Source: an uncultured Clostridia bacterium (lineage in GTDB: Bacteria; Acidobacteriota; Blastocatellia; UBA7656; JADIYM01). From it: a stretch of 61,895 bases of DNA. The notes under the pieces were generated by a model. That model had not been told where the DNA came from, searched no databases, and worked only from the letters and a program-made list of their open reading frames with translations. Location of the stretch: positions 1 through 61,895 of the forward strand of contig CAZQBW010000003.1 of NCBI GenBank assembly GCA_964591515.1, in the 5' to 3' direction. Position numbers and translations under genes: made by a program. Below, one piece after another: positions 1-61,895 of this stretch (positions within the stretch are counted from its first letter, which is position 1; the number at the start of each line of letters is the position of its first letter).

Positions 1-73
1 CAGTCCAGAGAAGACGCGCGTCGCAGGCGATGCCGCGCCCGTCGTCGTGTTGCCTACCATTCTCGAGACAATG

Positions 74-186
74 CGACCGCTCCGCGGTCGGCGTGCTCTG
101 GGTGGAGGTACCGCGGGTCGCCCGAGGGCTCGTTGCACTCGCCCCCGTCCGACCCACGTCTATTTCCTTCGACCGCTCCGCGGTCG
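74..186. repeat. Two copies of the 17-bp hairpin CGACCGC-TCC-GCGGTCG (74-90, 170-186), REP-like
   Basis: Identical 17-mers, each a perfect 7-bp inverted repeat with a 3-nt loop. Confidence 0.7.
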
Positions 187-410
187 TGCGCGGTGGGCTG
201 TGGTTCTTTCGCGCCTCCGGCGCTCTCGGAGCCTGGTGCATCGGCGGGCTGAGCCCGTCGCGGCCAAGCGCGGAGTCGCGGATCTCAATCGTTGACTCAG
301 GATCGACGCTGGACGACTATGGGCACGCCATTGCAGCGGATTGCTCTCGCGCAGTTCAAACGCTGCTCCTTGCCAGGCACAACCCCAACACGACACGAGA
401 GGTGATCAAC

Positions 411-686
411 GTGACAACTCCCACCGATCCCATCGAAGACCTCCAGGCCCGCGTTGAATTCCTTGAGAGTGTGCTTTACACGCTCGGTGCCTTTCTCACC
501 GGCAGGGCTGATCCGTCGACGCTTCCGTCATTGAAGTCGTTTCCAGTGAACGACCAGGATCAAGCCCGCATTCTTACTGCATTCGCTGAGGTCCTCGTAG
601 GCGAGCGAGTTCCGAAGTGTCCGCCGTGGTGTCCCATCAACTCGCCTAACACCGACCTCGTCCGGCCTTCGAACTGGCCGACATAG
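411..686 (+). CDS. Small hypothetical protein (91 aa)
   Basis: GTG at 411 preceded by GAGGTGA (398-404), in the frame of track ORF 30..686. The 3' part reads like a real protein; the 5' extension runs through repeats. Confidence 0.45.
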   Translation: MTTPTDPIEDLQARVEFLESVLYTLGAFLTGRADPSTLPSLKSFPVNDQDQARILTAFAEVLVGERVPKCPPWCPINSPNTDLVRPSNWPT

Positions 687-709
687 ACGACGGGGGGCGA
701 CGCACTTAT

Positions 710-3700
710 TTACGGCAGGTTCAGCAGGAGCGCATCCGACGTCGGCTGTGTTCTAGTGAACGCGACCTGTTCGCCTCGCGGAGCGAAGGCAAGAACCTTC
801 TCCGCCGGGAATCGGGTCTGCTGGGAGCGGGCATTTCCTTCGAGCTGGATTGACCAGATCTGCGCAGCTTCAGGGCTGTCAGAAAGGTACAAGAGTGATC
901 GGCCGTCGTCGGAGAACCTCAGGCACTGCAGCTCGAATCTGTCGACAGCGAGGAAGGCGATGTCTCCAAGGTGTTGTTCGTCATCGCCGTCCAATGACTT
1001 GACAGTCGCAATCCAGGCGCCGCTCCCGGAGTCGAAACTGGCGAAGGCCACCAACCGGCCGTCGGCGGAAACCGTTGGCCAGGCGCCCGTTCCCCGGCTG
1101 ATCCTCACGGGAGTTCCTCCTACGGTTCGCACTTTGCTGATCACTACAGATTGACCCGCGAACTCCTGATACACGATCCACTCGCCGTCGGGCGTGCAAG
1201 ATGGGTACTGGTCGAACTGACCGAACGTCAGCTGGACCGGCGACGATCCGTCCGAATTCGAGCGCCAGATGTTGAACGAACCAGCTCGATTCGAGCTGTA
1301 GTAGATGAAGCGGCCGTCCCGCGACATCACCGGATCTTTCTCGATAGAACTGTCGAACGTGATCTGCCGCGGGCTCGACCCCGTTGAACTGCAGCTCCAG
1401 ATATCCGGCGACCCGCCCGACGCCGACGCGTAGAGTAGTCCGCCATCGGGGGTCCACGAAATCCCGTAATACCTCGATACTCCCAGGGGAAGCTGGCGCG
1501 CGTCGCTTGAATCCGGAAGCGTGGCTACCCAGACGCTGGTCGGAAGGCTGGTTCGCACCGAGACCAGTTTCTTCATGTCCGACGAGGCGGTGACTCCGTC
1601 GTTACTGTTCAGGTCGGCCCGGACTGCCTCCCACTGTCCGCTCGGGTATGCGACCTTGCATATCTGCATTGACCCGAGGGGCTCGCTTGAAGCCGAGATC
1701 AGCAGCGCGTGCCCATCGGCGAGCCACTGGAGCCTGCCAATGTAATACCAGTCGGGTTGCGTAAGCGGCACGATGGAGCCGTCAGCAAGTTGCACGAGCC
1801 CAATGTAGCCACGAAAGCCGGAAGTGGTGTCCAGGATCGAACACGCGATCCGGTCACCATCCGGCGACCATGCCGGACACTCGGGAGCAAACATTTGCTC
1901 CCCGGCTGTGGCAACAACGAGTCGTACGTCGACGCCGTCCTTGCTCGCAACCGCCAGCTCCCGAACGCTGGGCTCCGAACCGCTCCTGATGAAGGCAAGT
2001 CGCTGGCCGTCCGGAGAGAACGTCACCGCGCTCTCGATGCCAGTCAGAAGTCGTTGCGGAGTGCCGCCGCCGATTGAGACTCGCATCAAGGTGCTCGCGC
2101 CGGTGATCGGCGGCTCCTCGACGAAATACACGTAGTTCCCATCCGGCGAGAACGTCAGGCCGTACAACCGCGCGTCGGTCGGCTCGCCGAGTGGCATCGT
2201 GCCCCGCGTTGGCAGATGCACGACGCTCAGCTGATACTGCGATCCGACGCGCATCACCGTCGCCACTCGCGTCCCGTCCGGCGAGATAGCCGCGTCGACG
2301 GCATTGCCCGTATTCGTGATCAGCTCTCCCGCGGCTGCCGCCGCCGCCGGACGCGCCGGCTCCTGCATCGCCGGCTGCGCGAATCGCCACGCCCCGTAAC
2401 CGGCCACTCCGAGCACCGCCGCAATCCCAACCGCCGCCGCAACCGATCGCACCGCGTGCCAGCGACGCTCCGCGCCGAGTGCGGCCGATGACGAACCCAC
2501 GCCCGACGGCGCGACCTCCGTCGGCGGAATCTCGTGCGTCGGCAGCGACGAAACCTCGGCCTGCGCCGGTGAAACGCGCCGCTCCGTCTGCTCCAGAGCC
2601 GCGCGAAGTTCCGCGATGAACGCCCCCGCCGTCGCCGGCCTCTCGGCGCGCACCTTCGCCATCGCCCGCGCGAGCGTCTCCGAGAACGCCCTCGAGATCG
2701 CCGGATCCGATTCGCTCAAAAGCGGCGGCGGATCGATCAGGTGCGCGCGCCGGATCTCGCTCATGCTCCGCCCGCGGAACGGCTGGCGCCCGCTCAGCAT
2801 CTCGAACATCACCACGCCGAAGCTGTACACGTCCGCGCGCCCGTCGATGTCCGGTCCCCCGTCATCCTGCGGCGTTCCCCATTGCTCGGGCGACATGTAG
2901 GACGGCGTTCCGATGAAGTGGCCCGGGTGCGTGACGTTGTGATCGGTGCCTGACGGCTCCGAGAGGATCTCCTGCAGCTTCACGATCCCGAGGTCGAGCA
3001 GCTTCGCCGTCCGCTTCGCCCCCGACACGCTCAACATGATGTTGTCGGGCTTCATGTCCCGGTGGACGATGCCGTGTGCGTGCGCCTCGTCGAGCGCGGC
3101 GGCAATCGGCTCGAGCAACGTGAGCGCGTCGCCCGGAACGAACTTCCCGCGCAGCTCGAGCTCGTCGCGCAGCGTGTGCCCCTCGACGTACTCCTGCACC
3201 ATGTAGGTAAGGCCGTCCTTCGACGCACGCAGGTCGTACACCGTCACCAGATTCGGATGGCTGATCGCCCGCGCCGCCCGGCCCTCGCGCAGGAATCTCT
3301 CGATGCGCTCCGGATCCGAGCTGAGCTGGCGCGGCAGCACCTTGATCGCGACGAAGTCCCTCAGCAGCGCGTGCCTTGCCAGATAGACGACCCCGAAGCC
3401 TCCGCGGCCGATCATCCGCGTCACGTGGTACAGCCCGTCGATCGTCGTGTCGACGAGCGCTTCAGGATCCTCTACGAGCACCTCGCCGTCGACGGGGCAG
3501 ACGATGTCGGCGGTCGAGAACCGGCCGCTGCACCGCGGGCAGAACCGGAGCCTGCCGCTCGAGATGGCCTCGTGTCGTCCGCCGGGCTCGGTCGAGATGT
3601 CGGCTGCGGCCGCAGTGGCTGTCGTTCCCGTCGCTTCTTCGGGTTCCGGAAGGAAGCCGACGGCCTCTTCATCCGCTTCGAGGAGAGCGTCGACCTCGCG

Positions 3701-3814
3701 CCGCAGCGCGTCGTTGCCCGCACACGCCGTGTCCAGGAAAGCGACTCGCTCCTCCGTCGGCAGCTCGACTGCCTCGTTGAACAGGTCCTTGACGCGTTGC
3801 CAGTCGACGCTCAT
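710..3814 (-). CDS. Membrane Ser/Thr protein kinase with extracytoplasmic TolB/PD40-like beta-propeller (1034 aa)
   Basis: Start MSVDWQRVKDLF overlaps the ECF stop (ATGA). Kinase motifs GRGGFGVVY, VAIK, HRDMKPDN, DLG, GTPSYMSPEQ; TM segment VAAAVGIAAVLGVAGYGAW; repeated SPDG/TPDG blades. Confidence 0.92.
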   Translation of the reverse strand: MSVDWQRVKDLFNEAVELPTEERVAFLDTACAGNDALRREVDALLEADEEAVGFLPEPEEATGTTATAAAADISTEPGGRHEAISSGRLRFCPRCSGRFSTADIVCPVDGEVLVEDPEALVDTTIDGLYHVTRMIGRGGFGVVYLARHALLRDFVAIKVLPRQLSSDPERIERFLREGRAARAISHPNLVTVYDLRASKDGLTYMVQEYVEGHTLRDELELRGKFVPGDALTLLEPIAAALDEAHAHGIVHRDMKPDNIMLSVSGAKRTAKLLDLGIVKLQEILSEPSGTDHNVTHPGHFIGTPSYMSPEQWGTPQDDGGPDIDGRADVYSFGVVMFEMLSGRQPFRGRSMSEIRRAHLIDPPPLLSESDPAISRAFSETLARAMAKVRAERPATAGAFIAELRAALEQTERRVSPAQAEVSSLPTHEIPPTEVAPSGVGSSSAALGAERRWHAVRSVAAAVGIAAVLGVAGYGAWRFAQPAMQEPARPAAAAAAGELITNTGNAVDAAISPDGTRVATVMRVGSQYQLSVVHLPTRGTMPLGEPTDARLYGLTFSPDGNYVYFVEEPPITGASTLMRVSIGGGTPQRLLTGIESAVTFSPDGQRLAFIRSGSEPSVRELAVASKDGVDVRLVVATAGEQMFAPECPAWSPDGDRIACSILDTTSGFRGYIGLVQLADGSIVPLTQPDWYYIGRLQWLADGHALLISASSEPLGSMQICKVAYPSGQWEAVRADLNSNDGVTASSDMKKLVSVRTSLPTSVWVATLPDSSDARQLPLGVSRYYGISWTPDGGLLYASASGGSPDIWSCSSTGSSPRQITFDSSIEKDPVMSRDGRFIYYSSNRAGSFNIWRSNSDGSSPVQLTFGQFDQYPSCTPDGEWIVYQEFAGQSVVISKVRTVGGTPVRISRGTGAWPTVSADGRLVAFASFDSGSGAWIATVKSLDGDDEQHLGDIAFLAVDRFELQCLRFSDDGRSLLYLSDSPEAAQIWSIQLEGNARSQQTRFPAEKVLAFAPRGEQVAFTRTQPTSDALLLNLP

Positions 3815-4389
3815 CGATCTACCTCGTTGCCGGCGATCTCCCGCTTCAACCACGCGCGCGCCAGGCGCCACTCGCGCTCGACCGTCGCCGTCCCGACGCC
3901 GACGACCTCCGCGGTCTCGGCGATGCTCAGGCCGCCGAAGTAACGCAACTCGACGATTCGCGCAAGCCTCGGGTCCTCCACGGCCAGGAGCTCGAGCGCG
4001 TCGTTGAGCGCGATGACTTCGACGTCGAACTGCACCGGAACCGGCAGCTGTTCGTCGTACGTGACGCGAAGGTGCGCGCCGGCGCGCTTGCCGGCGCGGT
4101 GCCGGCGCGCGTGGTCGACGAGCGTCTGGCGCATCATCGTTGCCGCGATGCCGAGGAAGTGCGCGCGGCTCTCGGGCTGCAGTCCGCTCTGGTCCGCGAG
4201 CTTCAGATAGGCCTCGTGCACGAGCGCCGTCGGCTGGAGCGTGTGCTCGCGCCGCTCGCCCTTCAGGTACCCGGCCGCGATCCGGCGCAACTCGGCGTAG
4301 ACGAGCGGCATGAGCTCGTCGAGAGCGGCCCGGTCTCCAGCCTGAAGCTTCTGGAGCAGAAGCGTGACCTCGTCCTGCGTGGTTCGCAT
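3811..4389 (-). CDS. ECF RNA polymerase sigma factor, TIGR02999/ECF43-like kinase-associated type (192 aa)
   Basis: MRTTQDEVTLLL...LMPLVYAELRRIA...HTLQPTALVHEAYLKL...ELRYFGGLSIAETA...WRLARAWL; translationally coupled to the kinase. Confidence 0.92.
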   Translation of the reverse strand: MRTTQDEVTLLLQKLQAGDRAALDELMPLVYAELRRIAAGYLKGERREHTLQPTALVHEAYLKLADQSGLQPESRAHFLGIAATMMRQTLVDHARRHRAGKRAGAHLRVTYDEQLPVPVQFDVEVIALNDALELLAVEDPRLARIVELRYFGGLSIAETAEVVGVGTATVEREWRLARAWLKREIAGNEVDR

Positions 4390-4532
4390 CGCTCGCCGTC
4401 TTCGAAAAAGTTTGGGGGGCTTCATCCGGGCGTGATGGAAGCCGACCCCGATTATCGCTCTCCGTGGTGGATGCAGCAAGAAGCCGATTGGGTGGCCAAC
4501 GGCAACAACGACAGATTTGGAGGACAACAGCG

Positions 4533-4988
4533 ATGATGATCAGAACGATTCTCGGTCGGACCACGTGCCGATGCGCGGTGCTGGCGATGGCGGTGGGAAT
4601 GGCGGTCGGCTTCGGCGTGGCGCCGGCCGAGGCGGGGATTGGCGGGCATATTGACGTGACGATCCCGTTCGCGTTCAAGGCCGGTCGGAACGCCATGCCA
4701 GCGGGCGAATACACGGTTCGGGTCGTCGGCGACGGAGTGCTCTCGCTCGTCGCCGAGAGCGGCGATCGCGCGCTCGTGCTCGCACGCAGCGAGAGCACGG
4801 GAGAGTCGGGGACCGGCGTTCCCAGCCTCGTCTTCGCGTGCTACGGCACGGAGCGTTTCCTTAGCGAGGTGCGCTCGGGCTGGGACGGCACGCGACTGCA
4901 CGTCGCGAAGACGAGATCGGAGGAGCGGCTTGCGAAGGCCGCCGATTCACCGGGAACGGTGCTCGTGATCGCGGCACGCGGCCGGTAG
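4533..4988 (+). CDS. Small secreted protein (151 aa) with IPFAF-x-AG-x3-PAGEYTV motif
   Basis: GGAGG at 4519-4523; Sec signal ending AEA; divergent from the ECF gene. Confidence 0.75.
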   Translation: MMIRTILGRTTCRCAVLAMAVGMAVGFGVAPAEAGIGGHIDVTIPFAFKAGRNAMPAGEYTVRVVGDGVLSLVAESGDRALVLARSESTGESGTGVPSLVFACYGTERFLSEVRSGWDGTRLHVAKTRSEERLAKAADSPGTVLVIAARGR

Positions 4989-5084
4989 GCGACACGAATC
5001 GATGAGAACCGCGGGTCGAGCGCAGCATCGGGCGACGTTGCGCCGGCCCGCGGTGTCGTTTCGGATGTCAGGATTTCGGGAGTT

Positions 5085-5195
5085 AGAAGGCGTGGCCGTA
5101 CAGAGTGCACAGAGTCACAGAGCCCTCAGTCTGACGAAATCGTTCAGACTCTGTGCTCTTCGTGGCTCTGTGCTCTTTGTGCGGCCACGCCTTCT
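5085..5195. repeat. CACAGAG/CTCTGTG-family palindromic repeat, tail-to-tail type
   Basis: AGAAGGCGTGGCCGTAC... pairs with ...GCGGCCACGCCTTCT; lies between convergent genes. Confidence 0.85.
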
Positions 5196-5204
5196 TCCTC
5201 TTCT

Positions 5205-6872
5205 CTACCGCACTGCCGAGCCGAAGCGCTCGCTGTCCTTGCGGGTGCCGTCGACGCCCGACGCACCCTGCGACCAGAGCTGGACGCCCGACTCGGTGAT
5301 CGGGCCCGACAGGCTCGAGTACACGATGTGGACCGCCCCGCAGTCTTGATCGTTGTCGATGTCCTCGAACGGAACGCCGATCGCGAGATCCTCGAATCCG
5401 TCCCCGTTGTAGTCGCCGTTCGAGAGCGCCGCCCCGAATTCGTCGCCGGCCTCGGGCGAGCCGGAGTGGATGAAGGACTGCGTGAGTACCATCTGGTCGC
5501 TCAGGTCGACACCGAACGACTTGGACATGAAGACGTGGACGCTGCCGGCGCCGTCCTGGGTTCCGACCCGATCGCCCGGGACGCCGATGACGAGATCCTC
5601 GAAGAAGTCCGCGCCGAGCTTTGCGATCGTGAGCGTCTCGCCAAACCGGTCGCCGGCCTCGGCGACGCCCTGGACACCGCCAAGGTCCTCGTGGATCACC
5701 GTCGCGAAGCGCGTGAACGCTCCCGTCGCCGAACCGAGAAACAGCATCACCGAGCCCGAGTCGATGGCGCCGCTCGTGTCGTCGCCGGGCAGGCCGACCG
5801 CGAGGTCGTCGAAGCCGTCGCCGTTCGTGTCGCCGGCCGCGAGGGCCGATCCGAAGGCGTAACCGGTGTTGTCCGCAACGATATTGAGGATCTTTGTGCG
5901 GCGCTGGAGCTGCCGCGATCCGGTCGACGTGATCCCGACGCCGGCTTCACCGAATAGAACGTGGACCGTGCCCTCATCGGGGGTAATGCCGTTGTCCTCG
6001 AACGGCGTGCCGATCGCGAGATCCGAAACGAGGTCTCCGTTGAAATCGCCGGTCGCGAGTGCATCGCCGAATCGGTCACCGGACTCCGCAAGATCGCCGA
6101 TGCCCGGCGAGTCCTGCGACCAGAGCTGATCGGCGGCCGCCGACAGCCCCGACGCCGTTCCGTACAGCACGTGAACCACGCCGTGCTGGACGCCCGACAC
6201 GCCGGCGATGGCCTCGCGCGGGGCGCCGATGGCAAGGTCCGTACGGCCGTCGGCGTTGAAGTCGCCCGATGCTAGCCGGAGGCCGAAATGGTCCCCGGGT
6301 TCGCTCACGTCTTCGACCCCCGGCGTATCCTGCGAAAAGACCTGGTCGTCGTTGCGGTCGAGTCCGCCGGCGCCGCCGTAGAACACGCTGACACGCCCGC
6401 CCACTATGTTGTTCTGGAGCTCGTCGACCATGGGACTGCCGATCGCGATGTCGGAGTATCCGTCGCCGTCGAAGTCGCCCGACGCGAGTGCGGCGCCGAA
6501 GTTGTCGTAGTCCTTCGGGACTCCCGAGACGCCAGCGTCGCGCATGTCGAAGGCCTGGTCACCGGACGACGAGATGCCGGACGTCGTGCCGTAGAGCGCG
6601 TTGATCTGGCCGGCTTCGTAGAGCGGGAACGTGAACGGCGCGATACCGATCGCCTCGCCCGGCGAGCCGACGACGAGGTCGTCGATGCCGTCACCGTCGT
6701 AGTCGCTTCGCTCGCCGGATGCCACGGGGTCCATGGCGACGTGAATGACCGGCGTCGACGCCGGCAAGGCTGACGACGGTCCGCCGAACACGGCGGTCGT
6801 GAGAAGCGTCAGGCACGCGAGCGACGCAGCGCGTCGAATTCCGAACGCGGCGGTTCGGGGGTTTGGCAGCAT
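5205..6872 (-). CDS. Secreted FG-GAP (integrin alpha-like) seven-blade beta-propeller protein (555 aa)
   Basis: ATG at 6872 with GGAGG; signal peptide; seven repeats with DxDGDG-like Ca loops (DYDGDG, DFDGDG, DFNADG, DFNGDL, DTNGDG, KLGADF, DYNGDG) and FG-x-AL motifs. Confidence 0.9.
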   Translation of the reverse strand: MLPNPRTAAFGIRRAASLACLTLLTTAVFGGPSSALPASTPVIHVAMDPVASGERSDYDGDGIDDLVVGSPGEAIGIAPFTFPLYEAGQINALYGTTSGISSSGDQAFDMRDAGVSGVPKDYDNFGAALASGDFDGDGYSDIAIGSPMVDELQNNIVGGRVSVFYGGAGGLDRNDDQVFSQDTPGVEDVSEPGDHFGLRLASGDFNADGRTDLAIGAPREAIAGVSGVQHGVVHVLYGTASGLSAAADQLWSQDSPGIGDLAESGDRFGDALATGDFNGDLVSDLAIGTPFEDNGITPDEGTVHVLFGEAGVGITSTGSRQLQRRTKILNIVADNTGYAFGSALAAGDTNGDGFDDLAVGLPGDDTSGAIDSGSVMLFLGSATGAFTRFATVIHEDLGGVQGVAEAGDRFGETLTIAKLGADFFEDLVIGVPGDRVGTQDGAGSVHVFMSKSFGVDLSDQMVLTQSFIHSGSPEAGDEFGAALSNGDYNGDGFEDLAIGVPFEDIDNDQDCGAVHIVYSSLSGPITESGVQLWSQGASGVDGTRKDSERFGSAVR

Positions 6873-6994
6873 GGAAGTGTCCTCCTGGCGGTGTTGCGAG
6901 CGGTGTTGGAACCGCACGCTGTCACCGTAGGACCTTCCACGCGACTAGGTCTTAAGCCCCGGGTAAAGAAACCCTAGCGAAGTTCTAAGGGAGT

Positions 6995-7126
6995 GGTGAG
7001 TGGACAGGATTGACAGGAGTCTCAGAGGATTGACAGGAGTATCTTGGGCGATTCGGAACGGGTTCAATTGATCCAAGACCGTTCCTGCAAATCCTCTGAA
7101 AATCCCGTCAATCCTGTCCACTCACC
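6995..7126. repeat. ~130-bp palindromic element, copy A (GTGAGTGGACAGGATT family)
   Basis: Perfect 20-bp terminal inverted repeat 6995-7014 / 7107-7126; internal core shared with the copy at 23570-23705. Confidence 0.85.
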
Positions 7127-7130
7127 TCTT

Positions 7131-7841
7131 CTACTTCAGTCGCTTTCCGACGACGGACCAATCCACATTCTTGAAGAACGCGTCGACGTAGGCCTTGCGG
7201 CCCTGCGCGCCAAACTGCAGCACGTACGCGTGCTCCCAGACGTCCATGACGAGGATCGGCGTGAACCCGGCCGGGTGGAAGTACTCGTGATCGCTGATCC
7301 AGTGGTGCGAGAGCGCGCCGTTCATCGGATCCTGATAGAGCATCGACCAGCCGATTCCGCGCATCATCCCGGTCCGCACGAAGTCCGCCATCCACGCGTC
7401 CCACGTTCCCCATACCGCTTCGACCGCCGCCTTCAGCTTCGCATCCACCGGGGACCCGCCCGACTTCATCGATCCGAAGTAGTACTCGTGGAGCCGCATG
7501 CCGTTGTACTCGAACCCGAGTCGCCTTCGCGTCTCCGCGAAATCCGCCGAGTCCGTCTTTCCCGCGGCGATCATTTCGGAAAGTGCCGTGTTCGCCTTGT
7601 TCGTGTTCGTAACGTAGCCGGCGTACAGCTTGTAGTGCTGCTCGAGCATGTCCTTGTTCAGCCCGACGAGGTCGTCGAGCTTGTAGACGACCGGCGCATA
7701 GGCCGGCACCTTCATGCCGGGCGCCGCCGGTTTCGCCATCATCTGACCGTCCTGCGCGCTCGCACCCGCTGCTCCGACCGCGAGGCCAGTGCCCGCGACC
7801 GCGATCGACTGCAGGGCACTGCGCCGAGTGATGTTCGCCAT
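7131..7841 (-). CDS. sod: Fe/Mn superoxide dismutase with Tat-type signal peptide
   Basis: Ligand motifs EQHYKLY, LHEYYF, DVWEHAY; N-terminus ITRRSALQ...ASA. Confidence 0.88.
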   Translation of the reverse strand: MANITRRSALQSIAVAGTGLAVGAAGASAQDGQMMAKPAAPGMKVPAYAPVVYKLDDLVGLNKDMLEQHYKLYAGYVTNTNKANTALSEMIAAGKTDSADFAETRRRLGFEYNGMRLHEYYFGSMKSGGSPVDAKLKAAVEAVWGTWDAWMADFVRTGMMRGIGWSMLYQDPMNGALSHHWISDHEYFHPAGFTPILVMDVWEHAYVLQFGAQGRKAYVDAFFKNVDWSVVGKRLK

Positions 7842-7880
7842 GGTGTCCTCCCTCTCGAAGAGCCCGCCGCCTGGCGGGGT

Positions 7881-9629
7881 TTATTTGTTCCACGCTACGG
7901 AAACCGAGGTCTCGACGACAACCGGAATGCTCCGGATGAACTGCTGGCCGGCGTGAGTCATCGTACGCTCCACCGCGTCGCGTGTGGCATCGGCGATCGA
8001 CTCGTCGCACTCGACGACCAGCTCGTCGTGGATAGTATTCACGATTTTCGCGTCCGTTCCGGCGAGCGCCGCATCGAGCTCGATCATCGCCACCTTCGTG
8101 ATGTCGGCGCTCGTTCCCTGAATCGGGACGTTCTTGCCGAGGCGCGCGATCCCCGCGGTCTGCGCCCGATCGTCCTCGTCGAATTCGTAGCGGACGAGCC
8201 GTCCCGAGCGCGTACGCGACTCCCGGTCGCGCACTGCCTGCTCGCCAGCTTCGCGCAGCCACTGTTCGACGCCGCGGTAGGCCGAGAAATACTTGTGAAC
8301 GAGCCGCTCGGCCTCGGCGACCGACGACTCGATGCGCATCGCGAGGCCTTGCGCGCCCATTCCGTACATCAATCCGAAGTTCAGCGACTTCGCGGCCGAG
8401 CGCTGCGACTTCGAGACGTCGGCGAGCGGCACGTTGAACATCTGGCTCGCGGTAACGCGATGCAGGTCTTCACCGGACTGGAAGGCCTTCATCAGGGCCG
8501 TGTCCTGCGACCAGTCCGCGAGAATCCGCAGCTCGATCTGCGAGTAGTCGGCGACGACGAGAGTCCGGCCCTCCGGTGCCCGCACCGCGTCGCGATACTC
8601 GGGAGCGTTCGGAATCTGCTGGACGCTCGGGTCCATGCAGGCGAAGCGGCCCGACGTCGCTCCGATCTGGATGAACTGCGGGTGGATGCGTCCGGTGACC
8701 GGATGAATGTGGTCGAGCATCGCCCGTCCGTAGCTGGTGAGCTGCTTGGCCACGGTCCGGTATTCGAGCAGGCGCGCAACGATCTCGTGCTTCGTGAAGT
8801 GCTGCAGTTCGGTTGCCCGCGTGCCCTCGACGGGAATGCCGAGCCGGTGGAGCGCGTCCTGCACCTGCGTGGGAGAGTCGAGGTTGATCTCTGCCTTCCC
8901 GAAGAGCGACATCTGCTGCACGGCTCCGGAGAAGTCTTCCATCAGCCGGTCGCGCAGAATGGCGTGGGCGCGCTCGGTGGTCGTGCAGAGGGCCTCCCAC
9001 CGGACGCGGTCGATGTAGATGCCGGCGTTTTCCATCCGCGCGACGACGGGCGCACAGTCGAACTCGATCTTCGCGACGTCGATGAGCGCGAGCTCGCGGA
9101 TCTTCTCGACGAGCTTTGCACGGAGCGGCAACAGGATCCGGACGTCGGCCGCGGCGTACTCGATCTGATCGTCGGTGAGCGTGCCGGTCCAGTCGCTCAG
9201 CTGCTGTCGCTTGTCGAGCGCGACCCCGAGGAAGCGCTCGGCGACGGCCCTCAGGGAATGGGCCTGTCCGTGAGCGCCGGCGGCCACGAGCTGGCTTGCG
9301 AGGTACGTGTCGAAAACGCCCTGAAGTCGAACGTTCGCGTGGCGTTCGAGCATGCGTGCGTCGAACTTCGCGTTGTGCAGGATCTTGATCGGGCGCGGCT
9401 GCTCGAGCAGGTCGACGAGGCGCGGGTCTTCGAGCGCGTCGAACGCGAAGCAGTCGATCACGAAGACGTCGTCTGGCGTCGAGAACTGTACGAGTCGGAC
9501 GCGGCTGGTGAACGGATCGAGTCCGGTCGTCTCGGTGTCGAGCCCGATAAGGGGCTGGCCGCGAAGGGTTTCGAGGCAACTGCCGAGCGCGACCGGATCC
9601 GTGACGAGAGTGTAGGGCCGCCCGGACAT
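7881..9629 (-). CDS. Family A DNA polymerase with 3'-5' exonuclease, lacking the 5'-3' exonuclease domain (582 aa)
   Basis: ExoI LDTETTGL, ExoII HNAKFD, ExoIII YAAAD; polymerase motifs A DYSQIELR, B KSLNFGLMYG, C TIHDE. Confidence 0.92.
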   Translation of the reverse strand: MSGRPYTLVTDPVALGSCLETLRGQPLIGLDTETTGLDPFTSRVRLVQFSTPDDVFVIDCFAFDALEDPRLVDLLEQPRPIKILHNAKFDARMLERHANVRLQGVFDTYLASQLVAAGAHGQAHSLRAVAERFLGVALDKRQQLSDWTGTLTDDQIEYAAADVRILLPLRAKLVEKIRELALIDVAKIEFDCAPVVARMENAGIYIDRVRWEALCTTTERAHAILRDRLMEDFSGAVQQMSLFGKAEINLDSPTQVQDALHRLGIPVEGTRATELQHFTKHEIVARLLEYRTVAKQLTSYGRAMLDHIHPVTGRIHPQFIQIGATSGRFACMDPSVQQIPNAPEYRDAVRAPEGRTLVVADYSQIELRILADWSQDTALMKAFQSGEDLHRVTASQMFNVPLADVSKSQRSAAKSLNFGLMYGMGAQGLAMRIESSVAEAERLVHKYFSAYRGVEQWLREAGEQAVRDRESRTRSGRLVRYEFDEDDRAQTAGIARLGKNVPIQGTSADITKVAMIELDAALAGTDAKIVNTIHDELVVECDESIADATRDAVERTMTHAGQQFIRSIPVVVETSVSVAWNK

Positions 9630-9639
9630 GCGACTGCCG

Positions 9640-9706
9640 ACTATAGCACGCGGGGTGCTGCGGGTCCGGGAGGCAGCGCGGCGCGCTCCGGGCGGGGTGG
9701 TAGAAT
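9640..9706. promoter_or_regulatory. Divergent -10 boxes: TATAGT (minus strand, 9640-9645, preceded by TG) and TAGAAT (plus strand, 9701-9706)
   Basis: Each box lies 10 or 7 nt before a start codon that has no SD sequence. Confidence 0.55.
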
Positions 9707-9713
9707 CGGCGGC

Positions 9714-10370
9714 GTGCCGAAAAAGACTCCTCCGAAACGCCGCGGACCGCGGCCTGCCAGACCGTCGCCGAAGCTTGTGTTCGAACCCTGGACGCGCGCC
9801 CGCCTCCAGTCGGTCTTTGGTGGTATCGCGGCGATTCTCGTGATCGTTGCGGTGGTGTGCTGGACATCGCGCGAGACTCCCGGCGAGTCGGCGCCGCTCC
9901 CGCCATTCGACGTGGCGGCGCGCCGGGCCGGACTCGCCGAATCGACGGCCAGGGAGCGGGAAGGCGCTCTTGCCAGGGTGTCATGGGGCGCGACGGCGGG
10001 AGCGACGTCCGTGACGCTCGGCGACGCGGCACCCGTGCAGATACCGGTTGCGGATGGCCGCGCTCTCGCGACTATCGGCATCCGGGCTAACGAGGACGGG
10101 AAGCGGCCGTTCGTCATGCTGACGGTCTCTGTGTTTGCCGGAGAGCGGCGGCTTTTCGGGAGCACGCTGAACAAGCGCGATGCGGCCGGAACCACGGATG
10201 CCCTGACGATCTCGTTCAACGCCAAGGCGGTGCGCGCGGCAGGTGTCGGCGCCGAGCCGCTGACGGTTCGCGTCGAGGGCTTCGATGCGGGCGGACGCTA
10301 CCCCGGACGCGAGCACGATCCCGGTCCGGGGACTTTCGGCGAAGCTCGCCTGGTCATCGTCGAGCCATGA
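9714..10370 (+). CDS. Hypothetical single-pass membrane protein (218 aa)
   Basis: GTG start MPKKTPPKRR, TM VFGGIAAILVIVAVVCW, beta-rich C-terminus; stop overlaps the next ATG (ATGA). Confidence 0.7.
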   Translation: MPKKTPPKRRGPRPARPSPKLVFEPWTRARLQSVFGGIAAILVIVAVVCWTSRETPGESAPLPPFDVAARRAGLAESTAREREGALARVSWGATAGATSVTLGDAAPVQIPVADGRALATIGIRANEDGKRPFVMLTVSVFAGERRLFGSTLNKRDAAGTTDALTISFNAKAVRAAGVGAEPLTVRVEGFDAGGRYPGREHDPGPGTFGEARLVIVEP

Positions 10371-10729
10371 CAACGACCGATTCGCTCACGTATCCCGGCG
10401 AGTTCGAGGTGCTCCGCACGAAGGCGGACTCGGGGTGGTTCGAAGGCGGCGAGTTGACCGTCACGAACTACCGGCTGGCGTGGAAGCCCAACCGGTTCGC
10501 GCGCTTTCCGGCGTTCGGATTCGATCTCGAGGCGATTCGCAGCGTTCGGGTGATTCGGTCGGTAAAGACGTTCTTTTTCGCGCCGACGATCCGGATCGTG
10601 CTCAAGGATGGCGCGGTGTACGAGATCCACAAGCCGAAGGACGACGCCAATCGTGTGCTGTCAGTGATCGAGGATTACCGGAATCGTGAGCGGTACAAGC
10701 CTGGATCGCTGTTCGGTGACGCGACGTGA
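10367..10729 (+). CDS. PH/GRAM-like domain protein (120 aa)
   Basis: GELTVTNYRLAW motif typical of PH-like folds; coupled to both neighbours. Confidence 0.65.
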   Translation: MTTTDSLTYPGEFEVLRTKADSGWFEGGELTVTNYRLAWKPNRFARFPAFGFDLEAIRSVRVIRSVKTFFFAPTIRIVLKDGAVYEIHKPKDDANRVLSVIEDYRNRERYKPGSLFGDAT

Positions 10730-11571
10730 GCGGCACGTTGTACGTAGTCGCTACGCCAATCGGGAATCTCGAGGACATCACGCGGCGGGCGCTCAGGATA
10801 CTTGGAGAGGTCAATGTCGTCGCGTGCGAGGACACGAGACGCACGCGGGCGCTGCTGACCCACTTCGCACTGGCGACGCCGACGGTGTCGTATCACGAGC
10901 ACAACGAAACGTCGCGGGCGGACGAGCTCGTCGCAAGGATGCTCGATGGCGAATCGGTCGCGCTTGTGTCGGATGCGGGAACGCCGTGCATCTCGGACCC
11001 GGGATACAGGCTCGTGCGGGTGGCCGCGGCGGCGGGGATCGACGTCGTGCCGATTCCCGGGGCGTCGGCCGCGGTCGCTGCGTTGTCGGCGTCGGGGCTG
11101 GCTACCGACGCATTCCTGTTCGTGGGATTCCTGCCGTCGAAGCGAAGCGCCCGGAAGGCACGGTTGGCGGAGCTTGCCGGGGTGCGAGAGACGATCGTGT
11201 TCTACGAAGCGCCGCATCGGATCGGGGCGATGCTGGAGGATCTGGGGGAAGCCTTCGGGGAACGCGAGGTCGTCCTGGCTCGAGAGCTGACGAAGCTGCA
11301 CGAGGAGATCGTGCGGGGGAGTGTCGCGGAGGTGGCCGCGAACTTGACGTCCGAGCGGCATCGGGGCGAGTTCGTGGTTGTGGTGGACGGGGCTTCTGGA
11401 AAGCCGGCCGACGACGATGCGAACGCGATTCCTGCACGAGACCGCGTCGCGGAGCTCGAGGCTGGCGGAATGTCGCGGATGGACGCGGTGAAGCGCGTGG
11501 CGAAAGAGCGGGGCCTTCCGAAGCGGGAGGTCTACCGGGAGGTGGTGGGCGAGGACGTCGACAACGCCTAG
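10726..11571 (+). CDS. rsmI: 16S rRNA (cytidine1402-2'-O)-methyltransferase
   Basis: LYVVATPIGNLEDIT, ACEDTR, VSDAGTPCISDPG, FYEAPHR, ARELTKLHEE. Confidence 0.96.
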   Translation: MSGTLYVVATPIGNLEDITRRALRILGEVNVVACEDTRRTRALLTHFALATPTVSYHEHNETSRADELVARMLDGESVALVSDAGTPCISDPGYRLVRVAAAAGIDVVPIPGASAAVAALSASGLATDAFLFVGFLPSKRSARKARLAELAGVRETIVFYEAPHRIGAMLEDLGEAFGEREVVLARELTKLHEEIVRGSVAEVAANLTSERHRGEFVVVVDGASGKPADDDANAIPARDRVAELEAGGMSRMDAVKRVAKERGLPKREVYREVVGEDVDNA

Positions 11572-11577
11572 CGGAGG

Positions 11578-11740
11578 TCCCCGTTTTTTGAGCCGCGAGC
11601 GGTAGCGAGCGTCCGCGCCGAGGTGCTGGGCAATCGCACGCCCTCGCCGAGAAGTCACGAGTCCGAAAGGGCAAAGAAGTCGCGTGTCCGAGTGACGACC
11701 CACGGACGCTCGCTACCGCTCGCGGCTCAAAGAGCGGGGA
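11578..11740. repeat. REP-type inverted repeat pair between convergent genes
   Basis: Perfect 28-bp inverted repeat 11587-11614 / 11704-11731 (GAGCCGCGAGCGGTAGCGAGCG core), extended by G-U compatible mismatches. Confidence 0.88.
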
Positions 11741-11746
11741 GCGAAT

Positions 11747-12430
11747 CTACGCGCTGACTTCGGTGTCCCGCAACTCAGCGTGCGCGCGCCTCGGCACCCG
11801 CGACGGATCGAGCGACCTCGCGACCGCGTCGTGCGCCTGATCCGCCAACTCGCGAGCCCGGTGCCGGAGCTCCGCGAAATCCGCATTCTCAGGCGCCTTC
11901 TCGACCGGAATCGCCGGGTGATACACGATCCGGATCCTCCCGAACAGCTTCGGAAAGATCGTTCCCGGAGGCCAGAGATCGAACCCGCCGTCGATCGTCA
12001 CCGGCACCACCGGCACCCCGGCCACGAGCGCCAACCGGAACGCCCCGGCCTTGAACGGCATCAACTGGTGCGTCGTGGTCCGCCCTCCCTCCGGAAACAC
12101 CATCAAGGCCCTTCCCGCGGCCAAGTGGCACCGGGCCTCTCGCATCGCGGCCTTGTCGTGACCCTGGAGCCGGACCGGAAACGCCCCGCACGCGCGAACG
12201 AGGCTCGAGAGAATCGGGATCCGGAAGATCGCATCCCAGGCCATGTAGTAGATCCGGCGCTTCACGGCCACCGACGCCCAGATCGGATCCAGATAAGTCA
12301 CGTGATTCGGCGTCAGTACGACCGCTCCGGTCATCGGTACGTTCTCGAGGCCTTCGCACTCGATTCGGTAGCAGGCGCGCGTCCACGCAAATGCCGCCGG
12401 TCGCAGGACCTTTATGAGCCAATCTGACAT
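11747..12430 (-). CDS. 1-acyl-sn-glycerol-3-phosphate (lysophospholipid) acyltransferase family (227 aa)
   Basis: NHVTYLD (HxxxxD) and FPEGGRT motifs; start reassigned to MSDWLIK. Confidence 0.9.
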   Translation of the reverse strand: MSDWLIKVLRPAAFAWTRACYRIECEGLENVPMTGAVVLTPNHVTYLDPIWASVAVKRRIYYMAWDAIFRIPILSSLVRACGAFPVRLQGHDKAAMREARCHLAAGRALMVFPEGGRTTTHQLMPFKAGAFRLALVAGVPVVPVTIDGGFDLWPPGTIFPKLFGRIRIVYHPAIPVEKAPENADFAELRHRARELADQAHDAVARSLDPSRVPRRAHAELRDTEVSA

Positions 12431-12617
12431 CGGACTGCGTATTGTCGCCACCGACCCCTGAACACGCAAGGCGAGCCACCGCCGCCGCAGGCCCGCTCCG
12501 ACTGCCGTTTCGGCCCCGAATCGGGTACACTTCGCCACTTCGGAACCACGTCAAACTCCCCGCATGCCGGCCCCGGGCCGGACCGGGGACTTTCAGAAAG
12601 GGAAGGCACCAGCACGC

Positions 12618-15077
<2,460 letters not shown>

Positions 15078-15093
15078 GCGGAGGCGGTCAGGC

Positions 15094-15966
15094 GTGAAGG
15101 ACACTAGAGGGGAGGGCCATCGTGTGCTCGGTCGGCATGGAGCCGGTCCGGTACTGATGAGCCTGGTCCTTCTCGGTGTCCTCGTCACGGGCTGCGGTGT
15201 CACGTCACGGCCACCGCTCGAGCGCGCGCGAGCCGCATGGCGCAGTCAGGACTATGCGACGGCGGCTCAGGCCTACGAGGAGTACCTTGCCACGGAACCG
15301 GTCGGCGACGATGCGGCCGACGCGCGGTTCACGGTCGCAGACGTCTACTACCACAACCTCAAGCAATACGAACTGGCACGGGATCACTACACTGCTTACC
15401 TCGCGGCGTATCCGACCGGGGTTCGGGCGTACGAGGCCCGCGAGCGGCTTGCTGAGGTGAACGTCGAGCTCAAGAACCTGCCCGAGGCGGTCGCCCAGTA
15501 CGAACGGCTGGTCGTCGAGCATCCGAATCCACCGGATTGGCGGAAGATCCGGTCGACGATAGCGGATCTCTACTATCGGATGGAGGACTTCAACCAGGCC
15601 GAGCTCGAGTATACGAAGGTCGTCGAGAACGCTTCGTACGACGAGCTGACCGAACAGGCGCTGCTGCGGCTGGCGTCGATTGCACACCGGATTCGCTCGA
15701 GGGGCGAGGTCGCGCTGCCCTTGTACGAGCGCGTGGCGTCGTCGACGTCCGATCCGGCGGTACGGCGTACGGCGCTCAAGAGTCTGAGCGATGTCTATGC
15801 GGACATGTTCCGGTTCGACGAGGCGGTCGCGACGCTCAAGAGGATCGACGATCCTGCCGAGGCCGAATACGTCGAGCGGCGGACGGCGGAGCTCGAGAAG
15901 CAGCGGCATCTGCATGCGGACGCGCCCGAGGTGGACTGGTCGAAGGGGAAGGGCGAGGGCGGGTAG
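15094..15966 (+). CDS. TPR-repeat lipoprotein (BamD/CpoB-like)
   Basis: Lipobox-like LVTGC followed by tandem TPR helices; start could be 15094 or 15157. Confidence 0.75.
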   Translation: MKDTRGEGHRVLGRHGAGPVLMSLVLLGVLVTGCGVTSRPPLERARAAWRSQDYATAAQAYEEYLATEPVGDDAADARFTVADVYYHNLKQYELARDHYTAYLAAYPTGVRAYEARERLAEVNVELKNLPEAVAQYERLVVEHPNPPDWRKIRSTIADLYYRMEDFNQAELEYTKVVENASYDELTEQALLRLASIAHRIRSRGEVALPLYERVASSTSDPAVRRTALKSLSDVYADMFRFDEAVATLKRIDDPAEAEYVERRTAELEKQRHLHADAPEVDWSKGKGEGG

Positions 15967-15993
15967 GAGCTTCGTTCGTTAGTGGGTGAGAGT

Positions 15994-16082
15994 CTCTGAG
16001 CTCTCCGTGTCTCTGTGCTCTCTGTATGGCAACGCCTTTGCCGTTGGCATTCAGAGTGCACAGAGTCACGGAGAGCACAGAG
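15994..16082. repeat. CACAGAG-family palindrome, head-to-head type
   Basis: CTCTGTGCTCTCTGTATGGCAACGCC...GGCATTCAGAGTGCACAGAG. Confidence 0.85.
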
Positions 16083-16158
16083 TCTTACAATCCCCGCCCC
16101 TCCCAAACTTTCTCCATCCCCCCGGCGTCTGAAACCGCGAAGGACGGAGGTACTCCCG

Positions 16159-17349
16159 ATGACCCGGAAACAGACCCCGGAGCGCGATATCGCCCACCTG
16201 CTCCGACGCGCCGGATTCGGCCCGTCGCAGGCGGAGCTCGATACCTATACACCCCTCGGCTTTGAGCGCGCGGTCGACCGGCTCATCGCGGGACTCGCCG
16301 AGAAGCCTCCCGCTGACCCGGCGGGCTTCAGCGTCTTCGCTCCGGGCGCCGCCAACGCCGCCTGGCTCGAGCGCATGCGCACGAGCGCCACTCCACTCGC
16401 CGAAAAACTGACTCTCTTCTGGCACGGCCACTTCGCGACGTCCGTTCGCAAGGTCGAGGATCCGAAGCTCCTGTGGCGTCAGGTCTCGTCCTTCCGCGCG
16501 CTCGGCGCCGGAAGGTTCGCCGATCTGGTCGCGAGCGTCAGCCGCGACCCGGCGATGATCCGATGGCTCGACGGCAACTCGAACCGCAAGGGCGCCCCGA
16601 ACGAGAACTATGCGCGGGAGTTGATGGAGCTCTTCACGATCGGCCGCGGCCACTACACCGAGACCGACGTCCGGGAAGCCGCGCGGGCCTTCACTGGATG
16701 GGGCTCAGAGAACGGCGTCTTCGTCTTTCGTCCCGAGTTTCACGACTCGGGATCGAAGAGTCTGCTCGGCGAGACCGGCAACCTCGACGGTGACGACGTC
16801 GTTCGAATCGTGACCGGCCGCCCTGAGTGCGCCCGATTCATTTCGAGCAAGCTCATCGCCTTCCTGTCGCACCCGGAGCCGTCGGGCAATGACGTTGCCG
16901 CGGCTGCGGCGGTCTTCTCGCGAACGAAAGGCTCGATCGCCGACGTCGTGAGGCACATCCTTCTTGCTCCGGCGTTTCGCTCCGACGCGTCCTACCGCTC
17001 GCTCGTGAAGAGTCCGGCCGAGTTCATCGTCGGCGCGCTGAAGGTCGCCGGTCTCGGCGGCACGCCGCCGTGGGCCGTCGAGTCGATGGGTCGCATGGGG
17101 CAGACGCTCTTTGCGCCGCCAACGGTGAAGGGCTGGGACGGCGGCGCGGCGTGGCTATCGGCGGGAGCGTTGCTCGAGCGCATGAGGTTCGCCGCGAAGC
17201 TGGCGCCCGAGGCTCGGGCTGTCGACGCGACGCTCGCGCTTGCGTTCGACGGACAGATGCCGGCGGAGATGAGCGGCGTGCTGGCAGCTGCGACGGGAGT
17301 GGATCGAGTGGCGCTCGCGCTTGCGTCGCCGGAGTTCCAGTTGAATTGA
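16159..17349 (+). CDS. DUF1800 family protein (396 aa)
   Basis: HLLRRAGFG, KLTLFWHGHFATS, DPAMIRWLD, PNENYARELMELFTIG, PPTVKGW; GGAGG RBS at 16146. Confidence 0.9.
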   Translation: MTRKQTPERDIAHLLRRAGFGPSQAELDTYTPLGFERAVDRLIAGLAEKPPADPAGFSVFAPGAANAAWLERMRTSATPLAEKLTLFWHGHFATSVRKVEDPKLLWRQVSSFRALGAGRFADLVASVSRDPAMIRWLDGNSNRKGAPNENYARELMELFTIGRGHYTETDVREAARAFTGWGSENGVFVFRPEFHDSGSKSLLGETGNLDGDDVVRIVTGRPECARFISSKLIAFLSHPEPSGNDVAAAAAVFSRTKGSIADVVRHILLAPAFRSDASYRSLVKSPAEFIVGALKVAGLGGTPPWAVESMGRMGQTLFAPPTVKGWDGGAAWLSAGALLERMRFAAKLAPEARAVDATLALAFDGQMPAEMSGVLAAATGVDRVALALASPEFQLN

Positions 17350-17378
17350 ACGGCGGATGCCGTCATCGGAGTGTCGAC

Positions 17379-18581
17379 ATGAAGAACTTAATCGATCGAC
17401 GAAGCGTCCTGAAGGGTCTTTTTGCGCTGCCGGCGTTTGCGGTGGTCGCCGGTCGCCCGGACTGGGCGAATGCCGGTGTCAACCCGGTCGCCAACGCTCC
17501 CGGTACTGATCCGAGGGCCGGGAGGGCGCTGGTGATGGTGCACCTGGCCGGGGGAAACGACGGGTTGAACACGGTCGTGCCGATCGGCGACCCGGCGTAC
17601 GCGAGGCTTCGGCCAGCGCTCGCACTGTCGAAGGCGGACGTTCTTCCGATCGATCGCGGGCTTGCCCTCCATCCGGCGCTCGGAGGATTCAAGACGCTGT
17701 ACGAGCGCGGGCAGTTGGCGATTGTTCAAGGCGTCGGCTATCCCAATCCTGACTTCTCGCACTTCCGCGCGACAGAGATCTGGGAGGCCGGCGATCCGAA
17801 CGGAGGCGCATCCGGCTGGATAGGGAGATACCTCGACGAGACGCCCGGACGGCGCGGACTGCGCGCGGTGGCGCTCAGCAAGGAGCAACCGCCGCTGGTG
17901 CTCGCCTCGTCGTCGTCGCCCGCGGTCACGGTCAGCGATCCGGCCAGTTTCCGTCCACCCGCGAACGCCGATGCGATCCGCGCCATGTACGCGGCGTACG
18001 CGAAGCAGCCGGCCGCGCGCCACGTCGTCGGCGAGGCTGGCGTCGAAACACTCAACGCCGCGGCAACGATCTCGAGCCTGCGCGGCGGCACCAGCGTCAA
18101 CTATCCGCCCGGCGAGCTGTCCGCGGATCTCAAGCGCGTCGCGGAATTGCTGGCTGCGGGAGTGGGCATCGAGGTGCTGCACCTGTCGTTCGGCGGATTC
18201 GACACGCACGTGAACCAGACGGGCAAGCACCGTCAATTGCTCAACCAGGTCGGTGGCGCCTTTGCCGCCTTCCAGCAGGATCTCGAGCGGCGCGGGATCG
18301 CGAAGAACGTCGCAACGGTGGTCTATTCCGAATTCGGTCGCCGTCCTGCCGAGAACTTCGGCGGCGGCACCGATCACGGTTCGGCCGGTCCGCTCTTCGT
18401 AATTGCGGACGGCGTTCGCGGCGGACTGCACGGAGAGACTCCGTCGCTGACGGCGCTCGAGAACGGCAATCTCAGGTTCACAACGGACTTTCGGGCGGTC
18501 TTCGGCGGCATCGTCCGCGACTGCCTGAAGGGCGACCCTTCGGCGGTCTTTCGCGGCATCGCGCCGCTCGGTCTTTTCTAG
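17379..18581 (+). CDS. DUF1501 family protein with Tat signal (400 aa)
   Basis: DRRSVLK twin-Arg; LAGGNDGLNTVVP, SHFRATEIW, GGFDTH, SEFGRR, GTDHG. Confidence 0.9.
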   Translation: MKNLIDRRSVLKGLFALPAFAVVAGRPDWANAGVNPVANAPGTDPRAGRALVMVHLAGGNDGLNTVVPIGDPAYARLRPALALSKADVLPIDRGLALHPALGGFKTLYERGQLAIVQGVGYPNPDFSHFRATEIWEAGDPNGGASGWIGRYLDETPGRRGLRAVALSKEQPPLVLASSSSPAVTVSDPASFRPPANADAIRAMYAAYAKQPAARHVVGEAGVETLNAAATISSLRGGTSVNYPPGELSADLKRVAELLAAGVGIEVLHLSFGGFDTHVNQTGKHRQLLNQVGGAFAAFQQDLERRGIAKNVATVVYSEFGRRPAENFGGGTDHGSAGPLFVIADGVRGGLHGETPSLTALENGNLRFTTDFRAVFGGIVRDCLKGDPSAVFRGIAPLGLF

Positions 18582-18608
18582 GCGGCGCAATTCGGACGCA
18601 GGTTCGAG

Positions 18609-18713
18609 GCGTCGGTGGTTCGACCAGGGGCTCCGGCTCCCGGGGTACGAAGCGGCCACGGGTGTACCGTGGAACTCCGCGAGACCGGGGCCCCTGTTCC
18701 AACCACCGCACGC
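18609..18713. repeat. Imperfect ~29-bp inverted repeat with nested stems upstream of the Spy-like gene
   Basis: GCGTCGGTGGTTCGACCAGGGGCTCCGG pairs with CCGGGGCCCCTGTTCCAACCACCGCACGC; inner stem CCACGG/CCGTGG. Confidence 0.65.
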
Positions 18714-18744
18714 GCGCCGGGGTTCTGGTCGGAATGGAGTCATC

Positions 18745-20013
18745 ATGAAGCGAATAATCCTCATTGGCTTGGTATTGGCGGTCGCGGCCCCGGTCGCGGT
18801 TCTGTCGGCTCAGCGGTTCGCGCGTGAGCGCGGGGCGCAGCGCGGCTTTGGCGACGGTGTGACGCCGTCACAGGTCTGGCGAGTGCGGACGCTCACAATG
18901 GACCAGCGGTTGAAACTCAGCGAGATGCAGAAGGAGATGTTGCGCGACCTGCGTGACGCGCGCGGCGACGGCTCCGGACGTCGCGAAATGGTCAGGGCGC
19001 TCGGCGAGGCGCAGCAACGTATGGCGTCAGTCGTCACGCCCGCGCAGCTCGATCTGGCGCGCCAGCAGCCGCGAGGACCGCTTGCGCCGGAGGAGTTCCT
19101 CTACTACGCGATCGTCGCGTTGCCTGAACTCGATGCGTCGCGGCGCGCGAAAGTGGACGCGGTGTATGGGTCGGTTCTCGAGACGGCAAGGTCCGAGGCG
19201 GCTGAGATGGGCGGCTTCGGCCGCGGACGCGGTCGCGAAGACTCGAACGCGGATCCGGCCGATATCCAGGCTCGCGAGCAACGGCAGTCCGGACAGCGGC
19301 AGAGACGAATCGCGCTCTTCGAAGTCACTGAGGCGCTGCTCACGCCGGACCAGATGATTGCGGTGAAGCGGTTTCTGCCAGAGACGCTGAAGATGGTCGG
19401 AATGCGCGAAAAGATCATCTTCCGGCTGCCATCGTTGACTCTCGAGCAGGAGGCGCAGGTGCGCGCGATCTTTGCGGCGCTCGAAGACGAAACCGCGGCG
19501 GACAAGGCTCGGTTGAAGGCACTGCGGGGAGAGTCAGGACGGAGCGGCGATGGCTCCGGTAGGTCGGAGCGTCGGGAGCTCGCCGACCGTATCGACGAGC
19601 GAGAGGGAAAGGCCTACGCGGAACTTCAGAAGGTGCTTACGCCGGAGCAGGTGAAGGAGCTCGCGGCGCGCGCGCCCGGCCCCCCGGGATCGGTCGTCTT
19701 CACGCCTGAGATGCTCCGCGGGCTCGATGACGTGACGCCGGCTCAGCAGGCCAGGTTGCGAGATGCGCTGATGGGGTTCAATCGTTCCACGATGGATGAG
19801 CGGCGCGAGGCGCGGGATCTGCGCGAGCAGGTGAAGGGCGGCGATCCGCAGTCGATGGAACTGGCGGGCGTGCGGGATCAGTTGCGGCAGGTCGGGTCGG
19901 TACTGCAGTCGGAGCACGACAAGATCGTGAGGACCGTCGCGGACACGCTGACCGGGCCGCAGCTCGCGAAGCTCGTTGCGACTGCCTCGACGAAGAAACC
20001 GCGGCAACTGTAG
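18745..20013 (+). CDS. Secreted all-helical protein with four Spy/CpxP-like (LTxxQ) units (422 aa)
   Basis: Signal peptide; paired LTMDQ/VTPAQ, LDASR/LTPDQ, LTLEQ/LTPEQ, VTPAQ/LTGPQ. Confidence 0.7.
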   Translation: MKRIILIGLVLAVAAPVAVLSAQRFARERGAQRGFGDGVTPSQVWRVRTLTMDQRLKLSEMQKEMLRDLRDARGDGSGRREMVRALGEAQQRMASVVTPAQLDLARQQPRGPLAPEEFLYYAIVALPELDASRRAKVDAVYGSVLETARSEAAEMGGFGRGRGREDSNADPADIQAREQRQSGQRQRRIALFEVTEALLTPDQMIAVKRFLPETLKMVGMREKIIFRLPSLTLEQEAQVRAIFAALEDETAADKARLKALRGESGRSGDGSGRSERRELADRIDEREGKAYAELQKVLTPEQVKELAARAPGPPGSVVFTPEMLRGLDDVTPAQQARLRDALMGFNRSTMDERREARDLREQVKGGDPQSMELAGVRDQLRQVGSVLQSEHDKIVRTVADTLTGPQLAKLVATASTKKPRQL

Positions 20014-20019
20014 AACCCC

Positions 20020-20108
20020 CTTTGTGACCTCCGTGCCTCCGTGCTCTCTGTATGCCGACGGCAATGGCGTTGCCATACAGAGATCACAGAGGCCCAGAGA
20101 ACACAGAG
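20020..20108. repeat. CACAGAG-family palindrome, head-to-head type
   Basis: Same core as 15994-16082 in reverse orientation; sits between convergent stops. Confidence 0.85.
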
Positions 20109-20122
20109 GGCTCCTTCGAGAG

Positions 20123-21358
20123 CTACAGGAACCCGACGTCCTCGAATGCGCTCCCCAGGATCGACTCCGGCTCCACCTGCAACCAGTTCCTGAGCACCGT
20201 CGAATACACGGACCGGAAGTCGATCTCGTGGATCAGGTCGTAGTTGTCGTCGAGATTCACGAGGCTCGGGTGATCGCCGTACACCCCTCCCTGCACCGCA
20301 TTCCCGAGCACGAAGAGCGGCGCCGCCGTCCCGTGATCGGTTCCGAAGCTCTCGTTCTCGTTCACCCGTCGACCGAACTCAGAGAACGTCATTACCAGTA
20401 CGTCGTCACCTCGACCGTGTGCGACCACGTCCTGATGGAAGGCCGAGAGCCCGTCCGACAACCACCGCAGCAACCGCGCGTGGTCTCCCGCCTGGTTGGC
20501 GTGCGTGTCGAACGATCCAAGGCCCGTCACGTAGATGTCCGTCCCGAGGTTCGCTCCGATCAACTGCGCGATCTTGAGCAGGCTCTGGCTGAACGGATCG
20601 TCCGGATACGCCACGGCCGGCACGTAGTTGTCCGCGACCTGACTGATGACGCCCGACGACTCGTATGCCGCGAGGCCTGTGTTCGCGATGAAGTCGATCG
20701 TCGACTCTTCACCGCGCACATCGTCGTAGAGCCCTGCGAATGCAGCGAACTTGTTCGCATCGTCCTGCGGTTGCGCGCCGTCACCGGCGATGCGGTACGA
20801 CTCGAACGAATCGATCGAGGCGACGCCAGCCGACGTCGCCGTCGTTAGCACCGCGGGAGTCTCGAATCCGATGTTGATTGCATCGAGCATCGTGCTGCCC
20901 GGAATCGCAATCTGGTCGAGGTAGCGTCCTAGCCAGCCCGTCGATGCGATCGCGTCGGGCTCGGCCGTCTGCCAGATCTCGGTCGATCGAAAGTGGGAGA
21001 GGTTTGGCGAAGGGTAGCCGACGCCCTGCACGATGGCGACGCGGTTCTGGTCGTACAGGCTCTTCAGCGACGCCAGGCTCGGATGCAGTCCGAGCGAGTC
21101 GGTCAGCGGAACGAGCGACCCCGGCGCGAGCGCGAGCGACCGCCGATACTGCGCATACTTCGGATCCGTGAACGGGACCACCGTGTTGAGTCCGTCGTTG
21201 CCGCCGTTCATCTCCACGACGACGAGGATCTTGCCGTTCCCGCGACCGGCCGCGCGCGCGATTCCGGATCCGCGACCGAGCAGGAAGCGGGGCGCGGCCA
21301 GCCCCGCACCCACGAATGTGACGCCCCGCGTGATGAATTGCCGTCTCGAGTGCGACAT
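20123..21358 (-). CDS. DUF1501 family protein with Tat signal (411 aa)
   Basis: SRRQFI twin-Arg; MNGGNDGLNTVVP, SHFRSTEIW, SFDTH, SEFGRR, GTDHG. Confidence 0.9.
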   Translation of the reverse strand: MSHSRRQFITRGVTFVGAGLAAPRFLLGRGSGIARAAGRGNGKILVVVEMNGGNDGLNTVVPFTDPKYAQYRRSLALAPGSLVPLTDSLGLHPSLASLKSLYDQNRVAIVQGVGYPSPNLSHFRSTEIWQTAEPDAIASTGWLGRYLDQIAIPGSTMLDAINIGFETPAVLTTATSAGVASIDSFESYRIAGDGAQPQDDANKFAAFAGLYDDVRGEESTIDFIANTGLAAYESSGVISQVADNYVPAVAYPDDPFSQSLLKIAQLIGANLGTDIYVTGLGSFDTHANQAGDHARLLRWLSDGLSAFHQDVVAHGRGDDVLVMTFSEFGRRVNENESFGTDHGTAAPLFVLGNAVQGGVYGDHPSLVNLDDNYDLIHEIDFRSVYSTVLRNWLQVEPESILGSAFEDVGFL

Positions 21359-21372
21359 CGTTCCGGTCCTCC

Positions 21373-23052
21373 TCAGCGGGTCAGGTCGTACGGCATCGAC
21401 TGCACGCCGTCAGGATTCTCGACCACGAGCGTGACGGTTCCGCCCACGGGAATGAGTTCGTCTACCGTTCGTCCGCCGGGCGTGCTGCGGACCTTCCTGC
21501 CGACGACCCACTTCGACGCTCCCTTCGCTGCGAGCGGGAAGAACTCCGTGCCCGCGATCGTTTCGCCCGTCACTCGCAGCCGTGCCCCAACGACAAGTCC
21601 CGAACCCGTTCCGGAGAGCAGCAGCTTGCCCTTCTTGATTACCGGCGAAACGACGACCGGCGCCGCAAGGTCGGGATCGACGGCCAGAGCGTGTACCTGG
21701 TACTCGGCGGTCGACATGAGCAACCGGAGCAGGCCGCGGATCTTCGTGTCGATCGTCTCGTCGTCGAGTACGAACTCGCCGGGAGTGCCGTCGGGCCGCG
21801 CTCGCAGGTAGTCGGCCAGCCGGCGCTTCGCCACCGAACCGATGTCGAGCGGTCCGAGACGCTCGGCAAACGCGTCGACGATCGTCTCGGGCGTCGACGC
21901 GCCGGTCTGGGCGACGAGCGCCGCGGCATCGACGAGCTGGTAGCCCTCGCCGCGGATCATCGCCACGCCGTTCGTGAAGTTGAATCGAGAGATCAGCGTC
22001 GAAGTGTTCACCCACTTCCTTCCGCCGTCCCAGCCCTTCACGCTCGGCGGGAAGAACAATGTCTGCCCCATCGAGACTGTGTTGAAGATGAAGTAGCGGA
22101 AGTCGGGGAACTCGATGATCGGGCGCGACGCCTCGAGAGACCGCAGCGTTCCGACGTAGATCTCGACCGGGCTCTTGATCTGCGCGTCGGCAATCGATGC
22201 CGCGAAGAACTCGTCGCGAAGGAACATCGTCCGCACCATTTCGCGAATCGAGCGGCTGTTGGCCCGGTACGCGGCGGCCATCGCGTCGAGCGCGGCCTGC
22301 GGCGCAGGGCCCGTCCCGAAGAACGCCCACAGCTTTCTCGCCAGGAACTGCTCGCACACCGGACTCGCCGCGAGGATTCGACAAACCTGGCGGCCGTCCT
22401 CGATGCCCTGGCCCGAGGGGATGAACGTGCCGAGCACGGATTTCGAGTCGTTGTCGTGAATCCCGTCGATGAAGTCGAAGCCGGCGCCGCGGAACGTCCA
22501 GCCCGTGAAACAGCGGGCGACTTCCTTTACGTCGGTCTCGGTGTAGTTGCCGATGCCGAGCGAAAAGAGCTCCATCAGCTCGCGGGCATAGTTCTCGTTC
22601 GGCGCTTCCTTCACCGACACGACGTTGTCGAGCCAGAAGAGCATCGCGGGATCGGCCGAAACCTCGATGAGCGTCTGCTGGAAATCGCCGACCGCCCGCC
22701 GACGGAAGAGCCGGTTCTGCTCAAGCATGAACCCCGGGTCGTTTACCTTCGCGTACGACGTCGCGAAGTGGCCATGCCAGAAGAGCGTGAGCTTCTCTTC
22801 GAGCGGCCGCGCCGTGTACAGCATCCGGTAAAGCCACCAGTAGTAGATCTGGACGATCTCACCGAGGTCGAGCGAGAGTTGCGTGAGGCGTGTCTCGAGC
22901 GCACTGTTGTCGATCGACTCGTAGTCGACGAGGCGCGAGACGGCCTGCTCGTGACCGAGTGCCGCGAACGTCGCGACTTCCGCCGGCGTTGGCCCGAATC
23001 CGGCGCGCCTCAGCAGGTAAGCGGCGGAGTTGGCATTCCATGCGACGGCCAC
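21373..23052 (-). CDS. DUF1800 family protein with extra C-terminal Ig-like domain (559 aa)
   Basis: YLLRRAGFG, KLTLFWHGHFATS, PNENYARELMELFSLG, PPSVKGW; last ~95 aa beta-rich, ending LVVENPDG; GGAGGAGG RBS. Confidence 0.88.
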   Translation of the reverse strand: MAVAWNANSAAYLLRRAGFGPTPAEVATFAALGHEQAVSRLVDYESIDNSALETRLTQLSLDLGEIVQIYYWWLYRMLYTARPLEEKLTLFWHGHFATSYAKVNDPGFMLEQNRLFRRRAVGDFQQTLIEVSADPAMLFWLDNVVSVKEAPNENYARELMELFSLGIGNYTETDVKEVARCFTGWTFRGAGFDFIDGIHDNDSKSVLGTFIPSGQGIEDGRQVCRILAASPVCEQFLARKLWAFFGTGPAPQAALDAMAAAYRANSRSIREMVRTMFLRDEFFAASIADAQIKSPVEIYVGTLRSLEASRPIIEFPDFRYFIFNTVSMGQTLFFPPSVKGWDGGRKWVNTSTLISRFNFTNGVAMIRGEGYQLVDAAALVAQTGASTPETIVDAFAERLGPLDIGSVAKRRLADYLRARPDGTPGEFVLDDETIDTKIRGLLRLLMSTAEYQVHALAVDPDLAAPVVVSPVIKKGKLLLSGTGSGLVVGARLRVTGETIAGTEFFPLAAKGASKWVVGRKVRSTPGGRTVDELIPVGGTVTLVVENPDGVQSMPYDLTR

Positions 23053-23166
23053 GGCGGTTCCTCCTCCGCGCGTCGGTCGGGCGCGCTACTGGATCCAGCG
23101 GGAAAGACGTTCAATATCGAGGGGGGGCGGGGGCTTACGTTTCGAAGCACACCCGGTACCTCGATG

Positions 23167-23508
23167 TCAGTCGGTGATTGTGTGATCGGCTTCGCGATGG
23201 TCGAAAGCGTGCAGTGCCGCAATGGTGGCAAGCAGGTGCTGCACATGAAGGCGGAAGTCTTCGGCCTGAGGGCCTTCGCCCTCGATGGGAGTCGATGCCA
23301 GCCGTGCCGCTATCGGTCGAACGGCCTCGACGATCGCTTCGAGCCTCGCGGCTCGAGAGATGATGCCGAGCGCACTGACGAACTGTTCGTTGATGCTCTC
23401 GGCCGTCTCGTTGGGGAATCGTTGAAAGGGTGCGTCGCTCACGGCAGCGGCTGCGGCGCGAAGGATTACTTTCTGAATCGATGCTGTATCGGGGCCAGTC
23501 TGGCTCAT
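23167..23508 (-). CDS. Small helical hypothetical protein (113 aa)
   Basis: ATG 23508 with GGAGGTG RBS; TATACT -10 at 23545-23550 on the minus strand. Confidence 0.6.
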   Translation of the reverse strand: MSQTGPDTASIQKVILRAAAAAVSDAPFQRFPNETAESINEQFVSALGIISRAARLEAIVEAVRPIAARLASTPIEGEGPQAEDFRLHVQHLLATIAALHAFDHREADHTITD

Positions 23509-23569
23509 TGCACCTCCAGCGTCCGGCGTTCGGACGCGCCCGCCAGTATACGAAAGTGGCGGGAGAAAG

Positions 23570-23705
23570 GAGAAGTGAGAGGACAGAATTTCAGGATTTC
23601 CCGAGGACTGACACCATTCCGGGGATGCGGAACGGGTTCGATCGATCCAAAGTCCTTCCCGCGAATCCTCGGGAACTCCTGACGAATCCTGTCCACTCAC
23701 TTCTC
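23570..23705. repeat. ~135-bp palindromic element, copy B (GTGAGTGGACAGGATT family)
   Basis: Terminal GAGAAGTGAG/CTCACTTCTC; core CGGAACGGGTTCGATCGATCCAA versus CGGAACGGGTTCAATTGATCCAA in copy A. Confidence 0.82.
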
Positions 23706-24846
23706 AAAACCTGAGCGCGTTGATGACGAGATCGCGCTTGAGGGTCAGGTAACTCTGCTCGCCGCCGAGTGCGCGCGCCATCACCCGACGGAATCCGGCG
23801 TGTCGCGCCGAGAACCCGACGGCACGATCGATGACAGGTGCCCCGAGGAACGTGCCGCGGTAGAACCTGTCGAGGTACTTCGATGCGACTTCGAGATCCT
23901 CTCCGAAATCCTCGAACCAGGCTCGCTCGTACCCGGACAGTCCCGTGCCGTCCTTGAAGCATGCGGCGAGCAGTTCCGCGGACCGGATTGCGAAGTAGAT
24001 CCCCTCGCCGGTGATCGGATCGACAAAACCCGCCGCATCTCCGACGAGCGCCCAGGCGTCGCCCGTGGCGCGCACCTCCCGCCACGATCCGCTCGCGAGC
24101 ATTGGAACCTTGGCGCCGTAGAACTCGGCGGCTTCCGGAATCGGCCCCCCGTAATAGCGGTGCATGAAGTCATGCAAGAGCGACTTCAGTTCCGCGGCGG
24201 GTCGCTCGTTGAGTCTGTTGATGACGCCGAAATTGACGTGATCCGTCCGCGGAAACGCCCAGAGGTATCCCGTCAGCCCCGCCGGGAACTCGATCTCCAC
24301 CGAGCTCATCGATCTGGACGCCGCCGGCGGCGCGTTGTACCCGACAGTCAGTGCAACGTCGCCCGGTCGGAATCGTCCGGCCAGGTCGCGACGTACGACG
24401 CTGCCGGCGCCATCCGCTCCGACGAGCACGCCGGCCTCGTATTCGCCCGACCGCGTCGTGACCGTCCATCCGGTCTCCGTTCGTTCGAACCGCGATACGG
24501 ACTCGGCAACTACCGTCGCTCCCGAGTCACGGGCGCGCTCGAGCAGCAAGCCGTTCAGGCGCGTCCGATCGTAGACGCGAAACGGGCGGTCGAGCGGCAT
24601 CTCGAGGCGACGGCCGCCAGGCGCGACAAGGGCGATGCGATCGATGGTCCGGGATGGCCACGACGGATTGTCCAGGAGGAACGAATACCGTTCGAGGGCC
24701 TTCGTCGTTACACCTCCCCCGCACGGCTTCTCCCACGCCCCCTTTGGCTCGAAGAGCGTCACCGGGAAACCCGACCTGGCAAGTTCGGCCGCGGCAAAGC
24801 TGCCGGACGGCCCGCCGCCGACAATGGCGAACGAAGGACGGGACAT
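23704..24846 (-). CDS. Geranylgeranyl reductase-family FAD oxidoreductase (380 aa)
   Basis: IVGGGPSG, KPCGGG, YDRTRLNGLL, VGADGAGS, GYLWAFP, VGDAAGFVDPITGEGIYFA; TGATG overlap with purN. Confidence 0.9.
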   Translation of the reverse strand: MSRPSFAIVGGGPSGSFAAAELARSGFPVTLFEPKGAWEKPCGGGVTTKALERYSFLLDNPSWPSRTIDRIALVAPGGRRLEMPLDRPFRVYDRTRLNGLLLERARDSGATVVAESVSRFERTETGWTVTTRSGEYEAGVLVGADGAGSVVRRDLAGRFRPGDVALTVGYNAPPAASRSMSSVEIEFPAGLTGYLWAFPRTDHVNFGVINRLNERPAAELKSLLHDFMHRYYGGPIPEAAEFYGAKVPMLASGSWREVRATGDAWALVGDAAGFVDPITGEGIYFAIRSAELLAACFKDGTGLSGYERAWFEDFGEDLEVASKYLDRFYRGTFLGAPVIDRAVGFSARHAGFRRVMARALGGEQSYLTLKRDLVINALRF

Positions 24847-25463
24847 CACCGCGTCGGCGAGGCGTCGATCCGGACGACTGAGCGACCGACGATGCGGACC
24901 AATCCGCTGGCGAATAGCCGAACGGCTTCCGGATACGCGGCGTGTTCCTCGACCAGGATGCGCTCGCTCAGTGACGCTTCGGTATCGTCGTCGCGGACGT
25001 CGACCGTCCGCTGGAGGACGATCGGTCCGTGATCGAGCTCTTCGTCGACCACGTGGACCGTGCATCCGGCGACCTTGACCCCGTAGTCGAGCGCCTGACG
25101 TTGCGCGGCGAGCCCCGGAAACGCCGGCAGCAGCGACGGGTGGATGTTCAGGATCTGGTTCGGGTAGCTGCGAATGAAGAACGGGCTAAGAAGTCGCATG
25201 TACCCGGCGAGGCAGACGAGCTTGACGTCGCGTTCGACGAGTTCGGCATGCATGCGCTTGTCGTGCGCCTCGCGGGTGAGTCCGCGGTGATCGAGAGCGA
25301 TGGCATCGATGCCGCGCGCCTGCGCGCGCGCTAGCCCCGGGGCGTCGGGCACGTTGCTGATGACGCAGCCGACGCGCCCCTGAATGAGCCCTTCATCGAT
25401 GGCATCGAGGATCGCCACCATGTTCGACCCTCGGCCCGAGATGAGTATTCCGATCGTCGTCAC
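24846..25463 (-). CDS. purN: Phosphoribosylglycinamide formyltransferase
   Basis: ILISGRGSNM, CLAGYMRLL, NIHPSLLP, GCTVH, LDHGPI. Confidence 0.95.
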   Translation of the reverse strand: MTTIGILISGRGSNMVAILDAIDEGLIQGRVGCVISNVPDAPGLARAQARGIDAIALDHRGLTREAHDKRMHAELVERDVKLVCLAGYMRLLSPFFIRSYPNQILNIHPSLLPAFPGLAAQRQALDYGVKVAGCTVHVVDEELDHGPIVLQRTVDVRDDDTEASLSERILVEEHAAYPEAVRLFASGLVRIVGRSVVRIDASPTR

Positions 25464-25517
25464 TGCATTAGCTCTCCGGATCGCAGCGGCATTGCCTGAC
25501 CGTGCACCAGTTCGCAC

Positions 25518-26201
25518 TCAACCGTTGAACCACTCGTTGTAGGCCTGGCTGAGAGGTCCAGTCTTGCCGACGTCGGCTCGCGATCGCTCAACTTCGTTCA
25601 GAAGCGAACGCACCAGCAGCTTGTCCTTCTGACCCGGCTTGCTCTCCACGCCGCTGCAGACGTCGATGCCGTAAGGCTTCACGAGCTTGATCGCCTGCAC
25701 GACGTTTTCGGGATTGAGCCCGCCGGCGAGTATGAGGCTCGAAACGTACTGCTTGGCGGCAACGGCCTTGCTCCAGTCGAACAGACGACCAGTTCCGCCA
25801 TACGTGTCCGCGTCGTAGGCATCGAGCAGGATTGCCGGAACGGCGAAATCCCGCACGTGTGCCGGGTCGAAGTCGTCGTTCACGCGAAGCGCCTTCACGA
25901 CCGTGAAGTCCGAGAGTCGCGAGCAGTATTCGGGCGACTCTCCGCCGTGGAGCTGGATGACGCTTAGGTGGCACATCTCGGCGATCGAGCGGACGACAGC
26001 GAGGTCGAACTCGTTGACGAAGACGCCGACCTTTACGGCGAACGGCGGAAGCTTCTTGGCGATCTCGGCAACGGTCGACGGCGCGACGTGGCGCGAGCTC
26101 TTTTCGTAGAAGACGAAGCCGACGGCATCGGCGCCGCAATCGAGCGCGTAGGCGGCATCTTCGTAGGACGTGTTGCCACAGATTTTGACTTTGACAGCCA
26201 T
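25518..26201 (-). CDS. trpF: Phosphoribosylanthranilate isomerase
   Basis: VKICG, GFVFYEKSSRHV, IQLHGGE, LLDAY, GGTG, ILAGGLNPENV, DVCSGVE. Confidence 0.94.
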   Translation of the reverse strand: MAVKVKICGNTSYEDAAYALDCGADAVGFVFYEKSSRHVAPSTVAEIAKKLPPFAVKVGVFVNEFDLAVVRSIAEMCHLSVIQLHGGESPEYCSRLSDFTVVKALRVNDDFDPAHVRDFAVPAILLDAYDADTYGGTGRLFDWSKAVAAKQYVSSLILAGGLNPENVVQAIKLVKPYGIDVCSGVESKPGQKDKLLVRSLLNEVERSRADVGKTGPLSQAYNEWFNG

Positions 26202-26208
26202 GCTGAAC

Positions 26209-27006
26209 TCACTCGACTAAAGCGCGAAGGGCGGTTCCGGGATCCTCGGCGCGCATCAGGTGTTCTCCGATGAGGAACGCCTGAAATCCGGCACGCCGCA
26301 ATTCATCTATCGTTGTTCGCGACTCGAGGCCGCTTTCGCTCACGAGCAGGACGTCATCGGGCGCGAGTCTGGCAACTGCGAAGGACGTGTCGAGATCGAC
26401 AGCGAACGTCGACAGATCGCGGTTGTTGACGCCTATGAGAGCGTGATTGCAGTGTAGCACGGCCTCCAGCTCGGCGACCGTATGCACCTCGACGAGAACG
26501 TCGAGGCCGAGGCTCACAGCCTCGTCGCGCAGGTCGGTCATCTGATGCTGATCGAGCGCGGCTGCGATGAGCAGGACAGCGTCGGCGCCTGCCTCGGCCG
26601 CCTCGAAGAGCTGATAGCGGTCGAAGAGGAAGTCCTTGCGAAGAAGGGGCACGTCGACGCGCTCTCGAATGGCGCGGAGGACGTCCAGCGAGCCGCCGAA
26701 GTAGTCTTCCTCGGTCAGCACCGAGATCGCCGCGGCCCAGGGGGCGTATCCGATCGCGATGTCGACCGGGTCCAGATCGTCTCGGATGATACCGCGCGAT
26801 GGAGACCTGCGTTTGACCTCGGCGATGATGTTGACGGAATCCGGGCGCGCAAGTCTTGCGGCAAATCCAACGGACGCACGAAGGCGTTGCCCGGCTACAG
26901 AGGCCTCGAGCTCGGCTAGAGGGCGGATCCGCCTCGCGGCCTCGAGCCGCTCGGCCTTGCGGTCGAGGATCTGCCGAAGGATGTCGGTGCGGGTGTGCGG
27001 CGGCAT
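26209..27006 (-). CDS. trpC: Indole-3-glycerol phosphate synthase
   Basis: IIAEVKRRSPSRG, SVLTEEDYFGG, LRKDF, LVEVH, GVNNRDL, VSESG, LIGEHLM. Confidence 0.95.
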   Translation of the reverse strand: MPPHTRTDILRQILDRKAERLEAARRIRPLAELEASVAGQRLRASVGFAARLARPDSVNIIAEVKRRSPSRGIIRDDLDPVDIAIGYAPWAAAISVLTEEDYFGGSLDVLRAIRERVDVPLLRKDFLFDRYQLFEAAEAGADAVLLIAAALDQHQMTDLRDEAVSLGLDVLVEVHTVAELEAVLHCNHALIGVNNRDLSTFAVDLDTSFAVARLAPDDVLLVSESGLESRTTIDELRRAGFQAFLIGEHLMRAEDPGTALRALVE

Positions 27007-27107
27007 GGAACGCGAAGAATACCGGAAGGCCCGGACCTCCGGGAGGGCTTGACCGACCGTTGGCGTGCCAGGACCGTCGTGAGAAGGCGTCGCCGGCCTG
27101 AATTGAG

Positions 27108-27216
27108 AAGGCGTAGCCGTACAGAGAGCACGGAGTCACAGAGCACACAAAGGCTCGAATGATCAGGAGCCTTCGTGCCCTCTGTGACTCTGTGCTCTCT
27201 GTACGGCCACGCCTTT
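27108..27216. repeat. CACAGAG-family palindrome, tail-to-tail type, 3' of the kinase-FGE gene
   Basis: AAGGCGTAGCCGTACAGAGAGCAC pairs with GTGCTCTCTGTACGGCCACGCCTT. Confidence 0.85.
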
Positions 27217-27227
27217 CGTTCGGGTCG

Positions 27228-29108
27228 TCACCCCAGCTCGCGGACGATCCGCACGCCGATCGTCCCGTCCCGCTTTCCGGCCGGCTCGAGGTTCCGGTTC
27301 GACGATCGGCAACCCTCGCCCGGTTCGTCAAAGGCGCCGCCGCGAATGACCCGGTATGTTCCGGCGGACGGTCCTGCCGGGTCGGTCCCTTCGCCACGCG
27401 AGTAGGGCCCGTAGAAGTCAGAGCACCACTCCCAGACGTTGCCGTGCATGTCGAAGATCCCCCACGAGTTCGGCGCACGTGTTCCGATCGGGTGAACCCG
27501 GTCTGCAGACGTCGCTGAGTGCCAGGCCATGACGTCGAGTTGGCCGGCGTAGTCGCCCGTAGTCCCGGAGCGGCACGCGTACTCCCATTCCGCTTCCGTT
27601 GGCAGGCGGAACCGCGCGCCACCGACCCGTTCGTTCAGTTTCGCGACGAACTCCTGCGCCTCGACCCACGAGACACTCGACACGGGCAAATCCGGTCCAG
27701 GCTCGGGCGAAGGGTTCGAGGGCATGAGCCTGGACCATTGCGCCTGGGTAATCTCGAACATCGAGATGCTGAAGCCTCGCGTGATCTTGACCCGATGCGG
27801 CGGTCGCTCGTCGCGGTCACCCGTCGGTGAGCCCATCAGGAAAGTTCCCGGCGGGATGCGGACCATCGCTATCGAAACACCGTCCCCGAGGTCGATCGCG
27901 GGAAGGTCGACGTTGGTCGGGCCGGTGGAGGGGACCGGCGCCTCGCGCTGAGCTTCGGCCGCGGATTCGGCTGCCTGCTCGTCGAGAATCGGCTTGTACT
28001 GGCGCCAGCGGACAAGCAGTCCGACCGAAACGAGAAGGGCCAGAACAGCAATCGCGACGGCGATCCACATCCTGATCTCGAGCTTCCGGCGATCTTCGGT
28101 CAGCGCCGCGATCATTGGGGTGGCGAGGTCCACTTCCTCGGGCACACCGCGGCCCGTCGACTTCGAATCGCTGCGGGCCGTCGCGAAGTCGTCCCGCTTG
28201 CCGGCAATCGAAGGCTCGGGGATCTGGGCGAGAACCTCGCCGAGCGCGCGCACGAGCTCGGACGGGTCTGGCAGGGCCGCGGACAGCGCTTCGCGCATTT
28301 CGTTGGCGGACGCATACCGGCTGCCGGGCTCGAGCTGCATTGCACATTCGATGACGTCCGCGACGGCCGCCGGAACCGTATCGTTCAGGGCGTCGACTCG
28401 TGCGACCGGGTCCGGCTCAGGCGGTCTCGCCTTGAGCGTTCGCGTGACGGCGTCGATCGGCTTCACTCCGGTCATCAGGTGATAGAGCGTCGCGCCGAGC
28501 GAGAAAAGATCGCTCGCGACCGTCGTTCCTTCGTCGCGCATCTGTTCAGGCGAGGCGTAACTCGGAGTGAATCCCGAGATGCTCTCGTCGTTTACAGTTC
28601 GCGACATCTCGCCGGCGGCGCCCTTCGAGAGACCAAAATCGAGCAGCACGACCTGCCCGTCGGTCATCAGTTTGAGGTTCTGGGGTTTCACGTCCCTGTG
28701 GAGAATCGGCGGATCGTGCCTGTGCAGGAATTCGAGTGCGTCGAGGATCTGATCGCCCCAGGCGACTACGGCGGCGTACGGAAACGGACCAAGACCCGAG
28801 TCGCGTCGATGACGGAGCAGCACCGACAGATCGTCGCCTTCGACGTAGTCCATGACGAGGTAGCACGTGCCGTCCTCTTCGAAGAAATCGATGACGCCCG
28901 GAAGGGCGGGATGTCGGAGGTTGCGGAGGAGTCGCGCCTCTCGCTCGAACGCGCGGGCGCCGTCGCCCGTCGCGAAGAATGCCTGTTTGACAGCGACGGT
29001 ATTCCGGAATCGATCGTCGGTCGCGACGTACACGGCACCCATCCCTCCCGACGCAAGATGGCGCTGGATTGTGTACCGATCCTGTAGAACAGTGCCTGGC
29101 GAGAGCAT
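27228..29108 (-). CDS. Ser/Thr kinase - TM - formylglycine-generating-enzyme (SUMF1/FGE-like) domain protein (626 aa)
   Basis: SGGMGAVY, HRDVKPQN, DFG, YASPEQ; TM WIAVAIAVLALLVSVGLLV; FLMGS, EITQAQW, RLPTEAEWEYACR, DMHGNVWEWC, RGGAF. Confidence 0.92.
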   Translation of the reverse strand: MLSPGTVLQDRYTIQRHLASGGMGAVYVATDDRFRNTVAVKQAFFATGDGARAFEREARLLRNLRHPALPGVIDFFEEDGTCYLVMDYVEGDDLSVLLRHRRDSGLGPFPYAAVVAWGDQILDALEFLHRHDPPILHRDVKPQNLKLMTDGQVVLLDFGLSKGAAGEMSRTVNDESISGFTPSYASPEQMRDEGTTVASDLFSLGATLYHLMTGVKPIDAVTRTLKARPPEPDPVARVDALNDTVPAAVADVIECAMQLEPGSRYASANEMREALSAALPDPSELVRALGEVLAQIPEPSIAGKRDDFATARSDSKSTGRGVPEEVDLATPMIAALTEDRRKLEIRMWIAVAIAVLALLVSVGLLVRWRQYKPILDEQAAESAAEAQREAPVPSTGPTNVDLPAIDLGDGVSIAMVRIPPGTFLMGSPTGDRDERPPHRVKITRGFSISMFEITQAQWSRLMPSNPSPEPGPDLPVSSVSWVEAQEFVAKLNERVGGARFRLPTEAEWEYACRSGTTGDYAGQLDVMAWHSATSADRVHPIGTRAPNSWGIFDMHGNVWEWCSDFYGPYSRGEGTDPAGPSAGTYRVIRGGAFDEPGEGCRSSNRNLEPAGKRDGTIGVRIVRELG

Positions 29109-29157
29109 CGCGGCCGATTGTACAGCAGCGAGCGGGGCGGCTCTTCGGGGTCTGAGC

Positions 29158-29244
29158 CTCCGTATCTCGGTGTCTCTGTGTGCGACTCCTTTATGTTCTC
29201 GAAGACCTTCGCACCCAGAGGCACGGAGACACTGAGACACGGAG
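29158..29244. repeat. Degenerate CACAGAG-family palindrome 5' of the kinase-FGE gene
   Basis: CTCCGTATCTCGGTGTCTCTGTG pairs imperfectly with CACGGAGACACTGAGACACGGAG. Confidence 0.7.
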
Positions 29245-29257
29245 TCGTGAATCGCCT

Positions 29258-30261
29258 CTATCCCCGATCGCGCAGCGCTGCGAGCAGGAGCGTCGCCGCG
29301 CCTGAATCGATCGCTTCCTCGGCCCGGCGGGCGCCGTCGTCGAGCGACTCGGCCGCTCCGCCTACCAGAAGCCCGGCTGCCGCGTTGAGCACGACGATGT
29401 CGCGTCGCCCGTCGCGGATCCTGCCGTCGAGGATGGCGGCGAGGACCGCAGCATTGTCCTCCGGCGAGCCGCCCCTGCAGGTTTCAAGGTCCGCGATCGG
29501 AAGTCCCGCATCGTCGGGCGAGACCTCGAAGGTCCCGACGACGGTGCCGTCGCGCACGTCGGCGACGAGCGTCGAGCCGCTGATCGACAGCTCGTCGAGG
29601 CCGTCGCCGTGGACGATCCACGCCCGTTCGACGCCGAGGCGCGCTGCAACCTCTGCAATCCGTTCGACCGCGGAGGCAGTACCGACTCCGATGATCTGTC
29701 GAGGCGCCCGAGCAGGGTTCGTCAGCGGTCCAAGCAGGTTGAAAGCTGTCCGGATGCCGAGCTGCCGACGAACGTCGCCCACACGCCTGGTCGCGGCGTG
29801 GTACTTCGGTGCGAACATGAAGCAGATGCCGAGCTCGTCGAGGCTCGAGCCGGCGGCGTCGGCATCGCTGTCGATCGGAATCCCGAGCGCCGCCAGCACG
29901 TCGGCGCTTCCGGATCGCGACGAGGCTGCGCGATTTCCGTGCTTGGCAACCGGAAGTCCTGCCGCGGCGATCACGAACGCGGCAGTCGTAGAGATGTTGA
30001 ACGTGCCGGAGCCGTCGCCTCCGGTCCCGGCCGTATCGAGAAAGACCTGGTGGCGCGTCTGTACCGGTATCGCGCGTTCGCGAATCGCGCCCGCAAGGCC
30101 GGCTAGCTCCTCGGAGGTTTCGCCTTTCATGGCGAGGGCGACGAGAGCCGCTCCTAGCTGCGCATCCGTCACCTCTTCGTCGACGAAGCATTGGACGAGG
30201 GCAGCGGCTTCGTCTCTCGTCAGGTCTTCGCGCGCGGCGAGCCGGGCAAGCAGCGGGAGGA

Positions 30262-30265
<4 letters not shown>
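29258..30265 (-). CDS. trpD: Anthranilate phosphoribosyltransferase
   Basis: [47 protein letters not shown]. Confidence 0.96.
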
Positions 30266-30846
<581 letters not shown>

Positions 30847-30904
30847 GGCCCCGAGATCCTAATTCGTCTGCGGCCGGGAACGCAAAGCGGCCCCGGGCGC
30901 GCGT

Positions 30905-30933
30905 TTGACAGCGTGAAGCGATGAACCTATCGT
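30905..30933 (+). promoter_or_regulatory. Sigma70-type promoter TTGACA-17-TATCGT
   Basis: Canonical -35 and 17-bp spacer, 65 nt upstream of the zinc-ribbon gene. Confidence 0.65.
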
Positions 30934-30997
30934 TTCCCCGCGGCGTAGGACGCAGTGTTCCCGACCCAGAGTGAGCGCGGTGGAGGCAAGTTCGGCG

Positions 30998-31504
30998 ATG
31001 TATTGCATTGACTGCGGCACCCAGAATCTAGACTCGACGCGGTACTGCAGCCGGTGCGGATCGAACCTGGAGGTTCTTCGCACCGCGCTGACTCAGCCTC
31101 TCACGCAGGAATCGACGTCGCTGATTGGCCAACGCCACGTTGGGGCGATCCTGGCCGTGACCGCGCTGATTGGCATCGTTGGCTTCTGTGCGGTTTTCGG
31201 ATCGATAATCGCGCTCTCGGACATTCTCAGTCCGCGGATCGGCGGCGGTATCGTTCCGGTCATCCTGTTTGCCGGCGGCTTCGGCGTGTTCGGTCTCGTG
31301 ATGATCATCCGGATGCTGCTTGGGCTGCTGAACGGGGCGAAGGCCGCTGTGCCGACCGGACCGCTCGCGGCGAGGCTTGCGGCGCCTCCCCAGCAGGTGG
31401 CCTTGCCGCCCTCGGCGTTCAGGCAACCCGTTCCGAGCGTTGTCGAGCACACGACGGCGAGACTCGGGAACTACGCGCCTCCGGCTGACGAACGCGAGCG
31501 GTAG
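30998..31504 (+). CDS. Zinc-ribbon membrane protein (168 aa)
   Basis: MYCIDCG...YCSRCG, two TM helices, Pro-rich tail ending PVPSVVEHTTARL; GGAGG RBS. Confidence 0.8.
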   Translation: MYCIDCGTQNLDSTRYCSRCGSNLEVLRTALTQPLTQESTSLIGQRHVGAILAVTALIGIVGFCAVFGSIIALSDILSPRIGGGIVPVILFAGGFGVFGLVMIIRMLLGLLNGAKAAVPTGPLAARLAAPPQQVALPPSAFRQPVPSVVEHTTARLGNYAPPADERER

Positions 31505-31534
31505 GCGGTCGCACCTCGACTTACCGATCGTGGG

Positions 31535-31566
31535 ACTACCCGGTCGCTTGCGCTCCCGGGACTGAT
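31535..31566. repeat. Single REP-like unit
   Basis: ACTACCCGGTCGCTTGCGCTCCCGGGACTGA resembles the TCGCT..CGCTC core of the 11587 repeat. Confidence 0.45.
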
Positions 31567-31723
31567 CCGACGGCCGACGGGCGAGGCTGAAGATTGCACG
31601 CCCTCTCTTTCTTCACGTCTCGTGAAGAGTTCTTGCGACAACGGCGGGAATCCGGCCTGTTTTCGGGCATTCTTTACTGGCACGCGAGTCGCTATGCCGA
31701 TGGCCACCCAGGAGGTGACCATC

Positions 31724-31978
31724 GTGTGGCAGACATTTCTGACGATCATCGGACTCGCGATTCTCGGAGCGGCAACGGCGCAGATCCTTCTCCTGATGGC
31801 GCGATCCGGCCGGCAGGCGACGCGCGAATGGACGCTTGCGATCCGGCACGAGCGGCGCGCCGCAGAGGCTCGCGTGAGCGCCGAACGCTTGCGGGCGCGC
31901 GTTCGCAGTGACGCGGCCACTTGCGGTATGCGCGACGTGATTGCGCGCGGCCGGGACAGCACGGGCACGCGCGAGTGA
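31724..31978 (+). CDS. Small membrane-anchored hypothetical protein (84 aa)
   Basis: GGAGGT RBS, GTG start, N-terminal hydrophobic helix, Arg-rich tail. Confidence 0.45.
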   Translation: MWQTFLTIIGLAILGAATAQILLLMARSGRQATREWTLAIRHERRAAEARVSAERLRARVRSDAATCGMRDVIARGRDSTGTRE

Positions 31979-32074
31979 TCGCGTCGACGCGAAGTCGACC
32001 ATCGACGCGGCAATCTCTGACGGGATCGATGGAGTGTTATTGACGGCCTTTGCCAAGAGGCGCAGGATGCCAAA

Positions 32075-34132
32075 ATGAGCTCCTCACGAACCGTCCGGTT
32101 GCCCGCAGCGAGTCGGCATGTTGCATCCCTCGTCTGCATAGCGCTGCTGCTTTCGTTGTCTGCGAATGCACAGCGACGTTCGCCATCGACCGCGGAGGTG
32201 AGTCCGCCTGCGATCATTGCGGGCCCGCTCGCGGAACGCGTGCCGGCCGACGTGAACTTCTACCTCGAATTGACGGGCGCCAGGTCGGATGCCGAGCGCG
32301 CCGGTGTCGCCGAAACCTACACATACCTGACGACGACCTTGGGCGGGCTGACCGGCGGATCCGCTCCCATCACTCTCGACGAGTTCCAGTTGCTTGCCGC
32401 GTCGAACATCGCCGTGAGCTTCCGGATGCCGACGACCTCGACTGAACGGTCGGCGTTTGGGTGGCTCGCCATCATTCGGGCGCCTTCGGCGTCGAATGCG
32501 GCGACCCTGGAGGCGAAGCTCCGCAGCCTCGTCGGCCCGCTCCCGACCGGCGCAAAGGCGCCTCGCGGCGTCACGGTGCGCGGGCGCAAGGTCGTACCGC
32601 TTTCGAGTTCGACCTCGAGCGACAGTCCGTATTGCTCGGTTGCCGGCGAATCGATCCTGATCGGCGACCGTGTCTCGATCGAAAAGGCGCTGGTCGAATC
32701 GTCGTCACCGGCATCGGCGTCATTGGCGGCAACCGAGCTCTACCGCGACGGTCGGGCGCGCGTCGGGAACGACGCGGGGTTGTTTTCGCTGATGAAGCTC
32801 CCGAAGGATCTGTTCGGGAAGCCGGATCCGGAAGGCGCTGAGCCTTCGCTGGCGACGCTTTTCGGCGTGCAGAGCCTGCGTGGCATCGTGTCGGGCTCGG
32901 AACCGTGGACGCCGGGTGCGCCGGGCGTGACGGTCATTGCGATTGAGGGAGAAGCTCGAAATCTGCTCACGATCCTTGCTGGTGGCCCGGCGGTCACGTT
33001 GCGTCCAGCGCAGATGCTGCCGTCGGATACCGGCATCGTGACGTCATTCGCCCTCGACCTTACGGCGATCGAAGCCCTGCTGCGATCTTCGAAGGCAGCA
33101 AAGCAGGCGGGGTTCGACGTCGCCGAGTTGGAACGGCAGCTGGGTATCAGCGTGCGCGATCAACTGCTGCCGGCGCTGGGAAGCGAGTTCACGGTCGGCG
33201 TTCGGTTCGATAATCCGTCGGCAACCATGACGATGGATAGCAGCGGCACGGCGCAATCTTCGAGCCCAGCTCCTGAGGTGAAGGCGGTCTTGCTCGTCGA
33301 CGTGAAGCAGCCCGACGTCGTTCGGACTGCGTTCGAGCGGGCCTTGACGGCCGCCACGCCGGGCGAACTGACGGTTCGTGACGTCGGCGGGGTACGCCTC
33401 GCCTCGGCCGGTCGGACCGCGGTCGCTGTCGTCGACGGTGTCGCGATGGTTGGCGAGCCGGCGGAAGTGGAGCGTGTGCTGCTTGCGAGGTCGGTACAAC
33501 AGACGCTTGGCACGTCGCGTGAGTTGGACGAATCGAAGGGTCGACTCGATGCCGACACTATCGCGATCTACCATCCGACTCCCGCGCTCAAGGACTCGCT
33601 GTCGACCTACGCCTCCTCGATGGGCGTCCTCATGAACGGCTCCGCGATGGGGATGTGGAACCTCGCGGACACGGTCGTCCGCCGTGAGCCGCTTGGAATC
33701 GCGGTGACGGCCAGCGGAGGCTCGGCGTTTTCGGTAGCCGCGATCGGAGTCATCGCGGCGATCGCCATTCCGAGCCTTCTGAGGGCAAGGGGTGCGGCGA
33801 ACGAGTCGGCGGCCATCGGGACGCTGCGATCGCTCGTGAGTGCCCAATACGCGTTTCACGCCACCAAGGGCCGCTACGTCAGGTACGGCAATATGGCCGA
33901 GCTGGTGGCTGCCGACTTGATAAGCCCCGAACTCTTCAATGGCGTCGAGCGGAATGGCTACATTTTCCGCGAGGTGCGACCGACTCCGAAGACGTTCGAG
34001 TTCTCGGCAACACCGGTCGGCGCTACGACGGGTGACCGCTCCTACAACGTCATAGAGGACGGCGTCATTCGATGGAGCGACTCGAAGGTGCCGCCCCGGC
34101 GAAAGGCCGGCAAGCCGCTGGGCACGCCCTAG
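32075..34132 (+). CDS. Exported DUF3352-like protein fused to a C-terminal type IV pilin-like domain (685 aa)
   Basis: Signal peptide; lipoprotein-scaffold-like body; C-terminal GVIAAIAIPSLLRARGAANESAAIGTLRSL...RYGNMAEL...GYIF pilin signature. Confidence 0.7.
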   Translation: MSSSRTVRLPAASRHVASLVCIALLLSLSANAQRRSPSTAEVSPPAIIAGPLAERVPADVNFYLELTGARSDAERAGVAETYTYLTTTLGGLTGGSAPITLDEFQLLAASNIAVSFRMPTTSTERSAFGWLAIIRAPSASNAATLEAKLRSLVGPLPTGAKAPRGVTVRGRKVVPLSSSTSSDSPYCSVAGESILIGDRVSIEKALVESSSPASASLAATELYRDGRARVGNDAGLFSLMKLPKDLFGKPDPEGAEPSLATLFGVQSLRGIVSGSEPWTPGAPGVTVIAIEGEARNLLTILAGGPAVTLRPAQMLPSDTGIVTSFALDLTAIEALLRSSKAAKQAGFDVAELERQLGISVRDQLLPALGSEFTVGVRFDNPSATMTMDSSGTAQSSSPAPEVKAVLLVDVKQPDVVRTAFERALTAATPGELTVRDVGGVRLASAGRTAVAVVDGVAMVGEPAEVERVLLARSVQQTLGTSRELDESKGRLDADTIAIYHPTPALKDSLSTYASSMGVLMNGSAMGMWNLADTVVRREPLGIAVTASGGSAFSVAAIGVIAAIAIPSLLRARGAANESAAIGTLRSLVSAQYAFHATKGRYVRYGNMAELVAADLISPELFNGVERNGYIFREVRPTPKTFEFSATPVGATTGDRSYNVIEDGVIRWSDSKVPPRRKAGKPLGTP

Positions 34133-34302
34133 GAACATCGACGCGCGCGAAATACTGTCGCGGCGTGCGAGCTCGGATTGAACCGCCCGGTCCAGAAGGT
34201 GCAACGGCGGCAGTGCCTCCACTGCCGCCGCAGGTTCAGCCGCCTGTACTCAGCGGGCCCGGCCAACCTATACCGCCCGGCTCGCACCGGGGCGGGGGGT
34301 TC

Positions 34303-35637
34303 TCATCTTCGCTTGCGGATGAGAACTACGTCTTCGCCGATGAACGGTCTGCCGTCATAGGTGGTTCCCGTGATCGAAATCACGAGGCACTGCCCGTCAG
34401 TAACGGTCCCCAGTGCGCGCACGACGTCGCGATTGTCGAACCGGAACTGGATGTCAAGGAACCCATCGCGACCTTGGTTCGTGCAATCCGTCGTGCAGTT
34501 CAACCTTCCGAGGAACGGAACATACGGCGTCGCCACATCGCCGAAATGCTGTCGAAATGGCTCGACACCGGCCAGTCGCACAGTGTCCGGATCGATCGTC
34601 CGGACATCGAAGTCGCTCGTGCCAAGAATCGCGGCATTGAGGAAGCCGCCTACGTTTGCATTGACTCTGCTGGGGCAGTCCCTGGGCTCGATGTCGAGCG
34701 CGATCGGCCTAGGCTGACTGCAGTCGACGAAGTCTGACATCTCGTGGTGGACAGCGCCTGTGCAGAACGGGCTGAGGATGTATGCCGAGCCGTTCCACGA
34801 CAGGACTTTCACTCCGGCCCCGGACTCGCTAGCCACTAGCGCGCTGCCGCCGAGTCCGGCGAAATCAGACTGCGGATATGCAACGACGCCAACTTGAAGC
34901 GCGGCCGTAAAGTAGGACAGTCCTGTGCCGTCCAGCGTGCAAAGGTCCTCAGGTACGAAATGGACTCGTCCCGGCGTGTCGAACGGGACAACCATTGTGT
35001 AACCCCCAGTTGGCGCCATAGCCATCACGTAGCCGCTGTTCGCTCCTGCGAAGAGGAATCCACCATACGGGCCAAATGACATCGGAGCGACGTCGGGACC
35101 CTCGACCCGCTCGTTGAATCCACCGAGCATCGTCACGGTGCCAGCAGGGCTGACTCGGTAAACCATGTATCCCCCGATGACGAGCATGTCGTATCCGAAC
35201 GAACCCACCTTGTCGAAAACGAGGCCGCTCACGGCGGTCGGAATCATTGCGAACTGGCTTACGGTCGTACCGTCCGGGCTGATCTTGTAGATGTACGTAC
35301 CCTGGGTCGCAAAAACGTACCCGGGGGCCCATCCGCCCATGCCGGACGAGAAGTGAAGGTCGTCCTCGAGGCAGCCTGGCTCACGAGGCGGGAGCGTCGC
35401 GAAGACCGTGACGTTGCCAGCGCTGTCAATCTGCTTGATCTGGCGCGGGTTGTCACAGAAGGTCATCACGAGAACGCGCTCCGGACTCGCAGCGACTGCG
35501 ATCGGATCGGCCATCGGACAGAAAATAGTCGGATTGCCTGCTTTCGTGACAATACTTCCAACTCCGATTGTGAAGAGGACGGCTGCGCACGACGCAAGAA
35601 TCCGCGTGGTGAAGGTCTGCATTCTGATGCGTTTCAT
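34303..35637 (-). CDS. Secreted beta-propeller-like protein with C-terminal beta-sandwich (444 aa)
   Basis: GGAGG RBS; signal ending VTKA; repeated blades; C-terminal AILGTSDFDVRTIDPDTVRL...DGFLDIQFRF module. Confidence 0.75.
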   Translation of the reverse strand: MKRIRMQTFTTRILASCAAVLFTIGVGSIVTKAGNPTIFCPMADPIAVAASPERVLVMTFCDNPRQIKQIDSAGNVTVFATLPPREPGCLEDDLHFSSGMGGWAPGYVFATQGTYIYKISPDGTTVSQFAMIPTAVSGLVFDKVGSFGYDMLVIGGYMVYRVSPAGTVTMLGGFNERVEGPDVAPMSFGPYGGFLFAGANSGYVMAMAPTGGYTMVVPFDTPGRVHFVPEDLCTLDGTGLSYFTAALQVGVVAYPQSDFAGLGGSALVASESGAGVKVLSWNGSAYILSPFCTGAVHHEMSDFVDCSQPRPIALDIEPRDCPSRVNANVGGFLNAAILGTSDFDVRTIDPDTVRLAGVEPFRQHFGDVATPYVPFLGRLNCTTDCTNQGRDGFLDIQFRFDNRDVVRALGTVTDGQCLVISITGTTYDGRPFIGEDVVLIRKRR

Positions 35638-36019
35638 CGGAGTTTCCTCCCGTCCCTGGCAATCCTTCCGCCAAGGGCAGCTCTCCGCGGGTTCGACCAG
35701 TGTGTCGTGTACCGACACACCAGGATCCGCAGGGCTTACCTGACTTCATGCATCCAGCGGGCCATGGAGGGAACGCCACTGACTCGGCCGCTTGAGTGAA
35801 TGGAACCGACAATCGTGTAGTCGCAACTTGGAAACAAACGTAACCCTTTGTCCGGTTGGGAATGTTTTCACACATGGTGCGCGTAGGTGCGCAAAATGGG
35901 GAGGAAGGCAACATTTCCGGCACAGTCGCGTTACATTCCGAGGCGACCCGATAGAATGCAAAGAGCCCTGCGGAGCTTTGCAGGAATATGCGTGGATACG
36001 GTGACGGAGCCATTGCATG

Positions 36020-36097
36020 GAAACCTCGCCCGTGACCGTTGCCCGGAACCCTCGCCCGGAAACCTTGCCCGGAACCCTTGCCGGGACCCTAACCCGA
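36020..36097. repeat. Six tandem degenerate 13-bp units, consensus GAAMCCTYGCCCG
   Basis: GAAACCTCGCCCG / TGACCGTTGCCCG / GAACCCTCGCCCG / GAAACCTTGCCCG / GAACCCTTGCCGG / GACCCTAACCCGA. Confidence 0.8.
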
Positions 36098-36111
36098 GAC
36101 CAGTCGACGAA

Positions 36112-36330
36112 GCTTCCGAAGAGCGCCGGAGGCGCGAAAGAGCCCACGGCGTAAGCCGTGGGTAATCCGATGAAAGCCGGCTGAGCCCCAAGGGGCGAAA
36201 CAACCGCTGCAGGCGCGTGCGTTCTCGATGTATCGCCCCTGACGGGGCTCTCGCGTCGCTCGTCGATAATCCACGGCTTACGCCGTGGGCTCAGGCTCTT
36301 TCGCGCCTCGGCGCTCCTCGGAACAGACGC
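36112..36330. repeat. Nested REPIN-like palindrome
   Basis: Perfect 22-bp IR GAGCCCACGGCGTAAGCCGTGG (36140-36161 / 36271-36292), inner AGCCCC..GGGGCGA pair (36184-36198 / 36233-36249), outer imperfect arms. Confidence 0.85.
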
Positions 36331-36484
36331 GCCTTGGGCGCTCTTCGGAACAGAGCTCCCTCTGAGTTGAACACCCTGAACGAAACCGGCCACGGTTCTG
36401 TCGCAAAGTCCCCATGTCCTCGGGACTGCCCGTGACCGATTCGTCGCAACACGGAATGGGCCAGAATCACCTTCGCGTGCGTGG

Positions 36485-37591
36485 TCAGCGCTTCTCGATC
36501 GTGACCTTGCGGATCGTCACGGGTGCCGACAGCTTCTCGTTCACCGCCGGCTGCTTCGACATCGCCTCCGCAACGTCCATCCCGCTGACGACCTTCGCAA
36601 ACGGCGTGTATTTAGCGTCGAGATTCGCCGCGCGCGATACGAGCACAAAAAAATGCACGTTTCCGCTGTTCGCATCCGCCCCGTGCGCCATTCCGACGAT
36701 GCCGCGCTCGAATGGCACTGTCGTCGAGAACTCGTCCGGGACGTTCCAGATGCTGAAGCTGCGCTTGCGGTTCGGGCTGTCCTGCGGCCAGCCCTCAGCC
36801 GATGCCCCCTGAATGAGCAGTCCCGAGATCGCCCTGTAAATCGTCGCGCCGTCGTAGTAGCCCGCCCGCGCCAGCCCGATGAAGTTCCGCGCGTTCTCGG
36901 GCGCCGTCGGCAGGAAGTCCCACACGATCTCGCCCGCCGTCGTGTCGAGGCGCGCCCGCAGGGTGCCGATCTCTTCGGCCGGCGGACTGACGGGACGTAT
37001 CGTCACCTTCGTGATCACGACGCGCTCCTCGATCTTGTCGCCAATGCGCGGCAGCGCCGACACCTGCCTGACCACGTCCATGCCATCCGTCACCCGGGCG
37101 AACACCGAGAACTTGCCGTCCAGCTGCTGTTGCCAGGTGTCGCAGATGAAGAACTGCGTGCCCGAGCTGCCCGGAATCGGCGCTCCCGCCGGGTCGACGA
37201 GCATCACCGACGAGACCGCACCGGCAAGGTGTCTGAGCGAGCTCGTTTCGTCCGGCAGAAGTTTCAGGCCGCCCGTCCCGTAGAGCGACTTCTTCTTCGG
37301 ATCCTTCGACAGCGGATCACCGCCCTGCACGATCGCGTACGGAATCGCACGGTGGAAAGTGGTGCCGTCGAATCCACCAGCGCGCGCGGTTTCGATGAAG
37401 TGCGCGACGTGACGGGGCGCTTCCTTCGGAAAGAAGCGGAGCGTGATCGTGCCCTTCGACGTCTCGACTACGGCCTCGAGCGTCGAAGCATCCTCCTGCG
37501 CGCGAGCGACCGCAGGAGCGAGCACGAGCGCCACGGCGAGCGCAAGGAACCGGAAGATCACCCGACCACATTTGACCCCTGGCTTGCTCAC
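36485..37591 (-). CDS. Exported peptidyl-prolyl cis-trans isomerase with two cyclophilin domains (368 aa)
   Basis: GTG overlaps the trpE stop (GTGA); signal peptide; FDGTTFHR..QGGDP..TQFFI and YYDGATIYR..HFFV..YTPFAKV. Confidence 0.88.
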   Translation of the reverse strand: MSKPGVKCGRVIFRFLALAVALVLAPAVARAQEDASTLEAVVETSKGTITLRFFPKEAPRHVAHFIETARAGGFDGTTFHRAIPYAIVQGGDPLSKDPKKKSLYGTGGLKLLPDETSSLRHLAGAVSSVMLVDPAGAPIPGSSGTQFFICDTWQQQLDGKFSVFARVTDGMDVVRQVSALPRIGDKIEERVVITKVTIRPVSPPAEEIGTLRARLDTTAGEIVWDFLPTAPENARNFIGLARAGYYDGATIYRAISGLLIQGASAEGWPQDSPNRKRSFSIWNVPDEFSTTVPFERGIVGMAHGADANSGNVHFFVLVSRAANLDAKYTPFAKVVSGMDVAEAMSKQPAVNEKLSAPVTIRKVTIEKR

Positions 37592-39096
37592 AGTCCCTCC
37601 TCCGCCAACTCGATCGCGCGCATCATTGCGCGAGCCTTGTTGATCGTCTCGATGTACTCGTTCGTCGGCTGCGAGTCGGCGACGATCCCGGCGCCGACCT
37701 GCAGGTACGCCTTTCCGCCTTTGACGAGCAGAGTCCTGATCGCGATGCACGAGTCGAGGTTTCCCGTGTAGTCCACGTAGAAGACCGTGCCGGAATACAC
37801 GCTCCTGTGATCGGGCTCCAGCTCGTCGATGATCTGCATCGCCCGGATTTTCGGAGCGCCCGAGACCGTTCCGGCGGGGAAACACGCCGCCAGCGCATCG
37901 AACCGGTCGCTGCCGGGCCTGAGCCGGCCCTTGATGCCCGAGACGAGATGCATCACGTGGCTGTACCGCTCGACCGTCATCAACTCGGTCACTTCGACCG
38001 AACCGTAGTCGCAGACGCGTCCAAGGTCGTTGCGTCCGAGGTCGACGAGCATCACGTGCTCGGCCGTTTCCTTCTCGTCGGTCCGCAGTTCCTCGCCGAG
38101 CAGCATGTCTTCAACGTCAGTCGCGCCGCGGGGGCGGGTGCCCGCGATCGGCCGATAGTCCACTCGCCGGCCCGTGCACCGCACGAGCATCTCGGGCGAA
38201 GCGCCTAGCAGCGTCGTGTCGCCGAGCTTGAGGTAGAACATGTACGGCGACGGGTTCACGATGCGCAGGGCGCGATAGATCTGGAACGGATGGACGCCAG
38301 TAGTGATCTGGATCCGTTGCGACAGGACGACCTGGAAGATGTCGCCGGCCGTGATGTACTCCTTCGCGCGCTCGACGGCGGCCTCGAAGTCCTGGCGCCG
38401 GAAGTTCGACCGTGTGCGGTTCTTCTCACCGGCGAAGTCGTCCGGGACGTCGACCTGATCCTCGAGCATCGCCTCGATTTCGGCGATCCGGTCGAGCGCG
38501 GTCTGGTATTCGGACTCGAGACCTTCCTTGCGACCTTCGGTGAAGACGTTCGAGACAATGACCATTTCCTGACGTGCGTGGTCAAAGGCCACCAGCGTCG
38601 CGAAGAAGGCCATGATCGCGTCGTCGACACCTGTCTCGTCGGTATGGCGGTCCGGCAGCTTCTCGAACCAGTGAATCGCGCCGTAACCCATGAAGCCGAC
38701 CGCGCCACCCGAGAACGGCGGAAGATCGTCGACCTTCACGGGGACGAATCGGCCCGCGTGACGACGCATCGCGACGAGCGGCGGCGTGTCTTCTTCGCGC
38801 CGTTCTCCGTTCTCCTCCGTCCACACCTTGCCGTCCTTGCAATGAAGGAGCATGTGCGGCCGGGTGCCGAGGAACGAATAGCGGGCGACTTTCTCGCCGC
38901 CCTCCACCGACTCGAGCAGGAACGCGTGCGACGCCCGCCCGGCGATCCGGAGGAAAGCAGACACAGGCGTCATAAGGTCGGCCGTGACGCGCTTGACTAC
39001 CGGCACGACGGTGCCCTGCTGACAAAGTTCGAGAAACGCCTCGTAGTCAGGCGGCGTCGTGCGGTGGCGCTTCGGGCCCTCGGAGAAATGCTCCAC
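37588..39096 (-). CDS. trpE: Anthranilate synthase component I (502 aa)
   Basis: LLESVEGGEKVARYSF, AGDIFQVVLSQR, NPSPYMFY, ASPEMLV, PIAGTRPRG, EHVMLVDLGRND, GAGIVADS. Confidence 0.95.
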   Translation of the reverse strand: MEHFSEGPKRHRTTPPDYEAFLELCQQGTVVPVVKRVTADLMTPVSAFLRIAGRASHAFLLESVEGGEKVARYSFLGTRPHMLLHCKDGKVWTEENGERREEDTPPLVAMRRHAGRFVPVKVDDLPPFSGGAVGFMGYGAIHWFEKLPDRHTDETGVDDAIMAFFATLVAFDHARQEMVIVSNVFTEGRKEGLESEYQTALDRIAEIEAMLEDQVDVPDDFAGEKNRTRSNFRRQDFEAAVERAKEYITAGDIFQVVLSQRIQITTGVHPFQIYRALRIVNPSPYMFYLKLGDTTLLGASPEMLVRCTGRRVDYRPIAGTRPRGATDVEDMLLGEELRTDEKETAEHVMLVDLGRNDLGRVCDYGSVEVTELMTVERYSHVMHLVSGIKGRLRPGSDRFDALAACFPAGTVSGAPKIRAMQIIDELEPDHRSVYSGTVFYVDYTGNLDSCIAIRTLLVKGGKAYLQVGAGIVADSQPTNEYIETINKARAMMRAIELAEEGL

Positions 39097-39097
39097 G

Positions 39098-39832
39098 TCA
39101 GCCCTCCCGCACCGTGACGCCGTACTTCGGATCCGGCCGCCGCCCGGCGCGTTCCGCGAGCTCGCGGCAGACATCCGTGAGACCGAGGCCGCGTTCGACC
39201 ATCAGAACGAGCAGGTGGTAGAAGAGGTCGGACAGCTCCGACGTAAGCTCCTTCGCCGAGCCGTTCTTTGCCGCAATGACCGTCTCGGTGGCTTCCTCGC
39301 CGACCTTCTTCAGGATCTTGTCGAGACCGCTGTTGAAGAGGTAGGTCGTGTACGAGTTCTCTGGCCGCTCCGCTTCGCGCATTCGAATGAGCGTGTAGAG
39401 GTCATTGAAGAGAATGCCGACCTCCATCGAGTCCACGTCCACGACGGAGACCGAGCGTTCAGGAGCCGCGACCGCCATTACAATCGGGCTCGCGTGGGGT
39501 GCCTGGGGCGGTGCACCGGCAAGCGGCCGGTAGAAACACGAGTCCTCGCCGGTGTGGCAAGCGGGTCCGTCGCGGTCGACACGAACGAGCAGGGTGTCGC
39601 CGTCGCAGTCGAGCCGCAGCTCGACGACCCGCTGCCGGTTTCCGGACGAAGCGCCCTTGTTCCAGAGCTCCTGGCGCGATCGGCTCCAGAACCATGTCTC
39701 GCCAGTCTGGAGCGTGCGTGCCAGACTTTCGGCGTTCATCCACGCGACCATGAGGACATCTCCGGTGAGATGGTCCTGCACCACGGTCGGCACCAGCCCC
39801 TGCTCGTCGAATCGGATCGTCTCGAGTTCCAT
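39098..39832 (-). CDS. hisIE: Bifunctional phosphoribosyl-AMP cyclohydrolase / phosphoribosyl-ATP pyrophosphatase
   Basis: [29 protein letters not shown]; [18 protein letters not shown]. Confidence 0.95.
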
Positions 39833-39838
39833 GGTGGA

Positions 39839-40768
39839 TCAGAGCAGCGAAAGATCGGGGATCCAGAAGACGCGACCGCCGCTCGCGACCTTCTTGAGCC
39901 CGAGTGACGGAAGCGTTTCCTCGGCGACGCCGAGGTAAGTGAAGTGAGGCAGATCGCTGACGACGGTCTGAAACCAGCCGTGGCGCGACAGGATCCGGCG
40001 GACTTCCGCGTTCTCGAACTGCGAGACGTCGAGCGCGAGCATGGACAGGTGCTGCGACGTTCCGGGCGCGGCGACCGAATAGAGAATTGACTTGTCGAAA
40101 CCGGTGCTGAAGTAGACGCCGCGCTTCTCGAGGGCGAGAACTTCGGGGATCTGGTCTCGCGGCGACAGGGAGCGAATGCGGTCGCGCTCCGCCGGTGTGA
40201 GCCGATTCCTCGCGACCCAGTGATCGAGCGCCGGATCGACGCGACTCGTCCATAAGCGGACCGTGTCGTCGTAGCCGCGGCGCGCACCATCGGCACCTCG
40301 CGGGGTGATGTCGAGCCGAGCGGCCTTCGCCTCGGCGCGCGCGGCGAGCAGCGCCTTCATCGCGGGCGCCTGCAACTCTATCGTGATGCCGCCGACCGAT
40401 TCCTTCTCGATGTCGACACTCGATTGCCAGAGCCTTACCTGATCCTCGCTCGAGAAGACCACCGTGGGAGGTGCGACCGCCGTTGTCACGAACACGGCGC
40501 CGTAGTCAGCGAGGATCCGCATCTGTACGGGGTCGTTCCGATCGATGGCGACATTCGACCCGAGCAGGGCGGCCAGGCTCGGTCCCGAGGGGTGCTGTTC
40601 GCTCGTGCCCTCTGCCGGGCCGTTGGCATTCGATGGATCTCCGGCGACTTCCATCTTGGGACTCTGCTCCCATCGCGACTGGACGAATTGGGTTCCGAAC
40701 ACCACGAGTGCGCCGAGGGCGGCAACGCTCAGAGCGGTTCGGACGAGTACGGGGCTGCGTGACGGCAT
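39839..40768 (-). CDS. Membrane-anchored M15/VanY-like Zn peptidase (D,D- or L,D-carboxypeptidase-like)
   Basis: N-terminal TM; APGTSQHLSMLALDV and SDLPHF resemble the SxH...D and ExxH motifs of M15. Confidence 0.65.
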   Translation of the reverse strand: MPSRSPVLVRTALSVAALGALVVFGTQFVQSRWEQSPKMEVAGDPSNANGPAEGTSEQHPSGPSLAALLGSNVAIDRNDPVQMRILADYGAVFVTTAVAPPTVVFSSEDQVRLWQSSVDIEKESVGGITIELQAPAMKALLAARAEAKAARLDITPRGADGARRGYDDTVRLWTSRVDPALDHWVARNRLTPAERDRIRSLSPRDQIPEVLALEKRGVYFSTGFDKSILYSVAAPGTSQHLSMLALDVSQFENAEVRRILSRHGWFQTVVSDLPHFTYLGVAEETLPSLGLKKVASGGRVFWIPDLSLL

Positions 40769-40840
40769 GTGGGCGTATCGTGGCGGAAGCGTTGCCTTTC
40801 CCGAACAGGCTAGTCCCGGTCGCGAGACCCGTCAATGAAC

Positions 40841-40973
40841 AAGAGAGGCGTGGCCGTACAGAGAGCACAGAGTCACAGAGAGCTCAGAGTCTCCGAATCA
40901 GCAGAATCACGGAAGTATTCGAATCTCTGTGCTCTTTGTGACTCTGTGCTCTCTGTACGGCCACGCCACTCTT
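40841..40973. repeat. CACAGAG-family palindrome, tail-to-tail type
   Basis: GGCGTGGCCGTACAGAGAGCACAGAGTCACA pairs with TGTGACTCTGTGCTCTCTGTACGGCCACGCC. Confidence 0.88.
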
Positions 40974-41023
40974 GACCCGCGTGCGGATGTTGCGGCGCGG
41001 CGATGGAGGCACGCCTGCGCCAT

Positions 41024-41052
41024 TTGACTCGACACGGTGCTGACCGTAGCCT
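41024..41052 (+). promoter_or_regulatory. Sigma70-type promoter TTGACT-17-TAGCCT
   Basis: Correct spacing, 28 nt before the kinase ATG. Confidence 0.55.
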
Positions 41053-41080
41053 GTCAGCGCTGTCGGACGGAATTCCTTCC

Positions 41081-43063
41081 ATGACCTGCACCGCCTGCGG
41101 AACACAGATGAGCGACGGGGCCAGGTTCTGCCCCCGATGCGGTGCGTCCACGCCGACGGGTCAGGCGCCTCCGATGGCTACGGCCGTGCGCAGCGACTGG
41201 AACGATGCCGGACCCACGTTCGTCGGGAACTCGATGATCGGCCGGACGATCGAGGGCAAGTACCGGCTGGACGCGCTTCTCGGAGAGGGCGGCATGGGGT
41301 GCGTCTACCGCGCCACGCGGCTTCTCATCGGCGACACGGTCGCGATCAAGATCCTGCATTCCGATACGATGCGCGATCCGAACGCGATCGAGCGCTTCCG
41401 CCGCGAGGCGCAGGCGGCTGCGCGGCTCAAGCACCCGAACGTGGTGGCGATTTACGACTTCGGGGTCGGCGCCGACGACTCGGTGTACCTCGTCATGGAG
41501 ATGGCCGACGGCGAAGACCTTCGGCGGCTCATCGAGAGGCACGGAAAACTGTCGCTGAGTGTTGCGTCCGAGCTGCTCGATCAGCTCTGTTCGGCGCTCG
41601 ACGAGGCGCACCAGCGCAGCATCGTCCATCGCGATCTGAAGCCCGAGAACATTCTCGTTCGCTCGACGCCGAACGGTTATCGCGTGAAGGTTCTCGACTT
41701 CGGCATCGCGAAGCTCAAGGACCTGTCGACGACCTCTGCAACGCTCACGCAGGTTGGCACGGTCATCGGCACACCGGCGTACATGTCGCCGGAGCAGTGC
41801 CGCGGACGCGAGGTGGACAGCCGCTCGGACATCTACAGCCTCGGGATCATCCTGTACGAGATGCTGACCGGCAGCGTGCCGTTCTACGCGAAACACTCGG
41901 CCGAGGTCGTCGCGCAGCACGTCAGCGAACTGCCGCCGCCACCGAGTGCGAGAAACCCGGCGATTCCCCCGGCGGTGGAGGCCGTCGTCATGCGGGCGCT
42001 CCAGAAGCATCCTGAAGCGCGGCAACAGACCGCTGGCGAGTTTGCGAAGGAGCTCGCCACGGCTGTGCGTGCGGCAAGTGCCGCGCCCCAGGCGACTGAG
42101 GCGATGCCGCTGGCTCCCGCGCCGTTCACGGTTCCCGTGATACAGGCACCGACCTCCGCTGTCACGCCGACCGCTCCGCAGCAGCAACCGTATCCGTCGC
42201 CGCTGGCGCACCTCCAGGGAGACGCGCCACTCTCCAATCCCGGGGCGCCCGCGGTGCAAGTACCGGGACCCACATATGCGAGAACGGCTGTGGAGATGCC
42301 GGCGGGTCAGATGCCAAATGCGCCGGCGCATCAGGTGCAACAGTACCAGGCGCCCCCAAGATCGGGCATGTCGGCGCTGGCCAAGGTCGTGCTGGGTGTC
42401 GTGCTGCTGGCCATCGGCGTCGGACTCGGGATCGGGGCGAAGTTCCTGATCGAGCGGGTGATGGAGCAACGTGCGGGCGGGGGAGTGACGAACGTCAACG
42501 CCGGAACCGGGCCCGGCGGTGGCGAGGTGAAGCCTCCGACGAACGGCGGCATCGACACGAGACCTTTCGGGAACACGAACACGGAGCAGAACGGGAACCA
42601 GGCGTCGAACGTCAATTCGAACACGTCGAACGGGAACGCGAACCAGAACACTAACTCCGGATCGGGGACGCGGTCGGGACGCGTGACCGCATCGAAGGTG
42701 ACGGTACGAGATGCACCGAGCATCCGCGGCGCGGCCATCGGGCTGCTCGATGCCAGCGAGCGAGTCGAGATCCTCGACGAGAGCGAGAACACCAGTGCCA
42801 ACGAAGGCATGATGGCGCGCGATGCGCCGTTCAACGGCGAAGGCGGGGGCACGCCGCCGTCATTGCCTAGCGGGCGCGGCGTCATCGTGCTTCGCGACGC
42901 TGGCGACTCGTACTACGTGGAGACCACGGACAAGGGACGGACCATCCGCGGCTACGTCTTCAAGCGCGATGTCACGTCGGGGACGAAGCTGTGGTTCCGC
43001 GTCCGGAGCGCGAGCGGCAAGTCGGGGTGGGTGAACGCGCAATTCGTGGCGGTTGATCGGTAG
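41081..43063 (+). CDS. Zinc-ribbon - Ser/Thr kinase - TM - SH3b protein (660 aa)
   Basis: CTAC/CPRC; GEGGMGCVY, HRDLKPEN, DFG, GTPAYMSPEQ; TM VVLGVVLLAIGVGLGIG; Asn-rich linker; VTVRDAPS...WFRV...GWVNAQFV. Confidence 0.9.
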   Translation: MTCTACGTQMSDGARFCPRCGASTPTGQAPPMATAVRSDWNDAGPTFVGNSMIGRTIEGKYRLDALLGEGGMGCVYRATRLLIGDTVAIKILHSDTMRDPNAIERFRREAQAAARLKHPNVVAIYDFGVGADDSVYLVMEMADGEDLRRLIERHGKLSLSVASELLDQLCSALDEAHQRSIVHRDLKPENILVRSTPNGYRVKVLDFGIAKLKDLSTTSATLTQVGTVIGTPAYMSPEQCRGREVDSRSDIYSLGIILYEMLTGSVPFYAKHSAEVVAQHVSELPPPPSARNPAIPPAVEAVVMRALQKHPEARQQTAGEFAKELATAVRAASAAPQATEAMPLAPAPFTVPVIQAPTSAVTPTAPQQQPYPSPLAHLQGDAPLSNPGAPAVQVPGPTYARTAVEMPAGQMPNAPAHQVQQYQAPPRSGMSALAKVVLGVVLLAIGVGLGIGAKFLIERVMEQRAGGGVTNVNAGTGPGGGEVKPPTNGGIDTRPFGNTNTEQNGNQASNVNSNTSNGNANQNTNSGSGTRSGRVTASKVTVRDAPSIRGAAIGLLDASERVEILDESENTSANEGMMARDAPFNGEGGGTPPSLPSGRGVIVLRDAGDSYYVETTDKGRTIRGYVFKRDVTSGTKLWFRVRSASGKSGWVNAQFVAVDR

Positions 43064-43072
43064 AAGGACTTG

Positions 43073-43160
43073 CTCCGTGCTCTCCGTGCCTCCGTGCTCT
43101 CTGTATGGCACGCCATTGCCGTTGGCATACAGAGAGCACAGAGGCACAGAGAGCGCTGAG
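43073..43160. repeat. CACAGAG-family palindrome, head-to-head type
   Basis: CTCTCTGTATGGCACGCCATTGCCGTTGGCATACAGAGAG. Confidence 0.85.
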
Positions 43161-43180
43161 ACCCGGTTGAAGCAGCGTTA

Positions 43181-43915
43181 ATGAGTCAAGCGACCGAACC
43201 GAAAGAATCGATCTATTCGCCCGACTTTCTGCGGTCGCTCTTCGACGAGATGTCCGGGTCGTACGATCGCGTGAACTACCTCACGTCGTTCGGGTTTTCG
43301 CAGCGCTTCCGTAGGCAGTTCATCGAGAAGGCCGAGCTCCAGGAGGGCTTTGCCGTATGCGATCTGATGTGCGGTGGAGGCGAGTGCTGGCCGTTCATCC
43401 TGCCCGGCATCGGGTCGGCCGGGACGTTGCTCGCGCTCGACCTGTCTCCGGGAATGCTAGCCGCCGCGAGGCAGCGCCACGCCCGCACGCCGCACGCTGG
43501 TATCTCGATCGTCGAAGGGAATGCGCTCGCGACGGGTATTCCCGATGAATCGATGGACCGGGTGCTCGTGGCGTTTGGTCTCAAGACGCTCGCCGACGAG
43601 TTTCGGCCCGGCCTGGCGAGCGAGGTCCACCGCATCCTGCGGCCCGGAGGTGTGGTCTCGGCGATCGAGCTGACGGAGCCGAGGCAGTGGAGCCTGCGGC
43701 CGTTGTACATGTGGTACCTGAAGAGTGTCGTGCCGATGCTGGGTCGGCTCCTTCTGGGAAACCCCGAGAACTACCGGATGCTGGGCGTCTACACGGAACG
43801 GTTTCAGGGGTGCGAGCCCGTGGTAGCGGCCCTGCGTGAAGCGGGCCTCGAAGCCGAGCTCGTGAGCTTCTTCCACGGATGTGCGACTGGCGTCGTGGGG
43901 AGAAAACCGGGCTAG
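43181..43915 (+). CDS. Class I SAM-dependent methyltransferase, UbiE/MenG-like
   Basis: YDRVNYLTSFG, DLMCGGG, LDLSPGML, EGNAL, RILRPGG. Confidence 0.8.
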   Translation: MSQATEPKESIYSPDFLRSLFDEMSGSYDRVNYLTSFGFSQRFRRQFIEKAELQEGFAVCDLMCGGGECWPFILPGIGSAGTLLALDLSPGMLAAARQRHARTPHAGISIVEGNALATGIPDESMDRVLVAFGLKTLADEFRPGLASEVHRILRPGGVVSAIELTEPRQWSLRPLYMWYLKSVVPMLGRLLLGNPENYRMLGVYTERFQGCEPVVAALREAGLEAELVSFFHGCATGVVGRKPG

Positions 43916-43924
43916 CTCGCGGTC

Positions 43925-44018
43925 TTCCTCCGTGAACCCCGTGCCTCTGTGCTCTCCGTATGGCAGCGCCGTTGGCATCGGCATACGGAGAGCACAGAGA
44001 CACAAAGGTCACGGAAAG
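43925..44018. repeat. CACAGAG-family palindrome, head-to-head type
   Basis: CTCTGTGCTCTCCGTATGGC...GGCATACGGAGAGCACAGAG between convergent stops. Confidence 0.85.
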
Positions 44019-44032
44019 ATGAACATCAGATC

Positions 44033-44998
44033 CTAGACACGTCCTGGAGCCGTCCGCAGCGTCGCGACGTGCGCTTCGACCGACCGCCCGAGCGCGTTCA
44101 GGTTGTAGCCGCCCTCGAGCAGACTGACGAGCCTGCCCCCCGAGTGCCGCGCCGCCCAGTCGATCACGACCTCCGTCATCTTCCGGTACCCGTCATCCGA
44201 AACGAGCGTCGCCGACAGCGGATCCTCCGCGTGCGCGTCGAACCCTGCCGACACGAGGACCAGCTCCGGCCTGAAAACGTCGATCGCCTGCGTCATCGGT
44301 CCCTCGAGCGCTGCGATCCACTCCCGGTCTCCGGTTCCCGCCTCCATCGGAACGTTGAGCGTCGCGCCCTCGCCCGCACCGAGCCCGCGCTCGGACGCCG
44401 CACCCGTTCCCGGGTAAAGCGGAAACTGGTGGATCGAGAGATAGAACACACCCGGGTCGTGTTCGAACGTGTGCTGGGTCCCGTTGCCGTGATGCACGTC
44501 CCAATCGAGGATGGCCACGCGCTCGAGCCCGTGTGCGCGCCTCGCGTGCTCGGCCGCGACGGCAACGTTGTTGAAGAGGCAGAAGCCCATCGCGACGTCG
44601 CGCTCGGCGTGGTGACCGGGTGGACGCACGGCACAGAACACGGCGTCCGACTCGCCATTCATGACTAGGTCGACGGCCTGGCACGCACCGCCCGCCGCCA
44701 GTGTAGCCGCGAGAAAACTCTCCCGAACGACGCCCGTGTCGTAGTCGAGCGAGAGCGGAGCTTCCTCACACGATTGCTCGATGTAAGCGATGTAGTCGAG
44801 GTCGTGCACCGCGCCGAGCTGCTCCGCGGTAGCCAGCGCGGGAGCGACAACGGAGAGCTCGTCCCAGAGTCCGAGGCGCTGGAGCCGGCCCTCGATCGCG
44901 TCGAGCCGGTCGGGAATCTCGGGATGATAGAGCTCGCTCTCGTACGAGCCATTCTGATGGCGGCGAAAATCGGGACTCGATACGAATGAAACCCTCAT
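44033..44998 (-). CDS. Histone deacetylase-family Zn amidohydrolase (321 aa)
   Basis: RPPGHHA, GFCLFNN, DWDVHHGNGTQ, SAGFDAH, LEGGY. Confidence 0.93.
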   Translation of the reverse strand: MRVSFVSSPDFRRHQNGSYESELYHPEIPDRLDAIEGRLQRLGLWDELSVVAPALATAEQLGAVHDLDYIAYIEQSCEEAPLSLDYDTGVVRESFLAATLAAGGACQAVDLVMNGESDAVFCAVRPPGHHAERDVAMGFCLFNNVAVAAEHARRAHGLERVAILDWDVHHGNGTQHTFEHDPGVFYLSIHQFPLYPGTGAASERGLGAGEGATLNVPMEAGTGDREWIAALEGPMTQAIDVFRPELVLVSAGFDAHAEDPLSATLVSDDGYRKMTEVVIDWAARHSGGRLVSLLEGGYNLNALGRSVEAHVATLRTAPGRV

Positions 44999-45347
44999 GC
45001 GAGACACGGTACGCGACCCGATCGGCGGCGCCAAGTCCTCCGAGGCGACCAAATTTGACCCGAGTCGCGCTTGCGCGGGAGCGATTCGTTGACTCTCCCG
45101 ACGGCGTGTGCTATTTCCATCCCACGTTCTAACCAACTGGGTTACTTCGGCGCTCTCAGTCTTCATTCGGCGGCGTCGTGCTTCGGCTTCACCGGGGCCC
45201 GGCGGCTTGTTTCCACACTCCATCAGTTACTGCGGGTCGCGGCCAGATTAGCCTCCGCGGCGCGCGCATTTGCTTCGAACCACCTGGCACTCGCCACGGC
45301 TGGTGCTTACCAGACGACGGACACTCGCGAACCCGAGGATCACGACG

Positions 45348-47438
45348 ATGTGTTGGACGCGTACACGAACGCTCCTGATTTCGGTGGCCATTCTCCTCCT
45401 CCTTCCGCCCGTCTCGGGTGGTGCCGTGAAGGCATCTCCGCAGGACGGCGCAGTCGCGACCGCGACTGACGTGAAGGATTCGGCAATGCCGAAGCAGGAG
45501 CCAGATTCGCCAAAGCCCGCTGCCGATGCGAAACACGCTGAGGACGCGAAGCACGCGAAGCCAGCCGACGGCAACGATGTGCACGGCGCCGGGCAGGAGG
45601 CCGGACACGGATCCGAAGGTCACGGTGGCGAAGGCCACTACGACCCGACGAAACGTGCCACCGGTCCCGAGTCCGAAGGCCATCCCCCTGGATTCGCGGG
45701 TCCGTCGACTGTCGAGGCGGACGACGCCGACGAGGATGGTCGCGGGATCCCGAAACCGGACCGCTGGCGCTTCGGCTTCCCGGAGGACACGCGGCACGAG
45801 CACGGCCGCAAGCGCGACCCGTACCACCAGAACGTTCTGAAGGGCGATTACCCGATCAAGGGCAATGACATCTTCATGAACCTGACGCTCGATTCGGTCA
45901 ACGTCGTCGTCGGGAAGCGCGTGCCGAGTCCGAGTAGCGTGAGTGCCGCTCGACCCGGAAGCCGCGACTTCTTCGGCCGCGGCGAGCAGTTCGCGAACGT
46001 CAACAACTGGCGTGCGAGCATCAGCATCTTCAAGGGCGACACTACGTTTCAGCCGGTGAAGTGGGAGATCAAGCTGACCCCGGCGTTCAATTACAGCTAC
46101 GTCCACACCGAGGAAGTCGGCCTGCTCAACGTCGACATCCGGCGCGGGAAGACCCGCGGTGACGGACACGTTTCGCTGCAGGAGGCCTACTTCGAGATGA
46201 AGCTGGCCGACAATCCGCGCCTGTTCCCGTTCCTCCCCCGAAAGGATGGACAGGAGATCGGGAGCCCGAACTACGACTTCAACTCGGTTCGCGCGGGCAT
46301 CCAGCGGTTCACGAGCGATTTCCGCGGCTTCATCTTCTCTGACGAGGAGCCCGGTGTCCGCCTTTTCGGTACGCTCGGCAGCAATCGGTACCAGTACAAC
46401 CTCGCGTACTTCGAGATGCTCGAGAAGGACACGAACTCTGGTCTGAACACGTTCAACTGGCGCCACCAGAGCGTCTACGTGGCGAACCTCTACCGACAGG
46501 ACTTCCTGTTCCACGGGTGGAACGCGAACCTCAGTTTCCATTTCAACAACGACCGTGCCGGCACGAACGACAACGAGGGTGGCGGGAACTTCAAGTTCGA
46601 CGACAACGGATTCCTGGTGCGTCCGGCTGCCATCGGCGACTTCACTCCGCACAACCTGAACGTTGCGTACCTCGGAACGGCGAGCGACGGTCACATCGGC
46701 CGGATCAATGTCAGCCACGCGTTCTACTGGGCGCTCGGCCATGACAGCCACAACCCGATAACGGGACGTCCGGTTCACGTGAATGCCCAGATGGCCGCCC
46801 TCGAGCTGTCGATGGATCGCGACTGGCTAAGACCGAAGGCATCGTTCTTCTGGTCGTCGGGCGACTCGAATCCGCGCGACACGGTCGCCCGCGGCTTCGA
46901 CTCGATTCTCGACAACGTGAACTTTGCCGGCGGCGGTGGTGGCTTCATCGTCAATCCGACGAACACGCAGCAGGATCGCGTCCTCATCAACCCGCCGATT
47001 CCGATTGCCATCAGCTTCTGGAACCGCGAGTCGATCCGGTTGACCGGCTCGAACGTTGCACTCCAGCAGCCGGGGAGTCTCGTCCCGAGTCTTCGAAGCA
47101 GCAAGGAGCAGGGGCAGTCGAACTTCGTCAATCCCGGCATATACATCGCGTCGCTTGGCGCGGATGCCAAGCTCACGCCAAAGCTGCTCACGACGTTCAA
47201 CGTGAACTACCTCCGGTTCCACCGGACAGAGTCGATCCAGCAGGTACTGTTCCAGCAGACCATACGCAAGGAGATCGGCTTCGACTACAGCGCCGGCTTC
47301 CAGTATCGGCCGTACCTGAATGAGCAGTGGATCATCCTTGGAGGCGTCTCGGTACTCGTGCCGGGGCAGGGCCTCAAGGACATCTACACATCGCCAACGA
47401 TCTACTCGGGCTTCCTCGCGGTGAAGTTCGCCTACTGA
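45348..47438 (+). CDS. Predicted outer-membrane beta-barrel protein with His-rich N-terminal region (696 aa)
   Basis: GAGGA RBS; signal ending VKA; amphipathic aromatic-rich strands throughout; C-terminal GFLAVKFAY fits the barrel signature. Confidence 0.7.
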   Translation: MCWTRTRTLLISVAILLLLPPVSGGAVKASPQDGAVATATDVKDSAMPKQEPDSPKPAADAKHAEDAKHAKPADGNDVHGAGQEAGHGSEGHGGEGHYDPTKRATGPESEGHPPGFAGPSTVEADDADEDGRGIPKPDRWRFGFPEDTRHEHGRKRDPYHQNVLKGDYPIKGNDIFMNLTLDSVNVVVGKRVPSPSSVSAARPGSRDFFGRGEQFANVNNWRASISIFKGDTTFQPVKWEIKLTPAFNYSYVHTEEVGLLNVDIRRGKTRGDGHVSLQEAYFEMKLADNPRLFPFLPRKDGQEIGSPNYDFNSVRAGIQRFTSDFRGFIFSDEEPGVRLFGTLGSNRYQYNLAYFEMLEKDTNSGLNTFNWRHQSVYVANLYRQDFLFHGWNANLSFHFNNDRAGTNDNEGGGNFKFDDNGFLVRPAAIGDFTPHNLNVAYLGTASDGHIGRINVSHAFYWALGHDSHNPITGRPVHVNAQMAALELSMDRDWLRPKASFFWSSGDSNPRDTVARGFDSILDNVNFAGGGGGFIVNPTNTQQDRVLINPPIPIAISFWNRESIRLTGSNVALQQPGSLVPSLRSSKEQGQSNFVNPGIYIASLGADAKLTPKLLTTFNVNYLRFHRTESIQQVLFQQTIRKEIGFDYSAGFQYRPYLNEQWIILGGVSVLVPGQGLKDIYTSPTIYSGFLAVKFAY

Positions 47439-47479
47439 TCGATCCCGACAGGGTTCCCATCCATAGTTTTCGAGGGGCT

Positions 47480-50400
47480 ATGATCACCGAAACGAAGCGA
47501 ATCGTCGTCGCTGGGTCCTTCGTGGCCATCGCGCTTGTTGCCATTGCCAGCGGTCGAGGCCCATCGGCCCCGAATCCGCAGGAACCGGCCGCCGCGCCAG
47601 CCGCTGCCAAACAGGCCGAGCCGGCCGCCAAGCCGGCCGAGAAGGTGATTCCCAAGGGATCATTCGACTCGGGTCAGAAGCAGACCGAAGCGGATCGCAA
47701 GAGCGCCGGCTGCGTGAGCTGTCACGGCTTCAACAAGGACAGCGAGCCTTACTCGATGCATCCGTTCGGGCCCGACAACATCGGGTGTGCCGACTGCCAC
47801 GGCGGGAGCTTCGACGTCATGAAGCCCGAAGGCACGACGCACGGCAACCCGGCGTTCGAGGATGCCAAGAAGAAGGCCCACGTCCAGCCGCGTGATCCCG
47901 AAGCCTGGTACGGGGACGACGATGCCGATGGCTCGGCAAATCCCGTGCGGATGACGGCTGGAACCAATCGCGAGAGCATCGAGTTCATCCAGTTCGTGAA
48001 CCCTGGCGACCTGCGAGTTGCCGGCCGCACCTGCGGGACAGCCGGCTGCCACGAGAAGGAAGTCGGTCTCGTCGACACGAGCATGATGAAGACGGGGCAG
48101 TTGCTCTGGGAGGCCGCGCTCTACAACAACGGCGGTTTCCACCTCAAGAATGCGCGATTCGGCGAGAGCTACACGCAGGCAGGCCAGCCCGAGCGGATCT
48201 ATCCGACGGAAGAAAACCGCGTGACGCCTGAGTCTGCGTGGATGAGCCTGATGCTGCGAGGCATCGTGCCGTACCTCGATCCGCTCCCGCGTTGGGAGAT
48301 CTCGCAGCCCGGCAACGTGCTACGAGTATTCGAACACGGCGAAGACCGCCTGAGCCTGCGCGGTTTCGGCACCGGCAACCGCACGGACCCGGTCTTCCTG
48401 GGCCTGCAGAAGACGCGCCTCTTGGACCCGACGCTGAACTTCCTCGGAACGAACGATCAGCCGGGCGACTACCGCTCGAGTGGCTGCACGGCGTGCCACG
48501 TTACGTATTTCAACGATCGGCAGGCGTCGCACGGTGCGGTTGTTCCGCTCAGCGACTTCCGGACGGACGGCAGCAACCGCGGTGTCACACGGACGACCGA
48601 TCCGATGATCGGCCGGCCCGAGAAGGCCGACGAGCCCGGCCATCCGATCCGCCACATCCTCACGAACAACATCCCGTCCAGCTCGTGCATGGTCTGCCAC
48701 ATGCACCCCGGCACGAACATGGTGACGACCTACTACGGCATGACGTGGTGGGACAACGAGACCGACGGCCACCAGATGTACCCGGACAAGATCAAGAAGC
48801 TGTCCGAGGAGGAGAGGCAGGCGATCAACCACCGCAACCCGGAAGAAGCCGCGCAGCGCGGCAAATGGGGTGACGTGGACTTCCTCGCCGACGTCGGCAA
48901 GCCCGGCGGCGAGATCAACAAGAACCTGACGAAGACGCAGTTCGGCGACTTCCACGGCCATGGCTGGGTCTATCGCGCCGTGTTCAAGGTGGATCGGCAC
49001 GGCAATTACCTCGACCACAGTGGCAAGGTAGTTCCCAAGGTCGACGGCGAATCGCTCGCCGCGGCGATGCATCCCGAAACCGATCCTGCGACGGGCCTTC
49101 CGATGCTCAAGGACGGCACTCCCGTCCACATGCAGGACATCCACCTCGAGATGGGCATGCAGTGCGTGGACTGCCACTTCTCAGGTGACGGTCACGGCAC
49201 CGGCAACCTGCACACCGAAGTTCGCGCGGCGATCGAGATCGATTGCATCGACTGCCACGGCGCGATGGACAAGGTTGCGACGCTCCGCACATCGGGGCCC
49301 GCGGCCGACACGGACAAGGCCGGCAAACGAGGCCGCGATCTGACGAAGATGAAGACGAAATTCCGGGTCGATGGAAAGGATCGCGAAGTTCCGATCTTCC
49401 AGAGGCTTGCGAAGGACGTGAAGCCGGGCGAGAAGATCCCGCGCAACGGCAACACGACGAGCGTTCCGCTCTACAAGGGTGAGGTCATCCAGGCGTCCTA
49501 CACCGATCCGGCCAAGTGGTGGCGGGTCAAGCAGACAAAGGACACCGTCGTAAAGAACGCGCAGCGGCCTGACGACTACAGCGAACTGTCCGCCTACGCC
49601 AAGACTGTCCAGGTCGACAACCAGACGTGGGGCGATCCGACGGCGGGTGACGACAAGGTCGCGCATCCCGACAGCGAGATGACTTGCTTCGCGTGCCACA
49701 CGTCGTGGACGACCGCGTGCTTCGGCTGTCACCTGCCGATGCGGGCGACGAAGCGCGAGGAAATGAAGCACAACGAAGGTGCGCCGTCGCGGAACTGGAC
49801 GAACTACAACTTCCAGACTCTGAGGGACGACATCTACATGCTCGGCCGAGACGGTACGGTCTCCGGCAACCGCATCGGTCCGATCCGCTCCTCGTGCGCC
49901 GTGCTCGTCAGCTCGGCGAGCATCAACCGCGAGTGGTTCTATTCGCAGCAGCAGACGATCTCGGCCGAGGGCTACTCGGGTCAGGCCTTCAGCTCGTACG
50001 TTCCGCACACCGTGCGCGGAAAGGGCGAAACGAAGCTCTGCAGCGATTGCCACGTTTCGAAGGACAACAACAACAACGCGATCCTGGCGCAGCTGACCCT
50101 TCAGGGCGCCAATGCCGCGAACTTCATCGGTCGACTGGCCTATGTCGCTGAGGAGGGCGGAGGCTTCGAAGCCATCGCAGTCACCGAACGCGCCGAGCCA
50201 CAAGCCGTGTTCGGGAGCTCGCTGCACAAGATGGCGTTCCCGGAGGAGTACGAGCGGTTCGAGAAGAACGGGCGGAAGCTCACCGAGTCCTACTCGCACC
50301 GGCCCGGCATCGGGAACGAATCGCTGAGCCTTCAGCTCCGCGGTGAGTACATCTACGTCGCGAACGGCGACGGAGGCATGCGTGTCTACGACGTTTCGCG

Positions 50401-51808
50401 CGTCGACGACAAACTGTTTGCCCAGCGCATCTCGTCGTCGATCGTCTCTCCGATCGGCCAGCGGCTCCACATCGACACCGAGTATGCGACGGCCGTCGCC
50501 TCGCCGACGACGCTCGGCGTGGATCCGACCGCCAGCCTGCTCGAGATCACGAAGACGCCGCTCAGCCATCACTACCGGAAGCACCTTCCGGAAAATGGCG
50601 AGGCGGTCTATCGGGTCAACGCGGCCGACGCCATCAAGATGCGGCTTGCCCGCATCAACGGCGAGCCGACGCCCGAGGTCGGTTACGACCCGCAGATGAT
50701 CAGCCCGCTGTACGCATTCCTGTACATCTCGGACAAGAAGGAAGGCCTAGTGATGACCGTCGCGGCAACGCTGCTCGACGGCGATCCCGAGAACAACTTC
50801 CTCCATCGCCAGGAGTTCGCCGACGGGAAGGACCACTTCAACCCGGAAGGCGTCCTCGACGGCGCCACGAACATCATCATTGCGGGCCAGTACGCGTACA
50901 TGTGCACCGACAAGGGGCTCGTGATTCTCGACATCGCCCGGTATGACGCCCAGCTTCGTCCGGATCCGAAGGTCATCAAGGTACTGCCGATTCGCACGCC
51001 GACTTCGGTGGCTGTCCAGTTCCGTTATGCATTCGTTACGTGCGCGGACGGACTCCGGGTAGTGGACCTGACTGACCCGAACGATCCGCAGCTCGTCGAG
51101 GACGCGGTCGTTCGTATCGCCGATGCGAAGAGCGTCTACATCTCGCGGACCTACGCGTTCGTGGCTGCTGGAGACCAGGGCATGGCGATCGTCGACATCG
51201 AGACGCCGACCAAGCCCGCGGCGCCTAGCTGGATGTCCGGACTCTTCTTCAACGCCGGCGGGGCGATGAACGACACGCGCGACGTCAAGGTCGCGATGAC
51301 GAACAACAGCATGTTCGCGTACGTCGCCGACGGAAAGAACGGCCTCCGAATCGTTCAGCTCACGTCGACCGAGGATACGCCGGGCATCTACGGCTATGCG
51401 CCGCCGCTTACCCCGCGACTGATCGCAACCAAGAAGACGCGAGGACCTGCGGTCAACGTGTCCGAGGGACTCGACCGTGACCGTGCGGTCGACGAGAGCG
51501 GCAACCAGTTGACGGTCTTTGGCCGACGCGGCGCGCGTCCTTTCAACCTCGCCGAAACGCGGCGACTCTTCATCAGTTCAGTCTCGGGACGCTTCTACAC
51601 CGTGAGCGACACCCCGCCAGGCCCGGCGCAGGCTGCCGGAGTCATGCCAGAGGATCCGGAGCCGCAGGCCGCGGTTCCGGCCGACGGCGTACCGGCAGGC
51701 ACGACGCTGCCATCGGGGACCGCCTACGACTTTCTCCCGCTTCTGCTGCCAATGGGGCTTCTCCTTCGCCGGCGCCGCCGGCCAGGAGTCGATCGTCGCG
51801 CAGCGTGA
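47480..51808 (+). CDS. Large secreted multiheme cytochrome c (9 CxxCH + 1 CX4CH) with LVIVD-type propeller and CTERM-like tail (1442 aa)
   Basis: CVSCH, CADCH, CGTAGCH, CTACH, CMVCH, CVDCH, CIDCH, CFACH, CFGCH, CSDCH; blades such as EYIYVANGDGGMRVYDVS and TYAFVAAGDQGMAIVDIETP; ends FLPLLLPMGLLLRRRRR. Confidence 0.88.
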   Translation: MITETKRIVVAGSFVAIALVAIASGRGPSAPNPQEPAAAPAAAKQAEPAAKPAEKVIPKGSFDSGQKQTEADRKSAGCVSCHGFNKDSEPYSMHPFGPDNIGCADCHGGSFDVMKPEGTTHGNPAFEDAKKKAHVQPRDPEAWYGDDDADGSANPVRMTAGTNRESIEFIQFVNPGDLRVAGRTCGTAGCHEKEVGLVDTSMMKTGQLLWEAALYNNGGFHLKNARFGESYTQAGQPERIYPTEENRVTPESAWMSLMLRGIVPYLDPLPRWEISQPGNVLRVFEHGEDRLSLRGFGTGNRTDPVFLGLQKTRLLDPTLNFLGTNDQPGDYRSSGCTACHVTYFNDRQASHGAVVPLSDFRTDGSNRGVTRTTDPMIGRPEKADEPGHPIRHILTNNIPSSSCMVCHMHPGTNMVTTYYGMTWWDNETDGHQMYPDKIKKLSEEERQAINHRNPEEAAQRGKWGDVDFLADVGKPGGEINKNLTKTQFGDFHGHGWVYRAVFKVDRHGNYLDHSGKVVPKVDGESLAAAMHPETDPATGLPMLKDGTPVHMQDIHLEMGMQCVDCHFSGDGHGTGNLHTEVRAAIEIDCIDCHGAMDKVATLRTSGPAADTDKAGKRGRDLTKMKTKFRVDGKDREVPIFQRLAKDVKPGEKIPRNGNTTSVPLYKGEVIQASYTDPAKWWRVKQTKDTVVKNAQRPDDYSELSAYAKTVQVDNQTWGDPTAGDDKVAHPDSEMTCFACHTSWTTACFGCHLPMRATKREEMKHNEGAPSRNWTNYNFQTLRDDIYMLGRDGTVSGNRIGPIRSSCAVLVSSASINREWFYSQQQTISAEGYSGQAFSSYVPHTVRGKGETKLCSDCHVSKDNNNNAILAQLTLQGANAANFIGRLAYVAEEGGGFEAIAVTERAEPQAVFGSSLHKMAFPEEYERFEKNGRKLTESYSHRPGIGNESLSLQLRGEYIYVANGDGGMRVYDVSRVDDKLFAQRISSSIVSPIGQRLHIDTEYATAVASPTTLGVDPTASLLEITKTPLSHHYRKHLPENGEAVYRVNAADAIKMRLARINGEPTPEVGYDPQMISPLYAFLYISDKKEGLVMTVAATLLDGDPENNFLHRQEFADGKDHFNPEGVLDGATNIIIAGQYAYMCTDKGLVILDIARYDAQLRPDPKVIKVLPIRTPTSVAVQFRYAFVTCADGLRVVDLTDPNDPQLVEDAVVRIADAKSVYISRTYAFVAAGDQGMAIVDIETPTKPAAPSWMSGLFFNAGGAMNDTRDVKVAMTNNSMFAYVADGKNGLRIVQLTSTEDTPGIYGYAPPLTPRLIATKKTRGPAVNVSEGLDRDRAVDESGNQLTVFGRRGARPFNLAETRRLFISSVSGRFYTVSDTPPGPAQAAGVMPEDPEPQAAVPADGVPAGTTLPSGTAYDFLPLLLPMGLLLRRRRRPGVDRRAA

Positions 51809-51891
51809 TCGATTGACCGAAACGGCACGGGTAGCGAGCCCCCTTTCGCCCCGTGTCGTTCGTGTCTTCGCCGTCAGTGAGGAATAAAACA

Positions 51892-53325
51892 ATGTCAGAA
51901 GGCAAAGCGAAGTTCGCGATGATTGGACTGGGCGTGATGGGTGAGAACCTGGCGCTCAACGTGGAGCGCAATGGATTCCCGATCGCGGTATGGAATCGCC
52001 GGGCCGATGCTGTGGACGCATTCGTCAACGGGCGAGGGGCCGGCAAGAACGTCGTCGGCGCGCATTCGCCGGCGGAGCTTGCGGCCGCCATGGAGCGTCC
52101 GAGACGCATCATGATGCTCGTCAAGGCGGGCGAAGCGGTCGATTGGACGATCGACCAGATGAAGCCGCATCTAGACAAGGGTGACGTGCTCATCGACGGC
52201 GGCAACTCGTGGTACGAGGACACCAAGCGCCGCGATGCGGCGCTGACCGAGGAAGGTCTGCACTTCGTCGGCTCCGGCGTGTCGGGCGGCGAGGAGGGCG
52301 CGCTGTGGGGCCCGAGCCTCATGCCCGGCGGCAAGAAGGAAGCCTACGAGATCGTTCGCGAGATCTTCGAGGCGGTCGCGGCCAAGACCGAGGACGGAGC
52401 GTGTGTCACGCACTGCGGTCCCGACGGCGCCGGCCACTTCGTGAAGATGATCCACAACGGCATCGAGTACGGCGACATGCAGCTCATCGCCGAGGCGTAC
52501 GACATCATGCGCAGCGGCCTCGGCCTCGGCGCGCAGGAGATGGCGGACATCTTCAACGAGTGGAACGAGGGCGAGCTCAACTCGTTCCTCATCGAAGTCA
52601 CGGCGAAGGTGCTCAGCGTGAAGGACGACGAGACCGGCAACCCGCTCGTCGACATGATCCTCGACACGGCCGGCCAGAAGGGCACGGGCCGCTGGACGTC
52701 ACAGGTCGGTCTCGACCTGGGCGTGCCGATCCCGACGATGAACGCTGCTATCGAGGCGCGCTTCATTTCGCGCGACAAGGCCGAGCGCGTCGCGGCGAGC
52801 AAGGAGCTCGAGGGACCCAACGCCAAGTACACCGGCGACAAGAAGGAACTCATCGATGCCATTCGTGCGGCGCTCTATGCGTCGAAGATCACGTCCTACG
52901 CCCAGGGCATGAACCTCATCCGCGAGGGTTCGAACGTCAACAATTGGGGCATCGACCTCGGCGAACTGTCTCGAATCTGGAAGGGAGGCTGCATCATTCG
53001 GGCGCAGTTCCTCGACAAGATCAAGCAGGCCTACCTCGCCCGGCCGGACCTCCCCAATCTGCTCGTGGATCCGTACTTCAAGGACTGGGTGAGTAAGTCG
53101 CAGGCCAAGTGGCGGACGGCCGTCACGACGGCGCAGACGCTCGGCGTGCCGACGCTTGCGATGTCGGCGAGTCTGGCCTACTTCGACAGCTACCGGGCGG
53201 CGAACCTTCCGGCCAACCTCACGCAGGCGCAGCGCGACTTCTTCGGAGCGCACACCTACGAGCGAGTGGACAAGCCGGGTGCCCCCGCGGTGCACACGAA
53301 CTGGCAGGCAAAAGCCGGACACTGA
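51892..53325 (+). CDS. gnd: NADP-dependent 6-phosphogluconate dehydrogenase (477 aa)
   Basis: IGLGVMGENLALN, WNR, DGGNS, GVSGGEEGA, KMIHNGIEYGDMQ, QKGTG, QAQRDFFGAHTY. Confidence 0.97.
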   Translation: MSEGKAKFAMIGLGVMGENLALNVERNGFPIAVWNRRADAVDAFVNGRGAGKNVVGAHSPAELAAAMERPRRIMMLVKAGEAVDWTIDQMKPHLDKGDVLIDGGNSWYEDTKRRDAALTEEGLHFVGSGVSGGEEGALWGPSLMPGGKKEAYEIVREIFEAVAAKTEDGACVTHCGPDGAGHFVKMIHNGIEYGDMQLIAEAYDIMRSGLGLGAQEMADIFNEWNEGELNSFLIEVTAKVLSVKDDETGNPLVDMILDTAGQKGTGRWTSQVGLDLGVPIPTMNAAIEARFISRDKAERVAASKELEGPNAKYTGDKKELIDAIRAALYASKITSYAQGMNLIREGSNVNNWGIDLGELSRIWKGGCIIRAQFLDKIKQAYLARPDLPNLLVDPYFKDWVSKSQAKWRTAVTTAQTLGVPTLAMSASLAYFDSYRAANLPANLTQAQRDFFGAHTYERVDKPGAPAVHTNWQAKAGH

Positions 53326-53335
53326 GATGGCCGGG

Positions 53336-53386
53336 GCGTGCGGGCTTCATTAAGGGTGTTGAACCCTCCTGATGAGGCCCGCGCGC
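53336..53386 (+). other. Intercistronic stem-loop between gnd and zwf
   Basis: GCGTGCGGGCTTCATTA pairs with TGATGAGGCCCGCGCGC using G-U pairs; inner AGGGT/ACCCT stem; no U-tract. Confidence 0.6.
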
Positions 53387-53411
53387 TCGCGCCGACGAAA
53401 AGGAGCTAGCA

Positions 53412-54953
53412 GTGGCACCAACCAGCGACAATCCCCTGCGAGAAGGCATGCGCCTCGAGCGATCAGCCGAGCCCTGCACGGTCATCATTTTTGGAGCGTC
53501 GGGCGACCTTACGAAGCGCAAGCTCGTTCCGGCCCTGTATCACCTGACGCAGGATCGGCTTCTTCCGGCCGAGTTCGCCGTCGTCGGCGTGGCGCGTCGC
53601 GAAACGAGCGACGACGACTTCCGGGCGCAGATGAAGACGTCCGTGGCGGAGTTCGGCGGTGACGGCAAGGTCGAGGAAGACGTGTGGGAGAGCTACGCGA
53701 AGGGGCTCTACTACGTTTCCGGCGAGTTCGGGGACCCTGAGACCTATCGCAAGCTTTCCGAAAAGTTGGCGCTTGTAGAAGCAGAACGCGGCACGCAAGG
53801 CAATCGCGTCTTCTACCTTTCGACGGCTCCGAGCGCATTTGCGGAGATCGTCCACAAGCTCGGCGAGGCCGGGCTCGTCGACGAGTCAGGCGGCCGATGG
53901 CGGCGGGTGATCATCGAGAAGCCGATCGGCAACAGCCTCGAGGGAGCCATCGAGCTCAACACCTCGGTGAGCGAAGTCCTTGCCGAGAAGCAGATCTATC
54001 GCATTGACCATTACCTCGGTAAAGAGACGGTTCAGAACCTGCTGGCGTTCCGGTTCGCGAACGGCATTTTCGAGCCGCTCTGGAATCGGAACTACGTCGA
54101 CAACGTGCAGATCACGAATGCCGAGGCGGTCGGCGTCGAGGGACGCGGTTCCTACTACGAGGGCACCGGCGTCGTCCGCGACATGATCCAGAACCACGTC
54201 TTCCAGGTGCTGTCGATCGTGGCAATGGAGCCTCCGATCAACCTGAGTCCGGACGCAGTCCGCGACGAGAAGATAAAGGTGATGGAGGCTGTAACGCCTA
54301 TCACCGCAGACATGGTTCCCCACGTCGCCGTGCGCGGTCAGTACGGCCCTGGTCACGTCGGCGGCAAGGCCGTTCCGGGATATCGCGAAGAGACCGGCGT
54401 TGCGCCGGACTCGCCAACAGAGACGTTTGCGGCACTCAAGCTGACGTTCGACAACTGGCGCTGGGGCGGCGTGCCGTTCTACATCCGGTCCTCGAAGCGC
54501 GCCGCCCGGCGCGTGACCGAGATCGCGATCACGTTCAAGGACGTGCCGCAGCGACTGTTCGGCGACGTTGGCGGATCGATGGTCGAGCCGAACGTGCTGA
54601 TCGTCCGCGTCCAGCCGAACGAAGGCATTACCCTGCGCTTCAATGCAAAGGTGCCCGGCCAGGTTACGAATATCCGCGGCGTGAACATGGACTTCCGCTA
54701 CGGCTCGTCGTTCGGGGCGCGGCTCGCGGAAGCGTACGAACGCCTGCTGCTCGACTGCATTCTCGGAGACTCGACGCTCTATGCACGCCGCGACATGACC
54801 GAGCGCGGCTGGGAGATCGTCACACCGGTTCTCGCTCGCTGGGCGGAAGAACCTCCGGGAGACATGTTCCCGAATTACGAGGCGGGCTCGTGGGGTCCAA
54901 AGGCGTCCGACGACATGCTCGCCCGCGAAGGGCGGACATGGCGCCGGCTCTAG
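53412..54953 (+). CDS. zwf: Glucose-6-phosphate 1-dehydrogenase
   Basis: [49 protein letters not shown]. Confidence 0.97.
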
Positions 54954-54966
54954 GGAGGAAGTCCGC

Positions 54967-56094
54967 ATGAGCACCATTCCAGGGATCAATATCGGGGCGG
55001 TGGAGCGCGAGCTCGCCGCCATCTGGAGCGAAGAGGCTTCGGGAGATGCTTCGCACGAGGAGCGCGCCGTCACTCGGGCGCGAGTTCTCACGCTCGTCGT
55101 GTACGGCGACAAGAAGGACTTCGCGCCGAACTTCGACGAGATCATCGCGGACATCTCGAATCTGCACCCGGCGCGGGCCATCGTGCTGCAGGCCGATCGC
55201 AGCGGGACCGGAGACGGAGCCACGTCCCACGTCACCGCCGTGTGCCGCGTCCAGGGACCTCGGTCCAAGCAGGTGACCTGCGAGCAGGTCACCTTTGCGG
55301 CTCAAGGGGCCGCCATCAACGACCTTCCGAGTGGCGTTGCACAGCTGCTCGCGCCTGACACGCCTGTGTTCGTCTGGCTGCTCGGGATTCCGGAGCCCGG
55401 CGATTACGTCTTCAACCATCTGTTGCCGATGGCGGACCGCGTCATTCTGGATTCGTCCAGCTCCACTCATCCGGGAAGCGATCTGGTGAAGCTCGCGGCG
55501 ACGTTTCGCGAACACCCGCACTGGACCTCGCTTACCGACTTTACGTGGCAGCGGTTGACGCCGTGGCGCGAGATGCTCGCGAACTTCTACGACGGGACGG
55601 ACCATCGACCGTACCTTGATCGCATCGATACCGTGACGGTCGAGTACAACCCGCACGAAGGCGTTCCCGGCATCACGCCGCGGTCCATGCTGCTCGTGGC
55701 GTGGCTCGCCGAGCGGCTTGGATGGACGATCGACACCGACGCGTCGCGGCAGGACGGCGACACAAGCGTCTTCGCCTTCTCGGCGCCAAACGGACCGGTG
55801 ACGGTTCACTTCGTGCCGGTAATACACGAGGGAATGGACGGATTGCTCGCGGGAATCACGCTTGCCGCAAGCGCGGCGCCGACAGCCGAGTTCTCGGTGC
55901 GGCGCGAAGCGCGCAGCCGCCTTTCCTCGGCGATCGTTCTCGACGGACGCCCGCACGCGAGCCGTTTGCTTGCTTATCGCTCACGAACCGTTGGTGAGCT
56001 CCTGTCGACCGAACTCGGAATCCAGCGTCGCGATGTGCTCTACGAAGCTGCATTGGCCGTCGCAGGACTGATGGGCGAGGTCGACAAGACGTAA
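54967..56094 (+). CDS. opcA: Glucose-6-phosphate dehydrogenase assembly/activator protein
   Basis: Follows zwf; HPARAI, AVC..TCEQV, PDTPVFVW, DRVILDSS, DFTWQRLTPWRE. Confidence 0.85.
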   Translation: MSTIPGINIGAVERELAAIWSEEASGDASHEERAVTRARVLTLVVYGDKKDFAPNFDEIIADISNLHPARAIVLQADRSGTGDGATSHVTAVCRVQGPRSKQVTCEQVTFAAQGAAINDLPSGVAQLLAPDTPVFVWLLGIPEPGDYVFNHLLPMADRVILDSSSSTHPGSDLVKLAATFREHPHWTSLTDFTWQRLTPWREMLANFYDGTDHRPYLDRIDTVTVEYNPHEGVPGITPRSMLLVAWLAERLGWTIDTDASRQDGDTSVFAFSAPNGPVTVHFVPVIHEGMDGLLAGITLAASAAPTAEFSVRREARSRLSSAIVLDGRPHASRLLAYRSRTVGELLSTELGIQRRDVLYEAALAVAGLMGEVDKT

Positions 56095-56098
56095 CAAG

Positions 56099-56224
56099 GT
56101 CCGCAAGGGCGGACGAAGCGCACACGTCATCAACCGAATGATCGCGCGGCGGCGTGTTTCCGAAACACTCTCCGCGCGATTGCAGCATCCGAGCGTGACC
56201 TCGTGATCCGGCCCGTCCGGATCA
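56099..56224. other. Three short hairpins in the opcA-glk gap
   Basis: GTCCGC/GCGGAC (56099-56114), ATCGCGCGG/CCGCGCGAT (56141-56180), TGATCCGG/CCGGATCA (56204-56224). Confidence 0.55.
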
Positions 56225-56251
56225 TCAACCTCTTCGATCACGGATGTCACC

Positions 56252-57235
56252 ATGATTCTCGCCGGAGACGTTGGAGGAACGAAAACCACGCTGGCAATCT
56301 TTGACCCGCGGCAGGACGACCTGCGGGTACCTGTCATCGAGCACAGCTACCCGAGCCGCGAATTCGGTTCGCTCGAAGCCATCCTCGACCGCTTCATCAC
56401 CGAGCACGAGCCGTCCGTCCAGTGCGCGGGCTTCGGCATCGCAGGTCCCGTCGTCAACCGGCACGTCGAGACACCGAACCTGCCCTGGAAGATCACGGTC
56501 GAGGCTCTGTCGGATCGGCTCGGCATTCCCGGCCATCGCATCGGAATGGCCAACGATCTCGTGGCCAACGCCATGGGTGTCGAGGCGCTCAGGCCGGAGG
56601 ACGTCCGGACAATCCACGCGGGTGAGTCCGACAAGCACGGCAATTCGGCGCTGCTCTCGGCGGGAACCGGTTGCGGGATGGCGATCATCCTCCACACCCG
56701 CGACGGTGCTACTCCGGTAGCCACCGAAGGCGGCCACATCGACTTTGCGCCGCGGAATGCACTCGAAATCGGCCTGCTCGAGCACATGCGCAAGCGGTTC
56801 GGCCGCGTGAGCTATGAGCGTGTGCTCTCGGGGCCCGGACTGCACAACATCTATGGTTATCTTCGCGACACCGGCTTCGCTCCCGAGCCTGACTGGCTCG
56901 CTGCCGAGATCGCGAACGGTGACCCGAGTGCGGCGATCTCGAAAGCCGCGCTTGCCCGAACCTCCGAGCTCGCCGCCCAGACGCTCGAGATGTTCGTTTC
57001 GATCTACGGCGCTATGGCCGGCAACCTTGCGCTCATGGTTCTCGCAACCCGCGGAGTCTACATCGGCGGCGGAATCGCCCCGAAGATTCTCCGAAAACTG
57101 GAGGAGGGCTCGTTCATCGAGGCCTTCCGGCAAAAGGGACGCTTCACGCCGATGATGGAGCGAATACCCGTGCACGTCATTCTCGACGCGAAGGCCGCAC
57201 TGTACGGCGCCGCGCGAGTCGCAGCCAGCCTATGA
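56252..57235 (+). CDS. glk: Glucokinase (Glk family)
   Basis: [53 protein letters not shown]. Confidence 0.95.
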
Positions 57236-59928
57236 ACACACAGACCTCCGACACCCGAGAGTATCAGCGCCTCTACGAGCCCTACACGACCCGAATCGCC
57301 CCGTGGCGACGCTGGGGCCCCTACGTGAGTGACCGGTCGTGGGGGACGGTCCGCGAAGACTACAGCGCCGACGGCAACGCGTGGGACTACTTCCCGCACG
57401 ACTTGGCGCGATCGAAGGCCTATCGATGGGGAGAGGACGGCCTCGGGGCGATCTGTGACCGCTATCAGCTGCTGTGCTTCTCGATGGCGCTCTGGAACGG
57501 GCACGACCCGATCCTCAAGGAGCGGCTCTTCGGGCTCGTTCCCGGCGAGGCGAACCACGGCGAGGACGTGAAGGAGTACTACTTCTACGTCGACTCGACG
57601 CCGACGCACTCCTACATGAAGTACCTGTACAAGTACCCGCAGCGCGCGTACCCGTACTGGGAGCTTCTCGAAGAGAACAAGCGGCGTCAGTCCGGCACGC
57701 CGTTCGAGGAGTACGAGCTTCTCGATACGGGGATATTCGACGAGAACCGCTACTTCGACGTAGTCCTCGAGTACGCCAAGGCATCGGCGGAGGACTACTG
57801 CATCCGCATCGAGGTCTTCAATCGCGGGCCCGAGGACGCGCCGATCCACGTCCTTCCGCACCTCTGGTTCCGGAACACGTGGGGATGGTCGAAGGAGCCG
57901 GCCCCCGAGCCGACGATCTCGCTCGGTCCGCACGGCGACGGATATGTGAGCATCGTCGCCGACGACACGAATGCGAAGCAGCTGCGGACGCTGCCGTTCG
58001 AGTACCAGCTCGGCAAGCGGTACCTCTATGCCGACGTCGGCGGGAACCCGCTCTTTACGAACAACGAGACGAATGCGGCCCGGGTCTGGGGTGGTGACGC
58101 CCGCAGTCGAAGCGCCTTCACGAAGGACGCCTTCCACCGTTATGTCGTCAACGGCGAGAACTGCGTGAACTGGGAACAGAAGGGCACGAAGGCGTGCTTC
58201 CATTACGAATCCCTGAACGTCCCCGCCGGAGGCTCTGTCGTGGTGCGCCTGCGGCTGACCGACACCGAGACCGTGGATCCGATCTCGGACGTCGACGCCG
58301 TCGTGACATTGCGGCACGAAGAGGCAGACCGGTTCTACGAGACTATTCACCCCGATACGGCGACCGACGAGGAGAAGCTGGTCCAGCGGCAGGCGATCGC
58401 CGGAATGCTCTGGAGCAAGCAGATCTATCTCTACGACGTCGGGCTCTGGCTCGAGGGCGACAACCCCGACATCCCGCCGCCGGCGGCCCGTCACCACGGA
58501 CGAAATGTTCACTGGCAGCACCTCAACTCGATGCGGATCCTCTCGATGCCGGACAAGTGGGAGTATCCGTGGTTCGCGGCCTGGGATCTCGCGTTCCACT
58601 GCGTGCCGATTGCGCTCGTCGATTCTGAGTTCGCGAAGGAGCAGCTCTGGCTGATGCTGTTCGAGCAGTTCCAGCACCCGAACGGACAGATCCCTGCCTA
58701 CGAGTGGGAGTTCTCGGACATGAACCCGCCGGTGCACGCGTGGGCCGTCTGGCGCGTGTACAACATGGATCGCATCCGGACCGGCAAGGGCGACCGCGTC
58801 TTTCTCGAACGCTGCTTCCACAAGCTGCTCATCAATTTCGCGTGGTGGGTGAACAAGGTCGACAGCGAGGGCAACAACGTCTTCGAGGGCGGATTCCTCG
58901 GGCTCGACAACATCACGGTCATCGATCGCAGCGAGAAGATGCCGCACGGCGCTCGCCTGGAGCAGTCGGACGCGACGGGCTGGATGGGCATGTTCTGTCT
59001 GAACCTCATGCGCATCGCGCTCGAGCTCGCGCACGAGAACCGCGTCTACGAGGGACTGGCGACGAAGTTCTTCCAGCACTACGTCTACATCGGCGGCGCG
59101 ATGAAGAACATGGGCGGCCGCGAGTACCAGCTGTTCGACGAGCGCGACGGGTTCTTCTACGACGTTCTGCGATACGAGGACGGCAGCTTCCACAAGTTCC
59201 GCGTGCGTTCACTCGTCGGCTTGATTCCGCTTTTTGCCGTCGAGCGGCTCGAGGTCGACTGGCTCGAGCCGTTCCCCGAGTTCCGCGCCAATCTCGACTG
59301 GTTCCTCAAGAACCGGAGCGAGCTGACGGACCGGTGCGTCACGACGATCGAACGCAACGGCTCGAAGGTCCACATCCTCACGATAGTCGACGAGGAGCAG
59401 TTGCGGCGCATCCTGGAGAGAGTGTGGGACCCGCTCGAGTTCCGGTCGGAATACGGCCTTCGAAGCCTTTCGAAGTTCCACGAGGCGAATCCGTTCGTCT
59501 TCGGCGAAAACGTCGTGTCGTACGACCCGGCGGAGTCGGTCTCGAAGCTGAAGGGCGGCAACTCGAACTGGCGCGGGCCTGTGTGGATGCCGACCAGTTT
59601 CATGATGATCGAGTCACTCCGAAAGCTGGGCAAGGCTTACGGGCACGACTTCACGATCGACAGCCTCACGGAAGGCGAGGAACCCGTGACGCTCGCCGAG
59701 ATGGCGAATGGCTTCGCGGATCGGCTTATCCGGATCTTCACGAAGGACGAGAACGGGCGCCGGGCATCGCACGGGCTGTGCGAGAAGTTCCAGACGGATC
59801 CGCACTGGCGCGACCTGATCCTGTTCTACGAGTACTTCCACGGCGACACGGGCGCGGGCATCGGCGCGTCGCACCAGACAGGCTGGACCGGCGTCGTGGC
59901 CTCGCTCATCGACGAGTGGAGAGATTAG
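57232..59928 (+). CDS. GH63/MGH1-like glycoside hydrolase (898 aa)
   Basis: [71 protein letters not shown]; ATGA overlap with glk. Confidence 0.88.
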
Positions 59929-60001
59929 TCCACAGATGAACACAGATACTCACAGATCAGACGGTTCTTCTGATCTGTGAATATCTGTGTGAATCAGTGG
60001 A
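59929..60001. repeat. CACAGAT/ATCTGTG palindrome between convergent stops
   Basis: TCCACAGATGAACACAGATACTCACAGATCAGA pairs with TCTGATCTGTGAATATCTGTGTGAATCAGTGGA. Confidence 0.8.
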
Positions 60002-60386
60002 CCTTCTCGATCAGGTCCCACTTGTTGCCGTAGAGGTCGAGGAAGACGACGACGCGGCCGTAGGGCTCGGTTCGCGGCTTCTCCGTGAAGCGCACGCCGC
60101 AGCTCGCGAGATGAAGGAAGTCGTCTTCGAAGTCCGTCGTGTGAAGGAACAGAAAGACCCGGCCTCCGGTCTGGTTGCCGACAGCGGCGCGCTGCTCGTC
60201 GGTCACGGCGCGGGCCAGCAGGATCGAGGCGCCGGTCGAGTCCGGCGGGGCCACGACGACCCAGCGCTTGTCGTTGCCAAGGGGCGTGTCTTCGACGACG
60301 CGGAATCGCAGCGCCGTCGTGAAGAACGCGATGGCCTCGTCATATTCGCGAACGAGCAGGCTGACGGCGGCGACGGAGAGACTCAC
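59994..60386 (-). CDS. VOC/glyoxalase family protein (130 aa)
   Basis: VSLLVREYDEAIAFF, KRWVVVAP, FLFLHT, EPYGRVVVFLDLYGNKWDL; TACCAT -10 six nt before the GTG. Confidence 0.9.
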   Translation of the reverse strand: MSLSVAAVSLLVREYDEAIAFFTTALRFRVVEDTPLGNDKRWVVVAPPDSTGASILLARAVTDEQRAAVGNQTGGRVFLFLHTTDFEDDFLHLASCGVRFTEKPRTEPYGRVVVFLDLYGNKWDLIEKVH

Positions 60387-60412
60387 GGGTGTATGGTACG
60401 CCACCGGACCCC

Positions 60413-61174
60413 TCAGCGCGCTGTCGGTAACGCGGCAATGCAGCAATGCACGCGACATTTCGAGCGGTGATCCCGCTGCGCGAGCGCGGATAGAAACGCG
60501 CCGCGAATGGTCTCGAACTCCGACCCACCGAAATCTCGGAGGAGCTTCATGCGGTCGAACCGCCGCTGCCACGCCTCGAGCACATCGGAATCGACCGTTC
60601 CGTCGAGTGAAAACTCGACGTCGGCAACCGTGAACGCCGCCGTAACCGCAAAGCCCGCGCTCGCGAGGTGACCCGAGAGCTTTCGGCCCATGTGGAAGTC
60701 GTAGCGACCCGACTGCAGGGACTCGACGGCGTAGTCCGCGAGAACGGCAGATGCTGACACAGGCACCGGCTCGTGACCGAAAAAGTCGTCGATCTCCGTG
60801 AGTGCAATCCACGCCCCCGGTTTCATCCAGCGGCTCCAGTCCCTGAGAACCGTCGGGAGGTCGGGGAAATACGCCGCCGTGAAGCTGCACCAGATTCCGT
60901 CGACGCGCACGTCGGGTTCGCCGAGGTTGCGCAGGTCGGCCTCTCGGAACTCCGCATTCACGATACCGCGCGACCGGGCCACGTCGAGGAGCTCGGCATT
61001 TCCGTCGATTCCGATCACCCGAGCGCCGCGGTCCGCGAGCTCGGCGGCCTGGTCGCCAATGGCGCAGCCGAGGTCGAGCACGGTCGCGTTCTCGAGAGAT
61101 GGCAGCGCGTCAAGGACGGCGGGCCACGATCGCCACGCGCGTTGCCGGGCGTACTCGTCGGAGAGTCCCGTCAT
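60413..61174 (-). CDS. Class I SAM-dependent methyltransferase (253 aa)
   Basis: VLDLGCAIG, IGIDGN, EADL, KPGAWI; ATGA overlap with the GNAT gene. Confidence 0.85.
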   Translation of the reverse strand: MTGLSDEYARQRAWRSWPAVLDALPSLENATVLDLGCAIGDQAAELADRGARVIGIDGNAELLDVARSRGIVNAEFREADLRNLGEPDVRVDGIWCSFTAAYFPDLPTVLRDWSRWMKPGAWIALTEIDDFFGHEPVPVSASAVLADYAVESLQSGRYDFHMGRKLSGHLASAGFAVTAAFTVADVEFSLDGTVDSDVLEAWQRRFDRMKLLRDFGGSEFETIRGAFLSALAQRDHRSKCRVHCCIAALPTAR

Positions 61175-61701
61175 CTCGGGTTCCTCAGTTTTGCGTACAG
61201 CCACTGATCGATGAGCACGCCATCCTTGATGACGTTGGCTCGCATCAGGCCTTCGGCAACGAATCCGGCCTTCTCGAGCACGCGACACGACGCACGGTTT
61301 CCGGCAAAAGGATCAGCGTGGATCCGCACGAGATCGAAGTGTTCGAACGCGTACGCCGCGAAAGTGGCTACGGCCTCGCTCACGATTCCGCGTCCCCAGA
61401 AAGGCTCGGCCAGCCAGTATCCCATTTCGGCCGTCCGCCGATGAATGTCGGTGCCGATCGATACGCCGATCCCTCCGATCGCCTCTTCCGCCGTGGCGAT
61501 GGCGAAAAAGGTCACCGGATCCTGGCGGCCCACCATGGCGAGGAAGGCGTCGGCGCTCGAGTCGGTGTACGGGTGAGGAAAGCCGTCGGTGAGGTTCAAC
61601 CAGACGTTCCGGTTGTTGGCGTAGCGGACGAGGCTCGACTTGTCGTCCGCAGTCCACGGACGCAGCGAGCCGAAGGACGTCGGAATGGAGATGCCGGTCA
61701 C
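61171..61701 (-). CDS. RimJ/RimL-family GNAT N-acetyltransferase (176 aa)
   Basis: EMGYWLAEPFWGRGI, NRASCRVLEKAGF. Confidence 0.9.
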   Translation of the reverse strand: MTGISIPTSFGSLRPWTADDKSSLVRYANNRNVWLNLTDGFPHPYTDSSADAFLAMVGRQDPVTFFAIATAEEAIGGIGVSIGTDIHRRTAEMGYWLAEPFWGRGIVSEAVATFAAYAFEHFDLVRIHADPFAGNRASCRVLEKAGFVAEGLMRANVIKDGVLIDQWLYAKLRNPR

Positions 61702-61730
61702 GTCGTGGCCTCTGCTTCCGCGGACACCGT

Positions 61731-61895
61731 TCAGGTCGCAGCAGGCGTCGGAGTGCTCGACGTGTCGTCGACCGTGATTCCGACTTCCTGCCCGTACGAG
61801 AGCTCGAGCGTGTGTCCGTCGGGATCGCGAAGAAACGCCCAATAGCCGACGGGCGGTCCCGCGTCGTCCGGCCCGCCAATGAGGACGCCCTCGTC
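61731..61895 (-). CDS. VOC family protein, C-terminal fragment (runs off the window end)
   Basis: Manual translation DEGVLIGGPDDAGPPVGYWAFLRDPDGHTLELSYGQEV...; stop at 61731-61733; absent from the ORF track. Confidence 0.75.
   Translation of the reverse strand, partial: DEGVLIGGPDDAGPPVGYWAFLRDPDGHTLELSYGQEVGITVDDTSSTPTPAAT

What the first reader, a model, noticed from the sequence alone, without database searches (positions are those of the whole stretch)
16159..23052. Two DUF1800-DUF1501 pairs converge on a Spy-like gene
Seen: DUF1800-DUF1501-Spy-like on plus, and a divergent paralogous DUF1800-DUF1501 pair on minus, meeting at a palindrome at 20020-20108. Both DUF1501 copies keep the same Asp/His motifs (GGNDG, SHF, FDTH, EFGR, DHG). 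Known: DUF1800 and DUF1501 commonly pair and have no established function. Inference: DUF1501 looks like a metal-dependent hydrolase or transferase, and this is a periplasmic system with two specialised paralogues plus a chaperone.
Basis: partly seen in the sequence, partly recalled or inferred. Interest (0 to 1): 0.7.

Follow-up and report, generated by a model that had tools for sequence, protein, structure and literature searches.

The report
Two DUF1800–DUF1501 operons, one chaperone-linked
Two old, unrelated copies of a widespread two-gene module of unknown function (a Tat-exported alkaline-phosphatase-type enzyme plus a helical partner with no solved structural relative) lie tail to tail, and only one of them belongs to a conserved three-gene version with a periplasmic Spy/CpxP-like protein.

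Summary
The layout is real. DUF1800-A, DUF1501-A and an LTXXQ protein lie on the plus strand. DUF1501-B and DUF1800-B lie on the minus strand. All five DUF1501 motifs are present in both copies. The same convergent arrangement occurs in five other assemblies, one a 4.06 Mb contig, so it is not a mis-join.

The palindrome is one of seven copies of a dispersed REP-like hairpin, not a feature of this locus.

The two pairs are old subfamilies (38% and 43% identity; never sisters in 200 bootstraps).

The "Spy-like" gene belongs to pair A only. DUF1800–DUF1501–LTXXQ is a monophyletic three-gene cassette (200/200) found in at least six unrelated neighbourhoods, with or without pair B. Pair B also occurs alone.

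DUF1501 models as an alkaline-phosphatase-superfamily enzyme, has no sulfatase motif, and carries a near-universal Tat signal. DUF1800 is a confident all-helical model with no PDB neighbour. It has no signal peptide here, but carries Sec, lipoprotein or Tat signals in other lineages.

Best reading: a periplasmic heterodimer exported by Tat hitchhiking, with a dedicated four-module LTXXQ chaperone in clade A. Substrate and complex formation are untested.

The parts
15990..16082 (.). REP-like palindromic repeat copy between the TPR gene and DUF1800-A
   Evidence: Repeat families D2-D4 and I2; half-site search; short-read unitigs break here and depth rises 4-7 fold.
16159..17349 (+). DUF1800-A, 396 aa, no signal peptide; first gene of the three-gene operon
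   Evidence: PF08811 365 bits; GGAGG 8 nt upstream of the ATG; conserved LLRRAGFG motif starts at residue 14; groups with the DUF1800 of all trio loci 200/200.
17379..18581 (+). DUF1501-A, 400 aa, Tat signal (DRRSVLK); alkaline-phosphatase-superfamily enzyme
   Evidence: PF07394 105 bits; AF2 pLDDT 88; Foldseek hits to the alkaline-phosphatase superfamily; invariant R7 R8 D61 S127 H128 R130 D275 H277 E318 R321 R322 D332 H333; 29-nt gap after DUF1800-A; a metatranscriptome contig spans the gene junction at 17305-17518.
18745..20013 (+). Sec-exported protein of four tandem LTXXQ modules ('Spy-like'), 422 aa; third gene of operon A
   Evidence: Signal peptide, seven LTxxQ motifs, 0 Cys, 1 His; four ~95-aa internal repeats, hhalign E 9e-5 to 9e-13; family-level LTXXQ and Metal_resist hits; conserved downstream of A-type DUF1501 in L001-L010, L094 and L096; transcribed in four metatranscriptomes.
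20016..20108 (.). REP-like palindromic hairpin in the 109-nt convergent spacer; probable two-way transcription stop
   Evidence: (-55.2 kcal/mol, z -7.2). A terminator role is inferred, not shown.
20123..21358 (-). DUF1501-B, 411 aa, Tat signal (SRRQFIT)
   Evidence: PF07394 95 bits; 38% identical to A; separate clade 200/200 and never sister to A; metatranscriptome contig at 20746-20897.
21373..23052 (-). DUF1800-B, 559 aa: helical core plus a ~100-aa C-terminal beta-sandwich (about residues 455-559, 21376-21690)
   Evidence: PF08811 367 bits; AF2 pLDDT 94.4; no PDB match for the core, only weak Ig/FN3-like matches for the tail; the extension is limited to P0121-P0133; 14-nt gap to DUF1501-B.
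23167..23508 (-). Conserved 113-aa ORF upstream of DUF1800-B; probably not part of the module
   Evidence: Present in L003, L008 and L094, but also in L002, which lacks pair B; no Pfam hit.

Best explanation
The region holds two independent transcription units that happen to lie tail to tail. They are separated by a copy of a genome-wide REP-like hairpin that probably stops transcription from both sides.

Unit A (16159-20013, plus strand) is a conserved three-gene cassette. DUF1501-A is an alkaline-phosphatase-superfamily metalloenzyme. I infer Ser127 as the nucleophile at a helix N-terminus, and Asp61, Asp275/His277 and Asp332/His333 as metal ligands. It folds in the cytoplasm and is exported by Tat. 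DUF1800-A is an all-helical partner with its own invariant polar cluster (WHGHF, PNENYARE, HD, KGWDGG). It has no signal peptide, so it most likely binds DUF1501-A in the cytoplasm and is carried across as a hitchhiker. The result would be a periplasmic heterodimer that hydrolyses or transfers a phospho- or sulfo-ester group on a still unknown substrate. The third protein is exported by Sec, consists of four Spy/CpxP-type LTXXQ modules, and acts in the periplasm as a dedicated chaperone, adaptor or regulator of this complex.

Unit B (20123-23052, minus strand) is a different, old subfamily of the same two-gene module. Its DUF1800 carries an extra Ig-like domain. It works without an LTXXQ partner and was gained or lost independently of unit A.

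Shown: domain identities, folds, export signals, gene linkage and phylogeny. Inferred: the heterodimer, hitchhiking, catalytic residue roles, the chaperone role and the terminator role.
For: Domains and motifs.

DUF1501 fold: AF2 pLDDT 88 with 162 PDB matches at E<=1e-3; the 50 best listed are all alkaline-phosphatase-superfamily structures. Invariant D/S/H/R residues and an invariant RR.

Tat signals are found in 115/117 and 139/145 full-length DUF1501 homologues.

DUF1800 to DUF1501 in the same orientation was scored in 76 of the 80 phylum-wide survey loci. In two of the other four the upstream DNA is missing. Gaps are short or the genes overlap.

DUF1800 has no signal peptide in this subfamily: 105 of 115 have at most 20 residues before the first conserved motif. 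Other lineages carry Sec, lipoprotein or Tat signals on DUF1800. Pair B has an Ig-like tail. Some DUF1501 proteins carry T9SS sorting domains. All of this points to an extracytoplasmic site of action for both partners.

Hitchhiking has precedent in PaoABC (PMC4273604).

The trio forms a clade at 200/200 in both the DUF1501 and DUF1800 trees, and A and B are never sisters. The trio occurs in unrelated neighbourhoods. Pair B is absent in L002 and occurs alone in L095.

The third protein has a Sec signal, four internal repeats and LTXXQ family hits.

RNA contigs were found for all five genes. Hairpin and repeat family.
Against: The catalytic residue assignment rests on motif order and predicted secondary structure, not on a superposition. 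The substrate is unknown. The neighbours of 80 pairs give no recurring functional clue. DUF1800 is conserved like an enzyme, so it may be more than an accessory subunit. In this window the third gene is 163 nt downstream of DUF1501-A with a weak terminator-like site at 18553-18567, so co-transcription is not shown here. The RNA evidence consists of low-depth assembled contigs. The trees are neighbour-joining only. The window protein's own Spy/LTXXQ scores are below the curated thresholds.
Confidence: 0.55

Rival explanations
1. One reading: one periplasmic system in which two specialised DUF1800-DUF1501 paralogues share the single Spy-like chaperone encoded between them.
For: The convergent five-gene arrangement is kept in six assemblies at 67-92% protein identity. 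All five genes are transcribed in situ.
Against: The LTXXQ gene co-diversifies with pair A only (200/200) and is on pair A's strand. The trio exists without B in L002, L004, L005, L006, L009 and L096. B exists without it in L095. None of 80 other pairs has it downstream of the pair (two have only faint upstream hits of 22-28 bits). Only 1 of 80 loci has a second pair nearby.
Confidence: 0.12
2. DUF1800 is a cytoplasmic maturation or proofreading factor for DUF1501, comparable to TorD/DmsD-type Tat chaperones or to a modifying enzyme acting on the SHF serine. It would not be an exported subunit.
For: DUF1800 is all-helical, has no signal peptide in this subfamily, and always lies just upstream of a Tat substrate. 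Its strongly conserved polar residues fit an enzyme.
Against: Other lineages put Sec, lipoprotein or Tat signals on DUF1800 itself (L013, L018-L020, L030, L047, L055, L062, L075, L060, L082, L084, L017). Pair B has an Ig-like tail typical of extracytoplasmic proteins. DUF1800 proteins were recovered in a vesicle proteome (PMC12981691; weak evidence).
Confidence: 0.15
3. The adjacency is an assembly mis-join at the repeat, or a mobile or invertible cassette bounded by the two palindromes at 15990-16082 and 20016-20108.
For: Short-read unitigs end inside both repeat copies, and a unitig appears to join 16084 to 20029. The two copies are 78-83% alike.
Against: The same order is present on a 4.06 Mb contig (L008), on a 105 kb contig whose junction has a different sequence (L003), and on L094, L091 and L092. 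The apparent joint has only 27 matching bases on one side plus 18 unmatched bases, as expected for another copy of the repeat. The gyrA-TPR-trio synteny holds at about 70% identity.
Confidence: 0.03

Closest known systems
The DUF1800 (PF08811) - DUF1501 (PF07394) gene pair, described as a conserved operon of unknown function (e.g. next to horizontally transferred bacterial chitin synthases, PMC5122149)
   Same: Same two Pfam families, same gene order (DUF1800 then DUF1501), Tat motif on DUF1501; more than one pair per genome has been noted before (Agrobacterium vitis).
   Different: Clade A here has a third, co-diversifying gene for a four-module LTXXQ protein, which none of the 14 papers found in the searched library that name either family mentions. 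Pair B has an Ig-like tail on DUF1800. No chitin synthase or other recurring neighbour is present.
DUF1501 with PSCyt1/PSCyt2/PSD1 partner proteins in Planctomycetes and Verrucomicrobia (PMC3542564)
   Same: A Tat-signal DUF1501 enzyme encoded beside a large, mostly helical partner of unknown function; many paralogous modules per genome.
   Different: The partner here is DUF1800, without cytochrome c motifs. Similarity of DUF1800 to PSD domains is only faint (PSD2 in 14 of 54 members, best 19.3 bits against a cutoff of 25.8, at residues ~226-282). Profile comparison with single large neighbour proteins found nothing.
Alkaline phosphatase superfamily enzymes: NPP/ENPP phosphodiesterases, MCR-1/EptC phosphoethanolamine transferases, LtaS, arylsulfatases
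   Same: The alpha/beta core fold; an Asp after the first strand; a hydroxyl residue at a helix N-terminus; D-x-H and D-H metal-ligand pairs in the same order.
   Different: About 10% identity and TM-scores of 0.29-0.44. No match by sequence or profile to any PDB chain. No C/S-x-P-x-R formylglycine motif. No membrane domain such as EptA/LtaS have. Tat rather than Sec export. An obligate partner gene.
Spy / CpxP / ZraP periplasmic LTXXQ proteins
   Same: Sec-exported, helical, paired LTXXQ motifs; family-level Pfam LTXXQ and Metal_resist hits.
   Different: Roughly three times the size I recall for Spy/CpxP (about 140-160 aa; the NCBIfam Spy profile is 160 positions), with four tandem modules. 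Almost no His or Cys, so ZraP-like metal binding is unlikely. Hard-wired to one enzyme operon rather than to an envelope-stress regulon. The window protein scores below all curated cutoffs.
Tat hitchhiker complexes (HybOC, DmsAB, PaoABC; PMC4273604)
   Same: Only one subunit carries the twin-arginine signal, and the signal-less partner is encoded next to it.
   Different: No redox cofactor is evident. Complex formation and co-export are inferred, not shown.

Membership tests
Pfam DUF1501 (PF07394) | Profile match above the gathering score (27 bits) | tested here: met
   105.4 bits (A) and 95.4 bits (B).
Pfam DUF1800 (PF08811) | Profile match above the gathering score (26.1 bits) | tested here: met
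   365.5 bits (A) and 367.3 bits (B), full-length matches.
Alkaline phosphatase superfamily | Shared alpha/beta core fold | tested here: met
   AF2 model with pLDDT 88. 162 Foldseek PDB hits at E<=1e-3; the 50 best listed are all NPP/ENPP, MCR-1/EptC, LtaS/LtaP, YejM or sulfatase structures, at low TM-scores of 0.29-0.44.
Alkaline phosphatase superfamily | Metal-ligand Asp after strand 1, nucleophile at a helix N-terminus, later D/H ligand pairs | tested here: inconclusive
   D61 follows strand 50-56. S127 precedes helix 128-137. D275/H277 follow strand 266-271. D332/H333 follow strand 311-316. All are invariant in 51 sequences. No structural superposition or metal data were available.
Formylglycine-dependent sulfatases (PF00884) | C/S-x-P/A-x-R maturation motif | tested here: not met
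   No such motif in either DUF1501 copy; copy B has no Cys at all. No Pfam Sulfatase hit among 51 homologues even at E<=1.
Tat substrates | Twin-arginine motif followed by a hydrophobic region at the N-terminus | tested here: met
   DRRSVLKGLFALPAFAVVAG (A) and SRRQFITRGVTFVGAGLAAP (B). RR is invariant. 115/117 and 139/145 homologues have it. Pfam TAT_signal hits in 16 of 51.
Tat hitchhiker complex | Signal-less partner that forms a complex with the signal-bearing subunit before export | not testable with these tools
   Absence of a signal on DUF1800 is shown. Complex formation and co-export need multimer modelling or experiment.
Spy/CpxP LTXXQ family (PF07813; NCBIfam NF007769 Spy) | Profile match above the curated cutoff | tested here: not met
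   Window protein: LTXXQ 13.6 bits against 24.3, Metal_resist 21.2 against 29.2, Spy 16.8 against 174. Among its homologues, 12 of 24 hit LTXXQ (best E 7.6e-8) and 9 of 24 hit Metal_resist.
Spy/CpxP LTXXQ family | Periplasmic helical protein with paired LTXXQ motifs | tested here: met
   Sec signal peptide and seven [LV]TxxQ motifs, with the Gln residues invariant across 24 homologues. The architecture differs: four tandem modules.
REP/BIME-like dispersed palindromes | Many dispersed copies of an imperfect palindrome able to form a hairpin | tested here: met
   Seven paired copies in 62 kb, 14 half-sites against 0.01 expected. Hairpin z = -7.2. The 15990-16082 and 20016-20108 copies are intergenic; the gene context of the other five was not checked.
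REP/BIME-like dispersed palindromes | Associated RAYT-type transposase in the genome | not tested
   Not searched.

The most novel reading that the evidence does not exclude
DUF1800-DUF1501 is a very widespread two-subunit periplasmic esterase or transferase. Its helical subunit has a fold with no solved relative and reaches the periplasm by Tat hitchhiking. One clade, found here in a probable Acidobacteriota genome and with homologues some of which sources label Planctomycetota, has recruited a client-dedicated four-module Spy/CpxP-type chaperone. That would be the first LTXXQ chaperone genetically hard-wired to a single enzyme complex.
Probability: 0.3. Interest if true: 0.65.

Novelty: new variant of a known kind. 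Interest (0 to 1): 0.45.

Why it matters
DUF1501 and DUF1800 are among the larger uncharacterised bacterial families. DUF1501 alone has 14,836 representative clusters at 50% identity with E<=1e-3, spread across many phyla. The 14 papers the library searches found that name either family leave both without a function.

This locus sharpens what to test. It predicts a Tat-exported alkaline-phosphatase-type catalytic subunit with specific candidate active-site residues. It predicts an obligate partner whose confident model has no PDB neighbour. It also defines a subfamily with a third, periplasmic LTXXQ component.

If the hitchhiker and dedicated-chaperone readings hold, the system would add a cofactor-less example of Tat co-export and a client-specific Spy/CpxP relative. 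Both are directly testable in cultured carriers.

The two-pairs-around-one-chaperone picture that made the locus stand out is mostly coincidental adjacency.

Tried and rejected
- **Mis-join at the repeat:** rejected. Five other assemblies show the same order, and one has a different junction sequence.
- **A deletion variant from the 16084-to-20029 joint in short-read unitigs:** rejected. It matches only 27 nt on one side with 18 unmatched nt, so it is another repeat copy.
- **Recent duplication:** rejected (38% and 43% identity; sister in 0 of 200 bootstraps).
- **Sulfatase identity:** rejected because the formylglycine motif is absent.
- **Sequence and profile searches against PDB chains:** nothing meaningful for any of the three families.
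- **Foldseek of the DUF1800 core:** no hit at E<=1e-3.
- **Functional clues from neighbours of 80 pairs:** heterogeneous. At most 5 of 70 downstream genes share a family (response regulators).
- **DUF1800 homology to Planctomycete PSD domains:** only faint sub-threshold PSD2 hits, and hhalign against single large neighbour proteins was negative. The neighbours were chosen by size only; which of them is the PSD1-bearing protein was not established.
- **Extra Pfam domains in long DUF1800 ORFs and in the B-type tail:** none found.
- **The metagenome scan with the LTXXQ alignment:** gave only three loci.
- **Rfam:** no riboswitch or other RNA near the locus.
- **Sigma-70 promoter scan:** no sites.

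Full report
**What is in the sequence**

Five genes fill 16159-23052:
- DUF1800-A, 16159-17349 (+), 396 aa.
- DUF1501-A, 17379-18581 (+), 400 aa.
- A 422-aa LTXXQ-motif protein, 18745-20013 (+).
- DUF1501-B, 20123-21358 (-), 411 aa.
- DUF1800-B, 21373-23052 (-), 559 aa.

gyrA and a TPR lipoprotein gene lie upstream. All four DUF assignments are far above the Pfam gathering scores. Both DUF1800 copies share LLRRAGFG, FWHGHFAT, PNENYARELMELF, TGW, HD and KGWDGG. Start sites have plausible ribosome-binding sites.

**The palindrome**

The 20016-20108 element folds into a long hairpin (-55.2 kcal/mol, z = -7.2). It is not specific to this locus. Seven paired copies of the same CTCTGTG/CACAGAG repeat occur in the 62-kb window, with 14 half-sites against 0.01 expected. 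One copy lies at 15990-16082, just upstream of DUF1800-A. In short-read unitigs the depth over these elements is 4-7 times the genome depth, and contigs break there. It is a REP-like dispersed repeat. Its position in a 109-nt convergent spacer makes a two-way terminator role likely, but that is inferred.

**Is the arrangement real?**

Yes. The same order (gyrA, TPR, DUF1800, DUF1501, LTXXQ, then reversed DUF1501 and DUF1800) is present in five other assemblies:
- L008, a 4.06 Mb contig with about 90% protein identity.
- L003, a 105 kb contig with about 69% identity.
- L094. Its contig accession shares the JBGAKX01 prefix with locus L040, whose record title reads "MAG: Blastocatellia bacterium". 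I take both to be the same assembly, GCA_044224215.1.
- Two metagenome contigs, L091 and L092.

In L003 the convergent spacer has an unrelated sequence, so the order does not depend on the repeat. The window sequence is held at 91-98% of sampled words by more than 20 sludge or wastewater runs from at least 13 studies. An Acido-Lenti-1 RNA match elsewhere in the window and the Blastocatellia relative suggest an Acidobacteriota organism from activated sludge.

**Relationship of the two pairs**

DUF1501-A and -B are 38% identical, and DUF1800-A and -B are 43% identical. I built a neighbour-joining tree of 149 DUF1501 sequences. The A copy falls in a clade with every locus that carries the third gene (200/200 bootstraps). 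The B copy falls in another clade (200/200). A and B are never sisters (0/200). Each is about as far from the other as from the bulk of the family (median identities 37-41%). The DUF1800 tree recovers the same trio clade at 200/200, so the genes have diversified together as a unit. These are old subfamilies, not a recent duplication.

**The third gene belongs to pair A only**

DUF1800, DUF1501 and a 390-460-aa LTXXQ protein occur together in at least six unrelated neighbourhoods:
- behind gyrA-TPR (window, L001, L002, L003, L008, L094);
- behind PadR-MacB (the 57.5 kb JGI contig that carries the same DUF1501, P0022; L004, a shorter contig, holds only DUF1501 and the third gene);
- next to a CHAT/TPR protein (L005);
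- next to RIO1 (L006/L007);
- next to an aminotransferase (L009/L010);
- in L096.

The third gene often overlaps DUF1501 by 4 nt. The third proteins are homologous down to 22-28% identity. L002 has the trio but no pair B. L095 has a B-type pair, with the long DUF1800, and no LTXXQ gene.

In a survey of 80 DUF1501 loci from many phyla, DUF1800 sat directly upstream on the same strand in 76. In two of the other four the upstream DNA is missing. None has the LTXXQ gene downstream of the pair. Two Obscuribacter-related loci have only faint upstream hits of 22-28 bits. Only one locus has a second pair nearby. The shared-chaperone picture is therefore not supported. The adjacency of A and B is a lineage-specific juxtaposition.

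**DUF1501**

The AF2 model is confident (pLDDT 88 outside the signal peptide). Foldseek against the PDB gives 162 matches at E<=1e-3. The 50 best listed are all alkaline-phosphatase-superfamily structures: Xanthomonas NPP, ENPP1/7, MCR-1, EptC, LtaS, YejM and many sulfatases. TM-scores are low (0.29-0.44) and identity is about 10%. Sequence and profile searches of PDB chains find nothing, so this is a distant branch of the superfamily.

Residues invariant in 51 sequences include D61, S127-H128-F129-R130, D275, H277, E318, R321, R322, D332 and H333. By position relative to the predicted strands and helices, D61 is the ligand after strand 1. S127 sits at a helix N-terminus, where this superfamily places its nucleophile. 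The D-x-H and D-H pairs follow later strands. This mapping is inferred.

There is no C/S-x-P-x-R motif, so it is not a formylglycine sulfatase. The twin-arginine pair is invariant, and Tat-type signals are present in 115/117 and 139/145 homologues. Some Bacteroidota-type homologues add a T9SS sorting domain. The enzyme acts outside the cytoplasm.

**DUF1800**

The model is very confident (pLDDT 94.4). It shows an all-helical core of about 455 residues. In the B subfamily there is also a 100-residue beta-sandwich. Foldseek finds no PDB structure at E<=1e-3. The only weak hits, at E about 0.1, are Ig/FN3-like domains matching the tail. The tail occurs only in close B relatives (P0121-P0133) and has no Pfam match.

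The core carries many invariant polar residues: WHGHF, PNENYARE, HD and KGWDGG. That suggests a binding or catalytic site of its own.

In the sample of close B relatives, the first conserved motif starts a median of 13 residues from the N-terminus, and none has a hydrophobic leader. The A copy is the same. In other lineages the DUF1800 ORF carries one of the following:
- a Sec-type leader (L013, L018-L020, L030, L047, L055, L075);
- a lipoprotein-like leader (L062);
- its own twin-arginine leader (L014, L017, L060, L082, L084).

Together with the Ig-like tail, this places DUF1800 outside the cytoplasm. For the signal-less forms here, co-export with the Tat-signal DUF1501 is then the simplest route, as in known hitchhiker complexes (PMC4273604). 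The rival, a cytoplasmic maturation factor, is less likely but not excluded.

**The LTXXQ protein**

It has a Sec signal peptide, seven [LV]TxxQ motifs, no Cys and one His. It is made of four mutually similar ~95-residue modules (hhalign E 9e-5 to 9e-13). Its own scores against LTXXQ, Metal_resist and Spy models are below threshold. However, 12 of 24 family members hit LTXXQ (best 7.6e-8) and 9 hit Metal_resist. One source names a 99%-identical protein a Spy/CpxP family chaperone.

It is best described as a four-module relative of the Spy/CpxP group. The near-absence of His and Cys across the family argues against ZraP-like metal binding. A role as chaperone, adaptor or regulator of the A complex is inferred from strict gene linkage only.

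**Expression**

Assembled contigs from true metatranscriptomes match DUF1800-A and DUF1501-A, including one contig that spans their junction at 17305-17518. They also match the LTXXQ gene (18776-19402 in four runs), DUF1501-B and DUF1800-B. This shows in-situ transcription of all five genes, but nothing quantitative. In this window the third gene follows a 163-nt gap with a weak terminator-like site, so its co-transcription here is open.

**What is known**

The library holds 12 papers that name DUF1501 and 6 that name DUF1800, 14 in all, and 2 name both. The pair is noted as a conserved operon next to transferred chitin synthases, with a Tat motif on DUF1501 (PMC5122149). DUF1501 is described with PSCyt/PSD partners in PVC bacteria, function unknown (PMC3542564). 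DUF1800 shows only faint, sub-threshold similarity to PSD2. No paper in the library describes the three-gene version, the DUF1800 fold, or hitchhiking for this pair. The neighbours of 80 pairs are heterogeneous, so the module is self-contained and context gives no substrate clue.

**Verdict**

It is wrong about a shared chaperone and about the palindrome being special.

What is new is modest but concrete:
- a monophyletic DUF1800-DUF1501-LTXXQ cassette;
- evidence that DUF1800 acts outside the cytoplasm and probably hitchhikes on Tat;
- a confident DUF1800 model with no solved relative.

Function remains unknown. The mechanism given is the best-supported inference.

Noticed in passing
window 5080-5200, 15990-16082, 20016-20108, 27102-27217, 40839-40974, 43069-43160, 43924-44016: Dispersed REP-like palindromic repeat built from CTCTGTG/CACAGAG heptads. 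It occurs in head-to-head and tail-to-tail forms. There are 14 half-sites against 0.01 expected, and it is multi-copy in short-read data. A related element sits at the same junction in L008.
   Followed up: partly
window 36122-36162 (-): Rfam Acido-Lenti-1 RNA match (41.4 bits, gathering score 37). This is consistent with an Acidobacteriota origin.
   Followed up: no
window 27228-29240 (-): Ser/Thr protein kinase fused to an FGE-sulfatase domain (Pkinase 127 bits, FGE-sulfatase 147 bits). In L003 and L094 the orthologue lies directly beside the 114-aa ORF and pair B. The DUF1501 proteins lack the FGE target motif, so a link is doubtful.
   Followed up: partly
window 23167-23508 (-): Conserved 113-aa ORF with no Pfam match, just upstream of DUF1800-B. 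It is kept in L002, where pair B is absent. A metatranscriptome contig covers 23129-23336.
   Followed up: partly
window 5354-6743: Seven tandem copies of a ~210-nt unit (60-75% identity), apparently a repeat-domain coding region rich in Asp/Gly motifs.
   Followed up: no
window 6992-7129 and 23621-23679: A second short repeat: 7047-7105 is 78% identical to 23621-23679, and 6992-7038 pairs with 7083-7129 as an inverted repeat.
   Followed up: no
L014, L017, L060, L082, L084 (Chloroflexota and Dormibacterota-type MAGs): In these lineages DUF1800 appears to carry its own twin-arginine leader. In Vicinamibacterales and Longimicrobiales loci it carries a Sec-type leader. The export route of the partner therefore differs by lineage.
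   Followed up: partly
L029 5956-6477 and L074 5767-6501 (Obscuribacter-related MAGs): Weak LTXXQ-profile hits (22-28 bits) in an ORF just upstream of DUF1800, outside the trio clade.
   Followed up: no
L024 2161-6148: The only surveyed locus with a second DUF1800 directly after DUF1800-DUF1501, suggesting tandem pairs. The contig ends inside it.
   Followed up: no
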